From an uncultured Bacteriovorax sp. (GTDB taxonomy: Bacteria; Bdellovibrionota; UBA2428): a stretch of DNA of 56,497 bases. The notes under the pieces are model-generated. The model was given only the letters and a program-made list of their open reading frames with translations, did not search any database and was not told where the DNA came from. The position numbers and the translations under genes were made by a program. Location: the NCBI GenBank assembly GCA_964640545.1, contig CAZXHL010000004.1, positions 1-56,497 on the forward strand. Direction: 5' to 3'. The number at the start of each line of letters is the position of its first letter. Position 1 is the stretch's first letter. Positions 1 to 56,497 of the stretch are shown here, piece by piece.

Positions 1-327
1 TAGATCTTGAACGGTTCGATTTTTGTTATCGGTAAGAGTCTCCACCAAAAGAGCCACGCCATGAGGACCGTAACCCTCGTAAGTAAGCTCTTCATAGTTA
101 TCGTCGCCGCCCTCGCCCGTGCCTTTTTTGATGGCACGCTCAATGGTGTCCCTAGGCATGGATTGAGTCCTGGCGTCTTTCAATGCCATTCTTAGTCGTG
201 AGTTTGCGTCTGGGTCAGGGCCTCCAATTTTTACAGAAACCGTAATCTCTCTCGAGAGTTTCGTAAAAATCTTTCCCTTTTTTGCCGCGTTAACCTCGCG
301 GATGGCATTGATCCAACCTCTACCCAT
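1..327 (-). CDS. yebC: YebC/PmpR-family DNA-binding regulatory protein, N-terminal 109 codons (gene runs off the left window edge)
   Basis: Absent from the ORF track because it is truncated. Reverse complement from the ATG at 327..325 reads [74 protein letters not shown]...[23 protein letters not shown]. This matches the conserved YebC/TACO1 N-terminus (GKxFTKLxREIxV..GGxDPxxNxRLRxA...MPxDxIERAIKxGTG). Confidence 0.85.
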
Positions 328-353
328 GACAGAACCCCCAAATCCTCTAAGGA

Positions 354-2018
354 CTATCCTCTTAATTCTTTTCTTAGGATTTTACCAACATTTGACTTTG
401 GAAGTTCGTCTCTAAATTCAATGATTCGTGGAATCTTGTATCCCGTGAGGTGAGTCCTGCAGTGAGCAAGCACATCAGCCTCCGTCAAAGACGAATCCTT
501 TTTAACCACAAACAACTTCACGGTCTCTCCAGATTTGTCATCCGGCACCCCAATCGCCGCAGACTCGAGGACCATGTCATGAGTCGCAACCACATCTTCA
601 ATTTCATTAGGATAAACGTTAAAGCCCGAGACCAGAATCATGTCTTTCTTGCGATCAACAATTTTGAAGTAACCATCTTTTTCCATCACGGCAATGTCAC
701 CGGTTTTGAACCATCCATCTTCAGTAATGACTTCCGCTGTTGCCTCAGGACGCTCCCAATATCCACGCATGACTTGAGGACCGCGCCCCCAAAGCTCACC
801 GGCTTCACCCTGAACAGCTTCCTTCGTGTCATCGAGCATAATTTTCACATCCGTATCAGGCGCAGGCAAACCAATAGTCCCCACCTTATTGCCACCGCCT
901 CCAAGAGGATTGCAACAAAGCAGTGGAGATGTTTCGGTCAATCCATAACCTTCAAGTATGGGTTGCCCCGTAAGAGCTTGCCATTTCTCATTGACCGCTT
1001 TCTGAACCGCCATCCCGCCGCCCACTGCAGCTTTTAAATGCGAAAAATCTAAAGCCCTAAATTCTTCGTTATGAAGAAGACCATTGAATAAAGTATTCAA
1101 CCCCACAAACACGGTGAATTTTTCTTTTTTGATTTCCTTCACAAAACCAGACAAATCCCTGGGATTGGCAATGAGAATATTTCGTCCACCAATTTTCATG
1201 AAGCACAAGGCATTCACGGTAAGAGAAAAAATATGATAAAGCGGCAGAGGTGCGACCACGACCTCTTCACCCTCTTTCAATTTTGGAGCAATCCAAGCGG
1301 AAACCTGCTGCATATTAGCCACGATATTTCTATGAGTGAGCATGGCGCCTTTGGCAACGCCCGTTGTTCCTCCAGTGTATTGAAGGAAGGCAAGATCTTC
1401 CGCATCAACTTCTACCCTATGGAAGCTTTGAATCGCCCCCATCATCAGAGCCTTTTGAAAACTAACGGCGTTAGGAATATCATAAGCAGGAACCATCTTC
1501 TTCACATGCTTCACAACAGCGTTCACGATGAGTTTCTTCGGGAAACCCAACATGTCACCCAACTCCGTGATGATTACATGTTCGACAGAAACGTTATCCC
1601 GAACTTTCGCAAAAGTGTGTGCCATGTTCGCAAGTATCACAATGGCTTTTGCTCCTGAATCTTTGAGCTGATGCTCCATCTCACGAGGCGTATACAAAGG
1701 ATTGGTGTTCACCACAATCAAGCCAGCACGCAGAGCCCCAAACAAGGCAATCGGATACTGATTCACATTAGGCATAACCAAAGCAATGCGGTCACCCTTT
1801 TTTAGACCTAGGACATTTTGCAGATACGCCGCAAAGTCTCGACTACTACGATCAAGGTCGCCATAGGTCATGGTTTTCCCAAAACTAGTGAGAGCACCCA
1901 AAGGACGAAACCTTGCGACGCTTTTTTCAAACACGTCGATGATGGAGTCGAACTCTTCGAGATCTACGCTAGTGGGAACTGATTCAGGATATTGTTTGTG
2001 CCAAAGCTTTTCTTCCAT
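354..2018 (-). CDS. fadD: Long-chain-fatty-acid--CoA ligase (acyl-CoA synthetase)
   Basis: 554-aa ORF that is near-colinear with E. coli FadD as I recall it. It carries the AMP-binding motif [18 protein letters not shown], then [34 protein letters not shown] and the C-terminal [16 protein letters not shown]. Confidence 0.93.
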
Positions 2019-2117
2019 ACAAGAGAGAATAGCGCCTTAGGTCTCTGTTTGAGAAGGGCAAGGCAAAACAATGAGCGACAATTAGCTCAGCGCTTCTAAA
2101 TCATAAGACCAGATTCT

Positions 2118-2921
2118 TCAGAGCAAAATGCGATCAAAAATCTCAAACCTTGTCGTCTTTCCTTCGGCCATTCGAGGTGATCCCCGCTTCCACGGCAATC
2201 TTGGACTCCATGTCGGTCGTTTGACGACAATTCTCTTCTTCACATGCGGCAAACTATCCAGAATGTATTCACTCAGGGCTTCGTCACTGAGCTCGGCGAT
2301 TCCTACGAGTTTTTTGACGATTCGTAATTCTTTTCGATTGAGTGCGGATTTTTTCTTCTCGGGATAAATAGGATCCAGATATAGAACATCGGGCTCCACC
2401 AAGGCGATCTCGCCCACATTAGCCTCAGTCCCTACGGCCCCCACAGTCCCCACACCCTCAAGCTCAGAATAATGTTCTCGAGATCGTTCAATAGCATTCA
2501 TCAACATGAAAGCCAGGACAGGATGCCTCTCATAAGCGATGACTTCATGTCCCCACAGAGACATCATGAAAGCATCGGCTCCAAGTCCAGCAGTCCCATC
2601 CATGATCTTGAGTTTTTCACCTCGCTTGACGCCCAACGCATCTCGAAGCAATTCTTTTGAATTCCAAGTTCGTTTCGCACGGAACTTCCAATCTTCCGAA
2701 AGAAAATCAACCACGAGCGGATTCCAACTTGGCTCCTCCAAGGCAGACAATTGCCAAGCACCCTCATGGCAAGAAAGCCAAAAACCCTCATCGTCCGGAG
2801 GAGCCTTTGCCGCCCCCTCAACGTCACGTGGCGTCACAAAGTCCTCCAACTTTACTTGCGTAAGAGCACGGTCTAATAGCTCCCGATCTTCCAAAGATAA
2901 CCATAGTTTGGGCTTTTCCAT
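2118..2921 (-). CDS. rsmJ: 16S rRNA (guanine1516-N2)-methyltransferase RsmJ
   Basis: DGTAGLGADAF (SAM-binding), VLYLDPIYPEKKKSALNRKELRIVKKLVG and KKRIVVKRP...RFEIF match RsmJ/YhiQ blocks. The track ORF extends to 3131, but that extension overlaps the divergent gene at 3036. I place the start at the internal ATG at 2921 (MEKPKLWLSLEDRE). Confidence 0.85.
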   Translation of the reverse strand: MEKPKLWLSLEDRELLDRALTQVKLEDFVTPRDVEGAAKAPPDDEGFWLSCHEGAWQLSALEEPSWNPLVVDFLSEDWKFRAKRTWNSKELLRDALGVKRGEKLKIMDGTAGLGADAFMMSLWGHEVIAYERHPVLAFMLMNAIERSREHYSELEGVGTVGAVGTEANVGEIALVEPDVLYLDPIYPEKKKSALNRKELRIVKKLVGIAELSDEALSEYILDSLPHVKKRIVVKRPTWSPRLPWKRGSPRMAEGKTTRFEIFDRILL

Positions 2922-3035
2922 CCGCCTTAATCTAACACATTGAAGCTCTCGCCGTATACAAGGGGTATACACATTTAGGACAAAGTTCTTGGCAATATCT
3001 TTAGATAACAAAGAATTAGCCGTATACGTATATGC

Positions 3036-3902
3036 ATGGACACGAAGAACACGACCCCACTTCCAGAGATTCTCGAATACGAGGACTTTCGAAGTTTTTT
3101 GAAAGACTGGTACAAAGCTCGGAAAGAGCAAAATTCGAAAATGAGCTTTCGTTACCTGTCTTTGCGTAGCGGACTGAAATCTACCAACTACTGGAAACTG
3201 ATCATGGAAGGCAAACGCAACTTATCCCTCCCTATGATAACGCGCTTTGCTCAAACTCTTCAGCTAGATTCAGTCCGCTCGCACTATTTCCACCACTTGG
3301 TTCGAATGAACCAATCCTCAAGCATCGACGAAAAGACATTCCACGCTCGATATGTCATCAAACTCAAAGCCGAAGTCGAAACACAAAACATCCCCAGAAC
3401 GCCCATGTCTCTCTACGACAAGTGGTACTACCCCATGTTGAGAGAAGCTTTAAATCTGAACTTCTTCCGTGAAGATCCTCATTGGATTTCAGAATTGTTT
3501 TATAGCTCGATCAGCCCCAGTGAAGCGGCTGACGGATTAGAGGCTCTTGAGAAAAGTGGAATCGCCGCTAGAGACGAGAAGGGCAGACTGCGAGCCAAAG
3601 ATGTCATCATAAGCACGGGCCATAAAACTCATAGCGCTTTGGCAACTTCACAACTCAAGCAAATGATCATTGAATCCACAAAGGCGCTTGAATTCTTTGG
3701 ATCCAACGAGAGAGAATTTACCGGCCTAACTTTAAGCTTAGATGAAGACGCCTACTCCAAAAGCCGTGAACTCGTGAAGCGTTTTATAAAAGACATTCTC
3801 CAGATAGCCAGCGACACAAACGTCCCTACGCCCAACAGAATCTACCAGCTCAACTTGCAACTATTCCCGCTAAGCGAAACAACAAAGGAAAACCAATTAT
3901 GA
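3036..3902 (+). CDS. TIGR02147/DUF4423-like protein (putative HTH regulator of unknown function)
   Basis: 288 aa. The N-terminus YEDFRSFLKDWYKARKEQNSKMSFRYLSLRSGLKSTNYWKLIMEGKRNLS...HYFHHLVRMNQS fits my recollection of the TIGR02147 family pattern (Y.DYR.FL.D.Y...K......FS.R.F....G..S...L..VI.GKRNL). Its stop overlaps the next start (ATGA at 3899..3902). Confidence 0.6.
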   Translation: MDTKNTTPLPEILEYEDFRSFLKDWYKARKEQNSKMSFRYLSLRSGLKSTNYWKLIMEGKRNLSLPMITRFAQTLQLDSVRSHYFHHLVRMNQSSSIDEKTFHARYVIKLKAEVETQNIPRTPMSLYDKWYYPMLREALNLNFFREDPHWISELFYSSISPSEAADGLEALEKSGIAARDEKGRLRAKDVIISTGHKTHSALATSQLKQMIIESTKALEFFGSNEREFTGLTLSLDEDAYSKSRELVKRFIKDILQIASDTNVPTPNRIYQLNLQLFPLSETTKENQL

Positions 3903-4276
3903 AAATCAATCAAATCATCAACCTTCTCATTCTTCTCAGTTTGTCAGCCTGCTTTGGCGGTGGAATCACCCCTTTCGGTGGATCACACAACGGGAACCCA
4001 GACGCCAAGACCAATGAAGAAAAAGCAACTGAGCAGCATTGCGAGTGGGTGGACAAATGCGCAGGAGACATTACATTTGATGGCTGCCTAAGCACTCAAG
4101 GACCAGCATTAGAAACCGCCATGAGAGAAATCAAAGCCGAAAACCTCATTGTGAATTTCGGCCGATATGAAGACCTATCCTGCACCGTCGTCAGTGGAAG
4201 TTTTGTTCAGTTCACCTTAAAGCAAAACATCATAAAGTTATGGAGGAATGAATCCTTCCTACAACCGACTCAGTAA
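3899..4276 (+). CDS. Small lipoprotein, unknown function
   Basis: 125 aa. Signal peptide with lipobox LLSLSAC|FGGG. Translationally coupled to the upstream gene by an ATGA overlap. No recognisable domain. Confidence 0.65.
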   Translation: MKINQIINLLILLSLSACFGGGITPFGGSHNGNPDAKTNEEKATEQHCEWVDKCAGDITFDGCLSTQGPALETAMREIKAENLIVNFGRYEDLSCTVVSGSFVQFTLKQNIIKLWRNESFLQPTQ

Positions 4277-4315
4277 GAGCTAAACATCAACACATAAATT
4301 CTTAGGAGAATCACC

Positions 4316-4861
4316 ATGAATCAGAAATTTTTTACCCCAGGGGGAAATGGATACTTGTACCTTTTTTTCATCTGCCTTTTGAACGGATGCGGCCTCATGC
4401 TCAGGCCTGACGGCATCAACAAAATTGATTTAGAGAGGGTCTTTGCACCTGTACGAACTTATGACTGCGATGGAGATTTGATCTCCGAAGAAATTAGAGA
4501 AGTCAGTGCCCCGAGCAAATGGGTTCGAATATACTCAGAGAAGGACTACCCCAGTATTGTAAGTGCGGAAGTCTCCAACAGTCGCCTTCCAGACCAAGGA
4601 GCCCCGATGATCTCCTTCTCAAGCAAGAGATACATCTCGCTATTGGTGCATTACTCTAACACCTTTGTTGGTCTTCAAGTCGCGCAAGGAATCAATGAGC
4701 TCAATTATTCTTTGGAACATGAAAGTTTTCTAAATGAAGAAAATGAAACGGGAACGATCACCCTAGATATTTCATACAAAGAAGTTCACGAAACTGAAGT
4801 TCGTCACTATCATCCAGCCTCGGAGACTTGTGTTGACGAAATAGAGACATTTCTTCAGTAA
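4316..4861 (+). CDS. Lipoprotein, unknown function
   Basis: 181 aa. AGGAG lies 7 nt upstream of the ATG. Hydrophobic N-terminus ends in the lipobox-like LLNGC|G. No recognisable domain. Confidence 0.65.
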   Translation: MNQKFFTPGGNGYLYLFFICLLNGCGLMLRPDGINKIDLERVFAPVRTYDCDGDLISEEIREVSAPSKWVRIYSEKDYPSIVSAEVSNSRLPDQGAPMISFSSKRYISLLVHYSNTFVGLQVAQGINELNYSLEHESFLNEENETGTITLDISYKEVHETEVRHYHPASETCVDEIETFLQ

Positions 4862-4941
4862 AATTTGATCTACAACTAGGGAAGCACTTCGAGGAAATCA
4901 CCAAGAAAACTACCGAAAATACTACAGAGACTGGACTTAGT

Positions 4942-5709
4942 TTATACCTTGACTTGCTTTCCTACCAATTTCGCCAATAGCACACGAGGAAGAATCGCCG
5001 ACACAATCCTGAGCATCCAAGCCATGAAACCTGTGATGATTATGGCATTCCCTTGCGCAGCCTGCTCCACACTCAAGAAGGCGGTGTGCTTCGCGTCTTC
5101 AATGCCAAAGCTAAGCGGTGGCTTCGCCGCACTCGAATCAAAAAATTCCGTTGCTACAGGCCCAGGGCAAACAGCACTCACTGTGATTCCCATTTCCTCA
5201 AGCTCAGTATTTAGCGCAATAGAGAAACTCAAGACGTAAGCCTTAGTTGCGGCATAAACCGTATAAAAAGGACCAGGGACAAAAGCAAAGGAGCTCGCGA
5301 TATTAACCACTTTTGACCCTCGCTTCATGAACGGAAGAAGTCGCCTTGTCAAAGACGAAAGAGCCATCACATTGAGCGTGATCATATTTTCTAAATGCTC
5401 CACTTCCTCCTGGAGCAATGATCCGTTAAATCCGAAGCCAGCATTATTCACGAGCCACCTTAAATTCTGACCAGAAGCTGTGAGCTCATCTTGAAGAGAC
5501 TTCCAAGTATTTCGATCCAACAGATCATAAGCGAAGACCCGAACGTCATGCCCTTCACTTTTTAATTCTTCAGAAAGCTCATCCAGCCTTTCCTGCCTTC
5601 TGGCCACAAGCCATAGCTCAAGGTTTTCTTCCTTATTCAAAAGCCTGGCGATTTCTCGCCCGATTCCACTACTAGCTCCAGTTACAATTGCAATTTCACG
5701 ATGGCCCAT
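4942..5709 (-). CDS. Short-chain dehydrogenase/reductase (SDR) family oxidoreductase
   Basis: 255 aa. Carries the classical TGASSGIG cofactor motif, NNAG, and YxxxK (YAATKAY). Confidence 0.88.
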   Translation of the reverse strand: MGHREIAIVTGASSGIGREIARLLNKEENLELWLVARRQERLDELSEELKSEGHDVRVFAYDLLDRNTWKSLQDELTASGQNLRWLVNNAGFGFNGSLLQEEVEHLENMITLNVMALSSLTRRLLPFMKRGSKVVNIASSFAFVPGPFYTVYAATKAYVLSFSIALNTELEEMGITVSAVCPGPVATEFFDSSAAKPPLSFGIEDAKHTAFLSVEQAAQGNAIIITGFMAWMLRIVSAILPRVLLAKLVGKQVKV

Positions 5710-5813
5710 AGGAGCAACAATCTAAATCTCATTTAAGTGCCTCGCAATAGAAGGCAAAAATCAAATGCTGTGCCCCTTGCGAGGCCCTCTCTCGCAGTTT
5801 AATCTGCATAACT

Positions 5814-6401
5814 ATGCGAATGAACAAATTTACTTCTCGCCTGTCCTTATTGGCCACTATTGCTCTTTTTAGTGTTCCTTTTAGCGCTCTTTTTAGTGCC
5901 TCAGCGAAAGCTGAGGGTGCCCTAGAGGCTATTATCGCCCCGCAATTATCCATGGCCATGGGCGGCGGCACGCGAACTCGGTTGGGTGTAGATTTCTATC
6001 GCGTCTCATCTGGTCCCTCCCTATCCGCCCACTACGGCTTTGGTGGAAACTACAACGACCTTACGGGATTATTTCGAATCTCTAATCATTTTAAGACCAC
6101 AGACTCTGAATCTTCTACCGGTATCATTTATGGACTTGGAGTTGGTTACACGTGGGCCATGGATTCGAGCGAAACAGCTGATGACAGCTTTGGAGCCGCA
6201 ACAGTGAATCCATACCTTCGATACCTAGTAGATTTTACCGGCCGCATCGGCGCCTATGTCGAGCTTGGCTACGAATTTGCAGTTGCAGGAATACAGTTGG
6301 GCGACAATGCCCCTGCAAAATCAGACATCAGATCCAATAATAACAAATTTGTCATTGCCATTGGAATTCCGTTCGAATCTGAAAGATCTCGTCCTGAATA
6401 A
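5814..6401 (+). CDS. Exported protein, possible small outer-membrane beta-barrel
   Basis: 195 aa. Sec signal peptide (LLATIALFSVPFSALFSASAKA|E). Alternating aromatic/Gly-rich stretches (IIYGLGVGYTWAM, YVELGYEFAVAG) are typical of small OMPs. Fold not verified. Confidence 0.5.
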   Translation: MRMNKFTSRLSLLATIALFSVPFSALFSASAKAEGALEAIIAPQLSMAMGGGTRTRLGVDFYRVSSGPSLSAHYGFGGNYNDLTGLFRISNHFKTTDSESSTGIIYGLGVGYTWAMDSSETADDSFGAATVNPYLRYLVDFTGRIGAYVELGYEFAVAGIQLGDNAPAKSDIRSNNNKFVIAIGIPFESERSRPE

Positions 6402-6405
6402 AAAA

Positions 6406-6430
6406 GGGTTCGAAGCTTAGCCTCGAACCC
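6406..6430. terminator. Bidirectional intrinsic terminator hairpin between convergent genes
   Basis: GGGTTCGA (6406..6413) pairs with TCGAACCC (6423..6430). It is preceded by an A-run (6401..6405) and followed by TTCT. It lies between the stops at 6401 (+) and 6461 (-). Confidence 0.6.
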
Positions 6431-6460
6431 TTCTGATTCACCGTTTAAAAAAGCTAGTAA

Positions 6461-7402
6461 TCAATGCGTAGGAGCGCCGTGACGGTGCCCGGGGTCAACA
6501 TCTTTTGTGTTGTACTTGCCGCGATTATGGAAAGGCAATGAAATATGCATGTGCCCCGCATGTCGCTTTCCTGAGCCCGTATGGTGCAGTTGTTTCGAAA
6601 TCACTCCCGCGCCTTTCGCAGTCATGCAAGCACCAAAAGCTTGCCAGAACCGCTGTTGCACTAATTGCGACGTAGACTTCTTGTCAGCCTTACCTGCAAT
6701 TTCTAGATTCTCCGCATAAGTTCCAACATTGTGTTGGTAAGTTTTAACAACACCAGCAGTCGTCGTTGCACGAATGTGAGAGATATCGATAGCCCGCAAA
6801 ACTTCCGCCGCATGGTAGCTATGATTGGTGTGGTGTTCGTCGCCAATAATCCCTTGATGCAAAATCTGAATGCTAGCCAGCTCACTCACCGCAGTCGCAA
6901 TCTCAGACTTTTGAGATCGCTCAGCTCTTTGAACCGCAGCAACAATCGCATTATCAACACCAGAAGCATCTGACTTATCATCAACTCGTAGCAATGTTGC
7001 CGAAACTTCTTGTCGAGCCTTCGGCACCGTTGCCAAAGCCACACAATATGACAAATGCTTGTTTAAGAAATTAACAAACACTTCTGAAACCGCACGTGGC
7101 GCACAAGCAACCATCATGGACGGAGTAGTAGGCCAACTAACATCAGCCTTCATCGCATTGTAATCCCAAGTCACCTGTCCGTTAACGAGACCTTTGCCGC
7201 TTTGGCACTCATCCCATTTAACCATCCACTCAGAAAAGCCATTGAGATTCGTTTCCCCTTTAAATCTCAGGATCGCCCCATCAGCGTTCGTTGCTTTTTT
7301 CATAACAGGCGCAGCCTTCACCGACCCCGAAGACAAAACGACAACTGACAACAGACTAGCTCCGCCCAACAATGATTTAAATGATTCTATTTGTTTACTC
7401 AT
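6461..7402 (-). CDS. Exported His-rich protein, unknown function (weak LAS/M15-like zinc-peptidase motif resemblance)
   Basis: 313 aa. Sec signal (GGASLLSVVVLSSGSVKA|AP). Strong RBS (AGGAGG, then 4 nt ATAT, then ATG). Third gene of the minus-strand operon 10566->6461. Contains HSYHAAEVLRAIDISH and a C-terminal KRHAGHMHISLPFH...DPGHRHGAPTH. Confidence 0.6.
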   Translation of the reverse strand: MSKQIESFKSLLGGASLLSVVVLSSGSVKAAPVMKKATNADGAILRFKGETNLNGFSEWMVKWDECQSGKGLVNGQVTWDYNAMKADVSWPTTPSMMVACAPRAVSEVFVNFLNKHLSYCVALATVPKARQEVSATLLRVDDKSDASGVDNAIVAAVQRAERSQKSEIATAVSELASIQILHQGIIGDEHHTNHSYHAAEVLRAIDISHIRATTTAGVVKTYQHNVGTYAENLEIAGKADKKSTSQLVQQRFWQAFGACMTAKGAGVISKQLHHTGSGKRHAGHMHISLPFHNRGKYNTKDVDPGHRHGAPTH

Positions 7403-7432
7403 ATATCCTCCTAATTGGTATCCGCCAGGTAC

Positions 7433-8650
7433 CTATTCGTGGCGCAGTGCTTGTTGAGTGCACTTAATGACTTTTTTAAAGTTATCCTTCACAGAGTTTC
7501 TTAGTGGACCAAAGTGGGAATAGACCCTCTTTGCCCCCGCACGTGAAACCACACTCACACATCGATCGCCAGGACTCTTGAGTCGCTGTCTCGAAGTGAC
7601 GTTTGAAAGGTCTGTTCCTGTCGGATGAATCGTGTTGATTTGAGAGTTGAAAGATTGAACGATTTTCTGAACTCCGCAATAAGCATTCAACGATTGTCCG
7701 TGGGAAGCGAAACCCATAAGTAAGTGATCCTTGTTTGAATTATTGACCTGGCAATACTTCTTATCTTGAAACAATTCGTTCCACTGTCTTACACAGGGAT
7801 CGGTATTGCCTCCGGGAGTCGGCTTGAATTGAAACAACCCTACCACCGGCCATGTTGGATATTGAGCCTCCAAGTCAGCGCGTATCGACGGACTCAAAGT
7901 TCCAGCCGCCGCATGAGCACGAAGTTTGATGTAGAAGCTTCCATCGCGATCTTCACCAAACCATACCCCGGATGGACGCTTCACCTGCTGAGTTTGAGCG
8001 TCAGTGAAGAAGCTGCTTACACGAGGTTGCTGAGCAAGAGCGTGGTTAAAGTTTTCATCCGCCCCAAACTCGACTTCAGGGTTGATGATGTCCAAAGACT
8101 CCGCATACGCCAGACATCCCATAAAGACAGTCCAACGCTGCAGAAAACGCTCCATAGCCTGAGCGTCTCCTCGGATCGCACGGCTTCGGTCGCGGTTCGA
8201 AGATGATATAAATTTCTGCAAATAAGCAAGAGCCTCTTGATCTGGAACATAATCCTCACCAAGCATATGAACGATCTGATTTCGATCTTGTTCACACAAT
8301 GGATGACTAATCAAACTAACCTGAGCAGAACGATTTTCATCAGGAAGACCATATCCACGCTGAATCGCCGAATTGGTCTTGATCGTTCGAGGCTCGAGAG
8401 CAACCCTTACCGCGGCTTCGATACTTCTTCCGAATGAACTCTCTCTTCGGTTAGGTTGCAAGCAAGTGTCCAACCTAACTTGGGATCTGAATTGCGTTAG
8501 CTGATCTCGCTTCCATGCCTGGTCAACCAAATAGGACTGACCCCAAGGAGCTCGTTGCGCCATTTCCTCGACCCATCCCGCCGCCGATGCGTCACTCAAA
8601 GAAGTGATAGCCACAGTTACCGTTAAAATTTTAAATAAGTTTTTCATCAT
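7433..8650 (-). CDS. Exported lytic-transglycosylase-like protein (divergent SLT-type motifs), paralog of 10713..11912
   Basis: 405 aa. Sec signal (TVTVAITSLSDASA|AG). Motifs FMGCLAYAESLD, VGLFQFKP, CVRQWNE, QSLNAYCGVQK, SPGDRCVS and YSHFGPLRNS all recur in the 447-aa ORF. ES...GL(F)Q...NA(Y)xG resembles the SLT-domain signature. The start lies 2 nt after the upstream stop. Confidence 0.55.
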   Translation of the reverse strand: MMKNLFKILTVTVAITSLSDASAAGWVEEMAQRAPWGQSYLVDQAWKRDQLTQFRSQVRLDTCLQPNRRESSFGRSIEAAVRVALEPRTIKTNSAIQRGYGLPDENRSAQVSLISHPLCEQDRNQIVHMLGEDYVPDQEALAYLQKFISSSNRDRSRAIRGDAQAMERFLQRWTVFMGCLAYAESLDIINPEVEFGADENFNHALAQQPRVSSFFTDAQTQQVKRPSGVWFGEDRDGSFYIKLRAHAAAGTLSPSIRADLEAQYPTWPVVGLFQFKPTPGGNTDPCVRQWNELFQDKKYCQVNNSNKDHLLMGFASHGQSLNAYCGVQKIVQSFNSQINTIHPTGTDLSNVTSRQRLKSPGDRCVSVVSRAGAKRVYSHFGPLRNSVKDNFKKVIKCTQQALRHE

Positions 8651-8652
8651 TT

Positions 8653-10566
8653 TTACTCCACAACCAAACCTTTTAAGTCATTCATCCACGGCCCCGGTGG
8701 CACAGCGATCACGCCCGACAGGTAGCCTTCATTTTTATTCATTCCAAATTGATTCAACGGACGCAGTTCAATATTCGTCGCATCCGTAGGATTCCGCGTG
8801 CTATGGGACTCAATGATCATCCCCTTCGATCCCATATAAACGTGGTATCCACCATTAGCGACACCGACAAAGAAAGGAAGCTCCTGTAACTTTCGAAGAG
8901 CAATTTCATTAAACTCTGTTTTCTCAGGATCGGTTGGACGGAAATCCAATGCCATAAAATCCACCGCAATTCCCGTAAAAACCTTTCCATAACTCAAGAC
9001 ACTTTCCATGTAGCGATGACCATCGCGAATCATAGCCCAAGTCCAAATGTGGTGGTCATTACTTATAGAGGGAGAAATCACTCGCTCTGTGGGGTGTCTC
9101 TTGTCAGGATTCCAGTAGATTGTTTTCCAACCATCTTTTTTTAACTCATTGACCAAGTAGGTTCCTTGGCCGCTATTTTCATAAATAACTTTATCAATCT
9201 CGGAGAATCTCTCACCGAGACCCGCCTGATGATACCCGTGTCTTAACTGCCGCTGCACGTAACCAATACAACTCGTCTCGACAGGTTCTTTGACTTCAGC
9301 GCCATATTTTTTATGTCTATCCAGAAAAGTCTGTTTTTCTTCAGGTGGAAGTCCTGCATAGTGAGACTTTGGACCGTACATCACACCAACACCTGTTTTG
9401 GTAATGGCATCAAAATGATCTTCTATGCTGCTGCTGATCGATGACAAAGTCGAATCTACAACTTTTTGCCAAACGCCATCCACCTCAATCACGGGAAGAA
9501 TTCTAGCTTCGCCGATCTCCAGCTCTAGGCCTTCCGCTCGCGTCTCGTAGTATGGTCTTACAGCAAGAACGGATTTTCTGAATCCGTGATCTTCACTTCG
9601 TCTAGCAATAGCCTTTGCGTGAATCAGAAACTCGCCACCAAACGCGCCCCACCTGAAAGTATTGCTTGAAGGCTTAAAGCTCAGCCCATGTTGCTCTGAA
9701 AATGGCTCCGAATAATAGACTTTATAATTTTCGAGAACACGAATAGCCTGATTGCGATCTTTCTCATTGCGATCGGCATCCATGAGAGCCTCTACAGCCG
9801 CTGAGATATCAAAACCTAAAGCGTTTTGCGCAAATGCACTTTTTAAAGCTTCACGATACGAACGACTAGAATGAATTTTTTTGAACAACGCTAAAACTCT
9901 ATCGAGCTTCTTGTCCTCATAAGATAGAAATTTTAACTTTCCGATTTCAGCAGAATATCGGCCACGAAATCCTCGCAATTCGAAGTCTTCTTTGATTTCA
10001 AAATCTACAGTGTAGCGATCGAACTGCCCTTCAACCTTCACACCCCGAAGTAGACCCGATCCACAACCGTTGTCGCCCAAAAATAATCTCTCGGCGATAA
10101 GGCGATCATCTCCCTGAAAAGGAGTTTGCGTTTTGCTTCGAAACACCGCCTGAAGCAGCGGACAAAAATCCTCTGCCATGAAGTAATATTTCTGGAATCG
10201 CTCGGATCGAACCCCAGGAGCCCGGAGTGACTTCAGCATAGCGATTCCCGACAACTGAATCCTTTGAAAAATCGAAGCTGGAGACTCTGGGTCCAAAGCA
10301 ACAATCTGCGTATTTAAAGCATCAAAGCTAATTTCTGGAGCATCCAGCCCGTTAATATTTTGCCAATTTTGAACAAAGGATCTCGCCTCTCCTCCAGAAG
10401 ATGCAGAGGACCCCACATGTTGGCCGTTGCCCTCGGCTCCATGATCATCCTTGTTGGCACAACCCGCAGTAAAAAGAAGGCTGGCAACTGCAAACACCAG
10501 CCCCACAGAACTTAGTCGTCCCTGGAAACACTCAAAATCTTTCTTCTTTTTAAAAACCGTATCCAT
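8653..10566 (-). CDS. Lipoprotein with C-terminal Cys-His (papain/NlpC-P60-like) hydrolase-type domain, paralog of 12011..12982
   Basis: 637 aa. Lipobox LLFTAGC|ANKDD. The last ~200 aa share these blocks with the 323-aa ORF: SC[IV]G, GW..(I/M)YWNPD, GVA.GGYHV..G..G(M/V)(I/V)IE(S/A)HSTR and SG(V/I)(I/L)AVPPG. The Cys...HV..G..G..IE.H layout resembles NlpC/P60 (DCSG...HVGIY.G.G..IHA). Confidence 0.5.
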   Translation of the reverse strand: MDTVFKKKKDFECFQGRLSSVGLVFAVASLLFTAGCANKDDHGAEGNGQHVGSSASSGGEARSFVQNWQNINGLDAPEISFDALNTQIVALDPESPASIFQRIQLSGIAMLKSLRAPGVRSERFQKYYFMAEDFCPLLQAVFRSKTQTPFQGDDRLIAERLFLGDNGCGSGLLRGVKVEGQFDRYTVDFEIKEDFELRGFRGRYSAEIGKLKFLSYEDKKLDRVLALFKKIHSSRSYREALKSAFAQNALGFDISAAVEALMDADRNEKDRNQAIRVLENYKVYYSEPFSEQHGLSFKPSSNTFRWGAFGGEFLIHAKAIARRSEDHGFRKSVLAVRPYYETRAEGLELEIGEARILPVIEVDGVWQKVVDSTLSSISSSIEDHFDAITKTGVGVMYGPKSHYAGLPPEEKQTFLDRHKKYGAEVKEPVETSCIGYVQRQLRHGYHQAGLGERFSEIDKVIYENSGQGTYLVNELKKDGWKTIYWNPDKRHPTERVISPSISNDHHIWTWAMIRDGHRYMESVLSYGKVFTGIAVDFMALDFRPTDPEKTEFNEIALRKLQELPFFVGVANGGYHVYMGSKGMIIESHSTRNPTDATNIELRPLNQFGMNKNEGYLSGVIAVPPGPWMNDLKGLVVE

Positions 10567-10712
10567 TTTTGTTACACTTTCTGACTCAGCGCAGCACTAC
10601 TCCTAGCGCCGTTATGCGCGCCGTGTCAACCCGGGATCTTAAAAACCCTAACATCGTCAAAAAGGTCCTGAAATCACTAAGTTTTCCGCCCTTCGATGCC
10701 GAAGCAATATTT
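10567..10712. promoter_or_regulatory. Divergent intergenic region that should carry the promoters of both muralytic-like modules
   Basis: 146-nt gap between the start codons at 10566 (-) and 10713 (+). Position only; I could not pin down convincing -35/-10 boxes by eye. Confidence 0.35.
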
Positions 10713-11912
10713 ATGAACAAACAAAAGCTGATCAAGAAAACCAGCCTCATTTTCGCTGTCTTGTGCTTTGTGACTTCCCTGCCAGTCCACGCATTTGGTT
10801 CCCGAAAACCCAAGAACCCAGCACCTGCTCCTGCTCCGCCCGCTCCGACTCCGTCCCCAACTCCAACACCAACTCCAACTCCTGAAGATCCAGGCAATGG
10901 TTCTGAACATGACTGGGATGCTTATTTTGAGACCGGACGAGATGTGGATAGCTACCGCTCCAGCTCTCAACTCACCAAAGGCCGCGAACCTGCTTCTCAC
11001 ATCACCGGAAGCTGTACTGCTTCGAACGGTAAGGAAACTTTTGCTGAACAGATTGGTTGGGCCGTTAATGAAGGCTTTTCCGCGAAGCACCAACACCTAG
11101 ATTATTTATCGACAAGCTCTTGGGATCCCTACGACATTTACAACCCAGGAAAAAATGTAGACGTATCACTTCAAAGTCATAGTCTTTGCCCTGTTGATCG
11201 AAGCAGCTTGGAACGCACGCTTTCCACATCATCGAGATCGGCTTTGATGCCTTCACAGGGAACCATCGACGACATCAACACTTTTGTAAATCGCCACAAC
11301 TCCCTACGAACGCGCTCACTGCAAGGAGATAAAAATGCCCGCAAAGATCTTCAGGCTCTGTGGGGTAAATTCATGGGTTGCCTCTCCTATATCGAATCAC
11401 TAGGAGATCCTGACACCTCTCGATCGGAGTCTGTTGCCAGACAATACGCTCCTTCCGGCTACGACAGACCTCAAGGCGTAAATTTCTACATTGACCCCAA
11501 TCAATCTGAAGCATCGAAACTCAATATTGGTTTGTTTCAGTTTGCACCGGGAGCCACGGGCAATATTCAAAGCTGCATTCGACGTTGGAACGAAGCCAAT
11601 CCTAGCTGCGAGATTCCAAGACGCGCCAGCAATAGCGAGATGATTCGAATCATTGGTAGCGCCAGACAAAGCTTCAACGCATTCTGCGGAGTAAGCAAAG
11701 TCCTAGATACACTTTACGTCCAAGCCAACACGGACAACAGCTACCGAACTGACTTGCGAAACCAAAACTCGAACGGAACCCTTAAAGCCCCGAGCGACCG
11801 ATGTGTTTCTCTGCACTTTAGAACGGGCCGCTCGTACAACCATTTTGGCCCCTTCCACAACAGCACCGGAAGGAACCTTCAAAAGCTTATGAGCTGCACA
11901 ATGGCCAACTAA
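10713..11912 (+). CDS. Exported lytic-transglycosylase-like protein with Pro/Thr/Ala linker, paralog of 7433..8650
   Basis: The track ORF starts at 10569. I choose the ATG at 10713 because it yields a Sec signal peptide (MNKQKLIKKTSLIFAVLCFVTSLPVHA|FG). Motifs are FMGCLSYIESLG, IGLFQFAP, CIRRWNE, QSFNAFCGVSK, APSDRCVS and YNHFGPFHNS. Confidence 0.55.
   Translation: MNKQKLIKKTSLIFAVLCFVTSLPVHAFGSRKPKNPAPAPAPPAPTPSPTPTPTPTPEDPGNGSEHDWDAYFETGRDVDSYRSSSQLTKGREPASHITGSCTASNGKETFAEQIGWAVNEGFSAKHQHLDYLSTSSWDPYDIYNPGKNVDVSLQSHSLCPVDRSSLERTLSTSSRSALMPSQGTIDDINTFVNRHNSLRTRSLQGDKNARKDLQALWGKFMGCLSYIESLGDPDTSRSESVARQYAPSGYDRPQGVNFYIDPNQSEASKLNIGLFQFAPGATGNIQSCIRRWNEANPSCEIPRRASNSEMIRIIGSARQSFNAFCGVSKVLDTLYVQANTDNSYRTDLRNQNSNGTLKAPSDRCVSLHFRTGRSYNHFGPFHNSTGRNLQKLMSCTMAN
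10818..10883 (+). repeat. Low-complexity CCN/ACN/GCN codon run encoding the linker PAPAPAPPAPTPSPTPTPTPTP
   Basis: Read directly: cca gca cct gct cct gct ccg ccc gct ccg act ccg tcc cca act cca aca cca act cca act cct, in frame with the CDS that starts at 10713. Confidence 0.9.
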
Positions 11913-11959
11913 CTCAGAATTGCGCTGAGCGTCAACTCCGTATATTCGTTGAGAAGAGC

Positions 11960-11990
11960 CCAAAAGTGTCTAAATTCTAGACACTTTTGG
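11960..11990. promoter_or_regulatory. Perfect 13-bp inverted repeat (stem-loop or operator) between the SLT-like and Cys-His genes
   Basis: CCAAAAGTGTCTA (11960..11972), loop AATTC, then TAGACACTTTTGG (11978..11990). No T-run follows. A TTGACG hexamer follows immediately at 11992..11997. Confidence 0.5.
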
Positions 11991-12010
11991 ATTGACGCTC
12001 TTCCCCATAA

Positions 12011-12982
12011 ATGACTATGTCTCGCGTCATGACTCAGCATATTACAAATTTGAAACACCACCCCATTACAAAACTTATGTGTTTAGCCGTCCTTGCCTTG
12101 TTTGTTGCTCTTCAACCGACAAATGCAAAAGCTGAATCCTTCCGAGGTAGCTTTTCAGCTTCTTCAGCCGAAATCAGCAAGCACAGAAACGAAATGCGGA
12201 ACTTCAGCTCCATCGTTCAAAGCTGCCTAGACTATGACTACCAACACCACGTCAGCTTCTACCGAAAATACGGATTTTCCCCATTTTACGGAAGCAACTC
12301 TAGCTTCAAACGTTTGAGCTATAGCGGCAAACGAAACTACCTTAGCCGCATCGGCAAGAACCCAAACCTCGTTGACCAAATGCAGATCACCAGCTGTGTT
12401 GGACTTGCCACAAAGTGCTACGAGAGAGCCTTCAACCAAACAGGTCAAGGCGCTACATGGAGCCGCCTCAAGCGTTACATTGCAGCCAACAACTATGATG
12501 GCTCTTCAATGATCGACGGACTCAGACAACTGGGTTGGTACGTCATGTACTGGAATCCAGACACGGCTCAAAATGCAGAGTGGGATCGCGACGAAAAAAG
12601 AAAAAATCCATCCAACAACGGAACATGGGGCTACCACGCTTGGAGATACATGACTTCCACGAAGCATAAAAAATATTACAAAAACCCAATCGACGACGCA
12701 GAAACACTCGTTAACTTCGGAACACATCCCCCTAGATTTTTAAGAAATGCTTCTCTCATGCTAGGTGTTGCGCACGCAGGCTACCACGTATTCCCAGGAT
12801 ACGAAGGTGTTGTCATCGAGGCTCACAGCACTCGAGACATTCGAGACCCGAACACTGTGGAATCAGCTGAATTTAATCCGATCCAGAATGGTGGAGCGCC
12901 CCGAGGACAATACCGCTCGGGAATCTTGGCCGTTCCCCCTGGAAGCGAGCCAAACCGCAGCTTTTCTCCTTGGGGTTGGTAA
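12011..12982 (+). CDS. Exported Cys-His (papain/NlpC-P60-like) hydrolase-type protein, paralog of the C-terminus of 8653..10566
   Basis: 323 aa. Signal peptide (LMCLAVLALFVALQPTNAKA|ES). The start is ambiguous among several in-frame ATGs (12011, 12017, 12029, 12077). Shared blocks are ITSCVG, LGWYVMYWNPD, GVAHAGYHVFPGYEGVVIEAHSTRD and SGILAVPPG. Confidence 0.5.
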   Translation: MTMSRVMTQHITNLKHHPITKLMCLAVLALFVALQPTNAKAESFRGSFSASSAEISKHRNEMRNFSSIVQSCLDYDYQHHVSFYRKYGFSPFYGSNSSFKRLSYSGKRNYLSRIGKNPNLVDQMQITSCVGLATKCYERAFNQTGQGATWSRLKRYIAANNYDGSSMIDGLRQLGWYVMYWNPDTAQNAEWDRDEKRKNPSNNGTWGYHAWRYMTSTKHKKYYKNPIDDAETLVNFGTHPPRFLRNASLMLGVAHAGYHVFPGYEGVVIEAHSTRDIRDPNTVESAEFNPIQNGGAPRGQYRSGILAVPPGSEPNRSFSPWGW

Positions 12983-13031
12983 TTTTCTTAGCTAATTATT
13001 TTTGCTTACAATACTTTATTCCATAAGAACG

Positions 13032-13061
13032 GGAGCTACCTATCATAGATAGAGTAGCTCC
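13032..13061. terminator. Hairpin at the convergence point of 12011..12982 (+) and 13036..13731 (-)
   Basis: GGAGCTAC CTATC ATA GATAG A GTAGCTCC, an imperfect extended stem. It overlaps the stop codon and last codons of the minus-strand dipeptidase gene. No clear U-tract. Confidence 0.4.
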
Positions 13062-13731
13062 TTCTTACTAGAGTCCCTGACTTGGCCTCAAAGTGCCACC
13101 ATTCATTAGGAATGACTTTAAAATCACCGGCCCCCATAATCTCTCTCAGCAATTGTCGATTCTCAACCTGCTTGCGAGTCAATTTGCCCTCGGACAAGAA
13201 CTGATCCTCATGACGTGGTTGAGATAATTTTAAGAAAGAATCAAAACCCGTTCCCATATCAACTTCATTTCCTGATTCATCTTCGAGCGACAAATCTAAT
13301 GCAAATCCATAACTATGGATCGAACCATACTTCGGATTCATCACGTAGGATTCCTCAGGTGTCCCTACGACCTTCTCCCAAAGCTTCTTCTGCATGGAAT
13401 GAGGACGTAAAGCATCAAACACCAACAACTTCCACCCTGGCTTTCTGCGTTTCAGGTAGGTAATGACTTTGTCAAATTGTGCCTTGGTATCGACATGAAG
13501 AAAAGGCGTTCGAAAATCCTGATAGATATTCTCATCAAGAAAGTTGTTACTCGTTGCGTATCGCATATCCACTTTCACTTCGGGATACTGCGACAAATCA
13601 AAGAAGTCCTTTGGGGTGGAGGAGGAAGTTGTTTTCGGGGGCGTTCCCGACCCCGAAGAAAAAGCGCCTTGGCTGCTCAGAACTAACGCGAACACTGCAA
13701 ATCTGTGAAACATGAAACGGACTCCCATCAT
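13036..13731 (-). CDS. ddpX: D-alanyl-D-alanine dipeptidase (M15D, DdpX/VanX family) with N-terminal signal peptide
   Basis: 231 aa. VDMRYATSNNF, LLVFDALRPHSMQKKLW, GSIHSYGFALDLSLEDESGNEVDMGTGFD and NEWWHFE are colinear with E. coli DdpX blocks (ELKYA..DN, VIYDAYRPQ, SNHSRGTAIDLTL...DMG.GFD, EWWHFE). The N-terminus FAVFALVLSSQGAFS|SG looks like a Sec signal. The start overlaps the upstream stop (ATGA at 13731..13728). Confidence 0.85.
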   Translation of the reverse strand: MMGVRFMFHRFAVFALVLSSQGAFSSGSGTPPKTTSSSTPKDFFDLSQYPEVKVDMRYATSNNFLDENIYQDFRTPFLHVDTKAQFDKVITYLKRRKPGWKLLVFDALRPHSMQKKLWEKVVGTPEESYVMNPKYGSIHSYGFALDLSLEDESGNEVDMGTGFDSFLKLSQPRHEDQFLSEGKLTRKQVENRQLLREIMGAGDFKVIPNEWWHFEAKSGTLVRRSYSIYDR

Positions 13732-16700
13732 CCCCTACGACGACCTTTTTTAGGTTTTGGAGGGTTTTGAATTTTCTCTTTTGTTTTCGTAGCCTCGGCC
13801 GCAGCATCTCCGAGCAACTCTCCGATGGCCTCTTCATGCTCTTCCATCTGCTTTGGAGTTAGTGCGGCGCCATCGTCAAGCATAGGGCCAAGCACCTCGT
13901 CTTTCAAATAATCGCGAGCCTTTTGAGCCGAGGGAGTTTGAGCAACCCAGGGATAATACGAAACCATTTCTGGCGAGATTTTACTCCCCACGATTCCTAG
14001 CCAAAACCCAGCCTTCTTTCCACCTTTGTACCAAGGGTTATCTGGCACAGTTTGACCTTGAACAATCTCTCCCACCTGCTTCTCATAAGAAGGTGCCGCG
14101 ACGGCATACAGGATTCGATCAACAAATCCTTCATGGCTCGTATCGGACATTAGCAATTTTGTAAGCTCGCTTGAGAGCTCCTTGTCTGTCTTCGCATCAT
14201 ACTCTGGATCAGCCAGCATATTAGCTTTTAACTTACTAACTATGGCGACGCCGTCTTTCGTTGCCAGCAACTTATCTAGATACTGAGGAGACACAATCTC
14301 TCTAATAGAGTTTTTCTTGAAAGATCCAAATTTGTCATCTGCAGACTGAGGGATGAGAGCATCGAGTTGCCCAGAAACAGCGTTAGCTAGCTCAGACTTA
14401 ATGATACGCTCGCCAAGCTTAGATTGCAGCACAACCCCTGACGGACTAAGGGGAAATCCGTTACGAGCGTTTTCATTCAAGGAATTTTGTACAGCTTCCA
14501 AGTCAGCAACACAGTTTTCCTTTTCTCGAAGATATCTTTTACAAGCTGCCGTTCCCTGGATCACGAAGCTATCTAGCTCTGTCGGGTCTTTGATCTCTGG
14601 AAGAACGGTTCTAAAGTCCGCTGAATGAGTCCACCTCTTAATAACTTCAGCTCCCGCCACAGGAGCGGCTGTATAAGCACAATTCTTGAGATGAGCCATA
14701 TAAAGTGCCCGCTCTTCCTCCGTTCCAGATACGATGCTACCCTTACTCTGAGACACACACTCTTCGTAGGTTCTTCGTGCAAGTGCTTCCACTTCGGACA
14801 CATCAGTTTCGTGCTCTTTAGGATCTACTGATTTAAGAAATTTTTCGGCATTATCTCGCGCCATCAAGGCAGCAACATTTCCAACCGAATTGCTCACATA
14901 AACATCAACGCAAGCATTCAAACTCTTTTCGAGTAGCTCAGTGCTTTGATTGGAAGAAATTCCACCATTTCCATTTTCTCCAAAAACGCACTTGAGAAAA
15001 TCTTTTCGAAATGGACCCGCAACATCGGCTGCCTTCATCCCCGGAGGCAGACTTTTGGCGAGCTCATGATACAAGACTCGCTCCGCCACCTTTGGAGTAA
15101 TTTCAAGCAAGGTGTGATTTGTGAGAGCTTCCATACAATTTGGTTCTAGTTGGGGTATATGGGTTTGAATGTCCTTAGTGGACTTAACATCTTTGAAAGT
15201 TTTCTCAACACATTGATCTGCGATTCTATCAATTTGTTCCTTCATGTCTGGAAACAATTCCTCTGGAGATTCCTTGATGAAGTCATACTGATTGTGAACC
15301 TTCTCACGTATCTGACTAGGTAGCTCATAGCGCGCCTTTAACTTAACAAATTCAGTAATAGATAGTTTTGTGCATTCGACTAAATCTGCGTCATCGAGCC
15401 GAGTTTCAAAGTCATTTCCAACCGCCTTATAATGCGCCTTCACACAAAGGTCATGGTCCCTAATAATTTTTTGAACGTTTGCGTGAGCTTCCCTTGGAAG
15501 TGACTTTGCCATCTCCCTGAATTGAGAACCAAGCTGATGCTCGAGGACAATTGCGGTAGTGGAAGTCAGGATTTCATCTTCACACTTCGTAGGGTCCAAA
15601 ATCTCACCTGGTTTAAGCGATTTCTTCAAGCGCTCCACACAAGGGCTGTAAATCTCGTTAATAACTTTTTCCTGCAACGCTGTTTGCTGCAGATGATATT
15701 GTCGTTCGTATTCATCAACGGGAATGGCTCTAGGCGGCGTTCCATCATCTTTCGCAAAGCGATTATGCCCCATGGAGGCTAGAACCAATCCATCTAAGTG
15801 TTCTTTGATTTCAGGAGTGTCAACCAATCGCTTGCCAACAACTTCACTTCCAGCTTTTGTGGTGACCTCATTGAGACATTTAAAAATTTCTTCTTTTATT
15901 CCAGTGGAGCCCCGACCACCTTTTTTAAAGTACGGCACGAGAAGATCGTGGCTAGCCGCATTGGGTGACAATTGTCTGTCCCCAAATGCAACAGAGAAGG
16001 AACATGCTTTTTGATTGAGGTCAAAAATACGACTCTGAGCGTGAAGTGCCTCTTTTTCGGTAAACCCACTTTCAAGAAGGACTTCTTTGGACTTCTGTTT
16101 TGCCAGAGCCCTCGTGACCTCCAGCATAGCGGCAGCAACACAGACCTGAGTCTCAATTGTCTTGTCACTTTTGAGTTTCATAAGCACTCTATCAACGGCG
16201 CATTGTTCGTAATATTCACGTCCATGCTTTACGAATTTAGCCATATCTAGATCGCTTAGATTTTGATCTTTTAAAGTTTGAGCAATCAACATTTGCGATG
16301 CCAGCACTCCAATTTTATAAGCCGCTGTTACATCCGCCACACCTAGACAATCTTCTAATTGACTTTCCGTCGTTTTCACCGCTAGACATTGCTCAAATTC
16401 TTCCAAAACAATAGAGCTCAACCAATTCAAATCAGCTTCCGTACAACCAAGCTTTAAATCAGCAAAGGTATTGGCAACCATGGCGCGTGCAAAATTTTTG
16501 TAAGCGACCTTTCCAACCGCCAAGTTCCCAGGAAACACTTTGTAGTCTTTGAAGTACTGTCCAACCTCCATAGAAACGGTCTTAAGCTGTTGCCTAGATA
16601 GAATTGCAGACATTTCTTTAGAATTTGAAGCTTCCGAAAATACAGCGTCTGAAACAAGAGAGGCTCTTTTTTCGCTAGACAGAAAAGTCCACCCCACCAC

Positions 16701-17009
16701 TTTTCCTAAGCTAATAGGAAGCGTAAGAATCGCCTTAGGAATGACAACGGGGTTGAAACTGTCTGTCGACTTTGGAAGCAGGGTAACCGGCTTGCCAAGC
16801 CCGACAGAGCACTTTCTCAAGTCGCCGACCTCTACCGCGATGCTAATTGGGAGTTCAGTTGCGGGAATCTGCTGGCGTGAACCGCCATGGTATTGAGTAG
16901 ACAGCTGGCGCTTTTGATTGGGAAATTGAGAACGACCGGGATTCTGCTGAGCCATAGCTTGCCCCATAGCAAAAAACAAAGCCAAGCCCCCAAAAACCCA
17001 ATTCCCCAT
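13728..17009 (-). CDS. Giant exported protein (1093 aa), unknown function, periodic cysteines
   Basis: Signal peptide GGLALFFAMGQAMA|QQ. Predicted mostly helical by composition. I count 20 Cys, most in a recurring [EQDN]-C-[VLAM] context (EQCLAV, EDCLGV, EQCAVD, DQCVEK, EECVSQ, ENCVAD and others). Basic tail PKPKKGRRRG. No recognisable domain. Confidence 0.7.
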   Translation of the reverse strand: MGNWVFGGLALFFAMGQAMAQQNPGRSQFPNQKRQLSTQYHGGSRQQIPATELPISIAVEVGDLRKCSVGLGKPVTLLPKSTDSFNPVVIPKAILTLPISLGKVVGWTFLSSEKRASLVSDAVFSEASNSKEMSAILSRQQLKTVSMEVGQYFKDYKVFPGNLAVGKVAYKNFARAMVANTFADLKLGCTEADLNWLSSIVLEEFEQCLAVKTTESQLEDCLGVADVTAAYKIGVLASQMLIAQTLKDQNLSDLDMAKFVKHGREYYEQCAVDRVLMKLKSDKTIETQVCVAAAMLEVTRALAKQKSKEVLLESGFTEKEALHAQSRIFDLNQKACSFSVAFGDRQLSPNAASHDLLVPYFKKGGRGSTGIKEEIFKCLNEVTTKAGSEVVGKRLVDTPEIKEHLDGLVLASMGHNRFAKDDGTPPRAIPVDEYERQYHLQQTALQEKVINEIYSPCVERLKKSLKPGEILDPTKCEDEILTSTTAIVLEHQLGSQFREMAKSLPREAHANVQKIIRDHDLCVKAHYKAVGNDFETRLDDADLVECTKLSITEFVKLKARYELPSQIREKVHNQYDFIKESPEELFPDMKEQIDRIADQCVEKTFKDVKSTKDIQTHIPQLEPNCMEALTNHTLLEITPKVAERVLYHELAKSLPPGMKAADVAGPFRKDFLKCVFGENGNGGISSNQSTELLEKSLNACVDVYVSNSVGNVAALMARDNAEKFLKSVDPKEHETDVSEVEALARRTYEECVSQSKGSIVSGTEEERALYMAHLKNCAYTAAPVAGAEVIKRWTHSADFRTVLPEIKDPTELDSFVIQGTAACKRYLREKENCVADLEAVQNSLNENARNGFPLSPSGVVLQSKLGERIIKSELANAVSGQLDALIPQSADDKFGSFKKNSIREIVSPQYLDKLLATKDGVAIVSKLKANMLADPEYDAKTDKELSSELTKLLMSDTSHEGFVDRILYAVAAPSYEKQVGEIVQGQTVPDNPWYKGGKKAGFWLGIVGSKISPEMVSYYPWVAQTPSAQKARDYLKDEVLGPMLDDGAALTPKQMEEHEEAIGELLGDAAAEATKTKEKIQNPPKPKKGRRRG

Positions 17010-17155
17010 ATCTCTATATTCGGGATTTCGTTGCCGTTTGAACAGTTAAGTTTGTGTTAAGAACTATTTCTTAATTTGACCAACGGAAGGCAGTCTGATT
17101 CATTTTCTTAAACAATTCTTAACGTTTATGGCTAGGCACCGATATCAGAGCCCTA

Positions 17156-17184
17156 TTGACTTGTACTTGATAGGTCGATAAAAG
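17156..17184 (+). promoter_or_regulatory. Candidate sigma70-type promoter for tRNA-Val
   Basis: TTGACT (17156..17161), a 17-nt spacer, then TAAAAG (17179..17184). This ends 17 nt upstream of the tRNA 5' end. Confidence 0.35.
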
Positions 17185-17200
17185 AGGGGCTCAACTGAAG

Positions 17201-17277
17201 AGTCCCTTAGCTCAGTTGGTTAGAGCGCTTCGTTGACATCGAAGAGGTCGGCAGTTCGAGTCTGCCAGGGACTACCA
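17201..17277 (+). tRNA. tRNA-Val (anticodon GAC), CCA encoded
   Basis: Folded by hand as AGTCCCT/TA/GCTC-AGTTGGTTA-GAGC/G/CTTCG-TTGACAT-CGAAG/AGGTC/GGCAG-TTCGAGT-CTGCC/AGGGACT/A/CCA. The 7-bp acceptor stem is perfectly paired, GTTCGAGT forms the T-loop, and the anticodon loop is TT-GAC-AT. Confidence 0.92.
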
Positions 17278-17342
17278 TATGGCTTTCTCGCTGCCGCTCG
17301 AAAACTTAGCCTGCGGCTGATGGCTTTCTCGACACACAATCC

Positions 17343-19517
17343 CTACAAAGCCTTATAAATAAATCCAACCTTTGGCCAGTAACGTGTAATGGTTTGTCCA
17401 ACGTTGTTGGGGTCAGCTTTTCTTTGAACATCAAAACTAAAGAACCAACACTTCGCCTTTGTAGACTCGTAAAGAATTTTATAATTCTCTTCGATAAAAG
17501 TATCTGTTATCGCGTCGTAACTGCCTGAAGCGCCAAAAGTCCACGGTTGAAGAATTCTCAAGACGAGATCTCCTCCGTATTGTTCCAAATCCTCACGAAT
17601 CGACTGGATCAACCTAATGTCAAAGCGTGGCTTTGTGACGGAGAACTCATTTCTAAAATTCGCATCTCCACTTCCAGGGTTGATGGACATCTCGGTAGCG
17701 AGACGATAGCCATTGTAGCCGCCAAAAGCTGAAATGTTAATGTTCTCACCAACACGCGTTTTGATATCCACGTCCTGAGACACACTCATTCCAAACAACT
17801 CAGTGTATTCTTTGCTACCATTTCTCTCGACCCGCCCGATGAGTCGACTCCCCAATCCCCACGAAAGCAAGTGGTGAGTTCCCAAACGGCGTTCTACGTT
17901 TGCAGTACCCAATTTTGACAACTCTTCACTATCTCTCGGATCAAAAATGTCGAATTTGGGAGAGGATACCGAACTGCCGCCAGCTGTGTACGGCTGATTG
18001 AAAAAGTCATGAGTGCTTCTCCAGTCATTTGGCGAATACCCCCAAGACAAACTCGGCTCGATGGTATGTTTGATAGCCTGCAATTCGCCCCAGTCTACGT
18101 CGTAGACTTTAGACAATTGTGCATTTAATTTTTCTTCAAGAGTAACACGAGCCCTATAAGCAGTGGTATCCGAAACTTGCGGCGCAAATTGATAATGATC
18201 GGCCCTCATCTCAACAAGAGATTCCGATAGTAAAACATTAAATACGTAAAAAGGAGCGTAGATTCTCAGCTGTCCTGAACTACGATCTCCTTCGCGTATC
18301 CAATCCGTGATGGGATCAATAGGCCCCCCCGAACGCCGAAATGACTGCCTACCAATCGTCCCCGTCATCAAAACCGGTCCCACCAAGTTGATGCTCGGAT
18401 AACTATAAATAAGTTCTGGAAGTAGATGAATCGCTCCGAGACTAGTGTTGTTACTCTCGTTGCGAATCAAATTGTTTCGATTAGCAATTCCTTGAACCCA
18501 AAATACGGAGTTCTCGTCTTGCCAAGCCAAGGAGAGCCGACTACTTAATGCCGGCATTCGATAGTCATTAAAGTCTTCATCAAAACTTGAAGTATATCGT
18601 GGATCACTGGCAATTTCCCCTAGATATCGCTGCACCCAATGAGGGCCTAGCTGATACCTTTCTGAAATCGACAAACCATAACGATGTTCGTCTACATTTT
18701 CTGCAGAGATATTTTTGTTGTAGGAAATCTTCGCATTAGAAAAAGTTCGACTGGAGTAGAGGTATCTATGTTCCATCCCTAAACGATGCCCACCTTCAGT
18801 CATGAAACGATATTCAAAAGTCGCATCCTGATCTTTAGAAATGGCCCAAAAGTAGGGTTGACCAAGTTGTGAACCGACTTCCGGAGAGTAAATGTATCGA
18901 GGAAGCAAAAAGCCAGATTGTCTCTTCACCTTGATGGGAAAATAGAATATTGGAAAATAGGCGATCGGCTGATCCTTGATCTGAAAAAGAGCGTGGTTGA
19001 CCTCGGCATAACCCTCCAGCTCCAATTCGATCGAGGCCCCAAAAACACTCCAGGCCTGAGGGCAATCCTGACAAAGGCTCACCTTTCCATTCACGATCTT
19101 AAATTTCTGATCTCCAAGTGATTCGATCTTCGAACCGCTCATATAAACACCGGAGTCTGAAGTGAGAACCGCATCAAAGAAGACTCCTGTTGAATCATCC
19201 GTAGAAACGGTGGCTTTTGCAGCAACAATTTTATAAGGTTTTTCGATTAAAACTACATTTCCCGTAGCGTTGATTCTTTGCTCATTAGATAAGTATTCAA
19301 CATCATCTGCCCTAAGTTCGCGGCTTTGAATCTGAACTTTTACATTTCCGCTTGCATGAGTAACCTTGGTTTTGAGGTTGGTCTCATATTCATCTGAAGA
19401 AAATGTAATTTTATTCTGAGCTGATGAAAAATTTGAAAGGAAAATTGTCGTTACAACTACGGAACTCCGGAGATATTTTCTCCACCAAAAACCTATGGAG
19501 CCCAGGGGAAATGTCAT
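17343..19517 (-). CDS. lptD: LPS-assembly outer-membrane protein LptD (OstA)
   Basis: 724 aa. Signal peptide. N-terminal OstA-like region (ADDVEYLSNEQRINATGNVVL...). Long Tyr/Trp/Gly-rich beta-barrel region ending in ...WPKVGFIYKAL. Typical size. Confidence 0.8.
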   Translation of the reverse strand: MTFPLGSIGFWWRKYLRSSVVVTTIFLSNFSSAQNKITFSSDEYETNLKTKVTHASGNVKVQIQSRELRADDVEYLSNEQRINATGNVVLIEKPYKIVAAKATVSTDDSTGVFFDAVLTSDSGVYMSGSKIESLGDQKFKIVNGKVSLCQDCPQAWSVFGASIELELEGYAEVNHALFQIKDQPIAYFPIFYFPIKVKRQSGFLLPRYIYSPEVGSQLGQPYFWAISKDQDATFEYRFMTEGGHRLGMEHRYLYSSRTFSNAKISYNKNISAENVDEHRYGLSISERYQLGPHWVQRYLGEIASDPRYTSSFDEDFNDYRMPALSSRLSLAWQDENSVFWVQGIANRNNLIRNESNNTSLGAIHLLPELIYSYPSINLVGPVLMTGTIGRQSFRRSGGPIDPITDWIREGDRSSGQLRIYAPFYVFNVLLSESLVEMRADHYQFAPQVSDTTAYRARVTLEEKLNAQLSKVYDVDWGELQAIKHTIEPSLSWGYSPNDWRSTHDFFNQPYTAGGSSVSSPKFDIFDPRDSEELSKLGTANVERRLGTHHLLSWGLGSRLIGRVERNGSKEYTELFGMSVSQDVDIKTRVGENINISAFGGYNGYRLATEMSINPGSGDANFRNEFSVTKPRFDIRLIQSIREDLEQYGGDLVLRILQPWTFGASGSYDAITDTFIEENYKILYESTKAKCWFFSFDVQRKADPNNVGQTITRYWPKVGFIYKAL

Positions 19518-20371
19518 GACCCCAGGATACGCAAAACCTTTGAAAGGTAACTTTTAATTTCAGACCTTGGAACGATCTTATCAATCATTCCATGAGCCAA
19601 AAGAAATTCACTTCTTTGAAAACCCTCTGGCAATTTTTCGTTTATTGTCTGCTCGATCACTCGTGGTCCGGCAAACCCAACCAAAGCGTTTGGTTCAGCT
19701 ATATTAATATCTCCAAGCAAAGCAAAAGAAGCAGCCACGCCCCCAGTTGTAGGATCAGTTAGTACCGATACATAGGGAATGCCTTCTTGATTCAGCTTTG
19801 AGAGCACCCCTAAGGTTTTCGCCATCTGCATAAGTGATGATAGCCCCTCTTGCATTCGAGCCCCACCACTTGATTGAAAGATAATGGCTGGCTGTCTCTT
19901 CTCAAGCGAACGCTCAAACAATCTAGAAATCTTCTCACCAACAATGGTTCCCATCGAACCACCCATAAAAGCAAATTCAAAGGCTCCCACCTGAACAGGC
20001 ATTCCGTCAATTTTCGCTTCTCCAGCAAGAAATGCATCTTTCATTCCTGTTTTTTTCTGAGCCGAAGCTAGTCTAGTGACATAAGACTTCGAATCAATAA
20101 AACCCAAAAAGTCTTGGGCCTCTAAGTCCTGGTCATATTCTACAAACGAATTTTCATCCGCGATGGTTTCAACTCGCTTTTGAGAGCCGATTCTAAAATG
20201 ATGCTGGCACTCCGTGCAAACTCCCAACGAGGCCTCAACATGATCATGCTGCAAAATGGCTCCACAACTCGAGCAGCGAACCCAAAAGCCTTCTGGAGCT
20301 TTAAAGATAGAATCGGTTTGTGCCTTTGGGTTCCCCTTAATACCTGGGGTTTGTCGACTTTGAGAACTCAT
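19514..20371 (-). CDS. accD: Acetyl-CoA carboxylase carboxyltransferase beta subunit
   Basis: 285 aa. N-terminal Cys4 zinc ribbon (CSSCGAIL...CTECQHH). Also GGSMG, SGGARMQEG and VLTDPTTGGV. The stop overlaps the lptD start by 4 nt. Confidence 0.92.
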   Translation of the reverse strand: MSSQSRQTPGIKGNPKAQTDSIFKAPEGFWVRCSSCGAILQHDHVEASLGVCTECQHHFRIGSQKRVETIADENSFVEYDQDLEAQDFLGFIDSKSYVTRLASAQKKTGMKDAFLAGEAKIDGMPVQVGAFEFAFMGGSMGTIVGEKISRLFERSLEKRQPAIIFQSSGGARMQEGLSSLMQMAKTLGVLSKLNQEGIPYVSVLTDPTTGGVAASFALLGDINIAEPNALVGFAGPRVIEQTINEKLPEGFQRSEFLLAHGMIDKIVPRSEIKSYLSKVLRILGS

Positions 20372-21033
20372 TTCGCTTCTGTAGCCTTTTCCAGAAGCTC
20401 ACCAAATGGGGGCAAATATCCAGGAACCGGAATCCACATCCACTCCCCATTACGAGCTAAAAATTTTACTTTATTTCCTAAAGTTAAAAATCGATTCATC
20501 TGAGTCTTATCAACTCCGAGTACCTGAGCCGCAGCATCGGGATTAAAAAGGAAAACCCTTCCATCGCCATTCGGGTCGGTCTTTTTTCCGGACGCAGCTA
20601 AGCTAGCAAGGTAAGTTGCAATCCTAACAAAATCATTTTTGTGTATAAGAGCAGATAACTTTGAATTGGCGTCGCGGACTCTTCCCGTAAGAGACGAAAT
20701 CACCTTCATAGCAATTTCGGGAGAACGCCTGATCAAGCCCTCAAAAGCCATGCGATTCAATTCTAGAACGGCAACTTCAGTAACAGACTTCACAGTTGCA
20801 GCTCTAATTTCTTGAGCCCCCATTAAAGCCATTTCTCCGAAAAAATCGCCGTCCTTTAAAGTCGCAAGTACTTTATCTCCAGCGGGAGTGCTTTTGATGA
20901 TGGCCACTTTTCCTGATTTGATAAAGAACATCGTCTGTCCTTCATCGCCCTCTTTACACAAAAAGGATTCAGGCGGGAACCGCTTACCAAACTTCTTAAA
21001 AAATTCTTCGCTTACTTGAATGCCCGAGGACAT
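20368..21033 (-). CDS. Crp/Fnr-family cyclic-nucleotide-binding regulator
   Basis: 221 aa. cNMP-binding beta-roll (GDEGQTMFFIKSGKVAI...DGDFFGEMALM...RAATV). The C-terminal AAAQVLGVDKTQMNRFLTLGNK looks like an HTH. 4-nt overlap with accD. Confidence 0.75.
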   Translation of the reverse strand: MSSGIQVSEEFFKKFGKRFPPESFLCKEGDEGQTMFFIKSGKVAIIKSTPAGDKVLATLKDGDFFGEMALMGAQEIRAATVKSVTEVAVLELNRMAFEGLIRRSPEIAMKVISSLTGRVRDANSKLSALIHKNDFVRIATYLASLAASGKKTDPNGDGRVFLFNPDAAAQVLGVDKTQMNRFLTLGNKVKFLARNGEWMWIPVPGYLPPFGELLEKATEAK

Positions 21034-21048
21034 AGAATCGTTATACCC

Positions 21049-23637
21049 CTATTTTGTCTTCATCGTCCACGAACCGTCCCAGCCCTCTTCAGGCGGAGAC
21101 TCCATCCATAACGCGCAGCGGCTGCTATACATTTCCGAGGTAGGATCTTGTGCTTTGAGCTCGTCAAATTTGACTTGAGCTTCTTTGAATTTGGCGTCGT
21201 AGTAGAGCCTCAAAGCCGTTTCAAATATCTCTGCTTTTTGACTATGCGCGGCCGCATCAGGCCCGGTAGTCTCACCGAGCACTTCAAAAATCACGACTGG
21301 CTCAAGCTTTCCTTTAACCTTTACTCGATCCAGCTCGCGACAAATAAACTCACCCTTCAAATGCTCCTTGGTGGAAGCACTAACGATGAATCGCACTCCA
21401 TATTCTTTCGTCAAACCCTCTAGACGAGATCCCAAGTTCACCGAGTCGCCCATGACAGTGTAAGAGAAGATCCTAGTGGAGCCCATGTTTCCAACGCTCA
21501 TATCACCGGTGTTAACGCCGACCCCGATGTCAATCGGAGGCAACCCCTTTGCCTCCCACTCCACTCTCAGCAAATCAAGCTTTTCGAGCATTCTAAGACC
21601 AGCACGCACAGCCATTCTGGCGTGTTCTTCATAAGGAACAGGTGCTCCAAAGATAGCCATGATGGCATCACCCATATATTTATCAATCGTACCGCGCTCT
21701 TCAATGACGATCTCTGTCATCGGCGTGAGATAGTCGTTCATAAATTGCGCCAACTCAGAAGCTGACATTTTTTCAGAAATACTAGTGAAGCCTCGCACGT
21801 CGGAGAACAAAACAGATAGCTCTTTTTTCTCTCCACCAAGATTCAATTTCTTCGGATCAGAAATAATCGACTTCACCAGATCGGGAGAAACATACTTCTC
21901 GAAGGCTCCCTTAAGGTAAGCCCTATCTTTTCCTTCAGTAAAATACTTGTAGGCAAGAATGGCGGCGAAAACGGCAACCGCACCAACCAAGGTTGAAACA
22001 GCGTCCACAACAACGGACTTGTTCACAAACACCCAATAATCAAAGTACAAACCTGCACCAAGAAAAACAAATACGAGCCAGAGACTAGAAAAACCATTAC
22101 TAAAAGTAACTACTAAAGCAATGATCATGGAAAGCACCCACAAAATCATCAAACTAGTTTGTAGGCTGGTGTCTTTCATGGAATAGGTTTCACTTCCATC
22201 AAGAATCTTGTCGAGCATTCTTGCGGCAGCCGTTGCATGCAAATAAACACCGGCCCCTTGAAAATCAACGGGGTTAGGTCTCAAGTCATAAACACCAACA
22301 CTTGTTGGTCCGATAAGGACAATCATTTTTTCTAATGGCCTTGAGGGATTCAATCCATACGTTTCAATAATTCCAGGGTGATATAAAACGTTAGGCGGTT
22401 CATTAGGATCCGACATCTCCCTCTCAATCAAGCGCCCCAAAGAAACCTTTAAGATCGATGGCCGGCGAGTATTCTGACTTCCATAAAAACGCAAAGGCAA
22501 CGCACCAGAATCATCCACATCTATCAAATTAATTTTTCCGTTCTTCCTATGGATCTCGATGTTTTCAACCCCAATACTGCCCGAAGAGTAGGTTTTTAGA
22601 TTCACACTAAATTCAGGGAACTCGGGGAATCGTTCATCCAAGTTGTCATTGATCTCTGGCGCAGTGTCTACTTTGTCTAAATAGGCGAGGACGGCACGTA
22701 GAGAAAGCGACGGAAAAAAAGTAGCACCTTTAATCCAGTTCTCATTTAAAAACTCAATTTCATCTCCAAGAGTCGTCTCAAGCTGTTGAACATTAAATCC
22801 TCCAACAAGGATAGCCCGGCGAAAGATCCCGTCTGGATCAGCTCTCGCATTAAAGAAACCTTCTTGCCCAGCACTAGAAGTTAATGAAATTCGATTGCCA
22901 ACCGGACAACTAAAAGTTTCGAACAAGACCTTGGAGTCATTTCTGATAACAGGAAAACCTGGGAGTGAAGCCGAATCTCCGGGCCCCACCAACTTTCCAA
23001 ATTGTTTAAAATAATCATCAGAAGAAATTTGTCCGGCTTCTTTGATTTTTTTTAACACTGCAGGATCTGTAAAATTTGTTTCGCTTGAGATAGAGCAGCT
23101 ACCGCCCTCCCAAAGATAACCGAGAACCGTGTTTGTTTTTCTTAGAGATTTGGCAAATATCCGCTCGCCAACCTCGACCATATTATTTTTTAAAACCTGG
23201 ATCTGCTCTCCAGATAGCTCGGCTTTTTCTTTCACCGATCGTTCATCCATTTCAACTCTCGTTTGGATCACATAATCCAGCCATTCAGCAGTTAGTTCAG
23301 GCTCAGCAAACACGACGTCAAACGCCACAGTTTCAGCACCCAAGGCGTATAATCTATTGATGATCTCGGCATAAGTCGCTCTAGGCCAAGGCCAGCGTCC
23401 GTATCTCGCTAAAGACGCATCATCAATCTCCGCAACGACAACTCGTTTTGCAATCTCAGCAGGCTTAGCCTGGAATTTAAAATCATACCAAGATCTCTCT
23501 AATCCATCAAAGATCCTCGTAATACCTGAAGCGCCAGCCATTCTTTCTGTAGCAGGGATATGCCGCTGCCAAAGCACAAAGCTAAAAAAACTAAGAACAA
23601 ACGATGCGATTAAGAATGGTTTTATAAACTTTTTCAT
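21049..23637 (-). CDS. CHASE2-sensor class III adenylate/guanylate cyclase (membrane)
   Basis: 862 aa. N-terminal TM segment, a large periplasmic region with YGRWPWPR (CHASE2-like), then 3 TM helices. Cyclase core: LSVLFSDVRGFTSISE, KYMGDAIMAIFGAP, GVNTGDMSVGNMGS and YTVMGDSVNLGSRLE. Confidence 0.85.
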   Translation of the reverse strand: MKKFIKPFLIASFVLSFFSFVLWQRHIPATERMAGASGITRIFDGLERSWYDFKFQAKPAEIAKRVVVAEIDDASLARYGRWPWPRATYAEIINRLYALGAETVAFDVVFAEPELTAEWLDYVIQTRVEMDERSVKEKAELSGEQIQVLKNNMVEVGERIFAKSLRKTNTVLGYLWEGGSCSISSETNFTDPAVLKKIKEAGQISSDDYFKQFGKLVGPGDSASLPGFPVIRNDSKVLFETFSCPVGNRISLTSSAGQEGFFNARADPDGIFRRAILVGGFNVQQLETTLGDEIEFLNENWIKGATFFPSLSLRAVLAYLDKVDTAPEINDNLDERFPEFPEFSVNLKTYSSGSIGVENIEIHRKNGKINLIDVDDSGALPLRFYGSQNTRRPSILKVSLGRLIEREMSDPNEPPNVLYHPGIIETYGLNPSRPLEKMIVLIGPTSVGVYDLRPNPVDFQGAGVYLHATAAARMLDKILDGSETYSMKDTSLQTSLMILWVLSMIIALVVTFSNGFSSLWLVFVFLGAGLYFDYWVFVNKSVVVDAVSTLVGAVAVFAAILAYKYFTEGKDRAYLKGAFEKYVSPDLVKSIISDPKKLNLGGEKKELSVLFSDVRGFTSISEKMSASELAQFMNDYLTPMTEIVIEERGTIDKYMGDAIMAIFGAPVPYEEHARMAVRAGLRMLEKLDLLRVEWEAKGLPPIDIGVGVNTGDMSVGNMGSTRIFSYTVMGDSVNLGSRLEGLTKEYGVRFIVSASTKEHLKGEFICRELDRVKVKGKLEPVVIFEVLGETTGPDAAAHSQKAEIFETALRLYYDAKFKEAQVKFDELKAQDPTSEMYSSRCALWMESPPEEGWDGSWTMKTK

Positions 23638-24515
23638 GGCCTGGATTCGACGATAAGTTTATAGGATTCCTGACTCGAAAGGCCTTTTGCTTGTGAAAGA
23701 ATTTTGGCCGCTTTTCGTGGCGCCGCATTTCTAAATTCAAGCAGCTCTTCAATTGTCAAAGTAGTCGATTGACTTAAGCTATCGCTAGGACGCCCTTCCA
23801 GAACAATTGTTAGCTCGCCAAGCGCATCATCTTTTTGAAGCTTCGCCTTCACCCGCTCCAGAACCTCAGAAACACTCCCTGAAAAAATTTCTTCATATGT
23901 CTTCGTTAGTTCTCTCGTGAGATGAATGGATCGATCTGCCAAATTGGAAGCAGCTAATTTTTCCAAAGTGTTCACGATCTGATAACGGGTATCAAAAAAT
24001 ACAAAAGTGTTCACTTGATCAACAGCTGACACAAAGCCCTTGAAGGCCTTAGAATCAGCTCCGTCCTTCGGTGCAAATCCATAGAAGGAAAATGGCAAAC
24101 CAAAGCCTCCCGTAGCCTGTATAGCAAGCACAGGAGCACAGGGGCCCGGCAACGCCTCAAAGGACCAACCTTGCTCCCTTGCATACTTGGTAAGGGCAAG
24201 GCCTGGATCATTGATAATAGGAGTTCCTGCATCAGACACGGTGATGACAAGCTTTCCCTCGGCATCACTTTCGAGCTTCGACCAATCCTCAGACCATTCT
24301 TCGCTACCCGGAATCGTCCGAATCTTGACACCAGGTTTCAAGCTCATGTCTAGAGCCTGCAAGAGTGAACGGAATTTTCTCGTATCCTCACAGTAAACGT
24401 AGTCTGCATCCAAAATCACCTGCTTAGCCCTGAGACTCAAATCCAGGGGATTTCCCAATGGCAGGGCCACACTTTTGATGATCGGACTCGTTTTCTTTGC
24501 CATTATTCTATTCAA
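23634..24515 (-). CDS. rsmI: 16S rRNA (cytidine1402-2'-O)-methyltransferase RsmI
   Basis: 293 aa. Tetrapyrrole-methylase fold motifs (LPLGNPLDLSLRA..VL..ADYVYCEDTR, SDAGTPIINDPG). 4-nt overlap with the cyclase start. Confidence 0.8.
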   Translation of the reverse strand: MNRIMAKKTSPIIKSVALPLGNPLDLSLRAKQVILDADYVYCEDTRKFRSLLQALDMSLKPGVKIRTIPGSEEWSEDWSKLESDAEGKLVITVSDAGTPIINDPGLALTKYAREQGWSFEALPGPCAPVLAIQATGGFGLPFSFYGFAPKDGADSKAFKGFVSAVDQVNTFVFFDTRYQIVNTLEKLAASNLADRSIHLTRELTKTYEEIFSGSVSEVLERVKAKLQKDDALGELTIVLEGRPSDSLSQSTTLTIEELLEFRNAAPRKAAKILSQAKGLSSQESYKLIVESRP

Positions 24516-24601
24516 GGTCCGTTCTGAGAGTGAAGCAAGCCCCGACGCATTGTGCAGACAGATTTTTGGCAGGCACTTTGGCGTGGAGTCTGTAACAATA
24601 G

Positions 24602-24997
24602 ATGTATATGAAAGCCAAAATTCGCAAAGAAAACGATTGTACTGTGGTTGAGCTCAGTGGGTTCATTGACTACGAAACCCTGACCCCCCTGACTCGTCAA
24701 CTTCAAGAGATCTACCGTGAAAATGAAGCCTCAAAAGTTGTGATCAACATGCGCGGCCTAAATTTTGTGGGTAGTTCTGGAATCTCAACCTTTGTGAAAT
24801 CGCTGGGCGTTTTCAATCGACTCAAAATGAAACCTTCCTACTGTGGATTGAAGAAAGAGTTTCACCGGATGTTCAAGCTTTTTGAAGATCGTGGCAATTT
24901 TGAAATTCTAGAAGACGAATGCGAAGCTCAAGAAGCTGCGATACTTCGGTTCGAAGCATGGCAAAAACGCACTATTCGCAGTTCCGAAACTCACTAA
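24602..24997 (+). CDS. STAS-domain protein (anti-sigma-factor-antagonist-like)
   Basis: 131 aa. CTVVELSGFIDYET...VVINMRGLNFVGSSGIS is typical of SpoIIAA-like STAS proteins. No partner kinase or phosphatase lies nearby. Confidence 0.65.
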   Translation: MYMKAKIRKENDCTVVELSGFIDYETLTPLTRQLQEIYRENEASKVVINMRGLNFVGSSGISTFVKSLGVFNRLKMKPSYCGLKKEFHRMFKLFEDRGNFEILEDECEAQEAAILRFEAWQKRTIRSSETH

Positions 24998-25046
24998 TAT
25001 TTTTTTCTGAAATACCCCAAAGAACAAACCGAAGCAGGCAGCCTTA

Positions 25047-27689
25047 CTAGAATTGGGGTGACCTGCTTAACTTGTTTTTGAAGTATGTCTCTAAGGCCCA
25101 CGGCTTTGAGTAATTCGAAAATGGATTTCCGGATGGGCCAGATGGCAAGGACCAATTGACCTGAACTTCTTTTTCAGACCATTCCATGCACAGTCTGGAA
25201 GCACCCCCATGTGTTGCAGGAAAATCCAAAGGCTTCTCTGGATCCCAATCGTATTCAAATCTACCTGAGCTATCCAAAGCACCAGATACTTGGGGCCTCA
25301 ACAAGACTCCCTCATGAAACATGCTTCCAATCGGCTCCGGCGCTCTCACCAAAGGGTGTAGCCACGAAACTCTATGAAGATTTCCCCACTTCCAATACTG
25401 ATAAAGGGGGCCAAACCCCTCACTAAGCTCGTTTACCGACTGTGAAAAAGACTCACTCAATGTCTCCTCTACGCTTTTGCCTGTCCACGACTCCCATTGG
25501 GCGCGAGCCTTCGGATCTTCGATAACTTCTTCAACTAGATGATGGGTAAACGTTCGGCGCCCCCAGGCAATCATCATCTCCTTTATCGCTGGCCCCCTGA
25601 CTTCGTCTTGAAGCACTTCAGCCGGAGTCAGCTTCTCAATGATTTTCCATTTAAAACGAGCATGCCAAAGTACAATGAGACTCGTTCTAAAGTCTTCAGC
25701 ATTGGCATCTCCATCCCAAGCATCAATCTCAGAAAGCATTTTCATACAGTCAGAGTGAGGCATCACAGTTCCCGAACACAACCTTCCCGCACTCGCCATC
25801 TTTCGAGCTTTCACAAAAAATCTATTTAGTCTCGGAGAGTAAAAATCATGTTGCGAGTATCCAAGCTCCCGAGTGTTGTCATCAAACTTTTCAGCAATTC
25901 TTTCAGCACGTTTGTCTGGGGCCCATAGATAGGCAAGTTCACGATTGATTTTTTGCTCGCTTCCCTTATCAGACCAAATACTTTGATTCGCAGTCACAAG
26001 CATAAAGGGATCCTCCCCCCCGTAAGCCTGCTTAAAATAAGGCCGCTCTGAGGGGTACGAAAGATAGCGATCACGTTTCAAAAATCTTGAATCCAGAGTT
26101 TCAAGCCCATTGTCCCTTCGCTTTGGCCGCCCATAAAGCACCCCAGTTAACATATGTCCGACCTGAAGTTTCTGTCCCTTTTCTTCACTAATCCAAGTGA
26201 AGTTAATCGGAGGATACTGAATTTTCTCCACCAAATCTTCTTCGAGATTTTCACCAAGCCCAAGGTTTCTAAGAACAAAAAATTCCATAGTTGAAGGCGT
26301 GGTTTTGAAAATAGGACTATCTAAAGCTACGGGAGATTTATAGGCAGCAAGCTTGGAGAAATCAGAAAAGATATTATTGACGATTGGCCCATGCTCAGAC
26401 CAGATGGCTTCAATATTCTTGGGCTCAACCTCACCTGTTTTCATATTACGAACACTAAACTCTTCAACAGTAACTTTTAAGTTTTCTGTATCTTTGCCTT
26501 TGATCTCAATCAAATCTTGGGTGTCTGCAAGCGAACCCGAAGTGATTCCCCACAGCAACTTCTGAAACTTAGCCTCTTCATTTAAATTCTGAACATAGCC
26601 AATAACGACGGCTGGAGTTCCAGGCATCATGAATCCCTGCCCTTTTACTCGATCTTTTATCCTATAAGAAATCGGATAAAGCGGTGAAGGCCAAGTCAAT
26701 CTAAGATGCGTATCATTACAGAGACTCAAAGCTCGACCTACACGAGGATTCGCAAGCACCCACATATTGGAGGCACCTTGAAAAGCCGATTCCGCCCCCC
26801 AAGATGTCGCGTAGTTTTCGAGACGATTCCAGACCGACACGGCTTCTTCAGGATGCTCCATGTCGGATTCTACAGGCGAGAAATCAAGTTCAGGAATCAT
26901 TCCACTTGCATCTAACTTATAAGGAAGTGCTTTTTTCGGGATTGGCACATAGCCCAAAGTTGGCTTTTGTTTTGCCACAGGCTTAAGTAGCCCACCCGAC
27001 TTTGAGATGTTCAATAATTTTTGTTCATACAAGGCAACCGCACTTAAATCCGATGGAGGTTGAAGCCACTTAGACTTCTCTACTCCCAGCTGAGTCTTAA
27101 GCGCCATGTAAGTCTTTTCCATGTTTTGGTCGTAAGACAAACTCCAACCATGAAACCTAGCAATCGCTAGAACATCTATTCCAGTCCAAGAAGATAAATC
27201 ATCTCGAAAAATGCCCATGATTTTATATTCAATCGGCAACGACTTTTCTTCATGGCGCAAAACTGCGTTTCTTCCATCCGCGAAAGCTTGGGCCGCTCGG
27301 CGCGCGACGGAATCTACCGCAAGTGAATGCCAGACTTTCTCAGCGGCCCTATAATTGAAGCGCATCAATTGATCATTAGAGAGCATGCTTGCCCCCAACA
27401 TTGAGCTTAGTCTACCAGTAGATGCTAGACGTATAAGTTCAGTCTGAAACTCTCGATCCCATCCTTGAAGGTAGCCCATAGCAAACCAGAGTTGAGTTTC
27501 GTCTTTGGCCTCAATTTGGAAAGCGGCGGAGTCGCCAACTCTTTTGGCGCTAAATTCATAGCGTGCATCTTGAAACTCTAATTGTTCCAGATCACGCCCC
27601 CAATAATAAGACATCACCTTCGAAGCTACGACCAGCAGAACCAAAGCAATGACTCCACCCCAAACCAATCTTCTCAGAAATTTCATCAT
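25047..27689 (-). CDS. Penicillin-acylase (S45, Ntn-hydrolase) family protein
   Basis: 880 aa. N-terminal TM/signal. Alpha-subunit motif FAMGYLQGWDREFQ. The putative autoprocessing/nucleophile site is QGASNMWVLANPR (G-S-N-x-W). Confidence 0.8.
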   Translation of the reverse strand: MMKFLRRLVWGGVIALVLLVVASKVMSYYWGRDLEQLEFQDARYEFSAKRVGDSAAFQIEAKDETQLWFAMGYLQGWDREFQTELIRLASTGRLSSMLGASMLSNDQLMRFNYRAAEKVWHSLAVDSVARRAAQAFADGRNAVLRHEEKSLPIEYKIMGIFRDDLSSWTGIDVLAIARFHGWSLSYDQNMEKTYMALKTQLGVEKSKWLQPPSDLSAVALYEQKLLNISKSGGLLKPVAKQKPTLGYVPIPKKALPYKLDASGMIPELDFSPVESDMEHPEEAVSVWNRLENYATSWGAESAFQGASNMWVLANPRVGRALSLCNDTHLRLTWPSPLYPISYRIKDRVKGQGFMMPGTPAVVIGYVQNLNEEAKFQKLLWGITSGSLADTQDLIEIKGKDTENLKVTVEEFSVRNMKTGEVEPKNIEAIWSEHGPIVNNIFSDFSKLAAYKSPVALDSPIFKTTPSTMEFFVLRNLGLGENLEEDLVEKIQYPPINFTWISEEKGQKLQVGHMLTGVLYGRPKRRDNGLETLDSRFLKRDRYLSYPSERPYFKQAYGGEDPFMLVTANQSIWSDKGSEQKINRELAYLWAPDKRAERIAEKFDDNTRELGYSQHDFYSPRLNRFFVKARKMASAGRLCSGTVMPHSDCMKMLSEIDAWDGDANAEDFRTSLIVLWHARFKWKIIEKLTPAEVLQDEVRGPAIKEMMIAWGRRTFTHHLVEEVIEDPKARAQWESWTGKSVEETLSESFSQSVNELSEGFGPLYQYWKWGNLHRVSWLHPLVRAPEPIGSMFHEGVLLRPQVSGALDSSGRFEYDWDPEKPLDFPATHGGASRLCMEWSEKEVQVNWSLPSGPSGNPFSNYSKPWALETYFKNKLSRSPQF

Positions 27690-27696
27690 TTTCGTT

Positions 27697-28551
27697 TTAC
27701 CTTCGTCCTTTAAATCTAGAATCTGGCAGATAATCTAATTGATATTTATGCTTGGCGTAACTCACCAAGAAGCCCATTTCCACTCGATGCAATCCCGTTG
27801 AATCTAGCAGAGATGTTGGTGGGTTTGGGAAAGTCTTGATATCCCAAATGGCTTCCACAGCAAGAGCGTCAAGCTCCTTTACACCACTAGGTTCAAGGAG
27901 TTCGACGTTTCTCAATGAACCGTCCCGGTCAAGCCAGAACACACAGCGTGTCGAATACACACCGTCTATAAGTACGAGTGTCGTCTGCAAAAACTTTTGA
28001 ACTTTTGGTTCCCACCTGGGACCAATTTCGCGCTTCACACGATTAAAAAAGGAAGCATAGACATATTCATCGGTATTCAGAAGAGTTTTCGACGATACGG
28101 CAATGTGAGAGTTCAGGGGATCCATAGAACCCTCCAGAACTTCCGCCCCTGTCCTAGCCCTTTCTTGTGTATCTGGCAGCTTCCAGAGGCCCTTCAAGAA
28201 TTCCAATTTCTCTGGAAACGCCGCCGTAGAATTGTCCCGCAGTGTTTCGCCTCCGTCCGGAGATCCAAAACGATTGGATCGCGTTTGCTCCTTCACTCGT
28301 TGTGTTCGCTCGCCCAAGAACTCTGCACGATCTTCGGGACTCAAGCTATTTTTGGCAGCAAGAGTTTCCACCAACTGGCGAAACTCTTTTTCTTTCATCG
28401 TTCTTACATCGATAGACCGCGGAGGAATGGGCTTAGGAAAAAATGGCTTTTCGGCGACTCCCTTCTTCTCTCCACTTTGAAGCCAAACAATCAGCCCCAT
28501 GTGAAACAAGACAGAAAAAAATAAGGCTTTTTTCATGATTCTGCGCCCCAT
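27697..28551 (-). CDS. TonB-like protein (N-terminal anchor, Pro-rich spacer, TonB_C-like domain)
   Basis: 284 aa. TM anchor (ALFFSVLFHMGLIVWL). Spacer KPFFPKPIPPRS. The C-terminal ...STRCVFWLDRDGSLRNVELLEPSGVKELDALAVEAIWDIKTFPNPP resembles TonB C-terminal domains. Confidence 0.45.
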   Translation of the reverse strand: MGRRIMKKALFFSVLFHMGLIVWLQSGEKKGVAEKPFFPKPIPPRSIDVRTMKEKEFRQLVETLAAKNSLSPEDRAEFLGERTQRVKEQTRSNRFGSPDGGETLRDNSTAAFPEKLEFLKGLWKLPDTQERARTGAEVLEGSMDPLNSHIAVSSKTLLNTDEYVYASFFNRVKREIGPRWEPKVQKFLQTTLVLIDGVYSTRCVFWLDRDGSLRNVELLEPSGVKELDALAVEAIWDIKTFPNPPTSLLDSTGLHRVEMGFLVSYAKHKYQLDYLPDSRFKGRR

Positions 28552-29402
28552 GGTCTATACGAAACTTCGATCAAAGAAAGTCCTCGAGCTGGAGCACACC
28601 GCCCAGCCTCAGCACGACTCTTTCCTTCTGCCAAAAGTTGGTAGGTATCAGACAGGCTTCTCTTGTTTTGTCCTACCTCTACAATAGCTCCAACTATATT
28701 TCGAACCATTTGCTTCAAGAAGCCTTCGCCCGTGATTCGCAAACGAAGCAACACGCCAGACCTCTGAGCCACCGAAACACCATAAGGTTCGAGTATGGTC
28801 TTCATTTCAAAAATTTTTCTGATCGTGGTCTTTGCATCATGATTAGAGGCCGCGAAGGCTTTAAAATCATGTTCACCTTCGAACATTTGAACAGCCTTTA
28901 AAAAATCGGTCGTATTAAACTCATTCCACTCCTCCGGAATCCCCCAAACTCTCTCAGACATGAAGACCGGCTTTGAGCTTCGAAAGAGAATGGAGTATTC
29001 GTAAGTTTTCCAGCAGACTTCATTCAAAATATGAAAATCTTCTTCTTGCCGGAAGACATCCGTTACAGCAATACTATCCGGGATTAGCCCATTAAGGCTT
29101 TGTCGCAATTTTTCGATTGAGCGATCACTAAAATCAAATTCAATGTCCGTTGGTAGTGAAAAATTACAAAAATATTCTCTGGCATGCACACCAGCATCAG
29201 TCCGACCACAGCCTTGAGTAGCAATGCGAGCGGATGAGCGAAAAATGATCTTTAATGCTTTCTCAATAGAGCCTTGAATGCTTGGAATTTTTTGTTCATC
29301 AGACTCAGATTGTATCTGCCATCCACAATAGTTTTCTCCTGAAAATTCCAAGCGCAAAGCCAGTTTGCGACTTTCAGGACTCACATTTGCAGGCCTGAGC
29401 AA
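28533..29402 (-). CDS. truA: tRNA pseudouridine(38-40) synthase TruA
   Basis: LALRLEFSGENYCGWQIQ and GCGRTDAGVHA (catalytic Asp motif). The start is uncertain: TTG at 29402 as in the track, or GTG at 29384. The 3' end overlaps the next gene by 19 nt. Confidence 0.88.
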   Translation of the reverse strand: MLRPANVSPESRKLALRLEFSGENYCGWQIQSESDEQKIPSIQGSIEKALKIIFRSSARIATQGCGRTDAGVHAREYFCNFSLPTDIEFDFSDRSIEKLRQSLNGLIPDSIAVTDVFRQEEDFHILNEVCWKTYEYSILFRSSKPVFMSERVWGIPEEWNEFNTTDFLKAVQMFEGEHDFKAFAASNHDAKTTIRKIFEMKTILEPYGVSVAQRSGVLLRLRITGEGFLKQMVRNIVGAIVEVGQNKRSLSDTYQLLAEGKSRAEAGRCAPARGLSLIEVSYRPWGAES

Positions 29403-29406
29403 CCTA

Positions 29407-30414
29407 CTACCCCCGATCCCTTAGGACCTTTACAATCTGCAATGCATTGGTCGCAGCACCTTTGCGAAGCTGATCACCCGCAATAAAAAAGTGCCACGTT
29501 TTCTTGTGGAGCAAATCCTGCCTTATTCTTCCCACCAAAACGTCATCTTGGTCTTGTGCTTTTTGAGGGCTAGGAAAACTTCGTTTGAGCGGTTCATCTA
29601 CAATCTTTAGGCCAGGAGCTTGGGCGAAAGCCTCTTGAATCGTATCTAGATTCACTTCTTTCTCAAGATCCACAGTCACACTTTCGGCGTGAGCTCGAAT
29701 AACTGGAACACGCACGCATGTTGCCGAAATCCAAAGATCCTTTAAATCAAGAATTTTTTGAGACTCTTCAACAACTTTAAACTCTTCATCATTGTAAAGG
29801 AAGGCTTCACCATCCGGGTCCATCCGAGCCATCGAGTTATGACTGAGAACATTCAAAATCAATGGTTCTCCAAAAACCTCTGTGTTCCAAGTATCTACTG
29901 GAGAGTCCCACTGGCGAAGTTGAGACTTGAGCTCTTCCAAGCCCGGAAGTCCCGCCCCACTTGCCGCTTGATATGTGCTCACAACAGCTCGCTTTAATCC
30001 AAAAGGCTTCAACGCATTCATAGCCACACATAAAATGGCAGCGGTACAATTTGGGTTAGCCACAATTTTACCAGAATAATCAGAAAGCAGATGCCCATTT
30101 ACCTCGGGCACGACCAAGGGAATGTCTTCATTCATTCGAAAAGCTGATGAGTTGTCGACCAGGAAAGAATTTGGACCTAACTTTCCAGAAAGCCATTTGG
30201 CCTGGTCGGCATTTGCAGCATTAATCACAAAATCGCAACTCTGAATTTCTTCCACAGATTCTTCCAGGGCGTGAATGTTTTTTCCATCGTCTGTTGTTCT
30301 TGCTGTCGAAGCAAATCCAACAACCTCCAAATCTTTAGCACCTAAAATCTCTGAAGCGAGTCGCCAAGCCTCTTGTCCAACAACTCCCGTCGCACCAACA
30401 ATTCCTAATTTCAT
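29407..30414 (-). CDS. asd: Aspartate-semialdehyde dehydrogenase
   Basis: 335 aa. GATGVVGQE, active-site NPNCTAA, SGAG and RVPVIRAHAESV. The start ATG overlaps the pssA stop (TAATG). Confidence 0.9.
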   Translation of the reverse strand: MKLGIVGATGVVGQEAWRLASEILGAKDLEVVGFASTARTTDDGKNIHALEESVEEIQSCDFVINAANADQAKWLSGKLGPNSFLVDNSSAFRMNEDIPLVVPEVNGHLLSDYSGKIVANPNCTAAILCVAMNALKPFGLKRAVVSTYQAASGAGLPGLEELKSQLRQWDSPVDTWNTEVFGEPLILNVLSHNSMARMDPDGEAFLYNDEEFKVVEESQKILDLKDLWISATCVRVPVIRAHAESVTVDLEKEVNLDTIQEAFAQAPGLKIVDEPLKRSFPSPQKAQDQDDVLVGRIRQDLLHKKTWHFFIAGDQLRKGAATNALQIVKVLRDRG

Positions 30415-31187
30415 TATGTCTCCTTTGATTTGCGCCGAATTGGAATCACTTTAAAAAACTTTTTCCAAATAAAGCGGCTTAATTCCCCAATCGGTCCCCA
30501 CAAAACATAAACGGCAGCGACTGGAAAAAACGTAAGTTCGGGCTTAGGCGAAATTACAATAATGGCGACAGCAATCAACAATAGCCACGCAAAAGTTTTC
30601 TGAGATTTAAATTTGAGGTCTTTAAAACTTCGGTATCGAATCGTGGAAATCATGGCAATAGCGAGAAACAGCGCCAAGACCAAAGTATAGGGTTCACGGA
30701 AATCCTCCACTAAACCCAATTCACGATAGAACAAAACCGCAGAAGCCACTGCCCCCGCAGCAAAAGGACTCGGAAGTCCTTGAAAGTACCGCTTCTCAAC
30801 ACTCTGCTTTAAGACGTTAAAACGGGCCAAACGAAGCGCAGCACACAACAAGAAGGCAAAAGATGCCACCATCCCCAAGTTTCCGAAAGGCTGAAGCGCC
30901 CAAAAGAAAAGCAGCATGGCTGGCGCCATTCCAAAACTAACCAAATCAGCTAGGGAATCATACTCTTCACCAAAAGCGGACTGCGCTTTTGTAAGTCTCG
31001 CCACACGACCATCCAAACCATCAGCAAAAGTCGCAATAAAAATAGCATAAGCAGCAGTAACCCACTCACCCTTGAACGAGTTCATTACTGAGAAGAACCC
31101 AAAAAATAAATTTGCAGATGTGAAGAGATTAGGAAGGAAGAAGAATAGGATCTCTTTCCTTCTTCCTCTAACTTTCATATTACTCAA
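30414..31187 (-). CDS. pssA: CDP-diacylglycerol--serine O-phosphatidyltransferase
   Basis: 257 aa. CDP-alcohol phosphatidyltransferase motif DGLDGRVARLTKAQSAFGEEYDSLADLVSFG. Multiple TM helices. Start is TTG at 31187 (track) or ATG at 31178. Confidence 0.88.
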   Translation of the reverse strand: MSNMKVRGRRKEILFFFLPNLFTSANLFFGFFSVMNSFKGEWVTAAYAIFIATFADGLDGRVARLTKAQSAFGEEYDSLADLVSFGMAPAMLLFFWALQPFGNLGMVASFAFLLCAALRLARFNVLKQSVEKRYFQGLPSPFAAGAVASAVLFYRELGLVEDFREPYTLVLALFLAIAMISTIRYRSFKDLKFKSQKTFAWLLLIAVAIIVISPKPELTFFPVAAVYVLWGPIGELSRFIWKKFFKVIPIRRKSKET

Positions 31188-31600
31188 TCGAAATCAGGCG
31201 TATCTGAAGGAGGAACAACAGCTGGGATCTCTAGTTCTTGAGAACGAGGTGCTTCTGTTTCAGAATTATCTTCAGAACCAGCATTCATCTCTTCACTTGA
31301 TACAGAGGATTCCATCGCAGCAATAGGCTCAGGGATCGGCTGTTGAAAAGCAGGCTCAGCCTTAACTGGAACCTTTTTTTCCTCACTTGGGGATGCGACT
31401 GCCTCCTCGTTATCAACGATGGAGTTAAAATCCACAACTTCAGCATTGCCAGCTTCGTCAGGCAAAGAGGCCAAATGCTTTTCAAGGTCTTCGGGCTTCA
31501 AAAGCCCCAAGGTCAAAGACCTCAAACGCACACGCGTATCGAACAAGTTAGGGTAAACGGGAGAACCTGCAGGCACGAAATATTCTTTTTTATTACTCAT
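31184..31600 (-). CDS. Hypothetical protein with acidic, Pro/Glu/Ser-rich C-terminal half
   Basis: 138 aa. Fills the gap between fbaB and pssA and overlaps the pssA start by 4 nt. No recognisable domain. Confidence 0.5.
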   Translation of the reverse strand: MSNKKEYFVPAGSPVYPNLFDTRVRLRSLTLGLLKPEDLEKHLASLPDEAGNAEVVDFNSIVDNEEAVASPSEEKKVPVKAEPAFQQPIPEPIAAMESSVSSEEMNAGSEDNSETEAPRSQELEIPAVVPPSDTPDFD

Positions 31601-31644
31601 AATCTTTTTCCTTAATTCCTTTGGGTCAAAGTCTGTTCTAGACC

Positions 31645-32700
31645 CTAGGCTAGAGTTACCGACTTATCGAGGTAAACATCTTGAATGGATTGAAGCAAAT
31701 CAACCCCTTCTTTGAATGGTCTTTGGAAAGCTTTGCGTCCTGCGATGAGGCCCATTCCCCCTGCGCGCTTATTGATGATAGCTGTTTTCACAGCTTCAGC
31801 TTTGTCAGTAGCGCCTTCAGAAGCTCCACCAGAGTTGATCAAACCAATACGACCGCTGTAACCATTCAAGACCTGGTAACGGCAAAGATCAATCGGGTGA
31901 TCGCTAGAAAGTTTTTCGTAAACGTCAGGATGAGTCTTGCCGTGCTTAGTTGCAAGGTAGCCACCATTGTTTGTCGGAAGCTTCTGCTTCAAAATGTCTG
32001 CTTTAATGGTTGCGCCCAAATGGTTAGCCTGCCCCGTAAGGTCAGCACTTGAATGATAATCCACACCATCAACCTTGAATCCAGTGTTTCGAGTGTAGCA
32101 CCAAAGAATGGTCGTCATTCCCATTTCATGGGCAGCTTCGAAAGCTTCTGCAACTTCCAAAATTTGACGACGAGACTCTTCAGCTCCGAAGTAGATGGTC
32201 GCACCGACAGCAGCAGCGCCCATATCGTAGGCTTGCTTCACACTGGCATACATCGTTTGATCGTATTGGTTCGGGTAGCTCAAAAATTCGTTGTGGTTTA
32301 ATTTCACAACAAAAGGAATTTTGTGAGCATATTTACGAGCGACAACCCCGAGAACCCCCAAGGTTGAAGCGACGCCACTACATCCGGCCTCAACAGCCAT
32401 TTTTACAATGTTTTCAGGATCGAAGAACAATGGATTCGGAGCGAAAGAAGCTCCAGCCGAATGCTCAACGCCTTGATCGACAGGAAAAATCGACATGTAA
32501 CCAGTTCCAGCCAATCTTCCGTGGTTAAGAATCCTTTGCATCGCATTCATAACTGGGATCGGTCGATCACTATCCGTGAAAACATCAGTCACCCAATCAG
32601 CGTGTGGGGTCTTCAGAGTTTCAGCGGGGACAGTTTTGCATTTGTGAGTGAGAAGTGATTCGGCTTCAGCGCCTAAAAGTTCTTGATAATTTAAGGACAT
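31645..32700 (-). CDS. fbaB: Class I fructose-bisphosphate aldolase (FbaB/DhnA type)
   Basis: 351 aa. Colinear with E. coli FbaB as I recall it, sharing [61 protein letters not shown] and [17 protein letters not shown]. Confidence 0.93.
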
Positions 32701-32791
32701 AGCCCCCTGACTTAGATGAGAACCCAGGGCTTTTCAACTCAAATCAGCGATCCTTTTCGAAAAACGCCGGAGATTTGCCGAGGTCTCAAAA

Positions 32792-34459
<1,668 letters not shown>

Positions 34460-34488
34460 TTAGGATCTGTTAATTCAAAAAGCTAAAT

Positions 34489-35574
34489 TTAACCAATATA
34501 AAAATCGACTTGTTCATGCCAGCGACCACGCCATTCTCGAAGATAGGCGTGAGGCCTTCCTGGGTTCGTTGAGTAGTCAATTAACGCGTAAGTATAACGC
34601 GTTCCCTTGCCAAGATTGGACATAGAGAGGTTTGTTACCTCAGTCCATGTGCCAGTGTTGATGTATTCCCGACCGTCCTCAAACTGCTTGTAGTGCGGAT
34701 AATGAGTGTGCCCCATGATTATCGTGTGGAAGTCACTATTTTCTGCCAAAACCTTTTGTGCAGAATCCGTGATAGACGGCTGGTAAAACAAAATCTCTTT
34801 GATGATCTTAAATGTCGTAACAATGTTGCTCGTTCTATATAGCGAACGAGAAAAGCGTGTTGCAAAGAAATAGAAAAACCCTCGCACCATCAACTTCAAA
34901 GTCCACCAGGTGTCGGTTAGCAAACTCCACCTGATAAAAGCCTTCACGGGCCTCACCTTGTCGATCGCCGGTCTTTCCATCTTGATAGGAACAATGAAAT
35001 TCACGATAAAGTGTGATCCCCAGGGAAGATTGAGAATGGGCTCTCTAAGCCCCTTGGAAATAAATAGCTTCTTCGGATTCAGACGATTCACAGCCTCATA
35101 TTGCTGACCATGCTCATAGACGATGCCATCTGCGATATAGCGAAAATTTCTCCAGGTCACAGGACAATCAATTTCTTTGGAGAAAAGATCGCGGCATTTC
35201 TCCCAGATCATTTCTGTGTCATGGTTCCCTAGAATATAGACCACTGATTTATTAGGAAGGTTGCAAAATTCTCTCAATGCCTTGAAGAATTCGGGATGCC
35301 CCTTGATGCAAGACTTCAGTTTTTCGAGACTAATCTCTTCAGTGAGAACAGGGCTATAATACCCTCGATAGTCTACCTGGATGAGATTGAGGATATCGCC
35401 CAGCAAAATGAGCTCAACTTCAGCATCATAATACTTGCCGCTGCTATAATGGTCTAAGAATTCGGCGAATTTGGAGTCGGCAATAAAATCCTCAAGAACA
35501 TTGACCGAGCCGTCAGGAAGCACGCTACCTTTTCCGATATGAAAATCCGAAACAACAAGCTTGTACTTCGCCAC
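34489..35574 (-). CDS. Calcineurin-like metallophosphoesterase
   Basis: 361 aa. Ordered motifs DFHIG, GDILNL, GNHD and GHTH. Substrate not inferable. Confidence 0.75.
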   Translation of the reverse strand: MAKYKLVVSDFHIGKGSVLPDGSVNVLEDFIADSKFAEFLDHYSSGKYYDAEVELILLGDILNLIQVDYRGYYSPVLTEEISLEKLKSCIKGHPEFFKALREFCNLPNKSVVYILGNHDTEMIWEKCRDLFSKEIDCPVTWRNFRYIADGIVYEHGQQYEAVNRLNPKKLFISKGLREPILNLPWGSHFIVNFIVPIKMERPAIDKVRPVKAFIRWSLLTDTWWTLKLMVRGFFYFFATRFSRSLYRTSNIVTTFKIIKEILFYQPSITDSAQKVLAENSDFHTIIMGHTHYPHYKQFEDGREYINTGTWTEVTNLSMSNLGKGTRYTYALIDYSTNPGRPHAYLREWRGRWHEQVDFYIG

Positions 35575-35647
35575 CTTGCTAGCCTACTCCAAAGCCCGCA
35601 GGCATAAAAGGTTAAGTCTTGAGAATATACAGGAATTTTAATGAGTA

Positions 35648-36238
35648 TTAAGCCGCGACCAAGGTATTTCGAGATTTCCGTTTGGCCTCAAACATGGCCC
35701 TGTCAGCTTCGTCGATGATACATTGAGGTGTGTCGCCATCCCTTATGACGCGTATCCCCACCGAGATAGTAAGTTTTGCGATGCCCTTACCCTCGAGCCC
35801 ATTAACGGGGAAGTCTTCAGCCTCAATCTGCGAACGCAAGCGCTCTCCAATCGCCGTAGCACCCTCAAGTCCACCCGAAACAAGAACAACAAACTCGTCA
35901 CCACCATATCGAAAGGCCATATCATCTACTCGAATAAGTTCCGCGATCTTTCGCCCCACAGAATTAAGCAACTGCCCACCGGTTTGGTGGCCATGCTTTT
36001 CATTCACACTTTTGAAATAGTCAACGTCGACAAAAAGTAGCGCTGGCTGCAGCTCTTCACGTCTCTCAATGGCATCAGTAAGGCGGTGCCTTAAATGTCT
36101 AGCATTGAAAAGCCCCGTAAGATCGTCGAGCATCAGCTCAGTTTGAAGTTGGCGAACCTTTTCGCGAAGTTCCCCTATTTCAATTTGAAGATCTTGTTTT
36201 GTTTTCTCACGATCTTCCTTGCGGTTTTTCTTACTCAT
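35648..36238 (-). CDS. GGDEF-domain diguanylate cyclase with N-terminal coiled-coil
   Basis: 196 aa. DDLTGLFNARH, DVDYFKSVNEKHGH and RYGGDEFVVL (intact GGDEF). I saw no I-site RxxD immediately upstream of GGDEF. ATGA overlap with the upstream gene. Confidence 0.88.
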   Translation of the reverse strand: MSKKNRKEDREKTKQDLQIEIGELREKVRQLQTELMLDDLTGLFNARHLRHRLTDAIERREELQPALLFVDVDYFKSVNEKHGHQTGGQLLNSVGRKIAELIRVDDMAFRYGGDEFVVLVSGGLEGATAIGERLRSQIEAEDFPVNGLEGKGIAKLTISVGIRVIRDGDTPQCIIDEADRAMFEAKRKSRNTLVAA

Positions 36239-38157
36239 GCGGCATCATCCCCTTTTTCGAACCCAGTCATAGGTACGTCGCGATCACTAGCGGATGGCAA
36301 CACCTCTTCTGCAAGTCCAGAAAGCAGGTCATTGGCTAGTTTCAAGGATTGAGTCGCCCGTTTGATACGTGCAGAACGGTCTTCGGCTTTTTCAGTTTCC
36401 TCAACCATTCTTTCTCTCAATCCATCAAGCTCATAGTGCAGTCGATCAATCTCACGTCTTTGATCGAGTAGTTGTTCATCTTTTGAAGCGAGCAAGGCTT
36501 CCGCGTCTCGTTTTTGAAGTTCTAATTTATTGTACAGCTCTCGCTCCTGAGCTCGAATTTTCACAAAGTCTCCGCGCACTCTCTCACGAAAGTCTTCGAG
36601 TTTATTCTGGGCTTTGCTGGCTTGAAAAATAGCGTTATCAAGTCGAAGACTAAGGGCTCTCAATTCTTCTTGATGTGTACCTTCCATCTTCTGAATATGG
36701 AATTGCTTTTGACTTAACTCTTCTTCATAAGAGTTCACCTGACTCTGAAGATCATCGTTCGCAAGGCTGAGTCGACGACGCTCCTGCACGTCTTGAGTCA
36801 GCTTGGCTTCAAGTTTGGACATTTGCCCCTTAAGAACTCTTACTGTGGCATCTTTTTCCCTGGCCTCACGCTCTTTCATCGCCGCGTATTTCTGAACAGT
36901 AGAAATATCGTCTGATTTTAAATGCTTCGACAATGCGGGATCGACCATCGAAGGAGCGTTGGCATTTTCATTGGCCATGGAATCGAAATCCAACCCATCA
37001 TCAAACAAAGCGTCGTTCCCTGGTATAACAGGCTCATCTTTGATCTCGGCCGCAAAAGTATCTCTTCCAGCCAGAGGCCCACTAATGTCGGCATCGGGAT
37101 GTTCAATCTTAGATTCCACAGAATTCGACTCCAGATTAAGAGCTAAGTCATCTTCACTGAGATCATCAGAGCTTTGAGCAATGGGACCTGAAGAAAACAT
37201 TTCCATATCGATGGCACTCTCTTCGATAGCAGCATCGCTTATGCCAGCATCTTCACCAAGTTGCCCAGCCAAATCTGCCCCCAACAAAGCAGCTGCTGAA
37301 TCGAGATCGGAATCTTCATCATCTATATTCAAGCCGGAAGCAGCAAGCTCATCAGAAGAATCAACCTCAGCTTCGCCATTAAGATCAAACGAATCAACCT
37401 CGGCTTCGCTATTGAAATCAAGCGAATCACCATTCAGCTCATCATTAGCCGCATCCGAGCTAAATAATTCCGTATGTGCGTCGTCACTAGGAACAGGAGA
37501 ATCGTCAAACAGGTGCGTAGACTCCGAGGAGTCTGAGGTAGAGTCAATCGACATGCCGCCATCATCCGCCTCGCCGTCAACATTTAATCCAAGATCACCG
37601 ACACCCAGAGCATCAGCATCAACCTCTGTGCCCGCGGCCACACTCTCAAAATTCAAAGCATCTACATCATCATTCGCATCGCTATCGCCCTCAACACTCA
37701 TACCTTCAGACGAATCATCTAAACCTAAATCGAACGAGATGGGATTGCCAACATTTGAATCAGGCTGAAGACTTAAGCTTCCAGTGCCAGTAGCTGGCTC
37801 CATTTCTTCTTCAAATAAATAATCAATGCTCTCTAGCAGAGCATGCTCTTCGCCAATCTCAATTTCGGGATCTAAAACTTCTCTCCAAGCCTCTCGGATG
37901 GGATCATCATATAGAACCAAAGTACGAACCATTAATTCCCCGGCCTTAACCTTGGAAACCCACTCATCGATAGAAGACAAATCTGATCCTGTCGCCACAA
38001 TGAACATAAGGTCGTAATTGTCATGCTGGTATTCACTAGCATTTGAAAGACACACCGGCGCCTCTCCATGGGAAGACAAGAACCCTAAAAGTTCGGACGC
38101 ACGAGTCGACTGAATCGACTCTGATGTGCCAACTACAAGTATTTTATAGCGAGTCAT
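36235..38157 (-). CDS. Large acidic protein: receiver-like N-terminus, ~330-aa Asp/Glu/Ser-rich disordered region, C-terminal coiled-coil
   Basis: 640 aa. The N-terminus KILVVGTSE...YDLMFIVATG...VRTLVLYDD has a CheY-like beta-alpha rhythm, but I cannot locate the canonical acidic pocket or phospho-acceptor. The middle is extremely acidic with internal repeats. The C-terminal ~220 aa are heptad-like (REKDATVRVLKGQMSKLEAKL...). Confidence 0.7.
   Translation of the reverse strand: MTRYKILVVGTSESIQSTRASELLGFLSSHGEAPVCLSNASEYQHDNYDLMFIVATGSDLSSIDEWVSKVKAGELMVRTLVLYDDPIREAWREVLDPEIEIGEEHALLESIDYLFEEEMEPATGTGSLSLQPDSNVGNPISFDLGLDDSSEGMSVEGDSDANDDVDALNFESVAAGTEVDADALGVGDLGLNVDGEADDGGMSIDSTSDSSESTHLFDDSPVPSDDAHTELFSSDAANDELNGDSLDFNSEAEVDSFDLNGEAEVDSSDELAASGLNIDDEDSDLDSAAALLGADLAGQLGEDAGISDAAIEESAIDMEMFSSGPIAQSSDDLSEDDLALNLESNSVESKIEHPDADISGPLAGRDTFAAEIKDEPVIPGNDALFDDGLDFDSMANENANAPSMVDPALSKHLKSDDISTVQKYAAMKEREAREKDATVRVLKGQMSKLEAKLTQDVQERRRLSLANDDLQSQVNSYEEELSQKQFHIQKMEGTHQEELRALSLRLDNAIFQASKAQNKLEDFRERVRGDFVKIRAQERELYNKLELQKRDAEALLASKDEQLLDQRREIDRLHYELDGLRERMVEETEKAEDRSARIKRATQSLKLANDLLSGLAEEVLPSASDRDVPMTGFEKGDDAA
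37358..37423. repeat. 33-nt imperfect tandem duplication inside the acidic-protein gene
   Basis: gaatcaacctcagcttcgccattaagatcaaac is followed by gaatcaacctcggcttcgctattgaaatcaagc, with 28/33 identical by my count. This encodes ...F(N/D)(S/L)(N)GEAEVDS... twice on the minus strand. Confidence 0.85.
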
Positions 38158-38202
38158 CTTTATGAGGTATCGGTAATACCTGCAGAAAATATGAGAAATT
38201 GA

Positions 38203-39081
38203 TTAAGATTCGGGATCTTTATCTTCTGTTGCAATGGGCAAAGTCAGCTCAAAACAGGTGCCAACCTTCATTTTCAAGAGCTTAATGCGGCCTCCCATTT
38301 CCTCAATGATGGATCTGGTCAGGTATAACCCCAGCCCACTCCCCGTTATGCTAGTGCCCCCCGCTACATTTACTGCTGTCTGATCTTGGTGAATGTGAGC
38401 AAGTTGACCTTTTGTTGTAAAAAATGGCTCAAACACTCTTTCAAAATATAATTCTGGAATTCCAGGCCCATTATCAGAAATTTTGATCGAATAATGTCGA
38501 TCTCTCCCGAACTTTCCATCAATCGAAATCATTTTGTCTGCAGGGACCTCTCTCTTCCCGAAAAATCCAAATGACTCTGCAGAGTTTTTTACTAAGTTCA
38601 ACAAAACTTCGTAGAAGCGACTTTCATTCCCATAAAGCTCCACATCTTCAATATTGACTTTGAGCTCCACACCACTTTTCTCCAGCGATTTAGAGAAATG
38701 CTTCGATAAATCTGTACAAATTTTTTCCAGACGGAAAACGGTCACGTTTTCCTCCAGAGGACCCGCCAGTCCCTGCAAACTTTTGGTGATATGAAGGCTT
38801 CTATTGCAGGCCTCGCGAACCACCTCTAAAGCTTCACGCATGTCTTCCAACGTTCCGCTATCAAGAGCCCATTCTGCATGACCATCTGCCGCACCCAATA
38901 TATTGTTGAATTCGTGTGCCACACCGGATGCCAGCAATCTACCGTCCCAGGCAAGCCCTTTACCCACACGGCTTCGCACGGATTCATGTCTGACTCGCTC
39001 AGCTACCATCAGCTTTCGCTTCAAATCACGAATTTGTTCCTTGAGGTCTTCCAGCAATACAGCTTCTTTCGATTTTGTCAT
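38203..39081 (-). CDS. Soluble sensor histidine kinase (no TM or obvious sensor domain)
   Basis: 292 aa. Coiled-coil N-terminus. H-box GVAHEFNNIL, N-box LLNLVKNSAES, G1 DNGPGIP and G2 GSGLGLYL. Confidence 0.85.
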   Translation of the reverse strand: MTKSKEAVLLEDLKEQIRDLKRKLMVAERVRHESVRSRVGKGLAWDGRLLASGVAHEFNNILGAADGHAEWALDSGTLEDMREALEVVREACNRSLHITKSLQGLAGPLEENVTVFRLEKICTDLSKHFSKSLEKSGVELKVNIEDVELYGNESRFYEVLLNLVKNSAESFGFFGKREVPADKMISIDGKFGRDRHYSIKISDNGPGIPELYFERVFEPFFTTKGQLAHIHQDQTAVNVAGGTSITGSGLGLYLTRSIIEEMGGRIKLLKMKVGTCFELTLPIATEDKDPES

Positions 39082-39090
39082 AGGCCTTAG

Positions 39091-41112
39091 CTAGAAGCAT
39101 CCCCCATCCCTGAGGAGCAAGTCAAGTTTGCGCATTCGCGAAACCGTATCGCGCAATTTCGCAGCGGCTTCGAAGTTTAGCTCTCTGGCCTGCTGCCGCA
39201 TCTGCGTCTCAGTTGCCTTCATAAGCTTGCCGAGTTCCTTGAGGTTCTGAGGTAGATCATCATAGCTCTCTGCCATTTCAAGAGTAGTGACATCACTTTT
39301 TTCAAGACGATCCGTCACATCACTATTGCCAGAGCTTGTCGTCGAAGTCGGTGTGATGCCATGTTTGAGATTGTACTCGGCTTGAATTTCTCTGCGGCGG
39401 GACGTTTCTCCCATGGCTTCTTCCATGCTTCTCGTAATGCGGTCGGCGTATAAAATCACGTGGCCGTTGAGATTTCTCGCGGCACGTCCAAAAGTCTGGA
39501 TGAGTGCCGTGCGAGACCTCAAAAACCCTTCCTTGTCCGCGTCCAAAATGGCAACCAAAGAAACTTCTGGGAGGTCTAAGCCCTCTCTTAAAAGGTTGAT
39601 CCCAACCAAGACATCAAACTTTCCTTTTCTAAGGTCACGTAGAATTTCGACACGCTCAAGCGTTTCAATATCGGAGTGCATGTAGCGAACTCTAACGCCC
39701 TTCTTCGTAAAAAAGTCCGTCAGATCCTCAGCCATTTTCTTAGTCAAAGTCGTCACAAGAACTCGCTCACCCTTTGCCGTTCTTTCGCGGCACTGTTCAA
39801 GCAAGTCTTTGACCTGCTCAGTCGCAGGCCGCACCTCAAGAGTCGGGTCTAGTAGTCCCGTCGGACGAATGATTTGTTCAACGATACGGCCTTCTGATTT
39901 TTCGAACTCATATTTAGAAGGCGTCGCGCTCACAAAAATCAACTGATCAACTAAGCCTTCAAATTCCTCGAACTTTAAAGGCCTATTGTCTAGCGCGCTC
40001 GGCAAACGAAAACCGTGCTCCACAAGATTCATCTTTCTTGCCCTATCACCTCGATACATGGCACCGATTTGAGGAATGGATACATGACTCTCGTCGACCA
40101 GCAAAAGCCAGTCTTTGGGAAAATATTCAATTAGGGTTGGGGGCTGCTGTCCTTCTTTACGGCCAGACATGTGCCTCGAATAGTTCTCTACTCCCGGGCA
40201 GTATCCTACCTCTTGCATCATCTCGATATCGTAAAGCGTGCGCTGTTCGAGGCGCTGATATTCCGCGTGTTTTCCCAAAGACTTCAACTGCACAAGTCGC
40301 TCTCGCAATTCTTCCTGGATCGATGCAATCGCTCTTTTTTTGGTGTCAGCATCTGTCACATAATGAGAACCTGGGTAGATTCCAACCTTCCGAAGCGAGT
40401 TCAGCCTTTGTCCCGTCAAGGGATCAAGTTCGTCGATCGAATCGACTTCATTCCCAAAAAAACTAATGCGAATGGCGCGAAGCCCTTCATAGGTGGGAAA
40501 GATATCTACTGTGTCTCCACGCACTCTAAAACTACCTCGATGGAAGTCAACGTCACTTCGTGTGTAGCTTACTTCCACAAGCTTCTTCAAAAAATCATCA
40601 CGCCGTATCTTTTCACCTACCTTCACCATAATCAGCATTTTCAAATACTCTTCTGGTGATCCCAATCCGTAGATGCAACTGACACTGGCAACAATCAGAA
40701 CGTCTCTTCTCTCGAGCAAAGAGCGGGTGGCGGAGTGCCTCAACTTATCGATTTCATCATTAACGGCAGAGTCTTTTTCGATGAAGGTATCAGTCGAAGG
40801 AATATAGGCCTCTGGTTGATAGTAGTCGTAATACGAAACGAAATACTCGACGGCATTCTTGGGGAACAGTGCTTTAAATTCTGAGTAAAGTTGAGCGGCG
40901 AGCGTCTTATTCGGGGCCAATACCAATGTAGGCTTGTTCACCCTTGATACGACTTGTGCCATGGTGAAAGTCTTTCCTGACCCTGTGACCCCGAGAAGTG
41001 TTTGATGCTTGAGTTTGCGATTTAGCCCTTCAACAAGCTCTTCAATCGCACGCGGCTGATCGCCTGCTGGCGTGAACTTTGTCACCAATTCAAATCGATC
41101 TTGCTCCGTCAT
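39091..41112 (-). CDS. uvrB: Excinuclease ABC subunit B
   Basis: Walker [13 protein letters not shown], beta-hairpin region [10 protein letters not shown], helicase motifs and C-terminal UVR domain ([12 protein letters not shown]). I place the start at the ATG at 41112 ([10 protein letters not shown]...) rather than the track start at 41172. Confidence 0.95.
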
Positions 41113-41401
41113 GATAAATGTTGTGTTAATTCTACACGGCCTCGCTACAAAGCGTTGCAATAGTTTAGACAATCTTTAGCCGCCATCAGCGCACAATGTC
41201 GTTTATAATTACGGGTGTTTAGGGAATAACTGTCTAAACTTCAGACATTTTTCAAGGCTAAGTAGCCCAATTTCTTCACCTTTCTACTCGAAGTCTTAAC
41301 ATTAAATTACTTAACCCCTTCAAGACTTTGTACGAAGGGAATTATGTAGAGCGAATGTAAGCGAATGCGGAACGTTATTTAAAAAAGGAAACTGAATTGA
41401 A

Positions 41402-41665
41402 ATGGCTTCATCACTAAACTTTAGTCCTCGAATAAAAACCCTCATCCCCGTGGATGTCATGACAAGACTGAGCATCATTCCTATTGATTTACGGGATGAT
41501 AAATTATGCATGGTGGCACTTCGCCCCTTGAGTGATCAAGCTCTCATAGAATTAAAAATGATCACCGGTGTAGAAGATTACGAACTTCAAATTGTTGGAG
41601 AAGATGTGATCACTGCCTACATTGGATTATTTGTTGATGGTACTTTGTTCTCTACAGCTGCTTAA
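41402..41665 (+). CDS. Stand-alone T2SSE_N (GspE/PilB N-terminal)-like domain protein
   Basis: 87 aa. IKTLIPVDVMTRLSIIPIDLRDDKLCMVALRPLSDQALIELKMITGVEDYELQIVGEDVITAYI follows the T2SSE_N pattern (lip...a....vlPl....d.l.vA..dP.d......l...tg..v....a....I...i). No ATPase domain follows. Confidence 0.5.
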   Translation: MASSLNFSPRIKTLIPVDVMTRLSIIPIDLRDDKLCMVALRPLSDQALIELKMITGVEDYELQIVGEDVITAYIGLFVDGTLFSTAA

Positions 41666-41686
41666 CTCGAATTCTAAGAATTCGAG
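41666..41686. terminator. Bidirectional terminator hairpin between convergent genes
   Basis: CTCGAATTC (41666..41674), loop TAA, then GAATTCGAG (41678..41686). Perfect 9-bp stem followed by CTTTG. It lies between the stops at 41665 (+) and 41694 (-). Confidence 0.6.
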
Positions 41687-41693
41687 CTTTGCC

Positions 41694-42359
41694 CTAAAAA
41701 AGTGCCTTACCGTAGATATCAGGTACAACGGAGCTCACGGAATCTAATGAGCGCAAGGTCTCCGCGGCCTCATTCCAAGAATCATGCTTTAGCATGGGGA
41801 AACTAATCAAGTATAACTGCTCAGTATTCATCTTTCTGCGCACCAAAAACCCCACCTTGGCCATCGCCGAAATCACCATGTCCTCTGTCCAACCTTCTTT
41901 GAATTTTACGAGAATATGGTCCGCCACAAATTGCCGCTCTCCGCGAAACACTTTGTAGGCACCGTCTAACGGCGAAGTCTCGTAAATCTCCTGCTTCATA
42001 ATATAGGGGTAACGTGACGAAACCTCGTAGATTTTTTGAATATACATTCTCGTCTCAGACTCAACATACTCACCAGACATAATGGGCTCAAATTCATCAA
42101 GTGCTTTTGTTCCAACACTATCATCTTCGGAAGTTGGTGAATCGTTCACAGCCTCTCCCGCGGAACTATCTTCAGTCGCTTTTTTTTCCGTGGTTTTTTT
42201 CGACTTAAAGACCCGTGTGGCGGTGTCTGTTGTGGGGAGTGACTCACCCTGTTCTTCTAGGCCTAGCTCTTGCTGCGACGTCTCCACACATGCTCTCATC
42301 GAGAAAACGAATAGAAACAAAACCGGTCCCAACACAAAAATCCATTTCTTGAGATCCAT
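41694..42359 (-). CDS. Exported protein with C-terminal subtilase-propeptide (inhibitor I9)-like region
   Basis: 221 aa. Signal peptide and an acidic spacer. Then HILVKFKEGWTEDMVISAMAKVGFLVRRKM...LYLISFP...AAETLRSLDSVSSVVPDIYGKA, which resembles the I9 pattern (ivk.k.g........g..v.......l..v......a...L...p.V..vepd). Confidence 0.45.
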   Translation of the reverse strand: MDLKKWIFVLGPVLFLFVFSMRACVETSQQELGLEEQGESLPTTDTATRVFKSKKTTEKKATEDSSAGEAVNDSPTSEDDSVGTKALDEFEPIMSGEYVESETRMYIQKIYEVSSRYPYIMKQEIYETSPLDGAYKVFRGERQFVADHILVKFKEGWTEDMVISAMAKVGFLVRRKMNTEQLYLISFPMLKHDSWNEAAETLRSLDSVSSVVPDIYGKALF

Positions 42360-42412
42360 ATAGCTTTAAATTATAGCGACTCTTCCAAGAAACTGAAGGA
42401 CGCTATCAGGTA

Positions 42413-43591
42413 TTAGTTTATAAAATCTTCCGCGGCTTCCAAAGCAAGTCCAACGTCAAGAAAGCCACCTGTGATCAAAATGTTTCCAGGGACACCGTCA
42501 GTCCCACTGTAGGACTCAACGTTATTGAGTAGTAGACCTTTTAAGCTGAGAGCGTCGATATCATTCAAGCCAATATGGGACCACATCAGGGCCAGAGTCC
42601 CAGCCACCATGGGAGCCGCCATGCTCGTCCCAGACTTATTTCCATAATTCTTGGTACCTGTATAAGGGTTACCATTGAAGCTATAAGCTGTATAATCATA
42701 TTCTGGAAGGGTGCTGTGAATGCTATAGCCCGGAGCAGAAAGATGAACGGTTCCCCCCCCGTAGTTAGAAGTATTTAACAACTCTTCATCACTAAACCCT
42801 TCGTAATTCGAGGCCACACTAATCACATAATTTGAACTCAACGAAGCAGGGTATGTTCTATCAACATCTGTATTGCGGCCGTTGTTTCCCGCCGCAGCGA
42901 CAATCAAGGCCCCTTTAGATGCTGCCTTAGAAGTGATGCCTGAAAAAATATCTTCGAATTCAGCATTTTCACTTTCTGTTGTAGCCGGAACATAAGAACC
43001 TAGTGAAGCGTTGATCACCTTCGCGTTCTGATCCAGCAAGTAATTGAGGCCATCAACGACGTCGGATAATGCTGCCGAACCCTTCGCATCAGTCACCTTC
43101 GCAACGACCATGCTAGCCGTCCAACAAATTCCTGCTACGCCAATACCATTATTGCCTCGCGCTGCAATGATACCAGCAACATGGGTACCATGACTATTTT
43201 CGTCCTTAACGGGATAACTGGCGCTAACACCAGAAAAATTCTGCCCAGGAGAACTTGGATTTGCCAAATTACTAGTTAGATCATCATGATCTTTATCGAT
43301 TCCTGAATCAACAATTCCAATTTTAACACTGCTACAATCTGTATTTCGGTTCCACGCTTTGTTGGCGCGCACATCGGACGCAACGGCTAGATCATAGGAG
43401 GGATCATTAGGGTTGGTTGAGCTGGAGCTAAAAAGATAATCAACTCCATTAGGATTCCAAGCGGCTTTAACCGGCAAAATCACACTAAATCCAGACGCTT
43501 TTGTGTCTGAACCTCTAGAAAAACAACCCACGCACAAAACTAGTAGCAATACCCCGTTGAATAACCTCAATTTATGCCCCACCCTATACAC
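42413..43591 (-). CDS. Subtilisin-family (S8) serine peptidase, exported
   Basis: 392 aa. Signal/lipoprotein-like N-terminus (LLLVLCVGC). Catalytic triad motifs IGIVDSGID, HGTHVAGIIA and SGTSMAAPMVAG. There is too little sequence between signal peptide and catalytic Asp for a full propeptide. Confidence 0.9.
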   Translation of the reverse strand: MYRVGHKLRLFNGVLLLVLCVGCFSRGSDTKASGFSVILPVKAAWNPNGVDYLFSSSSTNPNDPSYDLAVASDVRANKAWNRNTDCSSVKIGIVDSGIDKDHDDLTSNLANPSSPGQNFSGVSASYPVKDENSHGTHVAGIIAARGNNGIGVAGICWTASMVVAKVTDAKGSAALSDVVDGLNYLLDQNAKVINASLGSYVPATTESENAEFEDIFSGITSKAASKGALIVAAAGNNGRNTDVDRTYPASLSSNYVISVASNYEGFSDEELLNTSNYGGGTVHLSAPGYSIHSTLPEYDYTAYSFNGNPYTGTKNYGNKSGTSMAAPMVAGTLALMWSHIGLNDIDALSLKGLLLNNVESYSGTDGVPGNILITGGFLDVGLALEAAEDFIN

Positions 43592-43728
43592 TCCCTAATT
43601 CTACGCGTCATGGAGGGGCTGCTGTGTTAAACTTAGGTTAAATAGCTAAGAAAAATTCATGTATTATCAATTACTTATGACCAAATTCGGACTTTGACAC
43701 ATTGACCCAAAAACGCTAGGAAGAGGGC

Positions 43729-46700
43729 GTGAAAAAGCTTTCCCTTTCCTCGATGTCAGCGCTCCTTAGAACGCTGCTATTCGTGGGCCTGTTAGCTTCT
43801 TGCTCCCCCCAAAAAATTGAGAGATCACAACCTCCCGGCAGCTGTAGTCAGATCCCGCTTCAATCATCTGAGTGGACACCCGACCTCACTAGACAGGTCT
43901 TCGAATGTCTGACAACCCAAGTGCTCGGCGAAGAAATCTCTAGTGAAGACTTTGAGAATGTGAAGTTTGTTGCCATTTCGAAACTCCTGAACGAAAGCTT
44001 CAGCACCGAGGGGGGCCGGATGAAGTTTCTGAAGCTACTAGAAACGACACGAGCTATTTTCCCAGAGATTCGTAATATTGTTTTAGATCCCGAAACGGAA
44101 AACGTTTTGCTTTCCGATGAAATTCGAACCCACATTCCTTGGCTCATTCAGAACATGGAACTCGCCACTCCTGAGCTCGCGAGACACCCCATCGAAACAG
44201 CGAAAGTCGGAATATCAATCTTTGAACTGTTTCAATCGAAGACTTCTCAGCTAGAGCTTCTCTACCCCCTTTCCAAACTTGTTAAGACCGCACACAAAAA
44301 AGAAGGATCCGCTTCTTTTTTTCTTTTGCAGTCGAGAAGTATTCTTGACTCCCTCGCCCAGCATCCTGACGTCACCTACGTGATGAACAAACTTTCAAAA
44401 AAACATTATTGTCAGTCTGCACCTGACATCATTACAGAATCGCCATTCGCTCAGACCATTGAGTTTTTTAAGGAAGACCGACTTTCTCCTCTGAATTTTT
44501 TATCCTCAGCGGAACAAGGTTACGCCTTCTGGTATCAAGTTTGTGGATCGCAAACCGCGAATACTCCGAATGAATTAGGTACCGTCTTGGCTTGGGTCTT
44601 CCAGGAGTGGGACCCACTACAGAGCGTCTTCCATGCAGGCGACGAAAAGTCCTGGCTAGAAAGTGGTTTACGACTCATCGAACTTGATCAGAGTTCCCAT
44701 CCAAAACTTCTAAAGCTTCTCTTCAACTCTCAACTGGGCAAGACCGCTGCCTATCGACTAGCTGAAGATTCACAGATGAGACATTCCTGGACTGAAGGAC
44801 TAGACCTTTGGATTGAGGGTCTGGAGAATTCCCAGATGGAACTCCTTCCATTTATGAAGTCAGCCCTATTAAAAATGCTAGCAAGCCCCATAGACAGTGG
44901 CGCGTTCATGAGCCAGCTATCACAACTAGATTCAGAGGTACTCGCTGAGGTTTTTGAAATATTTCAAATCGTCTCGCAAAAACAATGGCCAGCCGTAAAG
45001 TCATCCGTAGAGACCGGAAAAGTATTGACTCTACTCGACTTTTTTCAGTGGTTCATTCAAGGAAAAGAAGAGATTAAAGATACCAATGCTCCCGTTTATT
45101 CCGATTGGGAATGGCGCGACTCCCCACCACAACGATCTGAAAATGCTCAAGCCAAATTGGCAAGAAACCTCGTCTTGAGATGTCATAAAAACTCGGCTCA
45201 GATCAAAGTCATTCATGATTGCTTTGAGCAATCCGGTCTGAACTTCTCGCCAAAATGGATTGCACCGCTTTGGACTCTTAATGCTGATTCGGCTGTTTTA
45301 TTAGCGGCCCACCCGGATGAGCTTGAATATGTTTCCTCTCCAGCACTCGCCAGACCATTCTGGAAAGAACTGTTTGAGTGGTTCGCCATTAGTAAAATTG
45401 AACCAGAAGATTTTCTCAAAACTCTTTCGCCCATCAATCGAATCATTCAATCACAATCCCAAATTTCTTGGAATGACTTCCTCGCCACTCACAGCCAAGT
45501 CTTGTTCGAATACGCAGAACCTGTGAACTCTCCGCTCTTTAGAAACCTCAGCATCTACAAAAAAGACCGCGCCCAAGACATCGACACGGATCTGTTTACT
45601 GATGGGAAAGTCCGTCAGTTCTTGTTTAAGCCTCAGTTTTGGAATCGACTCATTGTTGAATTTTTGAGTCACAAAAAATGGGAACCATCAAAACAAGCGA
45701 TCTATCGCCTGATTAACTCCTCGCTAGAACTTAACTTATGGGTTCAAGACGGACGGCTCGCGAAACTAAACATCAATTCCATCGAGGCTCTCGACCTTTT
45801 GCTGTGGGAGTTAAAAATACCGATCATCTCATCAAGCACGGCGATCGCTAGCGTTTTAAATTCTTGGGAGAAGAACAAAAATGCTGACGACGTTAGGTCT
45901 TGGTTGAATTCGAAACACTTCCAGCTGAGCCTAGCTGAAAAACTCGCCTCCTTGAAGGATGACAGTGGTTTTGGAATGAGAAGGCGCTTTGAAAATGCGA
46001 TTCGCTTGGTAAATGTTTTACGCCAACAACCAGACCAGAAACTCAGAGACCTTCTAGCAGCTTCGAGATTCTTGGAACTGTTTAAAAGCAATGGGCGCAG
46101 CTTCACAAGTACCTCGGCCAAGTCTCTACTGTTTTTACATCAAATGGGCTTACTTCAAGCGGCCAATGTCGCCTTCAACGCCAAAGCATCTTGGTCAAAG
46201 CAGATTTTAAAATCTCGATCTTTAGATCCAAAGTTTTCCACATTGTTAAATGTTTTTGCGCAAGAAATTCGAGCTATCTTGGAGTCGGTCTCACCTGCCA
46301 GCCTGAGAAAACTTGGAAAATACCAAGTGAATAGTGAATATTGGTTCCTCAGATCTATTAGCGCGACAGCGTGTTCTGTGTTTTTTACATCACCACAACA
46401 TTTCAATTCTCTACTATCAGAAAAAAAGCTTTTAACTGAGTTTCTAAAAAATGCTTCTTTAGTTTTTAGAAAATACCTAGAGCAGAACAGCGACGTTCTT
46501 GAGGTCTCTTTCGACAAAGTTCACAACGTTATATTGGCGTATCCCACAAGTCCTCCAGATGAAAATCTCTTGGTTCTGATCGATGCTTTGTCCAGCGAGA
46601 GACAGCTAATGCCGCTATGGCGCGACTTATACAAACTTCCTAACCAATCCATTGAAGACTTAATTGTATGGCTAGAAACAGGCATTCCTCAGAGGCTAAT

Positions 46701-46749
46701 GAAGTGGAACAGGCTGATGAAGCCAGCAACTGGAAGAAATGGGTTCTGA
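43729..46749 (+). CDS. Large lipoprotein (1006 aa), unknown function
   Basis: GTG start preceded by GGAAGAGGG. Lipobox LLASC|SP. Leu-rich, apparently all-helical. No recognisable domain. Confidence 0.7.
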   Translation: MKKLSLSSMSALLRTLLFVGLLASCSPQKIERSQPPGSCSQIPLQSSEWTPDLTRQVFECLTTQVLGEEISSEDFENVKFVAISKLLNESFSTEGGRMKFLKLLETTRAIFPEIRNIVLDPETENVLLSDEIRTHIPWLIQNMELATPELARHPIETAKVGISIFELFQSKTSQLELLYPLSKLVKTAHKKEGSASFFLLQSRSILDSLAQHPDVTYVMNKLSKKHYCQSAPDIITESPFAQTIEFFKEDRLSPLNFLSSAEQGYAFWYQVCGSQTANTPNELGTVLAWVFQEWDPLQSVFHAGDEKSWLESGLRLIELDQSSHPKLLKLLFNSQLGKTAAYRLAEDSQMRHSWTEGLDLWIEGLENSQMELLPFMKSALLKMLASPIDSGAFMSQLSQLDSEVLAEVFEIFQIVSQKQWPAVKSSVETGKVLTLLDFFQWFIQGKEEIKDTNAPVYSDWEWRDSPPQRSENAQAKLARNLVLRCHKNSAQIKVIHDCFEQSGLNFSPKWIAPLWTLNADSAVLLAAHPDELEYVSSPALARPFWKELFEWFAISKIEPEDFLKTLSPINRIIQSQSQISWNDFLATHSQVLFEYAEPVNSPLFRNLSIYKKDRAQDIDTDLFTDGKVRQFLFKPQFWNRLIVEFLSHKKWEPSKQAIYRLINSSLELNLWVQDGRLAKLNINSIEALDLLLWELKIPIISSSTAIASVLNSWEKNKNADDVRSWLNSKHFQLSLAEKLASLKDDSGFGMRRRFENAIRLVNVLRQQPDQKLRDLLAASRFLELFKSNGRSFTSTSAKSLLFLHQMGLLQAANVAFNAKASWSKQILKSRSLDPKFSTLLNVFAQEIRAILESVSPASLRKLGKYQVNSEYWFLRSISATACSVFFTSPQHFNSLLSEKKLLTEFLKNASLVFRKYLEQNSDVLEVSFDKVHNVILAYPTSPPDENLLVLIDALSSERQLMPLWRDLYKLPNQSIEDLIVWLETGIPQRLMKWNRLMKPATGRNGF

Positions 46750-46819
46750 GGAAATACCGTCAAATCTTCAACGAGATTTAGTGAATATATTGCCTCCCAT
46801 TCAATGTTAAAATAGTTCC

Positions 46820-47599
46820 ATGCTTCGAAAGAAAGAGTCTAATATTTCTGGAATTCTTTGCTTTGCCATCCTGTTTTTCTTTGCCGGGTTTTCGCTGAAA
46901 GTGCCGGCTGCAACCAAGGTCACCGGGTTTCTAGACTCCCCCAAGGGAGTTACACTTGGGAGCGGGACTTACTATCACTGGCTTCCCAACGACAACAAAT
47001 TTGATCCCATTCCTGCTCTCGCGCCCGCTGGCACGACGGTCACTGGATCCGAGAATCAATTTCTCCTTCCCTCAAAACTTGGCGCCTTTATTCAGAAAGG
47101 TAAGATTGCTTTTGAAGGCTACTTCCGATACATGCCTAGCCTGCGAAGAAGCTACACCGCGACAGGCACCCAAGACGGAACAGGCTACATCACATTCGGA
47201 AGCTATGGTGCGGGTTTGAATCTCGGAGTGGCCATGCTGCAGAGGAACCGCTTTCAAATCAACTTTGTCTTGAACGGAGAACTTGTATTCCAAAGAGCGA
47301 CAGCTTCATTTTCACCAACGGCGGGCGGGACTGACACCATCAAAATCAAAAGCACATCGAACCTCGCAGGCATTGGATTTCAACCTGAAATCTGGCTAGG
47401 CGACATGTGGACACTTTCCATCTTTGCTGGATACCAATACGGATTTTTAAAATACTGGGAAGTCGAAAAAGCCGCTACTTTTATGGGAGACGCGAAAGCC
47501 GTTGGCGCCTTAGTTGATAGTAGCGGACAAGCCAGCAAGGCCCAATTCGGTGGCTTTCTCTTCGAGGCAACTCTCAAACTAAGCTTCCAGGGAATGTAA
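46820..47599 (+). CDS. Exported protein, possible outer-membrane beta-barrel
   Basis: 259 aa. Signal peptide (ILCFAILFFFAGFSLKVPA|AT). Alternating beta-strand-like segments (GIGFQPEIWLGDMWTLSIFAGYQYGF; FLFEATLKLSFQGM at the C-terminus). Confidence 0.5.
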   Translation: MLRKKESNISGILCFAILFFFAGFSLKVPAATKVTGFLDSPKGVTLGSGTYYHWLPNDNKFDPIPALAPAGTTVTGSENQFLLPSKLGAFIQKGKIAFEGYFRYMPSLRRSYTATGTQDGTGYITFGSYGAGLNLGVAMLQRNRFQINFVLNGELVFQRATASFSPTAGGTDTIKIKSTSNLAGIGFQPEIWLGDMWTLSIFAGYQYGFLKYWEVEKAATFMGDAKAVGALVDSSGQASKAQFGGFLFEATLKLSFQGM

Positions 47600-47724
47600 C
47601 AGTCACCACCGGCTAGCCTAGCGGCCAATTTTCTTGGGATTTCATAGGCTTTTTCTCGATTTTCATAGGAGACTTAACTCAAACTTTACTTTGGTTTGAC
47701 TATACGAGCATGTAAAATGAAGAG

Positions 47725-48825
47725 GTGAAACAATTTAAGCACGAGGCCGCGCGCCTTTTCATATTTACGATCTTAAGCCTGGCCATGTCGTTTTCGATGA
47801 GGCCAACATCAGTCAAAGCGGGTGGAGAAGACGCACAGAAAGTAGCTGGCCTCGCCCAACAAGGCGCGATGACGGCCATGATGTTATCGGCTGTTGACTC
47901 TGTCGGCTCAGGAGTTTCGTGTGGCTGTCTTGCATCCACCTCGCAAGAATGTCCTGGTAACGTAGCAATGATGTGTGGGATGATTGGCCTGAACATAGCT
48001 TCGATGATCTTAAGTATGGCGCAATCTAGTAGTGCTGGACAATCAAAGGCGGCCGTTGCTGATCTCGCAGAGATAGAACCATTCGACCCGGAAGCCTTTG
48101 GCGGACTTGGCCCGCCTCCATCTCTTGGAGGCCTAGGTAGCGGAGGGTTTGGCTGTGGCACAGAGAATGAGTCTAAGTATCTTTGTGATCCGAATGGACT
48201 CGACCTCGCACTGAATGACCTCAACAACGTTCCGACTGGACTTGACCTCACACCTGATCAAGCTGCCGCTATTGAAAAATCGAAATCTGCCATCAAATCT
48301 TTGAAAGACAAAAATTTATCCGGTGCACTCGCAGCACTCGACGGCGCGGGCTCTTATGCCGACACAGACTCAAGCAGCAATGCAGACGGAGGTACGGCTG
48401 GCGACGCATCCTATCTTGGAGATGATGGTTCCGGCGGAACGGCTGGAATTAACTCCAACTATTCAGGCACAGCTTCTGGCAACACCCTTGAGGGTAGCGG
48501 CTCCGGCGGCAAAGGTTTTGGCCCAAAAGGCGCCTTACTCGGAAGAACAGAATGGAACGGGAGTCTCGATGCTATCGATCCTCGAACCGGAAAAAGTCTG
48601 ACTCTGTGGCAACGCGCCACAAGAAGATATTTGGGCGCCCCCTCTGGGAAGCGTGGATTTACGATGGCCCGCATCGAAAAATTGCGCAAAGAATCGACTC
48701 CTGAATATGCTGAGCAAAAGAGAAAATCTGATGCGATAAAAAAAGCTGCACTAGAGAGAAAACCGGCCGCTGCTGAAGTGGCTAAGCCCGTCATTCTCTC
48801 GCCAAAAGCTCTTTTTGGGCATTGA
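47725..48825 (+). CDS. Exported Gly/Ser/Ala-rich protein with basic C-terminal region, unknown function
   Basis: 366 aa. GTG start with poor RBS spacing, so the start is uncertain. Hydrophobic signal-like LFIFTILSLAMSFSM. A Cys cluster (SCGCLASTSQECPGN..MMCG). Gly-rich low-complexity middle. Lys/Arg-rich tail. Confidence 0.55.
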   Translation: MKQFKHEAARLFIFTILSLAMSFSMRPTSVKAGGEDAQKVAGLAQQGAMTAMMLSAVDSVGSGVSCGCLASTSQECPGNVAMMCGMIGLNIASMILSMAQSSSAGQSKAAVADLAEIEPFDPEAFGGLGPPPSLGGLGSGGFGCGTENESKYLCDPNGLDLALNDLNNVPTGLDLTPDQAAAIEKSKSAIKSLKDKNLSGALAALDGAGSYADTDSSSNADGGTAGDASYLGDDGSGGTAGINSNYSGTASGNTLEGSGSGGKGFGPKGALLGRTEWNGSLDAIDPRTGKSLTLWQRATRRYLGAPSGKRGFTMARIEKLRKESTPEYAEQKRKSDAIKKAALERKPAAAEVAKPVILSPKALFGH

Positions 48826-48914
48826 CTTTAGGGCCTCCCTAGACGAGTCTCCCCGAGTGTCTGCGGATCATTAGTTTCCGCAAAAACACTCACTATATAA
48901 AAGGGAGACCTCTC

Positions 48915-49943
48915 ATGAAAATTGCTATTAATGGTTTTGGACGTATCGGACGTGTCGTCGCAAGACAACTTCTTTCAAACCCTGAACTCAAATCCAAACT
49001 AGAACTCGTTGCGATCAATGATTTGGGCGACAGTGCTTCTTCAGCCTTTTCCTTCAAATACGATTCAACTCATGGAAAGTTTCCTCAGGAAGTAAACTCC
49101 GAAAAGGACTCTATCACTATTGGTGGCCACAAAATCAATTACATCAGCTGCCCTTCTCCAGAAGAACTACCTTGGGCCAAGCTTGGGGTTGATTTGGTAT
49201 TAGAATGCACAGGCCGCTACACAACAGGCGCCACGGCTAATGCTCACATCAAAGCTGGTGCAAAAAAAGTCATCATCTCTGCCCCTGGCAAAGAAATCGA
49301 CGCCACCATCGTTATGGGCGTGAACCATACCGATTACGATCCAGCAAAACACAACATTCTCTCCAACGCGTCTTGCACAACGAACTGCTTGGCCCCACTC
49401 GTTCACACGCTTCACAAGGCCTTTGGTGTTCAGTATGGATTGATGACAACCATCCACAGCTACACTAGCGACCAACGAATCTTGGATAACGCTCACAGCG
49501 ATCCTCGTCGTGCTCGCACGGCTGCGACAAACATGATCCCCACAACGACTGGCGCTGCTGCTGCCGTTGGACTTGTGATTCCCGAGCTCAACGGAAAACT
49601 CGACGGCTTCTCTGTTCGCGTTCCCACTCCAAACGTTTCACTAACTGACTTTGTGGGAGAACTTTCTCAAGAAGTCACCATTGAAGACGTGAACAACGCC
49701 TTCAGAAAAGCTGCCGAAAGCAACCTCAAAGGTATCATGACAGTTTGTGACCTTCCCCTTGTAAGCTCTGACTTCAACGGCAATCCTTACAGCTCAATCA
49801 TTGATTCCTCTTGCACGAAAGTGACTGGAAAGAATGGCTCTAGCAAAGGTAGCATGGTTAAAGTTTACAGCTGGTACGACAACGAGACTGGGTTCAGCAA
49901 TCGCATGTTGGAACTAGCCACTCTTATTGGCTCGAAACTTTAA
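48915..49943 (+). CDS. gap: Glyceraldehyde-3-phosphate dehydrogenase (type I)
   Basis: INGFGRIGR, SNASCTTNCLAP and WYDNE. RBS AGGGAGA. Confidence 0.95.
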   Translation: MKIAINGFGRIGRVVARQLLSNPELKSKLELVAINDLGDSASSAFSFKYDSTHGKFPQEVNSEKDSITIGGHKINYISCPSPEELPWAKLGVDLVLECTGRYTTGATANAHIKAGAKKVIISAPGKEIDATIVMGVNHTDYDPAKHNILSNASCTTNCLAPLVHTLHKAFGVQYGLMTTIHSYTSDQRILDNAHSDPRRARTAATNMIPTTTGAAAAVGLVIPELNGKLDGFSVRVPTPNVSLTDFVGELSQEVTIEDVNNAFRKAAESNLKGIMTVCDLPLVSSDFNGNPYSSIIDSSCTKVTGKNGSSKGSMVKVYSWYDNETGFSNRMLELATLIGSKL

Positions 49944-49946
49944 TTT

Positions 49947-49982
49947 AAGGTCCGAACATAAGTCCGAATACAAGTCCGGAAT
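49947..49982. repeat. Three tandem 12-nt units in the gap-pgk spacer
   Basis: AAGGTCCGAACA / TAAGTCCGAATA / CAAGTCCGGAAT. The core GTCCG recurs at exactly 12-nt spacing (49950, 49962, 49974). Confidence 0.85.
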
Positions 49983-50012
49983 GAAAAGCCCAAATAAGGT
50001 AATAGGTAAAAA

Positions 50013-51242
50013 ATGAGCGATCCAGCATCACTAAGACGATACCCTGGAGCCGAGCGAATCAAGAGTCTTGATTCGCTCGAGCTTTCTGGAAAAAGAGTTT
50101 TTCTTCGCGTTGACTTCAACGTTCCCCTTCAAAACGGAAAAGTAGCGGACGACACGAGAATCAAAGCAGCCCTTCCCACAATTGAATACCTTTGCGAAAA
50201 AGGCGCCGCCGTTATTTGTGCCTCACACTTTGGCCGTCCGAAAGGCAAACGAGATCCCAAATTCAGCCTTGAACCTGCGGCGTCGAGACTTGGCGAGCTT
50301 TGCAACCGAGACATTATTTTTTCCGAAGACTGCAAAGGCAACGGCGTCACAAGACAAACAAAAGAATTGAAACCGGGACAAATCCTGGTCCTTGAAAACC
50401 TTCGTTTCTATGAAGGCGAAGAAGCCAACTCTGAAGAATTTTGTCACGATCTTGCAAAACTTTGCGACGTCTATGTGAACGATGCTTTCGGCACCTGTCA
50501 CAGAGCTCACGCGAGCACTGCTGGCCTTCCCCTTCTCGTTCCACACCGAGCTGCTGGCTTGCTTCTTGAGAAAGAGATCTCATCACTCAGCACATTAATC
50601 TACAATCCACTGCGTCCCTTGGTTTCGATCATTGGCGGAGCCAAAGTCAGCGACAAAGCAAAAGTTGTCGATGCCTTGATGGTCAAAAGTTCCAAGATCA
50701 TCATCGGTGGAGCCATGGCCTACACTTTCCTCAAGGCTTTGAATGTCCAAACTGGAAATTCTCGCGTTGAACCCGACCTTGTGCCTCTTGCCAAAAAACT
50801 TTTGGATCGAAGCGAACAAGCTCAGTGCAAAATTTTGCTACCTGTTGACCATGTTACGGGCGAAAGCTTCGACAAACCTGGCACCCCGAAGATCACAGAG
50901 AACGCTCACATTCCTGAAGGTGCCATGGGACTTGATATTGGACCCAAGACACGAGAACTATTCACACGCGAACTCCAAGGCGCTCAGAGTGTGTTTTGGA
51001 ACGGACCTATGGGCGTTTTTGAAAAGCCCCCATTCCACGAAGGCACTTTTGCGATCGCAAAAGCCATTGCCGAACTGGATGCTAAAGAAAAAATTTGCGG
51101 TGGCGGAGATTCCGTTTCAGCCATCAATCAAAGTGGACTCGCAAGTGGCTTCACTCACATTTCTACTGGCGGTGGTGCTAGCCTCGAGATGATCGAAGGC
51201 AAAGCCATGCCTGGAATTGAAGCCCTAAAATTGAGTCGATAA
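50013..51242 (+). CDS. pgk: Phosphoglycerate kinase
   Basis: 409 aa. RVDFNVP, SHFGRPKG, LENLRF...GEE and GGGDS. Confidence 0.95.
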   Translation: MSDPASLRRYPGAERIKSLDSLELSGKRVFLRVDFNVPLQNGKVADDTRIKAALPTIEYLCEKGAAVICASHFGRPKGKRDPKFSLEPAASRLGELCNRDIIFSEDCKGNGVTRQTKELKPGQILVLENLRFYEGEEANSEEFCHDLAKLCDVYVNDAFGTCHRAHASTAGLPLLVPHRAAGLLLEKEISSLSTLIYNPLRPLVSIIGGAKVSDKAKVVDALMVKSSKIIIGGAMAYTFLKALNVQTGNSRVEPDLVPLAKKLLDRSEQAQCKILLPVDHVTGESFDKPGTPKITENAHIPEGAMGLDIGPKTRELFTRELQGAQSVFWNGPMGVFEKPPFHEGTFAIAKAIAELDAKEKICGGGDSVSAINQSGLASGFTHISTGGGASLEMIEGKAMPGIEALKLSR

Positions 51243-51269
51243 ATAAGCAGATAAATAAAGGATCTTGTC

Positions 51270-52007
51270 ATGAAGAAAATACTCGCCGGAAACTGGAAAA
51301 TGCACAAAACTCGAAGTGAAGTGGAAAGCTTCATTAGTAGCTTCTCTGCTCAATCCAATTCAGAGACGAGCATTGCGATCGCTCCAAGCCCAACGCTTCT
51401 TGAAACTGCGGTTAACGCAGCAAAAGGAACAGGCATCGAGATCTATTCTCAAAATGTTTCTTTTGAGAACGAAGGCGCATGGACCGGTGAAATAAGCCCA
51501 CTTCAACTCAAAGATATCGGCGTTACAGGAAGCCTTGTGGGTCACTCAGAAAGAAGAACTCATTTTGCAGACACAGACGAAACCTGTGCAAAACGTGCGG
51601 CCAAAGCCTTCGAGCACGGCCTCAAAGTTATCTATTGCATTGGCGAAACTCTTGAAGAACGAGAAGCCGGCCAAACCGAGGCCGTCATCAAGAAGCAAAT
51701 GGCTGCAGCCATTCCAACTCTAAAAAATGCAAAGGCCAGTGATAGCAACTGCGCCATCGCATACGAGCCGGTTTGGGCCATAGGAACAGGGAAAGTAGCC
51801 GGCCCAGAACAAGTCAAAGAAGCACACGAATGGGTTCAAAACGAGCTCTCTAGCGCAGGGCTTAACCTACCCATCCTATATGGTGGATCGGTAAAACCTT
51901 CTAATTTTGGGGAACTATCAGCTATTCCACATGTTGCAGGGGCCCTCGTGGGTGGAGCTTCGCTCAAATCAGATGATTTCAGCGCTCTATTCGAGATTTT
52001 GCGCTGA
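51270..52007 (+). CDS. tpiA: Triose-phosphate isomerase
   Basis: 245 aa. AGNWKMH, VGHSERR, AYEPVWAIGTG and GGS. Confidence 0.95.
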   Translation: MKKILAGNWKMHKTRSEVESFISSFSAQSNSETSIAIAPSPTLLETAVNAAKGTGIEIYSQNVSFENEGAWTGEISPLQLKDIGVTGSLVGHSERRTHFADTDETCAKRAAKAFEHGLKVIYCIGETLEEREAGQTEAVIKKQMAAAIPTLKNAKASDSNCAIAYEPVWAIGTGKVAGPEQVKEAHEWVQNELSSAGLNLPILYGGSVKPSNFGELSAIPHVAGALVGGASLKSDDFSALFEILR

Positions 52008-52073
52008 GAATCCGGCCATATAACGCTTGATTGCTTGATTGGGCACCCCGATCTGATGTATACCGGGGCCGTT

Positions 52074-52166
52074 ATGATCATATCACCTACATTTACCCTC
52101 ACTGCCTTACTTTGTGGTTTCATTGCCTTTTTGATTGCTGGCTCAATGGGCCGTGGTGGTTTCTAA
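52074..52166 (+). CDS. Candidate 30-codon hydrophobic micro-ORF directly abutting secG (speculative)
   Basis: ATG at 52074. Translation by hand gives MIISPTFTLTALLCGFIAFLIAGSMGRGGF*. The TAA stop (52164..52166) is immediately followed by the secG ATG (52167). It is below the ORF-track size cutoff and has only a weak GGGG upstream as RBS. Confidence 0.25.
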   Translation: MIISPTFTLTALLCGFIAFLIAGSMGRGGF

Positions 52167-52508
52167 ATGTTCACGGTTATTACAGTATTACAGGTCATCG
52201 CAGCGATCATGGTAGTAGGATTCATCCTACTACAACCCGCTAAAAATAGCGGTAGTGCTTTTGGTCCAAGTGAGCAATCCCTTACTGGAAACTCTGCGGG
52301 AACAAGCGCCCCCTTCAAACTTACAATGATGGCCGCTGCCTTTATTGCACTGTCTAGTTTGTTCTTGAGCTGGTACCACATCAATAGCTCAAAAACTTCA
52401 GTCGTTGACGAATTGAGCGAAATTTCAATCAATCCCGATATGGCTCCGTCTGTTCCGCCTGCAGCAGAAACTCTTCCTCCACAAAATGAAGGCAATCCAG
52501 CAGAGTAA
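52167..52508 (+). CDS. secG: Preprotein translocase subunit SecG
   Basis: 113 aa. Two hydrophobic helices with LLQ..K..G....FG between them. Conserved tpiA-secG synteny. Confidence 0.85.
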   Translation: MFTVITVLQVIAAIMVVGFILLQPAKNSGSAFGPSEQSLTGNSAGTSAPFKLTMMAAAFIALSSLFLSWYHINSSKTSVVDELSEISINPDMAPSVPPAAETLPPQNEGNPAE

Positions 52509-52530
52509 TTGATCTCATATTTTAGAAACA

Positions 52531-52569
52531 AAAAATCTCGCTTAGCACTTTGCTAGGCGAGATTTTTTT
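52531..52569. terminator. Strong bidirectional rho-independent terminator after secG
   Basis: ATCTCGCTTAGCA (52535..52547), loop CTT, then TGCTAGGCGAGAT (52551..52563), with one G-U pair. It is flanked by AAAAA upstream and TTTTTTT downstream. Confidence 0.85.
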
Positions 52570-52639
52570 ATCTTAAATGATTCAGGATGCTCCAACTCTC
52601 CCTTGGAGCATCGCTCACATTACAGAACTAACTTCAACG

Positions 52640-53713
52640 CTAACAACCCGGCGGCTTACGGAAGCGACCACGCGGACCAGATCGAATGCGGCGACTACAA
52701 CGCTTTCTTTCTTTCTCTGCCTTCTGCGCCTCGAGACGCTCTTTCACTCTGGGCCACTCATCAGCCCACCACGAATCAGAGAACGACACATCAGCCAATT
52801 TTTCTTGTCCAATGACATTGGGATGGAAGCAGTCGACACTCAAATCATCAGCGGTAAAATCCACACCATAGGCAGCACGCGACAACCTCACTCGATCCCC
52901 GTAAGACTGTGATCTTGAATCTGCGATGTCTTGCAAAGCGTCGTTATAATCGATCACTCGTTGTGCGATCTTAGCTCTTTCATTCGGACTTTCTTCTGTC
53001 GTCAAAGTGTGGCAAAGCTTGATGGTTTTCCACATTTTTTCGCAAGTAAGCCCCACATGAAGGTATTTGTCCTTCGCAACATTTCTAAGACTCTCAATGT
53101 TTGGAACACTTCCAAGCAGGATCTTTGAACGCGGGCTCTGCGACAGAACCTCGTCGACCACTTGCGATATGTTGGCATGATAGTCTCGCACAGGAACCAT
53201 GTCTTGAGTTCGATCTTGGCAAATATCATTGGGGCCAATCATAAGAGTCACATAATCTGGGTAGGCTTGGTCAAAATTGTTTTCCGACCATTCATTCAAG
53301 CGCATAGCCTGATCCCACATGTGCCTACTTTCATTTCCCGAAACCGCCACGTTTGCCGTAGGCATTTGATGATCGAGTCCAGAGATGGCAGAGAGTCTGT
53401 GGGAGTGACTGTATACATTTTGATTTTTATCGTAGCCGCCAGCCCAGCTTAGCTGTCGAGCTTCAACTTTAGCGATGTCTTTTGTCGCTCCAAATTGAAG
53501 TAGCTTTACTAGCAACTTGATCTCGGTCCAAGGCAACTTAAAGTCCTGCCTTTTGAAATCAGCTAGAGCACCGGCCGTCATGCTGTCTCCCAAGTTTCCA
53601 ATATGCCTTGGAAGCTCAAAAGCTCCAGCCTTCAAATGAAAGGACATACTTAGGGCACAAAACCCCATTAAAAATTTTGCGGCTGCCTGACCGCGTTTGC
53701 GAGATTGTTTCAC
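52640..53713 (-). CDS. Exported SGNH/GDSL-family hydrolase (lipase/esterase)
   Basis: 357 aa. Signal peptide. Block I NLGDSMTAG, block III LMIGPNDI and block V DCFHPN (DxxH). Unusual basic C-terminal tail (KAEKERKRCSRRIRSGPRGRFRKPP). Confidence 0.85.
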   Translation of the reverse strand: MKQSRKRGQAAAKFLMGFCALSMSFHLKAGAFELPRHIGNLGDSMTAGALADFKRQDFKLPWTEIKLLVKLLQFGATKDIAKVEARQLSWAGGYDKNQNVYSHSHRLSAISGLDHQMPTANVAVSGNESRHMWDQAMRLNEWSENNFDQAYPDYVTLMIGPNDICQDRTQDMVPVRDYHANISQVVDEVLSQSPRSKILLGSVPNIESLRNVAKDKYLHVGLTCEKMWKTIKLCHTLTTEESPNERAKIAQRVIDYNDALQDIADSRSQSYGDRVRLSRAAYGVDFTADDLSVDCFHPNVIGQEKLADVSFSDSWWADEWPRVKERLEAQKAEKERKRCSRRIRSGPRGRFRKPPGC

Positions 53714-53941
53714 GAATTCCCCTCCCCTGTGGAATCCGTTCCTGAGCTTTCGACACCTACATCCCGCAATTAAGTTCTCAGTGAACGTCTAATAGAAACA
53801 ACTTTAGTGGAAAGTTGTCACGGTGTGTCATTAAGCTTGAGTTAAGGATTTCGAAAATCGAAGGCTGACCATAAAGAAATGATGAAGTGAGAAAGGAAAA
53901 TAGCTGATGCGACTTTGCCGTTCGGCTGATACAAATCCGAA

Positions 53942-54727
53942 ATGCTCAGTATTGAAGCCAAGGAACTTGGAAGGCATTTTAAAATCCGTGATCGAGGCGA
54001 AGGCTTAGGCGCTGCCGTCCAATCATTCCTGAGTCCCAAATGGAAAATCAAGGACGCTGTCAGTGATGTGAGTTTCGGGATTCAGCAAGGTGAAATCGTA
54101 GGACTTGTAGGAGCCAACGGTGCGGGTAAAACAACTCTGCTTAAGATGATCGCGGGTCTTTTACACCCCACCCACGGAAGCGTGAGCTCACTTGGCTTCA
54201 CTCCACACCAGCGGGACAAGGCCTACCTCAAACAAATCGGAATGGTCATGGGACAGAAGTCTCAGATGTGGGTGGATATTCCCGCATGGGACACCTTTAT
54301 GCTTCTCGCGGATATCTATGACCTTGATCCGGCGAAGGCGCGCGCTCGGGTTGAAAAACTGGCAAAGCAGTTTCGAGTTTTTGATCAGCTTGGCGTGCAA
54401 GTGCGCAGACTCTCTCTTGGAGAGAGAATGAAAATGGAAATCATCGCCGCCGTCTTGCACGAACCAAAGATACTGATTCTCGACGAACCCACAATAGGTC
54501 TCGATGTTCTAGCCAAAGACGTCATTCGAAACTTTGTTCTGGAATACAACAAGGAAGAAGAAACGAGCATCATCCTCAGCAGCCACGACATGGAAGACAT
54601 TTCAGAGCTTTGTGACAAGCTGATCGTCATCAACAAAGGCAAGCTCGTTTACAACGGCGATCTAGAGTCATTCTCCAAAGACAAAAACCTCAAGCAATGG
54701 ATTCAAAGCATTATATCGGAAGAGTAA
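53942..54727 (+). CDS. ABC transporter ATP-binding protein
   Basis: 261 aa. Walker A GANGAGKTT, signature LSLGERMK and Walker B ILILDEPT. Confidence 0.92.
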   Translation: MLSIEAKELGRHFKIRDRGEGLGAAVQSFLSPKWKIKDAVSDVSFGIQQGEIVGLVGANGAGKTTLLKMIAGLLHPTHGSVSSLGFTPHQRDKAYLKQIGMVMGQKSQMWVDIPAWDTFMLLADIYDLDPAKARARVEKLAKQFRVFDQLGVQVRRLSLGERMKMEIIAAVLHEPKILILDEPTIGLDVLAKDVIRNFVLEYNKEEETSIILSSHDMEDISELCDKLIVINKGKLVYNGDLESFSKDKNLKQWIQSIISEE

Positions 54728-54764
54728 GGGGGAGGGAGGTATCCGATACCGTAAAAAAAGCGAC

Positions 54765-55565
54765 ATGAATTTAAGATCCTTCAAAAAAGTGATTCGCAAC
54801 ACCATCATGGTCGATATCGAATATCGCTTTAATTACTACATGCTCATTTTATCAACGATACTGACTCTCATCATGGAGTGGGCCGTGTTTGAGCATGTTT
54901 TTGAAGGACGCCAAAATGTCGGAGGCCTACCCGCCTCTCACGCTTTTGCCTTCGTGTTATTTGGAATGATCATTCGCACAGTCCAGGTCCTTTGGGGTAA
55001 GGCCTCTCAGATGATCGACGAAGTTAGAGAAGGCACCTTCCGTCGCTACCTACTTCAACCTATTTCCCATCCACTGTATTTTATCGCTCAAGCTATTGGC
55101 GCAAAGACTAACACGTTCCTTGCGGCGATTGTGATTTGCCTCGTCTATAAGTTTGCTTTTGATTCTCCCGCTACTTTTTTGTCCATCGATGGTCTTGGCC
55201 CAACGTTCATTTCGTTTACCCTCTCCTGCTTGCTGCTTTGGATGATTTACCTCTGCATGGTTTACGCCTCATTCTATTTGGAAGAGTCGCAGTTCTTACT
55301 ATTGACTCTCAATATTAGTATTGGTGTCTTTTCTGGAACTGTTTTGCCATTGTCGTGGCTACCGGATTGGTTAAAGATATTTTTGAGCTATACACCACTC
55401 CCCCTCCTAGGAGATTGGCCACTTCGCACTGCCCTTGGTCTGATGCCATCCGCCGAATTTTTCCATTCTCTTCAACTCGCCACACTCTGGACAGCAATCC
55501 TAGCTGGACTCATGGCCATTCTTTACCGCCGAGGCCTCAAGCGGTATGAGGCCTTCGGAGGTTAG
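54765..55565 (+). CDS. ABC-2-type transporter permease
   Basis: 266 aa with about 6 hydrophobic helices. Immediately downstream of the ATPase. C-terminal ...RRGLKRYEAFGG mirrors the next gene. Confidence 0.7.
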   Translation: MNLRSFKKVIRNTIMVDIEYRFNYYMLILSTILTLIMEWAVFEHVFEGRQNVGGLPASHAFAFVLFGMIIRTVQVLWGKASQMIDEVREGTFRRYLLQPISHPLYFIAQAIGAKTNTFLAAIVICLVYKFAFDSPATFLSIDGLGPTFISFTLSCLLLWMIYLCMVYASFYLEESQFLLLTLNISIGVFSGTVLPLSWLPDWLKIFLSYTPLPLLGDWPLRTALGLMPSAEFFHSLQLATLWTAILAGLMAILYRRGLKRYEAFGG

Positions 55566-55568
55566 ACG

Positions 55569-56357
55569 ATGAAGTATTTAAAATTCTGGTTCAGCTTCCT
55601 TCGCAATTCCCTCATTCGTCAGCTCGAATACAAAGCTAACTTTATCGGCAGGCTTATCATCGAAGTTTTTTGGGTGGGAACCCAGATCATTTTCTTCAAA
55701 GCGATCTTTCTTCAGATCGATAGTTTTGCTGGATGGAAGGAAGGCGAGATTTATCTCTTTGTCGGATGTCTCTACGTGGTTGATGGTCTTCACGTGACCT
55801 TGATGAGTGACAACCAAAACAAATTTGGCGGTCTGATTCGAATGGGAATGTTTGATTTTTATTTACTTCGTCCGATCTCATCATTTTTTATTTCAAGCTT
55901 TCGATTTGTGAATTTACCCGGAATCGTGAATCTTTCCGCCGCTGCCATCATCATCGGATATACGCTGAATCAGGGACTCGTCGAAATCAGCCTACCGAGT
56001 CTCATTCTTTTGTTTTTCCATTTGATGGCGGGACTGGGATTGTTGATGTGCCTAGCTGTCACAGCCATGGCCATGGCGTTCTGGGCCACTCAAGTTGAGA
56101 ACCTCAACTGGTTATTCTACGAGTTGTATCGATTGGGCTGGCGCCCCGAAAACCTGTATCCGACCTGGATGAAGCGTTTTCTACTCGGTATTTTTCCCGC
56201 AGCTTTTTTCATTTCCGTTCCAGCGCAGATTGCTTTAGGAAAATTGAGCGGACCATTTTGGATTGCGGCGCCCTTTCTTTGGTTTGTCGTCGCGGCGACT
56301 CTCGCCTCTATCGTTTGGAAGAAAGGACTCAAGCGCTACGAAGGTGCGCTTAGCTAA
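55569..56357 (+). CDS. ABC-2-type transporter permease (second subunit)
   Basis: 262 aa with about 6 hydrophobic helices. Starts 3 nt after the previous stop. C-terminal ...KKGLKRYEGALS is paralogous to the previous permease tail. Confidence 0.7.
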   Translation: MKYLKFWFSFLRNSLIRQLEYKANFIGRLIIEVFWVGTQIIFFKAIFLQIDSFAGWKEGEIYLFVGCLYVVDGLHVTLMSDNQNKFGGLIRMGMFDFYLLRPISSFFISSFRFVNLPGIVNLSAAAIIIGYTLNQGLVEISLPSLILLFFHLMAGLGLLMCLAVTAMAMAFWATQVENLNWLFYELYRLGWRPENLYPTWMKRFLLGIFPAAFFISVPAQIALGKLSGPFWIAAPFLWFVVAATLASIVWKKGLKRYEGALS

Positions 56358-56448
56358 AGCTGCGGGTAGGAAAAGTTAGCAGCCCATTTATGGTGGTCTT
56401 CTAGAGGATATAAAATATTTAAGTTTAGACATAGGACTATGGGGTGAA

Positions 56449-56488
56449 TTGCAGGCGCCAGCCTGCAAGAGGGGAGTAGCACTCCCCT
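56449..56488. other. Two adjacent GC-rich perfect hairpins at the right window edge (unassigned)
   Basis: TTGCAGGC-GCCA-GCCTGCAA (56449..56468) is immediately followed by AGGGGAGT-AGC-ACTCCCCT (56470..56488). No flanking U-tract. The window ends at 56497. Confidence 0.4.
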
Positions 56489-56497
56489 TGTCCTGTG

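Follow-up and report, generated by a model that had tools for sequence, protein, structure and literature searches.

In predatory Bdellovibrionota, peptidoglycan enzymes are expanded, duplicated and lineage-specific (PMC11656739). The set used by Bdellovibrio in predation includes the deacetylases Bd0468/Bd3279 and the deacetylation-specific lysozyme DslA, as well as expanded lineage-specific transglycosylases, endopeptidases and L,D-transpeptidases (PMC4876506, PMC7511926, PMC11656739). The gene cluster described here resembles this set in that its products are exported, restricted to Bdellovibrionota and subject to paralog expansion, and in that M15 peptidases, polysaccharide deacetylase and YkuD proteins occur in the neighbourhoods of its families. 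In contrast, the Bdellovibrio enzymes can be assigned to families (NodB deacetylase, GH-type lysozyme, YkuD), whereas the proteins of the cluster, termed A, B and X313, match no known family and no solved fold. The host of the cluster is an uncultured lineage whose predatory lifestyle is assumed from taxonomy.

Organisation of the locus

The window, i.e. the whole stretch of 56,497 nucleotides that was analysed (contig CAZXHL010000004.1 of an uncultured Bacteriovorax sp.), contains two genes of family A and two of family B. On the minus strand B1 (8653..10566; 637 aa, exported, with the lipobox LFTAGC) is the first gene of an operon and is followed after 2 nt by A1 (7433..8650; 405 aa, exported). 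The third gene, behind A1 on the same strand, encodes an exported protein of 313 aa, X313 (6461..7402); this gene, like the ~370-aa N-terminal region of B1 (see below), had been overlooked in the first-pass annotation. On the plus strand A2 (10713..11912; 399 aa), a paralog of the widespread type, is followed after 98 nt by B2 (12011..12982; 323 aa), an exported, single-domain protein of the typical family-B type. An N-terminal signal peptide is present in all orthologs of the cluster proteins. The coordinates and strands of the four A and B reading frames and the spacers between them confirm what had been described before, including the swap of order between the pairs: in the direction of transcription, B precedes A on the minus strand and A precedes B on the plus strand, which is not the layout of a simple inverted segmental duplication.

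B1 and A2 diverge from an intergenic region of 146 nt (10567..10712), presumed to be the promoter region for both genes; a consensus scan of this region gave no match to a sigma-70-type promoter. The A2 reading frame can be extended upstream to a TTG at 10569, but the ATG at 10713 was taken as the start because it is favoured by the orthologs and by the signal peptide. The spacer between A2 and B2 contains a perfect palindrome (11960..11990; 13-bp arms around a 5-nt loop), a candidate hairpin or operator; a palindrome scan did not find it as a conserved element in the related loci L001 and L160. Convergent with B2 on the minus strand, and considered here as context only, lies a gene for a VanX/DdpX-like M15 D-Ala-D-Ala dipeptidase (13036..13731; Pfam Peptidase_M15 E=6e-28, NCBIfam PRK10178 E=8e-39). 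It is syntenic in L001 and was not found in L072; the L160 contig stops within B2.

Sequence and predicted structure of the protein families

Pairwise protein alignments bore out the proposed paralogy within both families, at a level well above chance: A1 and A2 share 32% of residues over 304 columns (E=1e-41), and residues 375-625 of B1 are 29% identical to B2 over 256 columns (E=1e-28). The motif blocks quoted earlier are present in these alignments and are conserved family-wide. Neither family had a match in Pfam, NCBIfam, PHROGs, PADLOC, PDB sequences or PDB/BFVD folds. The AlphaFold models of both are confident (pLDDT about 92), yet Foldseek found no PDB match for them, and hhalign scores with GH23 and NlpC/P60 profiles were no better than those of cross-controls.

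E184, D234, Q274, N282, W290, Q319, H379 and N390 are invariant in family A (101/101 sequences). The A1 model (pLDDT 91.6, pTM 0.90) predicts an all-helical protein with an invariant Glu/Asp pair and conserved cysteines (C119, C286 and C364 in A1, all invariant), which are probably disulfide-bonded. In A2 the signal peptide is followed by a Pro-rich linker. The motif order of family A (AES...GLFQF...Y-x-HFGP) is reminiscent of that of GH23/SLT enzymes (PF01464; ES...GLMQ...AYNxG), and in the A1 model an invariant Glu stands, as in these enzymes, at the C-terminal end of a helix that is followed by short strands. However, hhalign pairs GLFQF with GLMQ but leaves the Glu-Ser motifs of the two families unaligned, and family A, with a length of ~400 aa, has conserved cysteines and additional invariant Asp, His and Trp residues. 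Comparison with four E. coli GH23 domains gave an hhalign probability of 0.5% (E=0.11), and searches against Pfam, NCBIfam and PDB (sequence and profile) as well as Foldseek with the pLDDT-92 model were all negative. The label 'SLT-like', given to family A in the first-pass annotation, is not supported by these searches.

B1 consists of an extra ~370-aa N-terminal region, which is absent from B2 and had no match in a Pfam search, and of a C-terminal family-B domain (HMM-B, E=1.5e-71). 'Cys-His' is a fair description of this domain, since Cys129 and His259 are invariant; E270, H272 and S273 are likewise conserved in 124/124 sequences. In the B2 model (pLDDT 92.1) Cys129 begins helix 129-143, His259 begins strand 259-264, and E270 and H272 lie on the next strand. 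By this predicted layout family B looks like a papain-like or NlpC/P60-like Cys/His hydrolase. Both of these groups share with B an invariant Cys at a helix start and an invariant His on a beta-strand, a second invariant His of B following 13 residues further on. The B motifs TSCVGL and GYHVFPGxxGxVIEAHS resemble DCSGF and HVGIYxGxxxFIHAS of NlpC/P60 proteins, and the weak top Foldseek matches include ZUFSP, RipD and papain. These matches are, however, not significant (E>=0.75, TM<=0.23), the hhalign probability with NlpC/P60 is 0.2%, no better than controls, and the B domain is about twice the size, with a long helical N-terminal part. Despite the invariant Cys129 and His259, no known Cys-peptidase family was matched.

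Pfam and PDB searches with X313 gave no match either. It contains a motif, H-x8-D ... H-x-H, resembling that of LAS zinc metallopeptidases (M15 VanX/VanY, M23, M74); the pattern recurs as H-x(6-8)-D ... H-x-H in its orthologs and in relatives that adjoin B genes in the unrelated loci L141 and L145. An hhalign comparison of X313 with the M15_4 proteins neighbouring B was not significant.

Conservation of the cluster and distribution of its families

The arrangement A2<->B1>A1>X313 is kept in five genomes: the window, L001, L160, L072 and L162. In this order, the B1-A1 gaps are 2, 5, 3, 6 and -4 nt, and the A1-X313 gaps 30, 36, 19, 10 and -28 nt; the divergent B1/A2 spacers measure 54-146 nt. 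In L001, L160, L072 and L162 the identity to the window is 57%, 58%, 43% and 40% for B1, whose lipobox is present in the window and in L001, and 60%, 57%, 46% and 47% for the X313 protein directly after A1. Across the five genomes the components diverge in step, all with the same ranking of the genomes. The flanks of L001 and L160 are also syntenic with the window; in L072 and L162 the cluster is kept although homologs of the genes flanking it in the window were not found there. The close coupling and conservation of the B1>A1 operon fit proteins that work as partners.

The A2-B2 pair is a loose neighbourhood that is visibly eroding. The A2-B2 distances are 98, 104, 200 and 1287 nt; in L072 the two genes are separated by an opposite-strand gene for a polysaccharide deacetylase, and L162 has a ricin-B lectin protein in the place of B2. 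A different order, A2>A1>S8>B>A3 (S8 being a subtilase), is found in L070, where A and B genes lie within 6 kb and A3, 60 nt after B, forms a third B>A adjacency. The cluster sample consists of five or six metagenomic contigs from one clade of uncultured Bdellovibrionota, so persistence of the cluster could partly reflect shared ancestry.

The A-B layout is confined to this one small group; elsewhere A and B are almost never together. In species-representative genomes searched with tblastn and profile HMMs, 68/69 family-A loci had no B within ±6 kb, and by the same searches 78/80 family-B loci had no A within that distance. One MAG carries both, at distant locus tags (A, ABIR96_02440; B, ABIR96_12850). 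A2 and B2 are the common forms, found singly elsewhere: 65/68 genome homologs of family A are of A2 type, A2 is nested inside a large Bacteriovoracaceae clade, and B2 is nested among members without a nearby A. A1 and A2 are ancient, deep paralogs that split long before the clade of the cluster arose. In the B tree the deepest branch is that of B1, whose form was seen only among its orthologs in the cluster; as the trees are neighbour-joining trees with midpoint rooting and without support values, this basal position may be a long-branch effect. B2 is an ordinary family member and B1 a divergent, domain-extended copy restricted to the cluster.

The first-pass annotation had regarded the two pairs as equivalent, their adjacency kept through independent rearrangement, and had argued from this for a functional partnership. 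Adjacency has indeed been kept through rearrangement within the one clade (five genomes, with L070 reordered), but not in two equivalent pairs: the A paralogs are ancient, B1 occurs in the cluster only, pair 2 is loose and B2 is missing from L162. A partnership would fit the B1>A1 operon but is not supported for A and B in general, as outside the clade adjacency is essentially no commoner than chance; nor did the family trees indicate a shared duplication of the A and B paralogs. Since the A1/A2 split is ancient, A2 and B2 are common solo forms and B1 is cluster-only, the swapped order would reflect assembly of an island, and rearrangement, in the ancestor of the clade.

Possible function of the cluster

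Among 104 immediate neighbours of B in 60 other loci, the Pfam families Peptidase_M15_4 (11), PG_binding_1 (8) and VanY (8) stood out, every other family occurring at most 3 times; polysaccharide deacetylase genes are also recurrent near B. The peptidoglycan link of family A is thin: a single protein (P0207), which does not have the invariant Glu of the family, is a fusion of an A core to a YkuD_2 L,D-transpeptidase, YkuD neighbours were found at 3 loci, and most A neighbours represent plain lineage synteny (ABC ATPase, PmbA/TldD).

It is improbable that A and B work as a couple in general, with adjacency independently preserved twice and each A specific to the neighbouring B. The two adjacencies in the window, the third in L070 and the tight B1>A1 junction in five genomes would agree with this, but one adjacency in 69 loci is, by a rough estimate, about what chance gives in a ~3.5-Mb genome with 1-3 B copies, and the solitary loci, the MAG with distant A and B genes, the state of pair 2 in L072 and L162 and the paralog trees all speak against it. 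Another idea, that unrelated exported proteins were juxtaposed by chance in one ancestor and stay together through genome kinship, is unlikely as well. It would account for the restriction to one clade, the syntenic flanks of L001 and L160 and the erosion of pair 2; yet the B1-A1 gap stays between -4 and +6 nt while the proteins diverge to 40-44% identity, homologs of the window's flanking genes did not turn up in L072 or L162, in L070 a span of 6 kb still holds both A and B genes although their order differs, and X313-like proteins adjoin B in unrelated loci.

Effectors are known to be encoded together with self-protection proteins, as in Bdellovibrio Bd3459/Bd3460 and the T6SS Tae/Tai pairs. 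One family could in principle be a lytic effector and the other its periplasmic immunity protein, the genes being adjacent, both products exported and the lineage, by its taxonomy, assumed to be predatory. We consider this very improbable, taking into account that both families have enzyme-typical sets of invariant polar residues, that both proteins are large (300-640 aa), that PADLOC gave no match, and that each family nearly always occurs without the other, although an immunity gene would be expected to accompany its effector. Less easily dismissed, though still rather unlikely, are co-expressed exported enzymes acting on something other than peptidoglycan, such as prey proteins, lipoproteins, or outer-membrane or polysaccharide components. 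Neither A nor B could be placed in a family or fold of peptidoglycan hydrolases, the L070 cluster includes a subtilase, L162 has a ricin-B lectin protein where B2 would be, and the neighbours of A are mostly unrelated to peptidoglycan; on the other hand, M15_4, VanY and PG_binding_1 are strongly enriched beside B, deacetylase neighbours recur, one protein joins an A core to YkuD_2, and X313 has a LAS-like motif.

With moderate confidence we favour an operon or island, specific to this lineage, of exported enzymes of the cell envelope, with peptidoglycan as the probable target, in which the two pairs did not arise by copying of a single ancestral pair. The cluster is a chromosomal feature of one clade, and its five exported products fall into three unannotated families. 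Its core would be the translationally coupled operon B1>A1>X313 on the minus strand (10566 -> 6461), divergent from A2, with B2 as a looser neighbour downstream of A2; signs of an obligate partnership with joint expression are seen for B1-A1(-X313) alone. We infer that A and B are both enzymes, rather than an enzyme and an inert partner, and that they most likely cooperate on the cell envelope, where the likeliest substrate would be peptidoglycan, either the cell's own or that of its prey.

Anatomy and conservation of the gene cluster

Two gene pairs diverge from a 146 nt region of the window. Pair 1, on the minus strand, consists of B1 (8653-10566, 637 aa) followed after 2 nt by A1 (7433-8650, 405 aa), and pair 2, on the plus strand, of A2 (10713-11912, 399 aa) followed after 98 nt by B2 (12011-12982, 323 aa). 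The A proteins had been described in the first-pass annotation as 'SLT-like' and the B proteins as 'Cys-His'. All four open reading frames were present where that annotation had placed them, with the same strands and spacers, and the proposed paralogy was confirmed by BLASTP both for A1 and A2 (32% identity, E=1e-41) and for the C-terminus of B1 and B2 (29% identity, E=1e-28). The motif blocks quoted as signs of this paralogy are genuine and conserved throughout families A and B. Two features had been overlooked: an additional region of approximately 370 aa at the N-terminus of B1, for which no Pfam match was found, and a third gene located 30 nt after A1 (6461-7402, minus strand), encoding an unannotated 313 aa protein (X313) predicted to be exported.

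The surroundings of the cluster are ordinary chromosome, with LptD and AccD among the genes, and a gene for an M15 D-Ala-D-Ala dipeptidase (13036-13731, minus strand) lies just past B2. The start of the latter overlaps by 4 nt a 1093 aa open reading frame (13728-17009, minus strand) that had no Pfam match; the overlap suggests an operon of the large protein with the DdpX/VanX-like dipeptidase, and the synteny of these two genes is kept in L001, a homologous locus in another genome. At the other side of the cluster the mechanically called open reading frame 2118-3131 (minus strand, TTG start) overlaps a DUF4423 gene (3036-3902, plus strand) by about 95 nt. Since its SAM_MT domain does not start before residue 113, the true start probably lies further downstream.

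The homologous loci L160 (contig of the family-A protein P0004) and L162 (contig of P0006) were added by context look-ups of further A1-type proteins. The arrangement in which A2 is transcribed divergently from B1-A1-X313 proved to be common to five genomes: the window, L001, L160, L072 and L162. The identities to the window copy (in L001, L160, L072 and L162, respectively) were 63, 59, 48 and 44% for A1, 57, 58, 43 and 40% for B1, 60, 57, 46 and 47% for X313, and 62, 63, 55 and 58% for A2; the rank order is given as the same for all components. In these five genomes, diverged to 40-63% identity, the gap between B1 and A1 is 2, 5, 3, 6 and -4 nt, and that between A1 and X313 is 30, 36, 19, 10 and -28 nt. 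Such short or overlapping, conserved gaps are the signature of co-translation, and B1-A1-X313 is predicted from strand, spacers and gene order to be a conserved co-transcribed operon. Homologs of the genes flanking the cluster in the window were not found in L072 or L162.

Pair 2 was tested as a conserved co-transcribed operon and rejected. The spacer between A2 and B2 is 98, 104 and 200 nt in three genomes and 1287 nt in L072, where a polysaccharide deacetylase gene on the opposite strand lies between the two genes. In L162 B2 is absent, and its position downstream of A2 is held by a gene (1212-2753, minus strand) for a 513 aa ricin-B-lectin protein. In a more distant relative (L070:8794-16165) A2 is followed by A1, an S8 subtilase gene, B and A3, which shows the island rearranged and expanded, with three A paralogs and one B, in a neighbouring lineage. 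Other A1-type loci (L002, L003, L004, L161 and L163) contained no B.

The A2-B2 spacer of the window (11913-12010) contains a perfect 13 bp palindrome (11960-11990, CCAAAAGTGTCTA-aattc-TAGACACTTTTGG). A conserved regulatory role was considered for it and rejected, since the palindrome is window-specific and is kept neither in L160 nor in L001. The ends of the spacer carry a shorter inverted pair (GCGTCAA...TTGACGC), which the window has in common with L001. Scans for promoters and terminators gave counts not above those of shuffled sequence. In the A2 protein the signal peptide is followed by a Pro/Thr/Ala-rich low-complexity linker (residues ~28-60, PAPAPPAPTPSPTPTPTPTP); Pro-rich linkers of this kind are present in the L072 and L162 orthologs and absent from A1.

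History of the two pairs and linkage between A and B

The swapped, non-mirrored order of the two pairs had been read as an adjacency preserved through independent rearrangement, and hence as a sign of functional partnership. Among genome A genes, 65 of 68 are A2-type (median identity 40% to A2 versus 29% to A1), and A1 falls in a separate, older clade. Similarly, 120 of 122 B genes are B2-like, the B1-like ones being the orthologs of the cluster only; these form the deepest (or fastest-evolving) branch in neighbour-joining trees built without support values, with which the best-hit classification agrees. B1 would be either an ancient lineage or a quickly diverged local duplicate of B2. The trees and the best-hit classes indicate that the two pairs are not copies produced when one A-B pair was duplicated, which would explain why their gene order is not mirrored.

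The second part of the earlier interpretation, a general partnership, was confronted with scans in both directions. Scanning species-representative genomes with the A profile yielded 69 loci, nearly all in Bacteriovoracia. When the region within +-6 kb of A was searched by tblastn with 46 B queries and by a profile HMM on all open reading frames, B was found at a single locus: L001, the nearest relative (63% identity), in full synteny with the window. In the opposite direction, a scan of metagenomes with the B profile yielded 80 loci, and A was near B in two of them only, L072 and L076, the latter a fragment that belongs to the same organism as the window. In one MAG both families occur, at distant locus tags (A, ABIR96_02440; B, ABIR96_12850). 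Linkage at just 1/69 A loci and 2/80 B loci argues against a general A-B partnership preserved twice. By the same counts, an obligate gene pair or an effector-immunity module was rejected, since the two families do not occur side by side throughout the lineages in which they are found. The swapped order is real; the general, twice-preserved partnership read into it was not confirmed. As a methodological lesson, the pattern of two pairs in a single genome overstated the partnership: for one pair it is restricted to the clade, and for the other it is incidental.

Features of the A, B and X313 families

Neither A1 nor A2 had a match in Pfam, NCBIfam, PHROGs, PADLOC or PDB sequences, Pfam found none over all 34 family-A members, and the family-A profile detected no SLT at E<=10 among PDB sequences. 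The AlphaFold2 model of A1, obtained with the family alignment as input, had a pLDDT of 91.6 and a pTM of 0.90. Foldseek comparison of this model with PDB gave a best E value of 1.1, and none of the 56 hits was a lysozyme or a transglycosylase. When the family-A alignment was compared by hhalign with the E. coli GH23 domains (Slt70, MltE, MltD and MltC), the probability was 0.5% (E=0.11), similar to cross-controls; GLFQF was paired with GLMQ and the two Glu-Ser motifs were left unaligned. A regex search of the fetched loci found 0 canonical SLT domains. Sequence, profile and fold comparisons, all without a GH23 match, do not support the label 'SLT-like' for A. With the Glu-Ser motifs unaligned, the label comes down to a resemblance in motif order: AES (E184), GLFQF and Y-x-HFGP of A follow the order of the Glu-Ser, GLMQ-type and AYNxG-type motifs of SLT, but their spacing differs, and hhalign did not align the three jointly.

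Residues E184, D234, Q274, N282, W290, Q319, H379 and N390, together with several cysteines, are invariant in 101 family-A sequences. An exhaustive profile search for A recovered only 146 clusters (50% identity) among 1.84 billion representatives, with no bridge to a known family except one YkuD_2 fusion. In this protein of the representative library (P0207, 592 aa) the family-A core (GLFQF...NAFCGVQKV) is joined to a C-terminal YkuD_2 L,D-transpeptidase domain, and the otherwise invariant Glu of AES is replaced (CLADALMD).

For B1 and B2 no match was found in Pfam, NCBIfam, PHROGs, PADLOC or PDB sequences, and Pfam over all 46 family-B members and the family-B profile against PDB were equally negative; an alignment-based search for remote homologs of B gained nothing more. 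The AlphaFold2 model of B2 (family alignment as input) had a pLDDT of 92.1. Nothing significant was detected with it by Foldseek in PDB and BFVD, the weak top hits including papain-like proteins at non-significant E values (0.75-1.6). Comparison of B by hhalign with the E. coli NlpC/P60 domains (MepS, NlpC, MepH and YafL) gave a probability of 0.2%, similar to cross-controls. The TSCVGL and GYHVFPGxxGxVIEAHS motifs of B recall NlpC/P60 signatures. In the B2 model a helix begins at Cys129 and a beta-strand at His259, and this order of secondary structures, a Cys-led helix followed by a His-bearing beta-sheet, appears compatible with a papain-like fold. C129, H259, E270, H272 and S273 are invariant in 124/124 family-B sequences. 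A papain-style oxyanion Gln at -6 is conserved in just 26/46 members and was therefore dropped as an argument for a papain-like B.

X313 had no Pfam or PDB match. It has a conserved HxnD + HxH motif like that of LAS zinc peptidases; hhalign comparisons with the M15_4 and PG_binding neighbours of B were non-significant and similar to cross-controls. Relatives of X313 with the same H-x(6-8)-D...H-x-H motif directly adjoin B in two unrelated metagenome loci (L141:7293-7973 and L145:9060-9962), so the association of B with an X313-like protein may be more general than that of B with A.

An N-terminal signal peptide was predicted in every ortholog, with a lipobox in the B1 proteins of the window and L001. 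Judged from their invariant residues and export signals, A and B both look like enzymes, and their confident models appear to match no solved structure. The named sources are Bdellovibrionota, Bacteriovoracia or Oligoflexia MAGs. A phage-endolysin origin was excluded because both A and B were absent from viral contigs.

Gene neighbourhoods and possible role of the cluster

Among 104 immediate neighbours of B at 60 loci outside the cluster, the most frequent Pfam domains were Peptidase_M15_4 (11), PG_binding_1 (8) and VanY (8), all others occurring three times or less, and polysaccharide deacetylases are recurrent near B. The neighbours of A include YkuD in 3 loci, the other frequent ones representing lineage synteny; the link to peptidoglycan by association is weaker for A than for B. 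An ABC-ATPase cluster considered as a neighbour common to A and B was rejected as generic synteny.

Two other neighbourhoods were observed. At L082, L083 and L075 a gene for a DsbB-family disulfide-bond-formation protein lies immediately upstream of B on the opposite strand. At nine Bacteriovoracaceae loci (L016, L018, L026, L030, L033, L040, L049, L053 and L067) the A2-type gene is followed, about 60-130 nt downstream and in the same orientation, by a gene whose product is small (~130-150 aa) and exported and has two conserved cysteines. This product may serve as an accessory protein or an inhibitor.

The cluster is best read as an island of exported enzymes restricted to one clade, whose most probable target is the cell envelope and, within it, peptidoglycan. 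The B1-A1-X313 operon would form the functional core of this island, and A2 and B2 would be paralogs associated with it. A much bolder version of this proposal, which we consider rather unlikely as a whole, is that the operon and the two paralogs make up a previously unrecognised exported module degrading the cell wall or the prey envelope, with three new-fold families all confined to Bdellovibrionota: B would be a Cys/His peptidoglycan amidase or peptidase of a new class, A a glycan-cleaving Glu/Asp enzyme of a new kind, with no relation to the known lysozymes and transglycosylases, and X313 a cryptic LAS-like metallopeptidase.

Predatory Bdellovibrionota are being explored for enzymes with which bacterial cell walls can be damaged. 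Their peptidoglycan enzymes are expanded, duplicated and lineage-specific (PMC11656739, PMC4876506, PMC7511926). Present surveys of the lytic repertoire of Bdellovibrionota rely on annotation (PMC11656739), so families like A and B are invisible to them. The most interesting aspect of the cluster is not the gene order but the restriction of A, B and X313, three families with enzyme-like features, to this phylum, together with the confident models of A and B for which no solved structure was matched. If A and B turn out to hydrolyse the envelope, cell-wall biology would gain new enzyme classes and folds, and in the B1-A1-X313 operon three enzymes would come ready-made as one unit.
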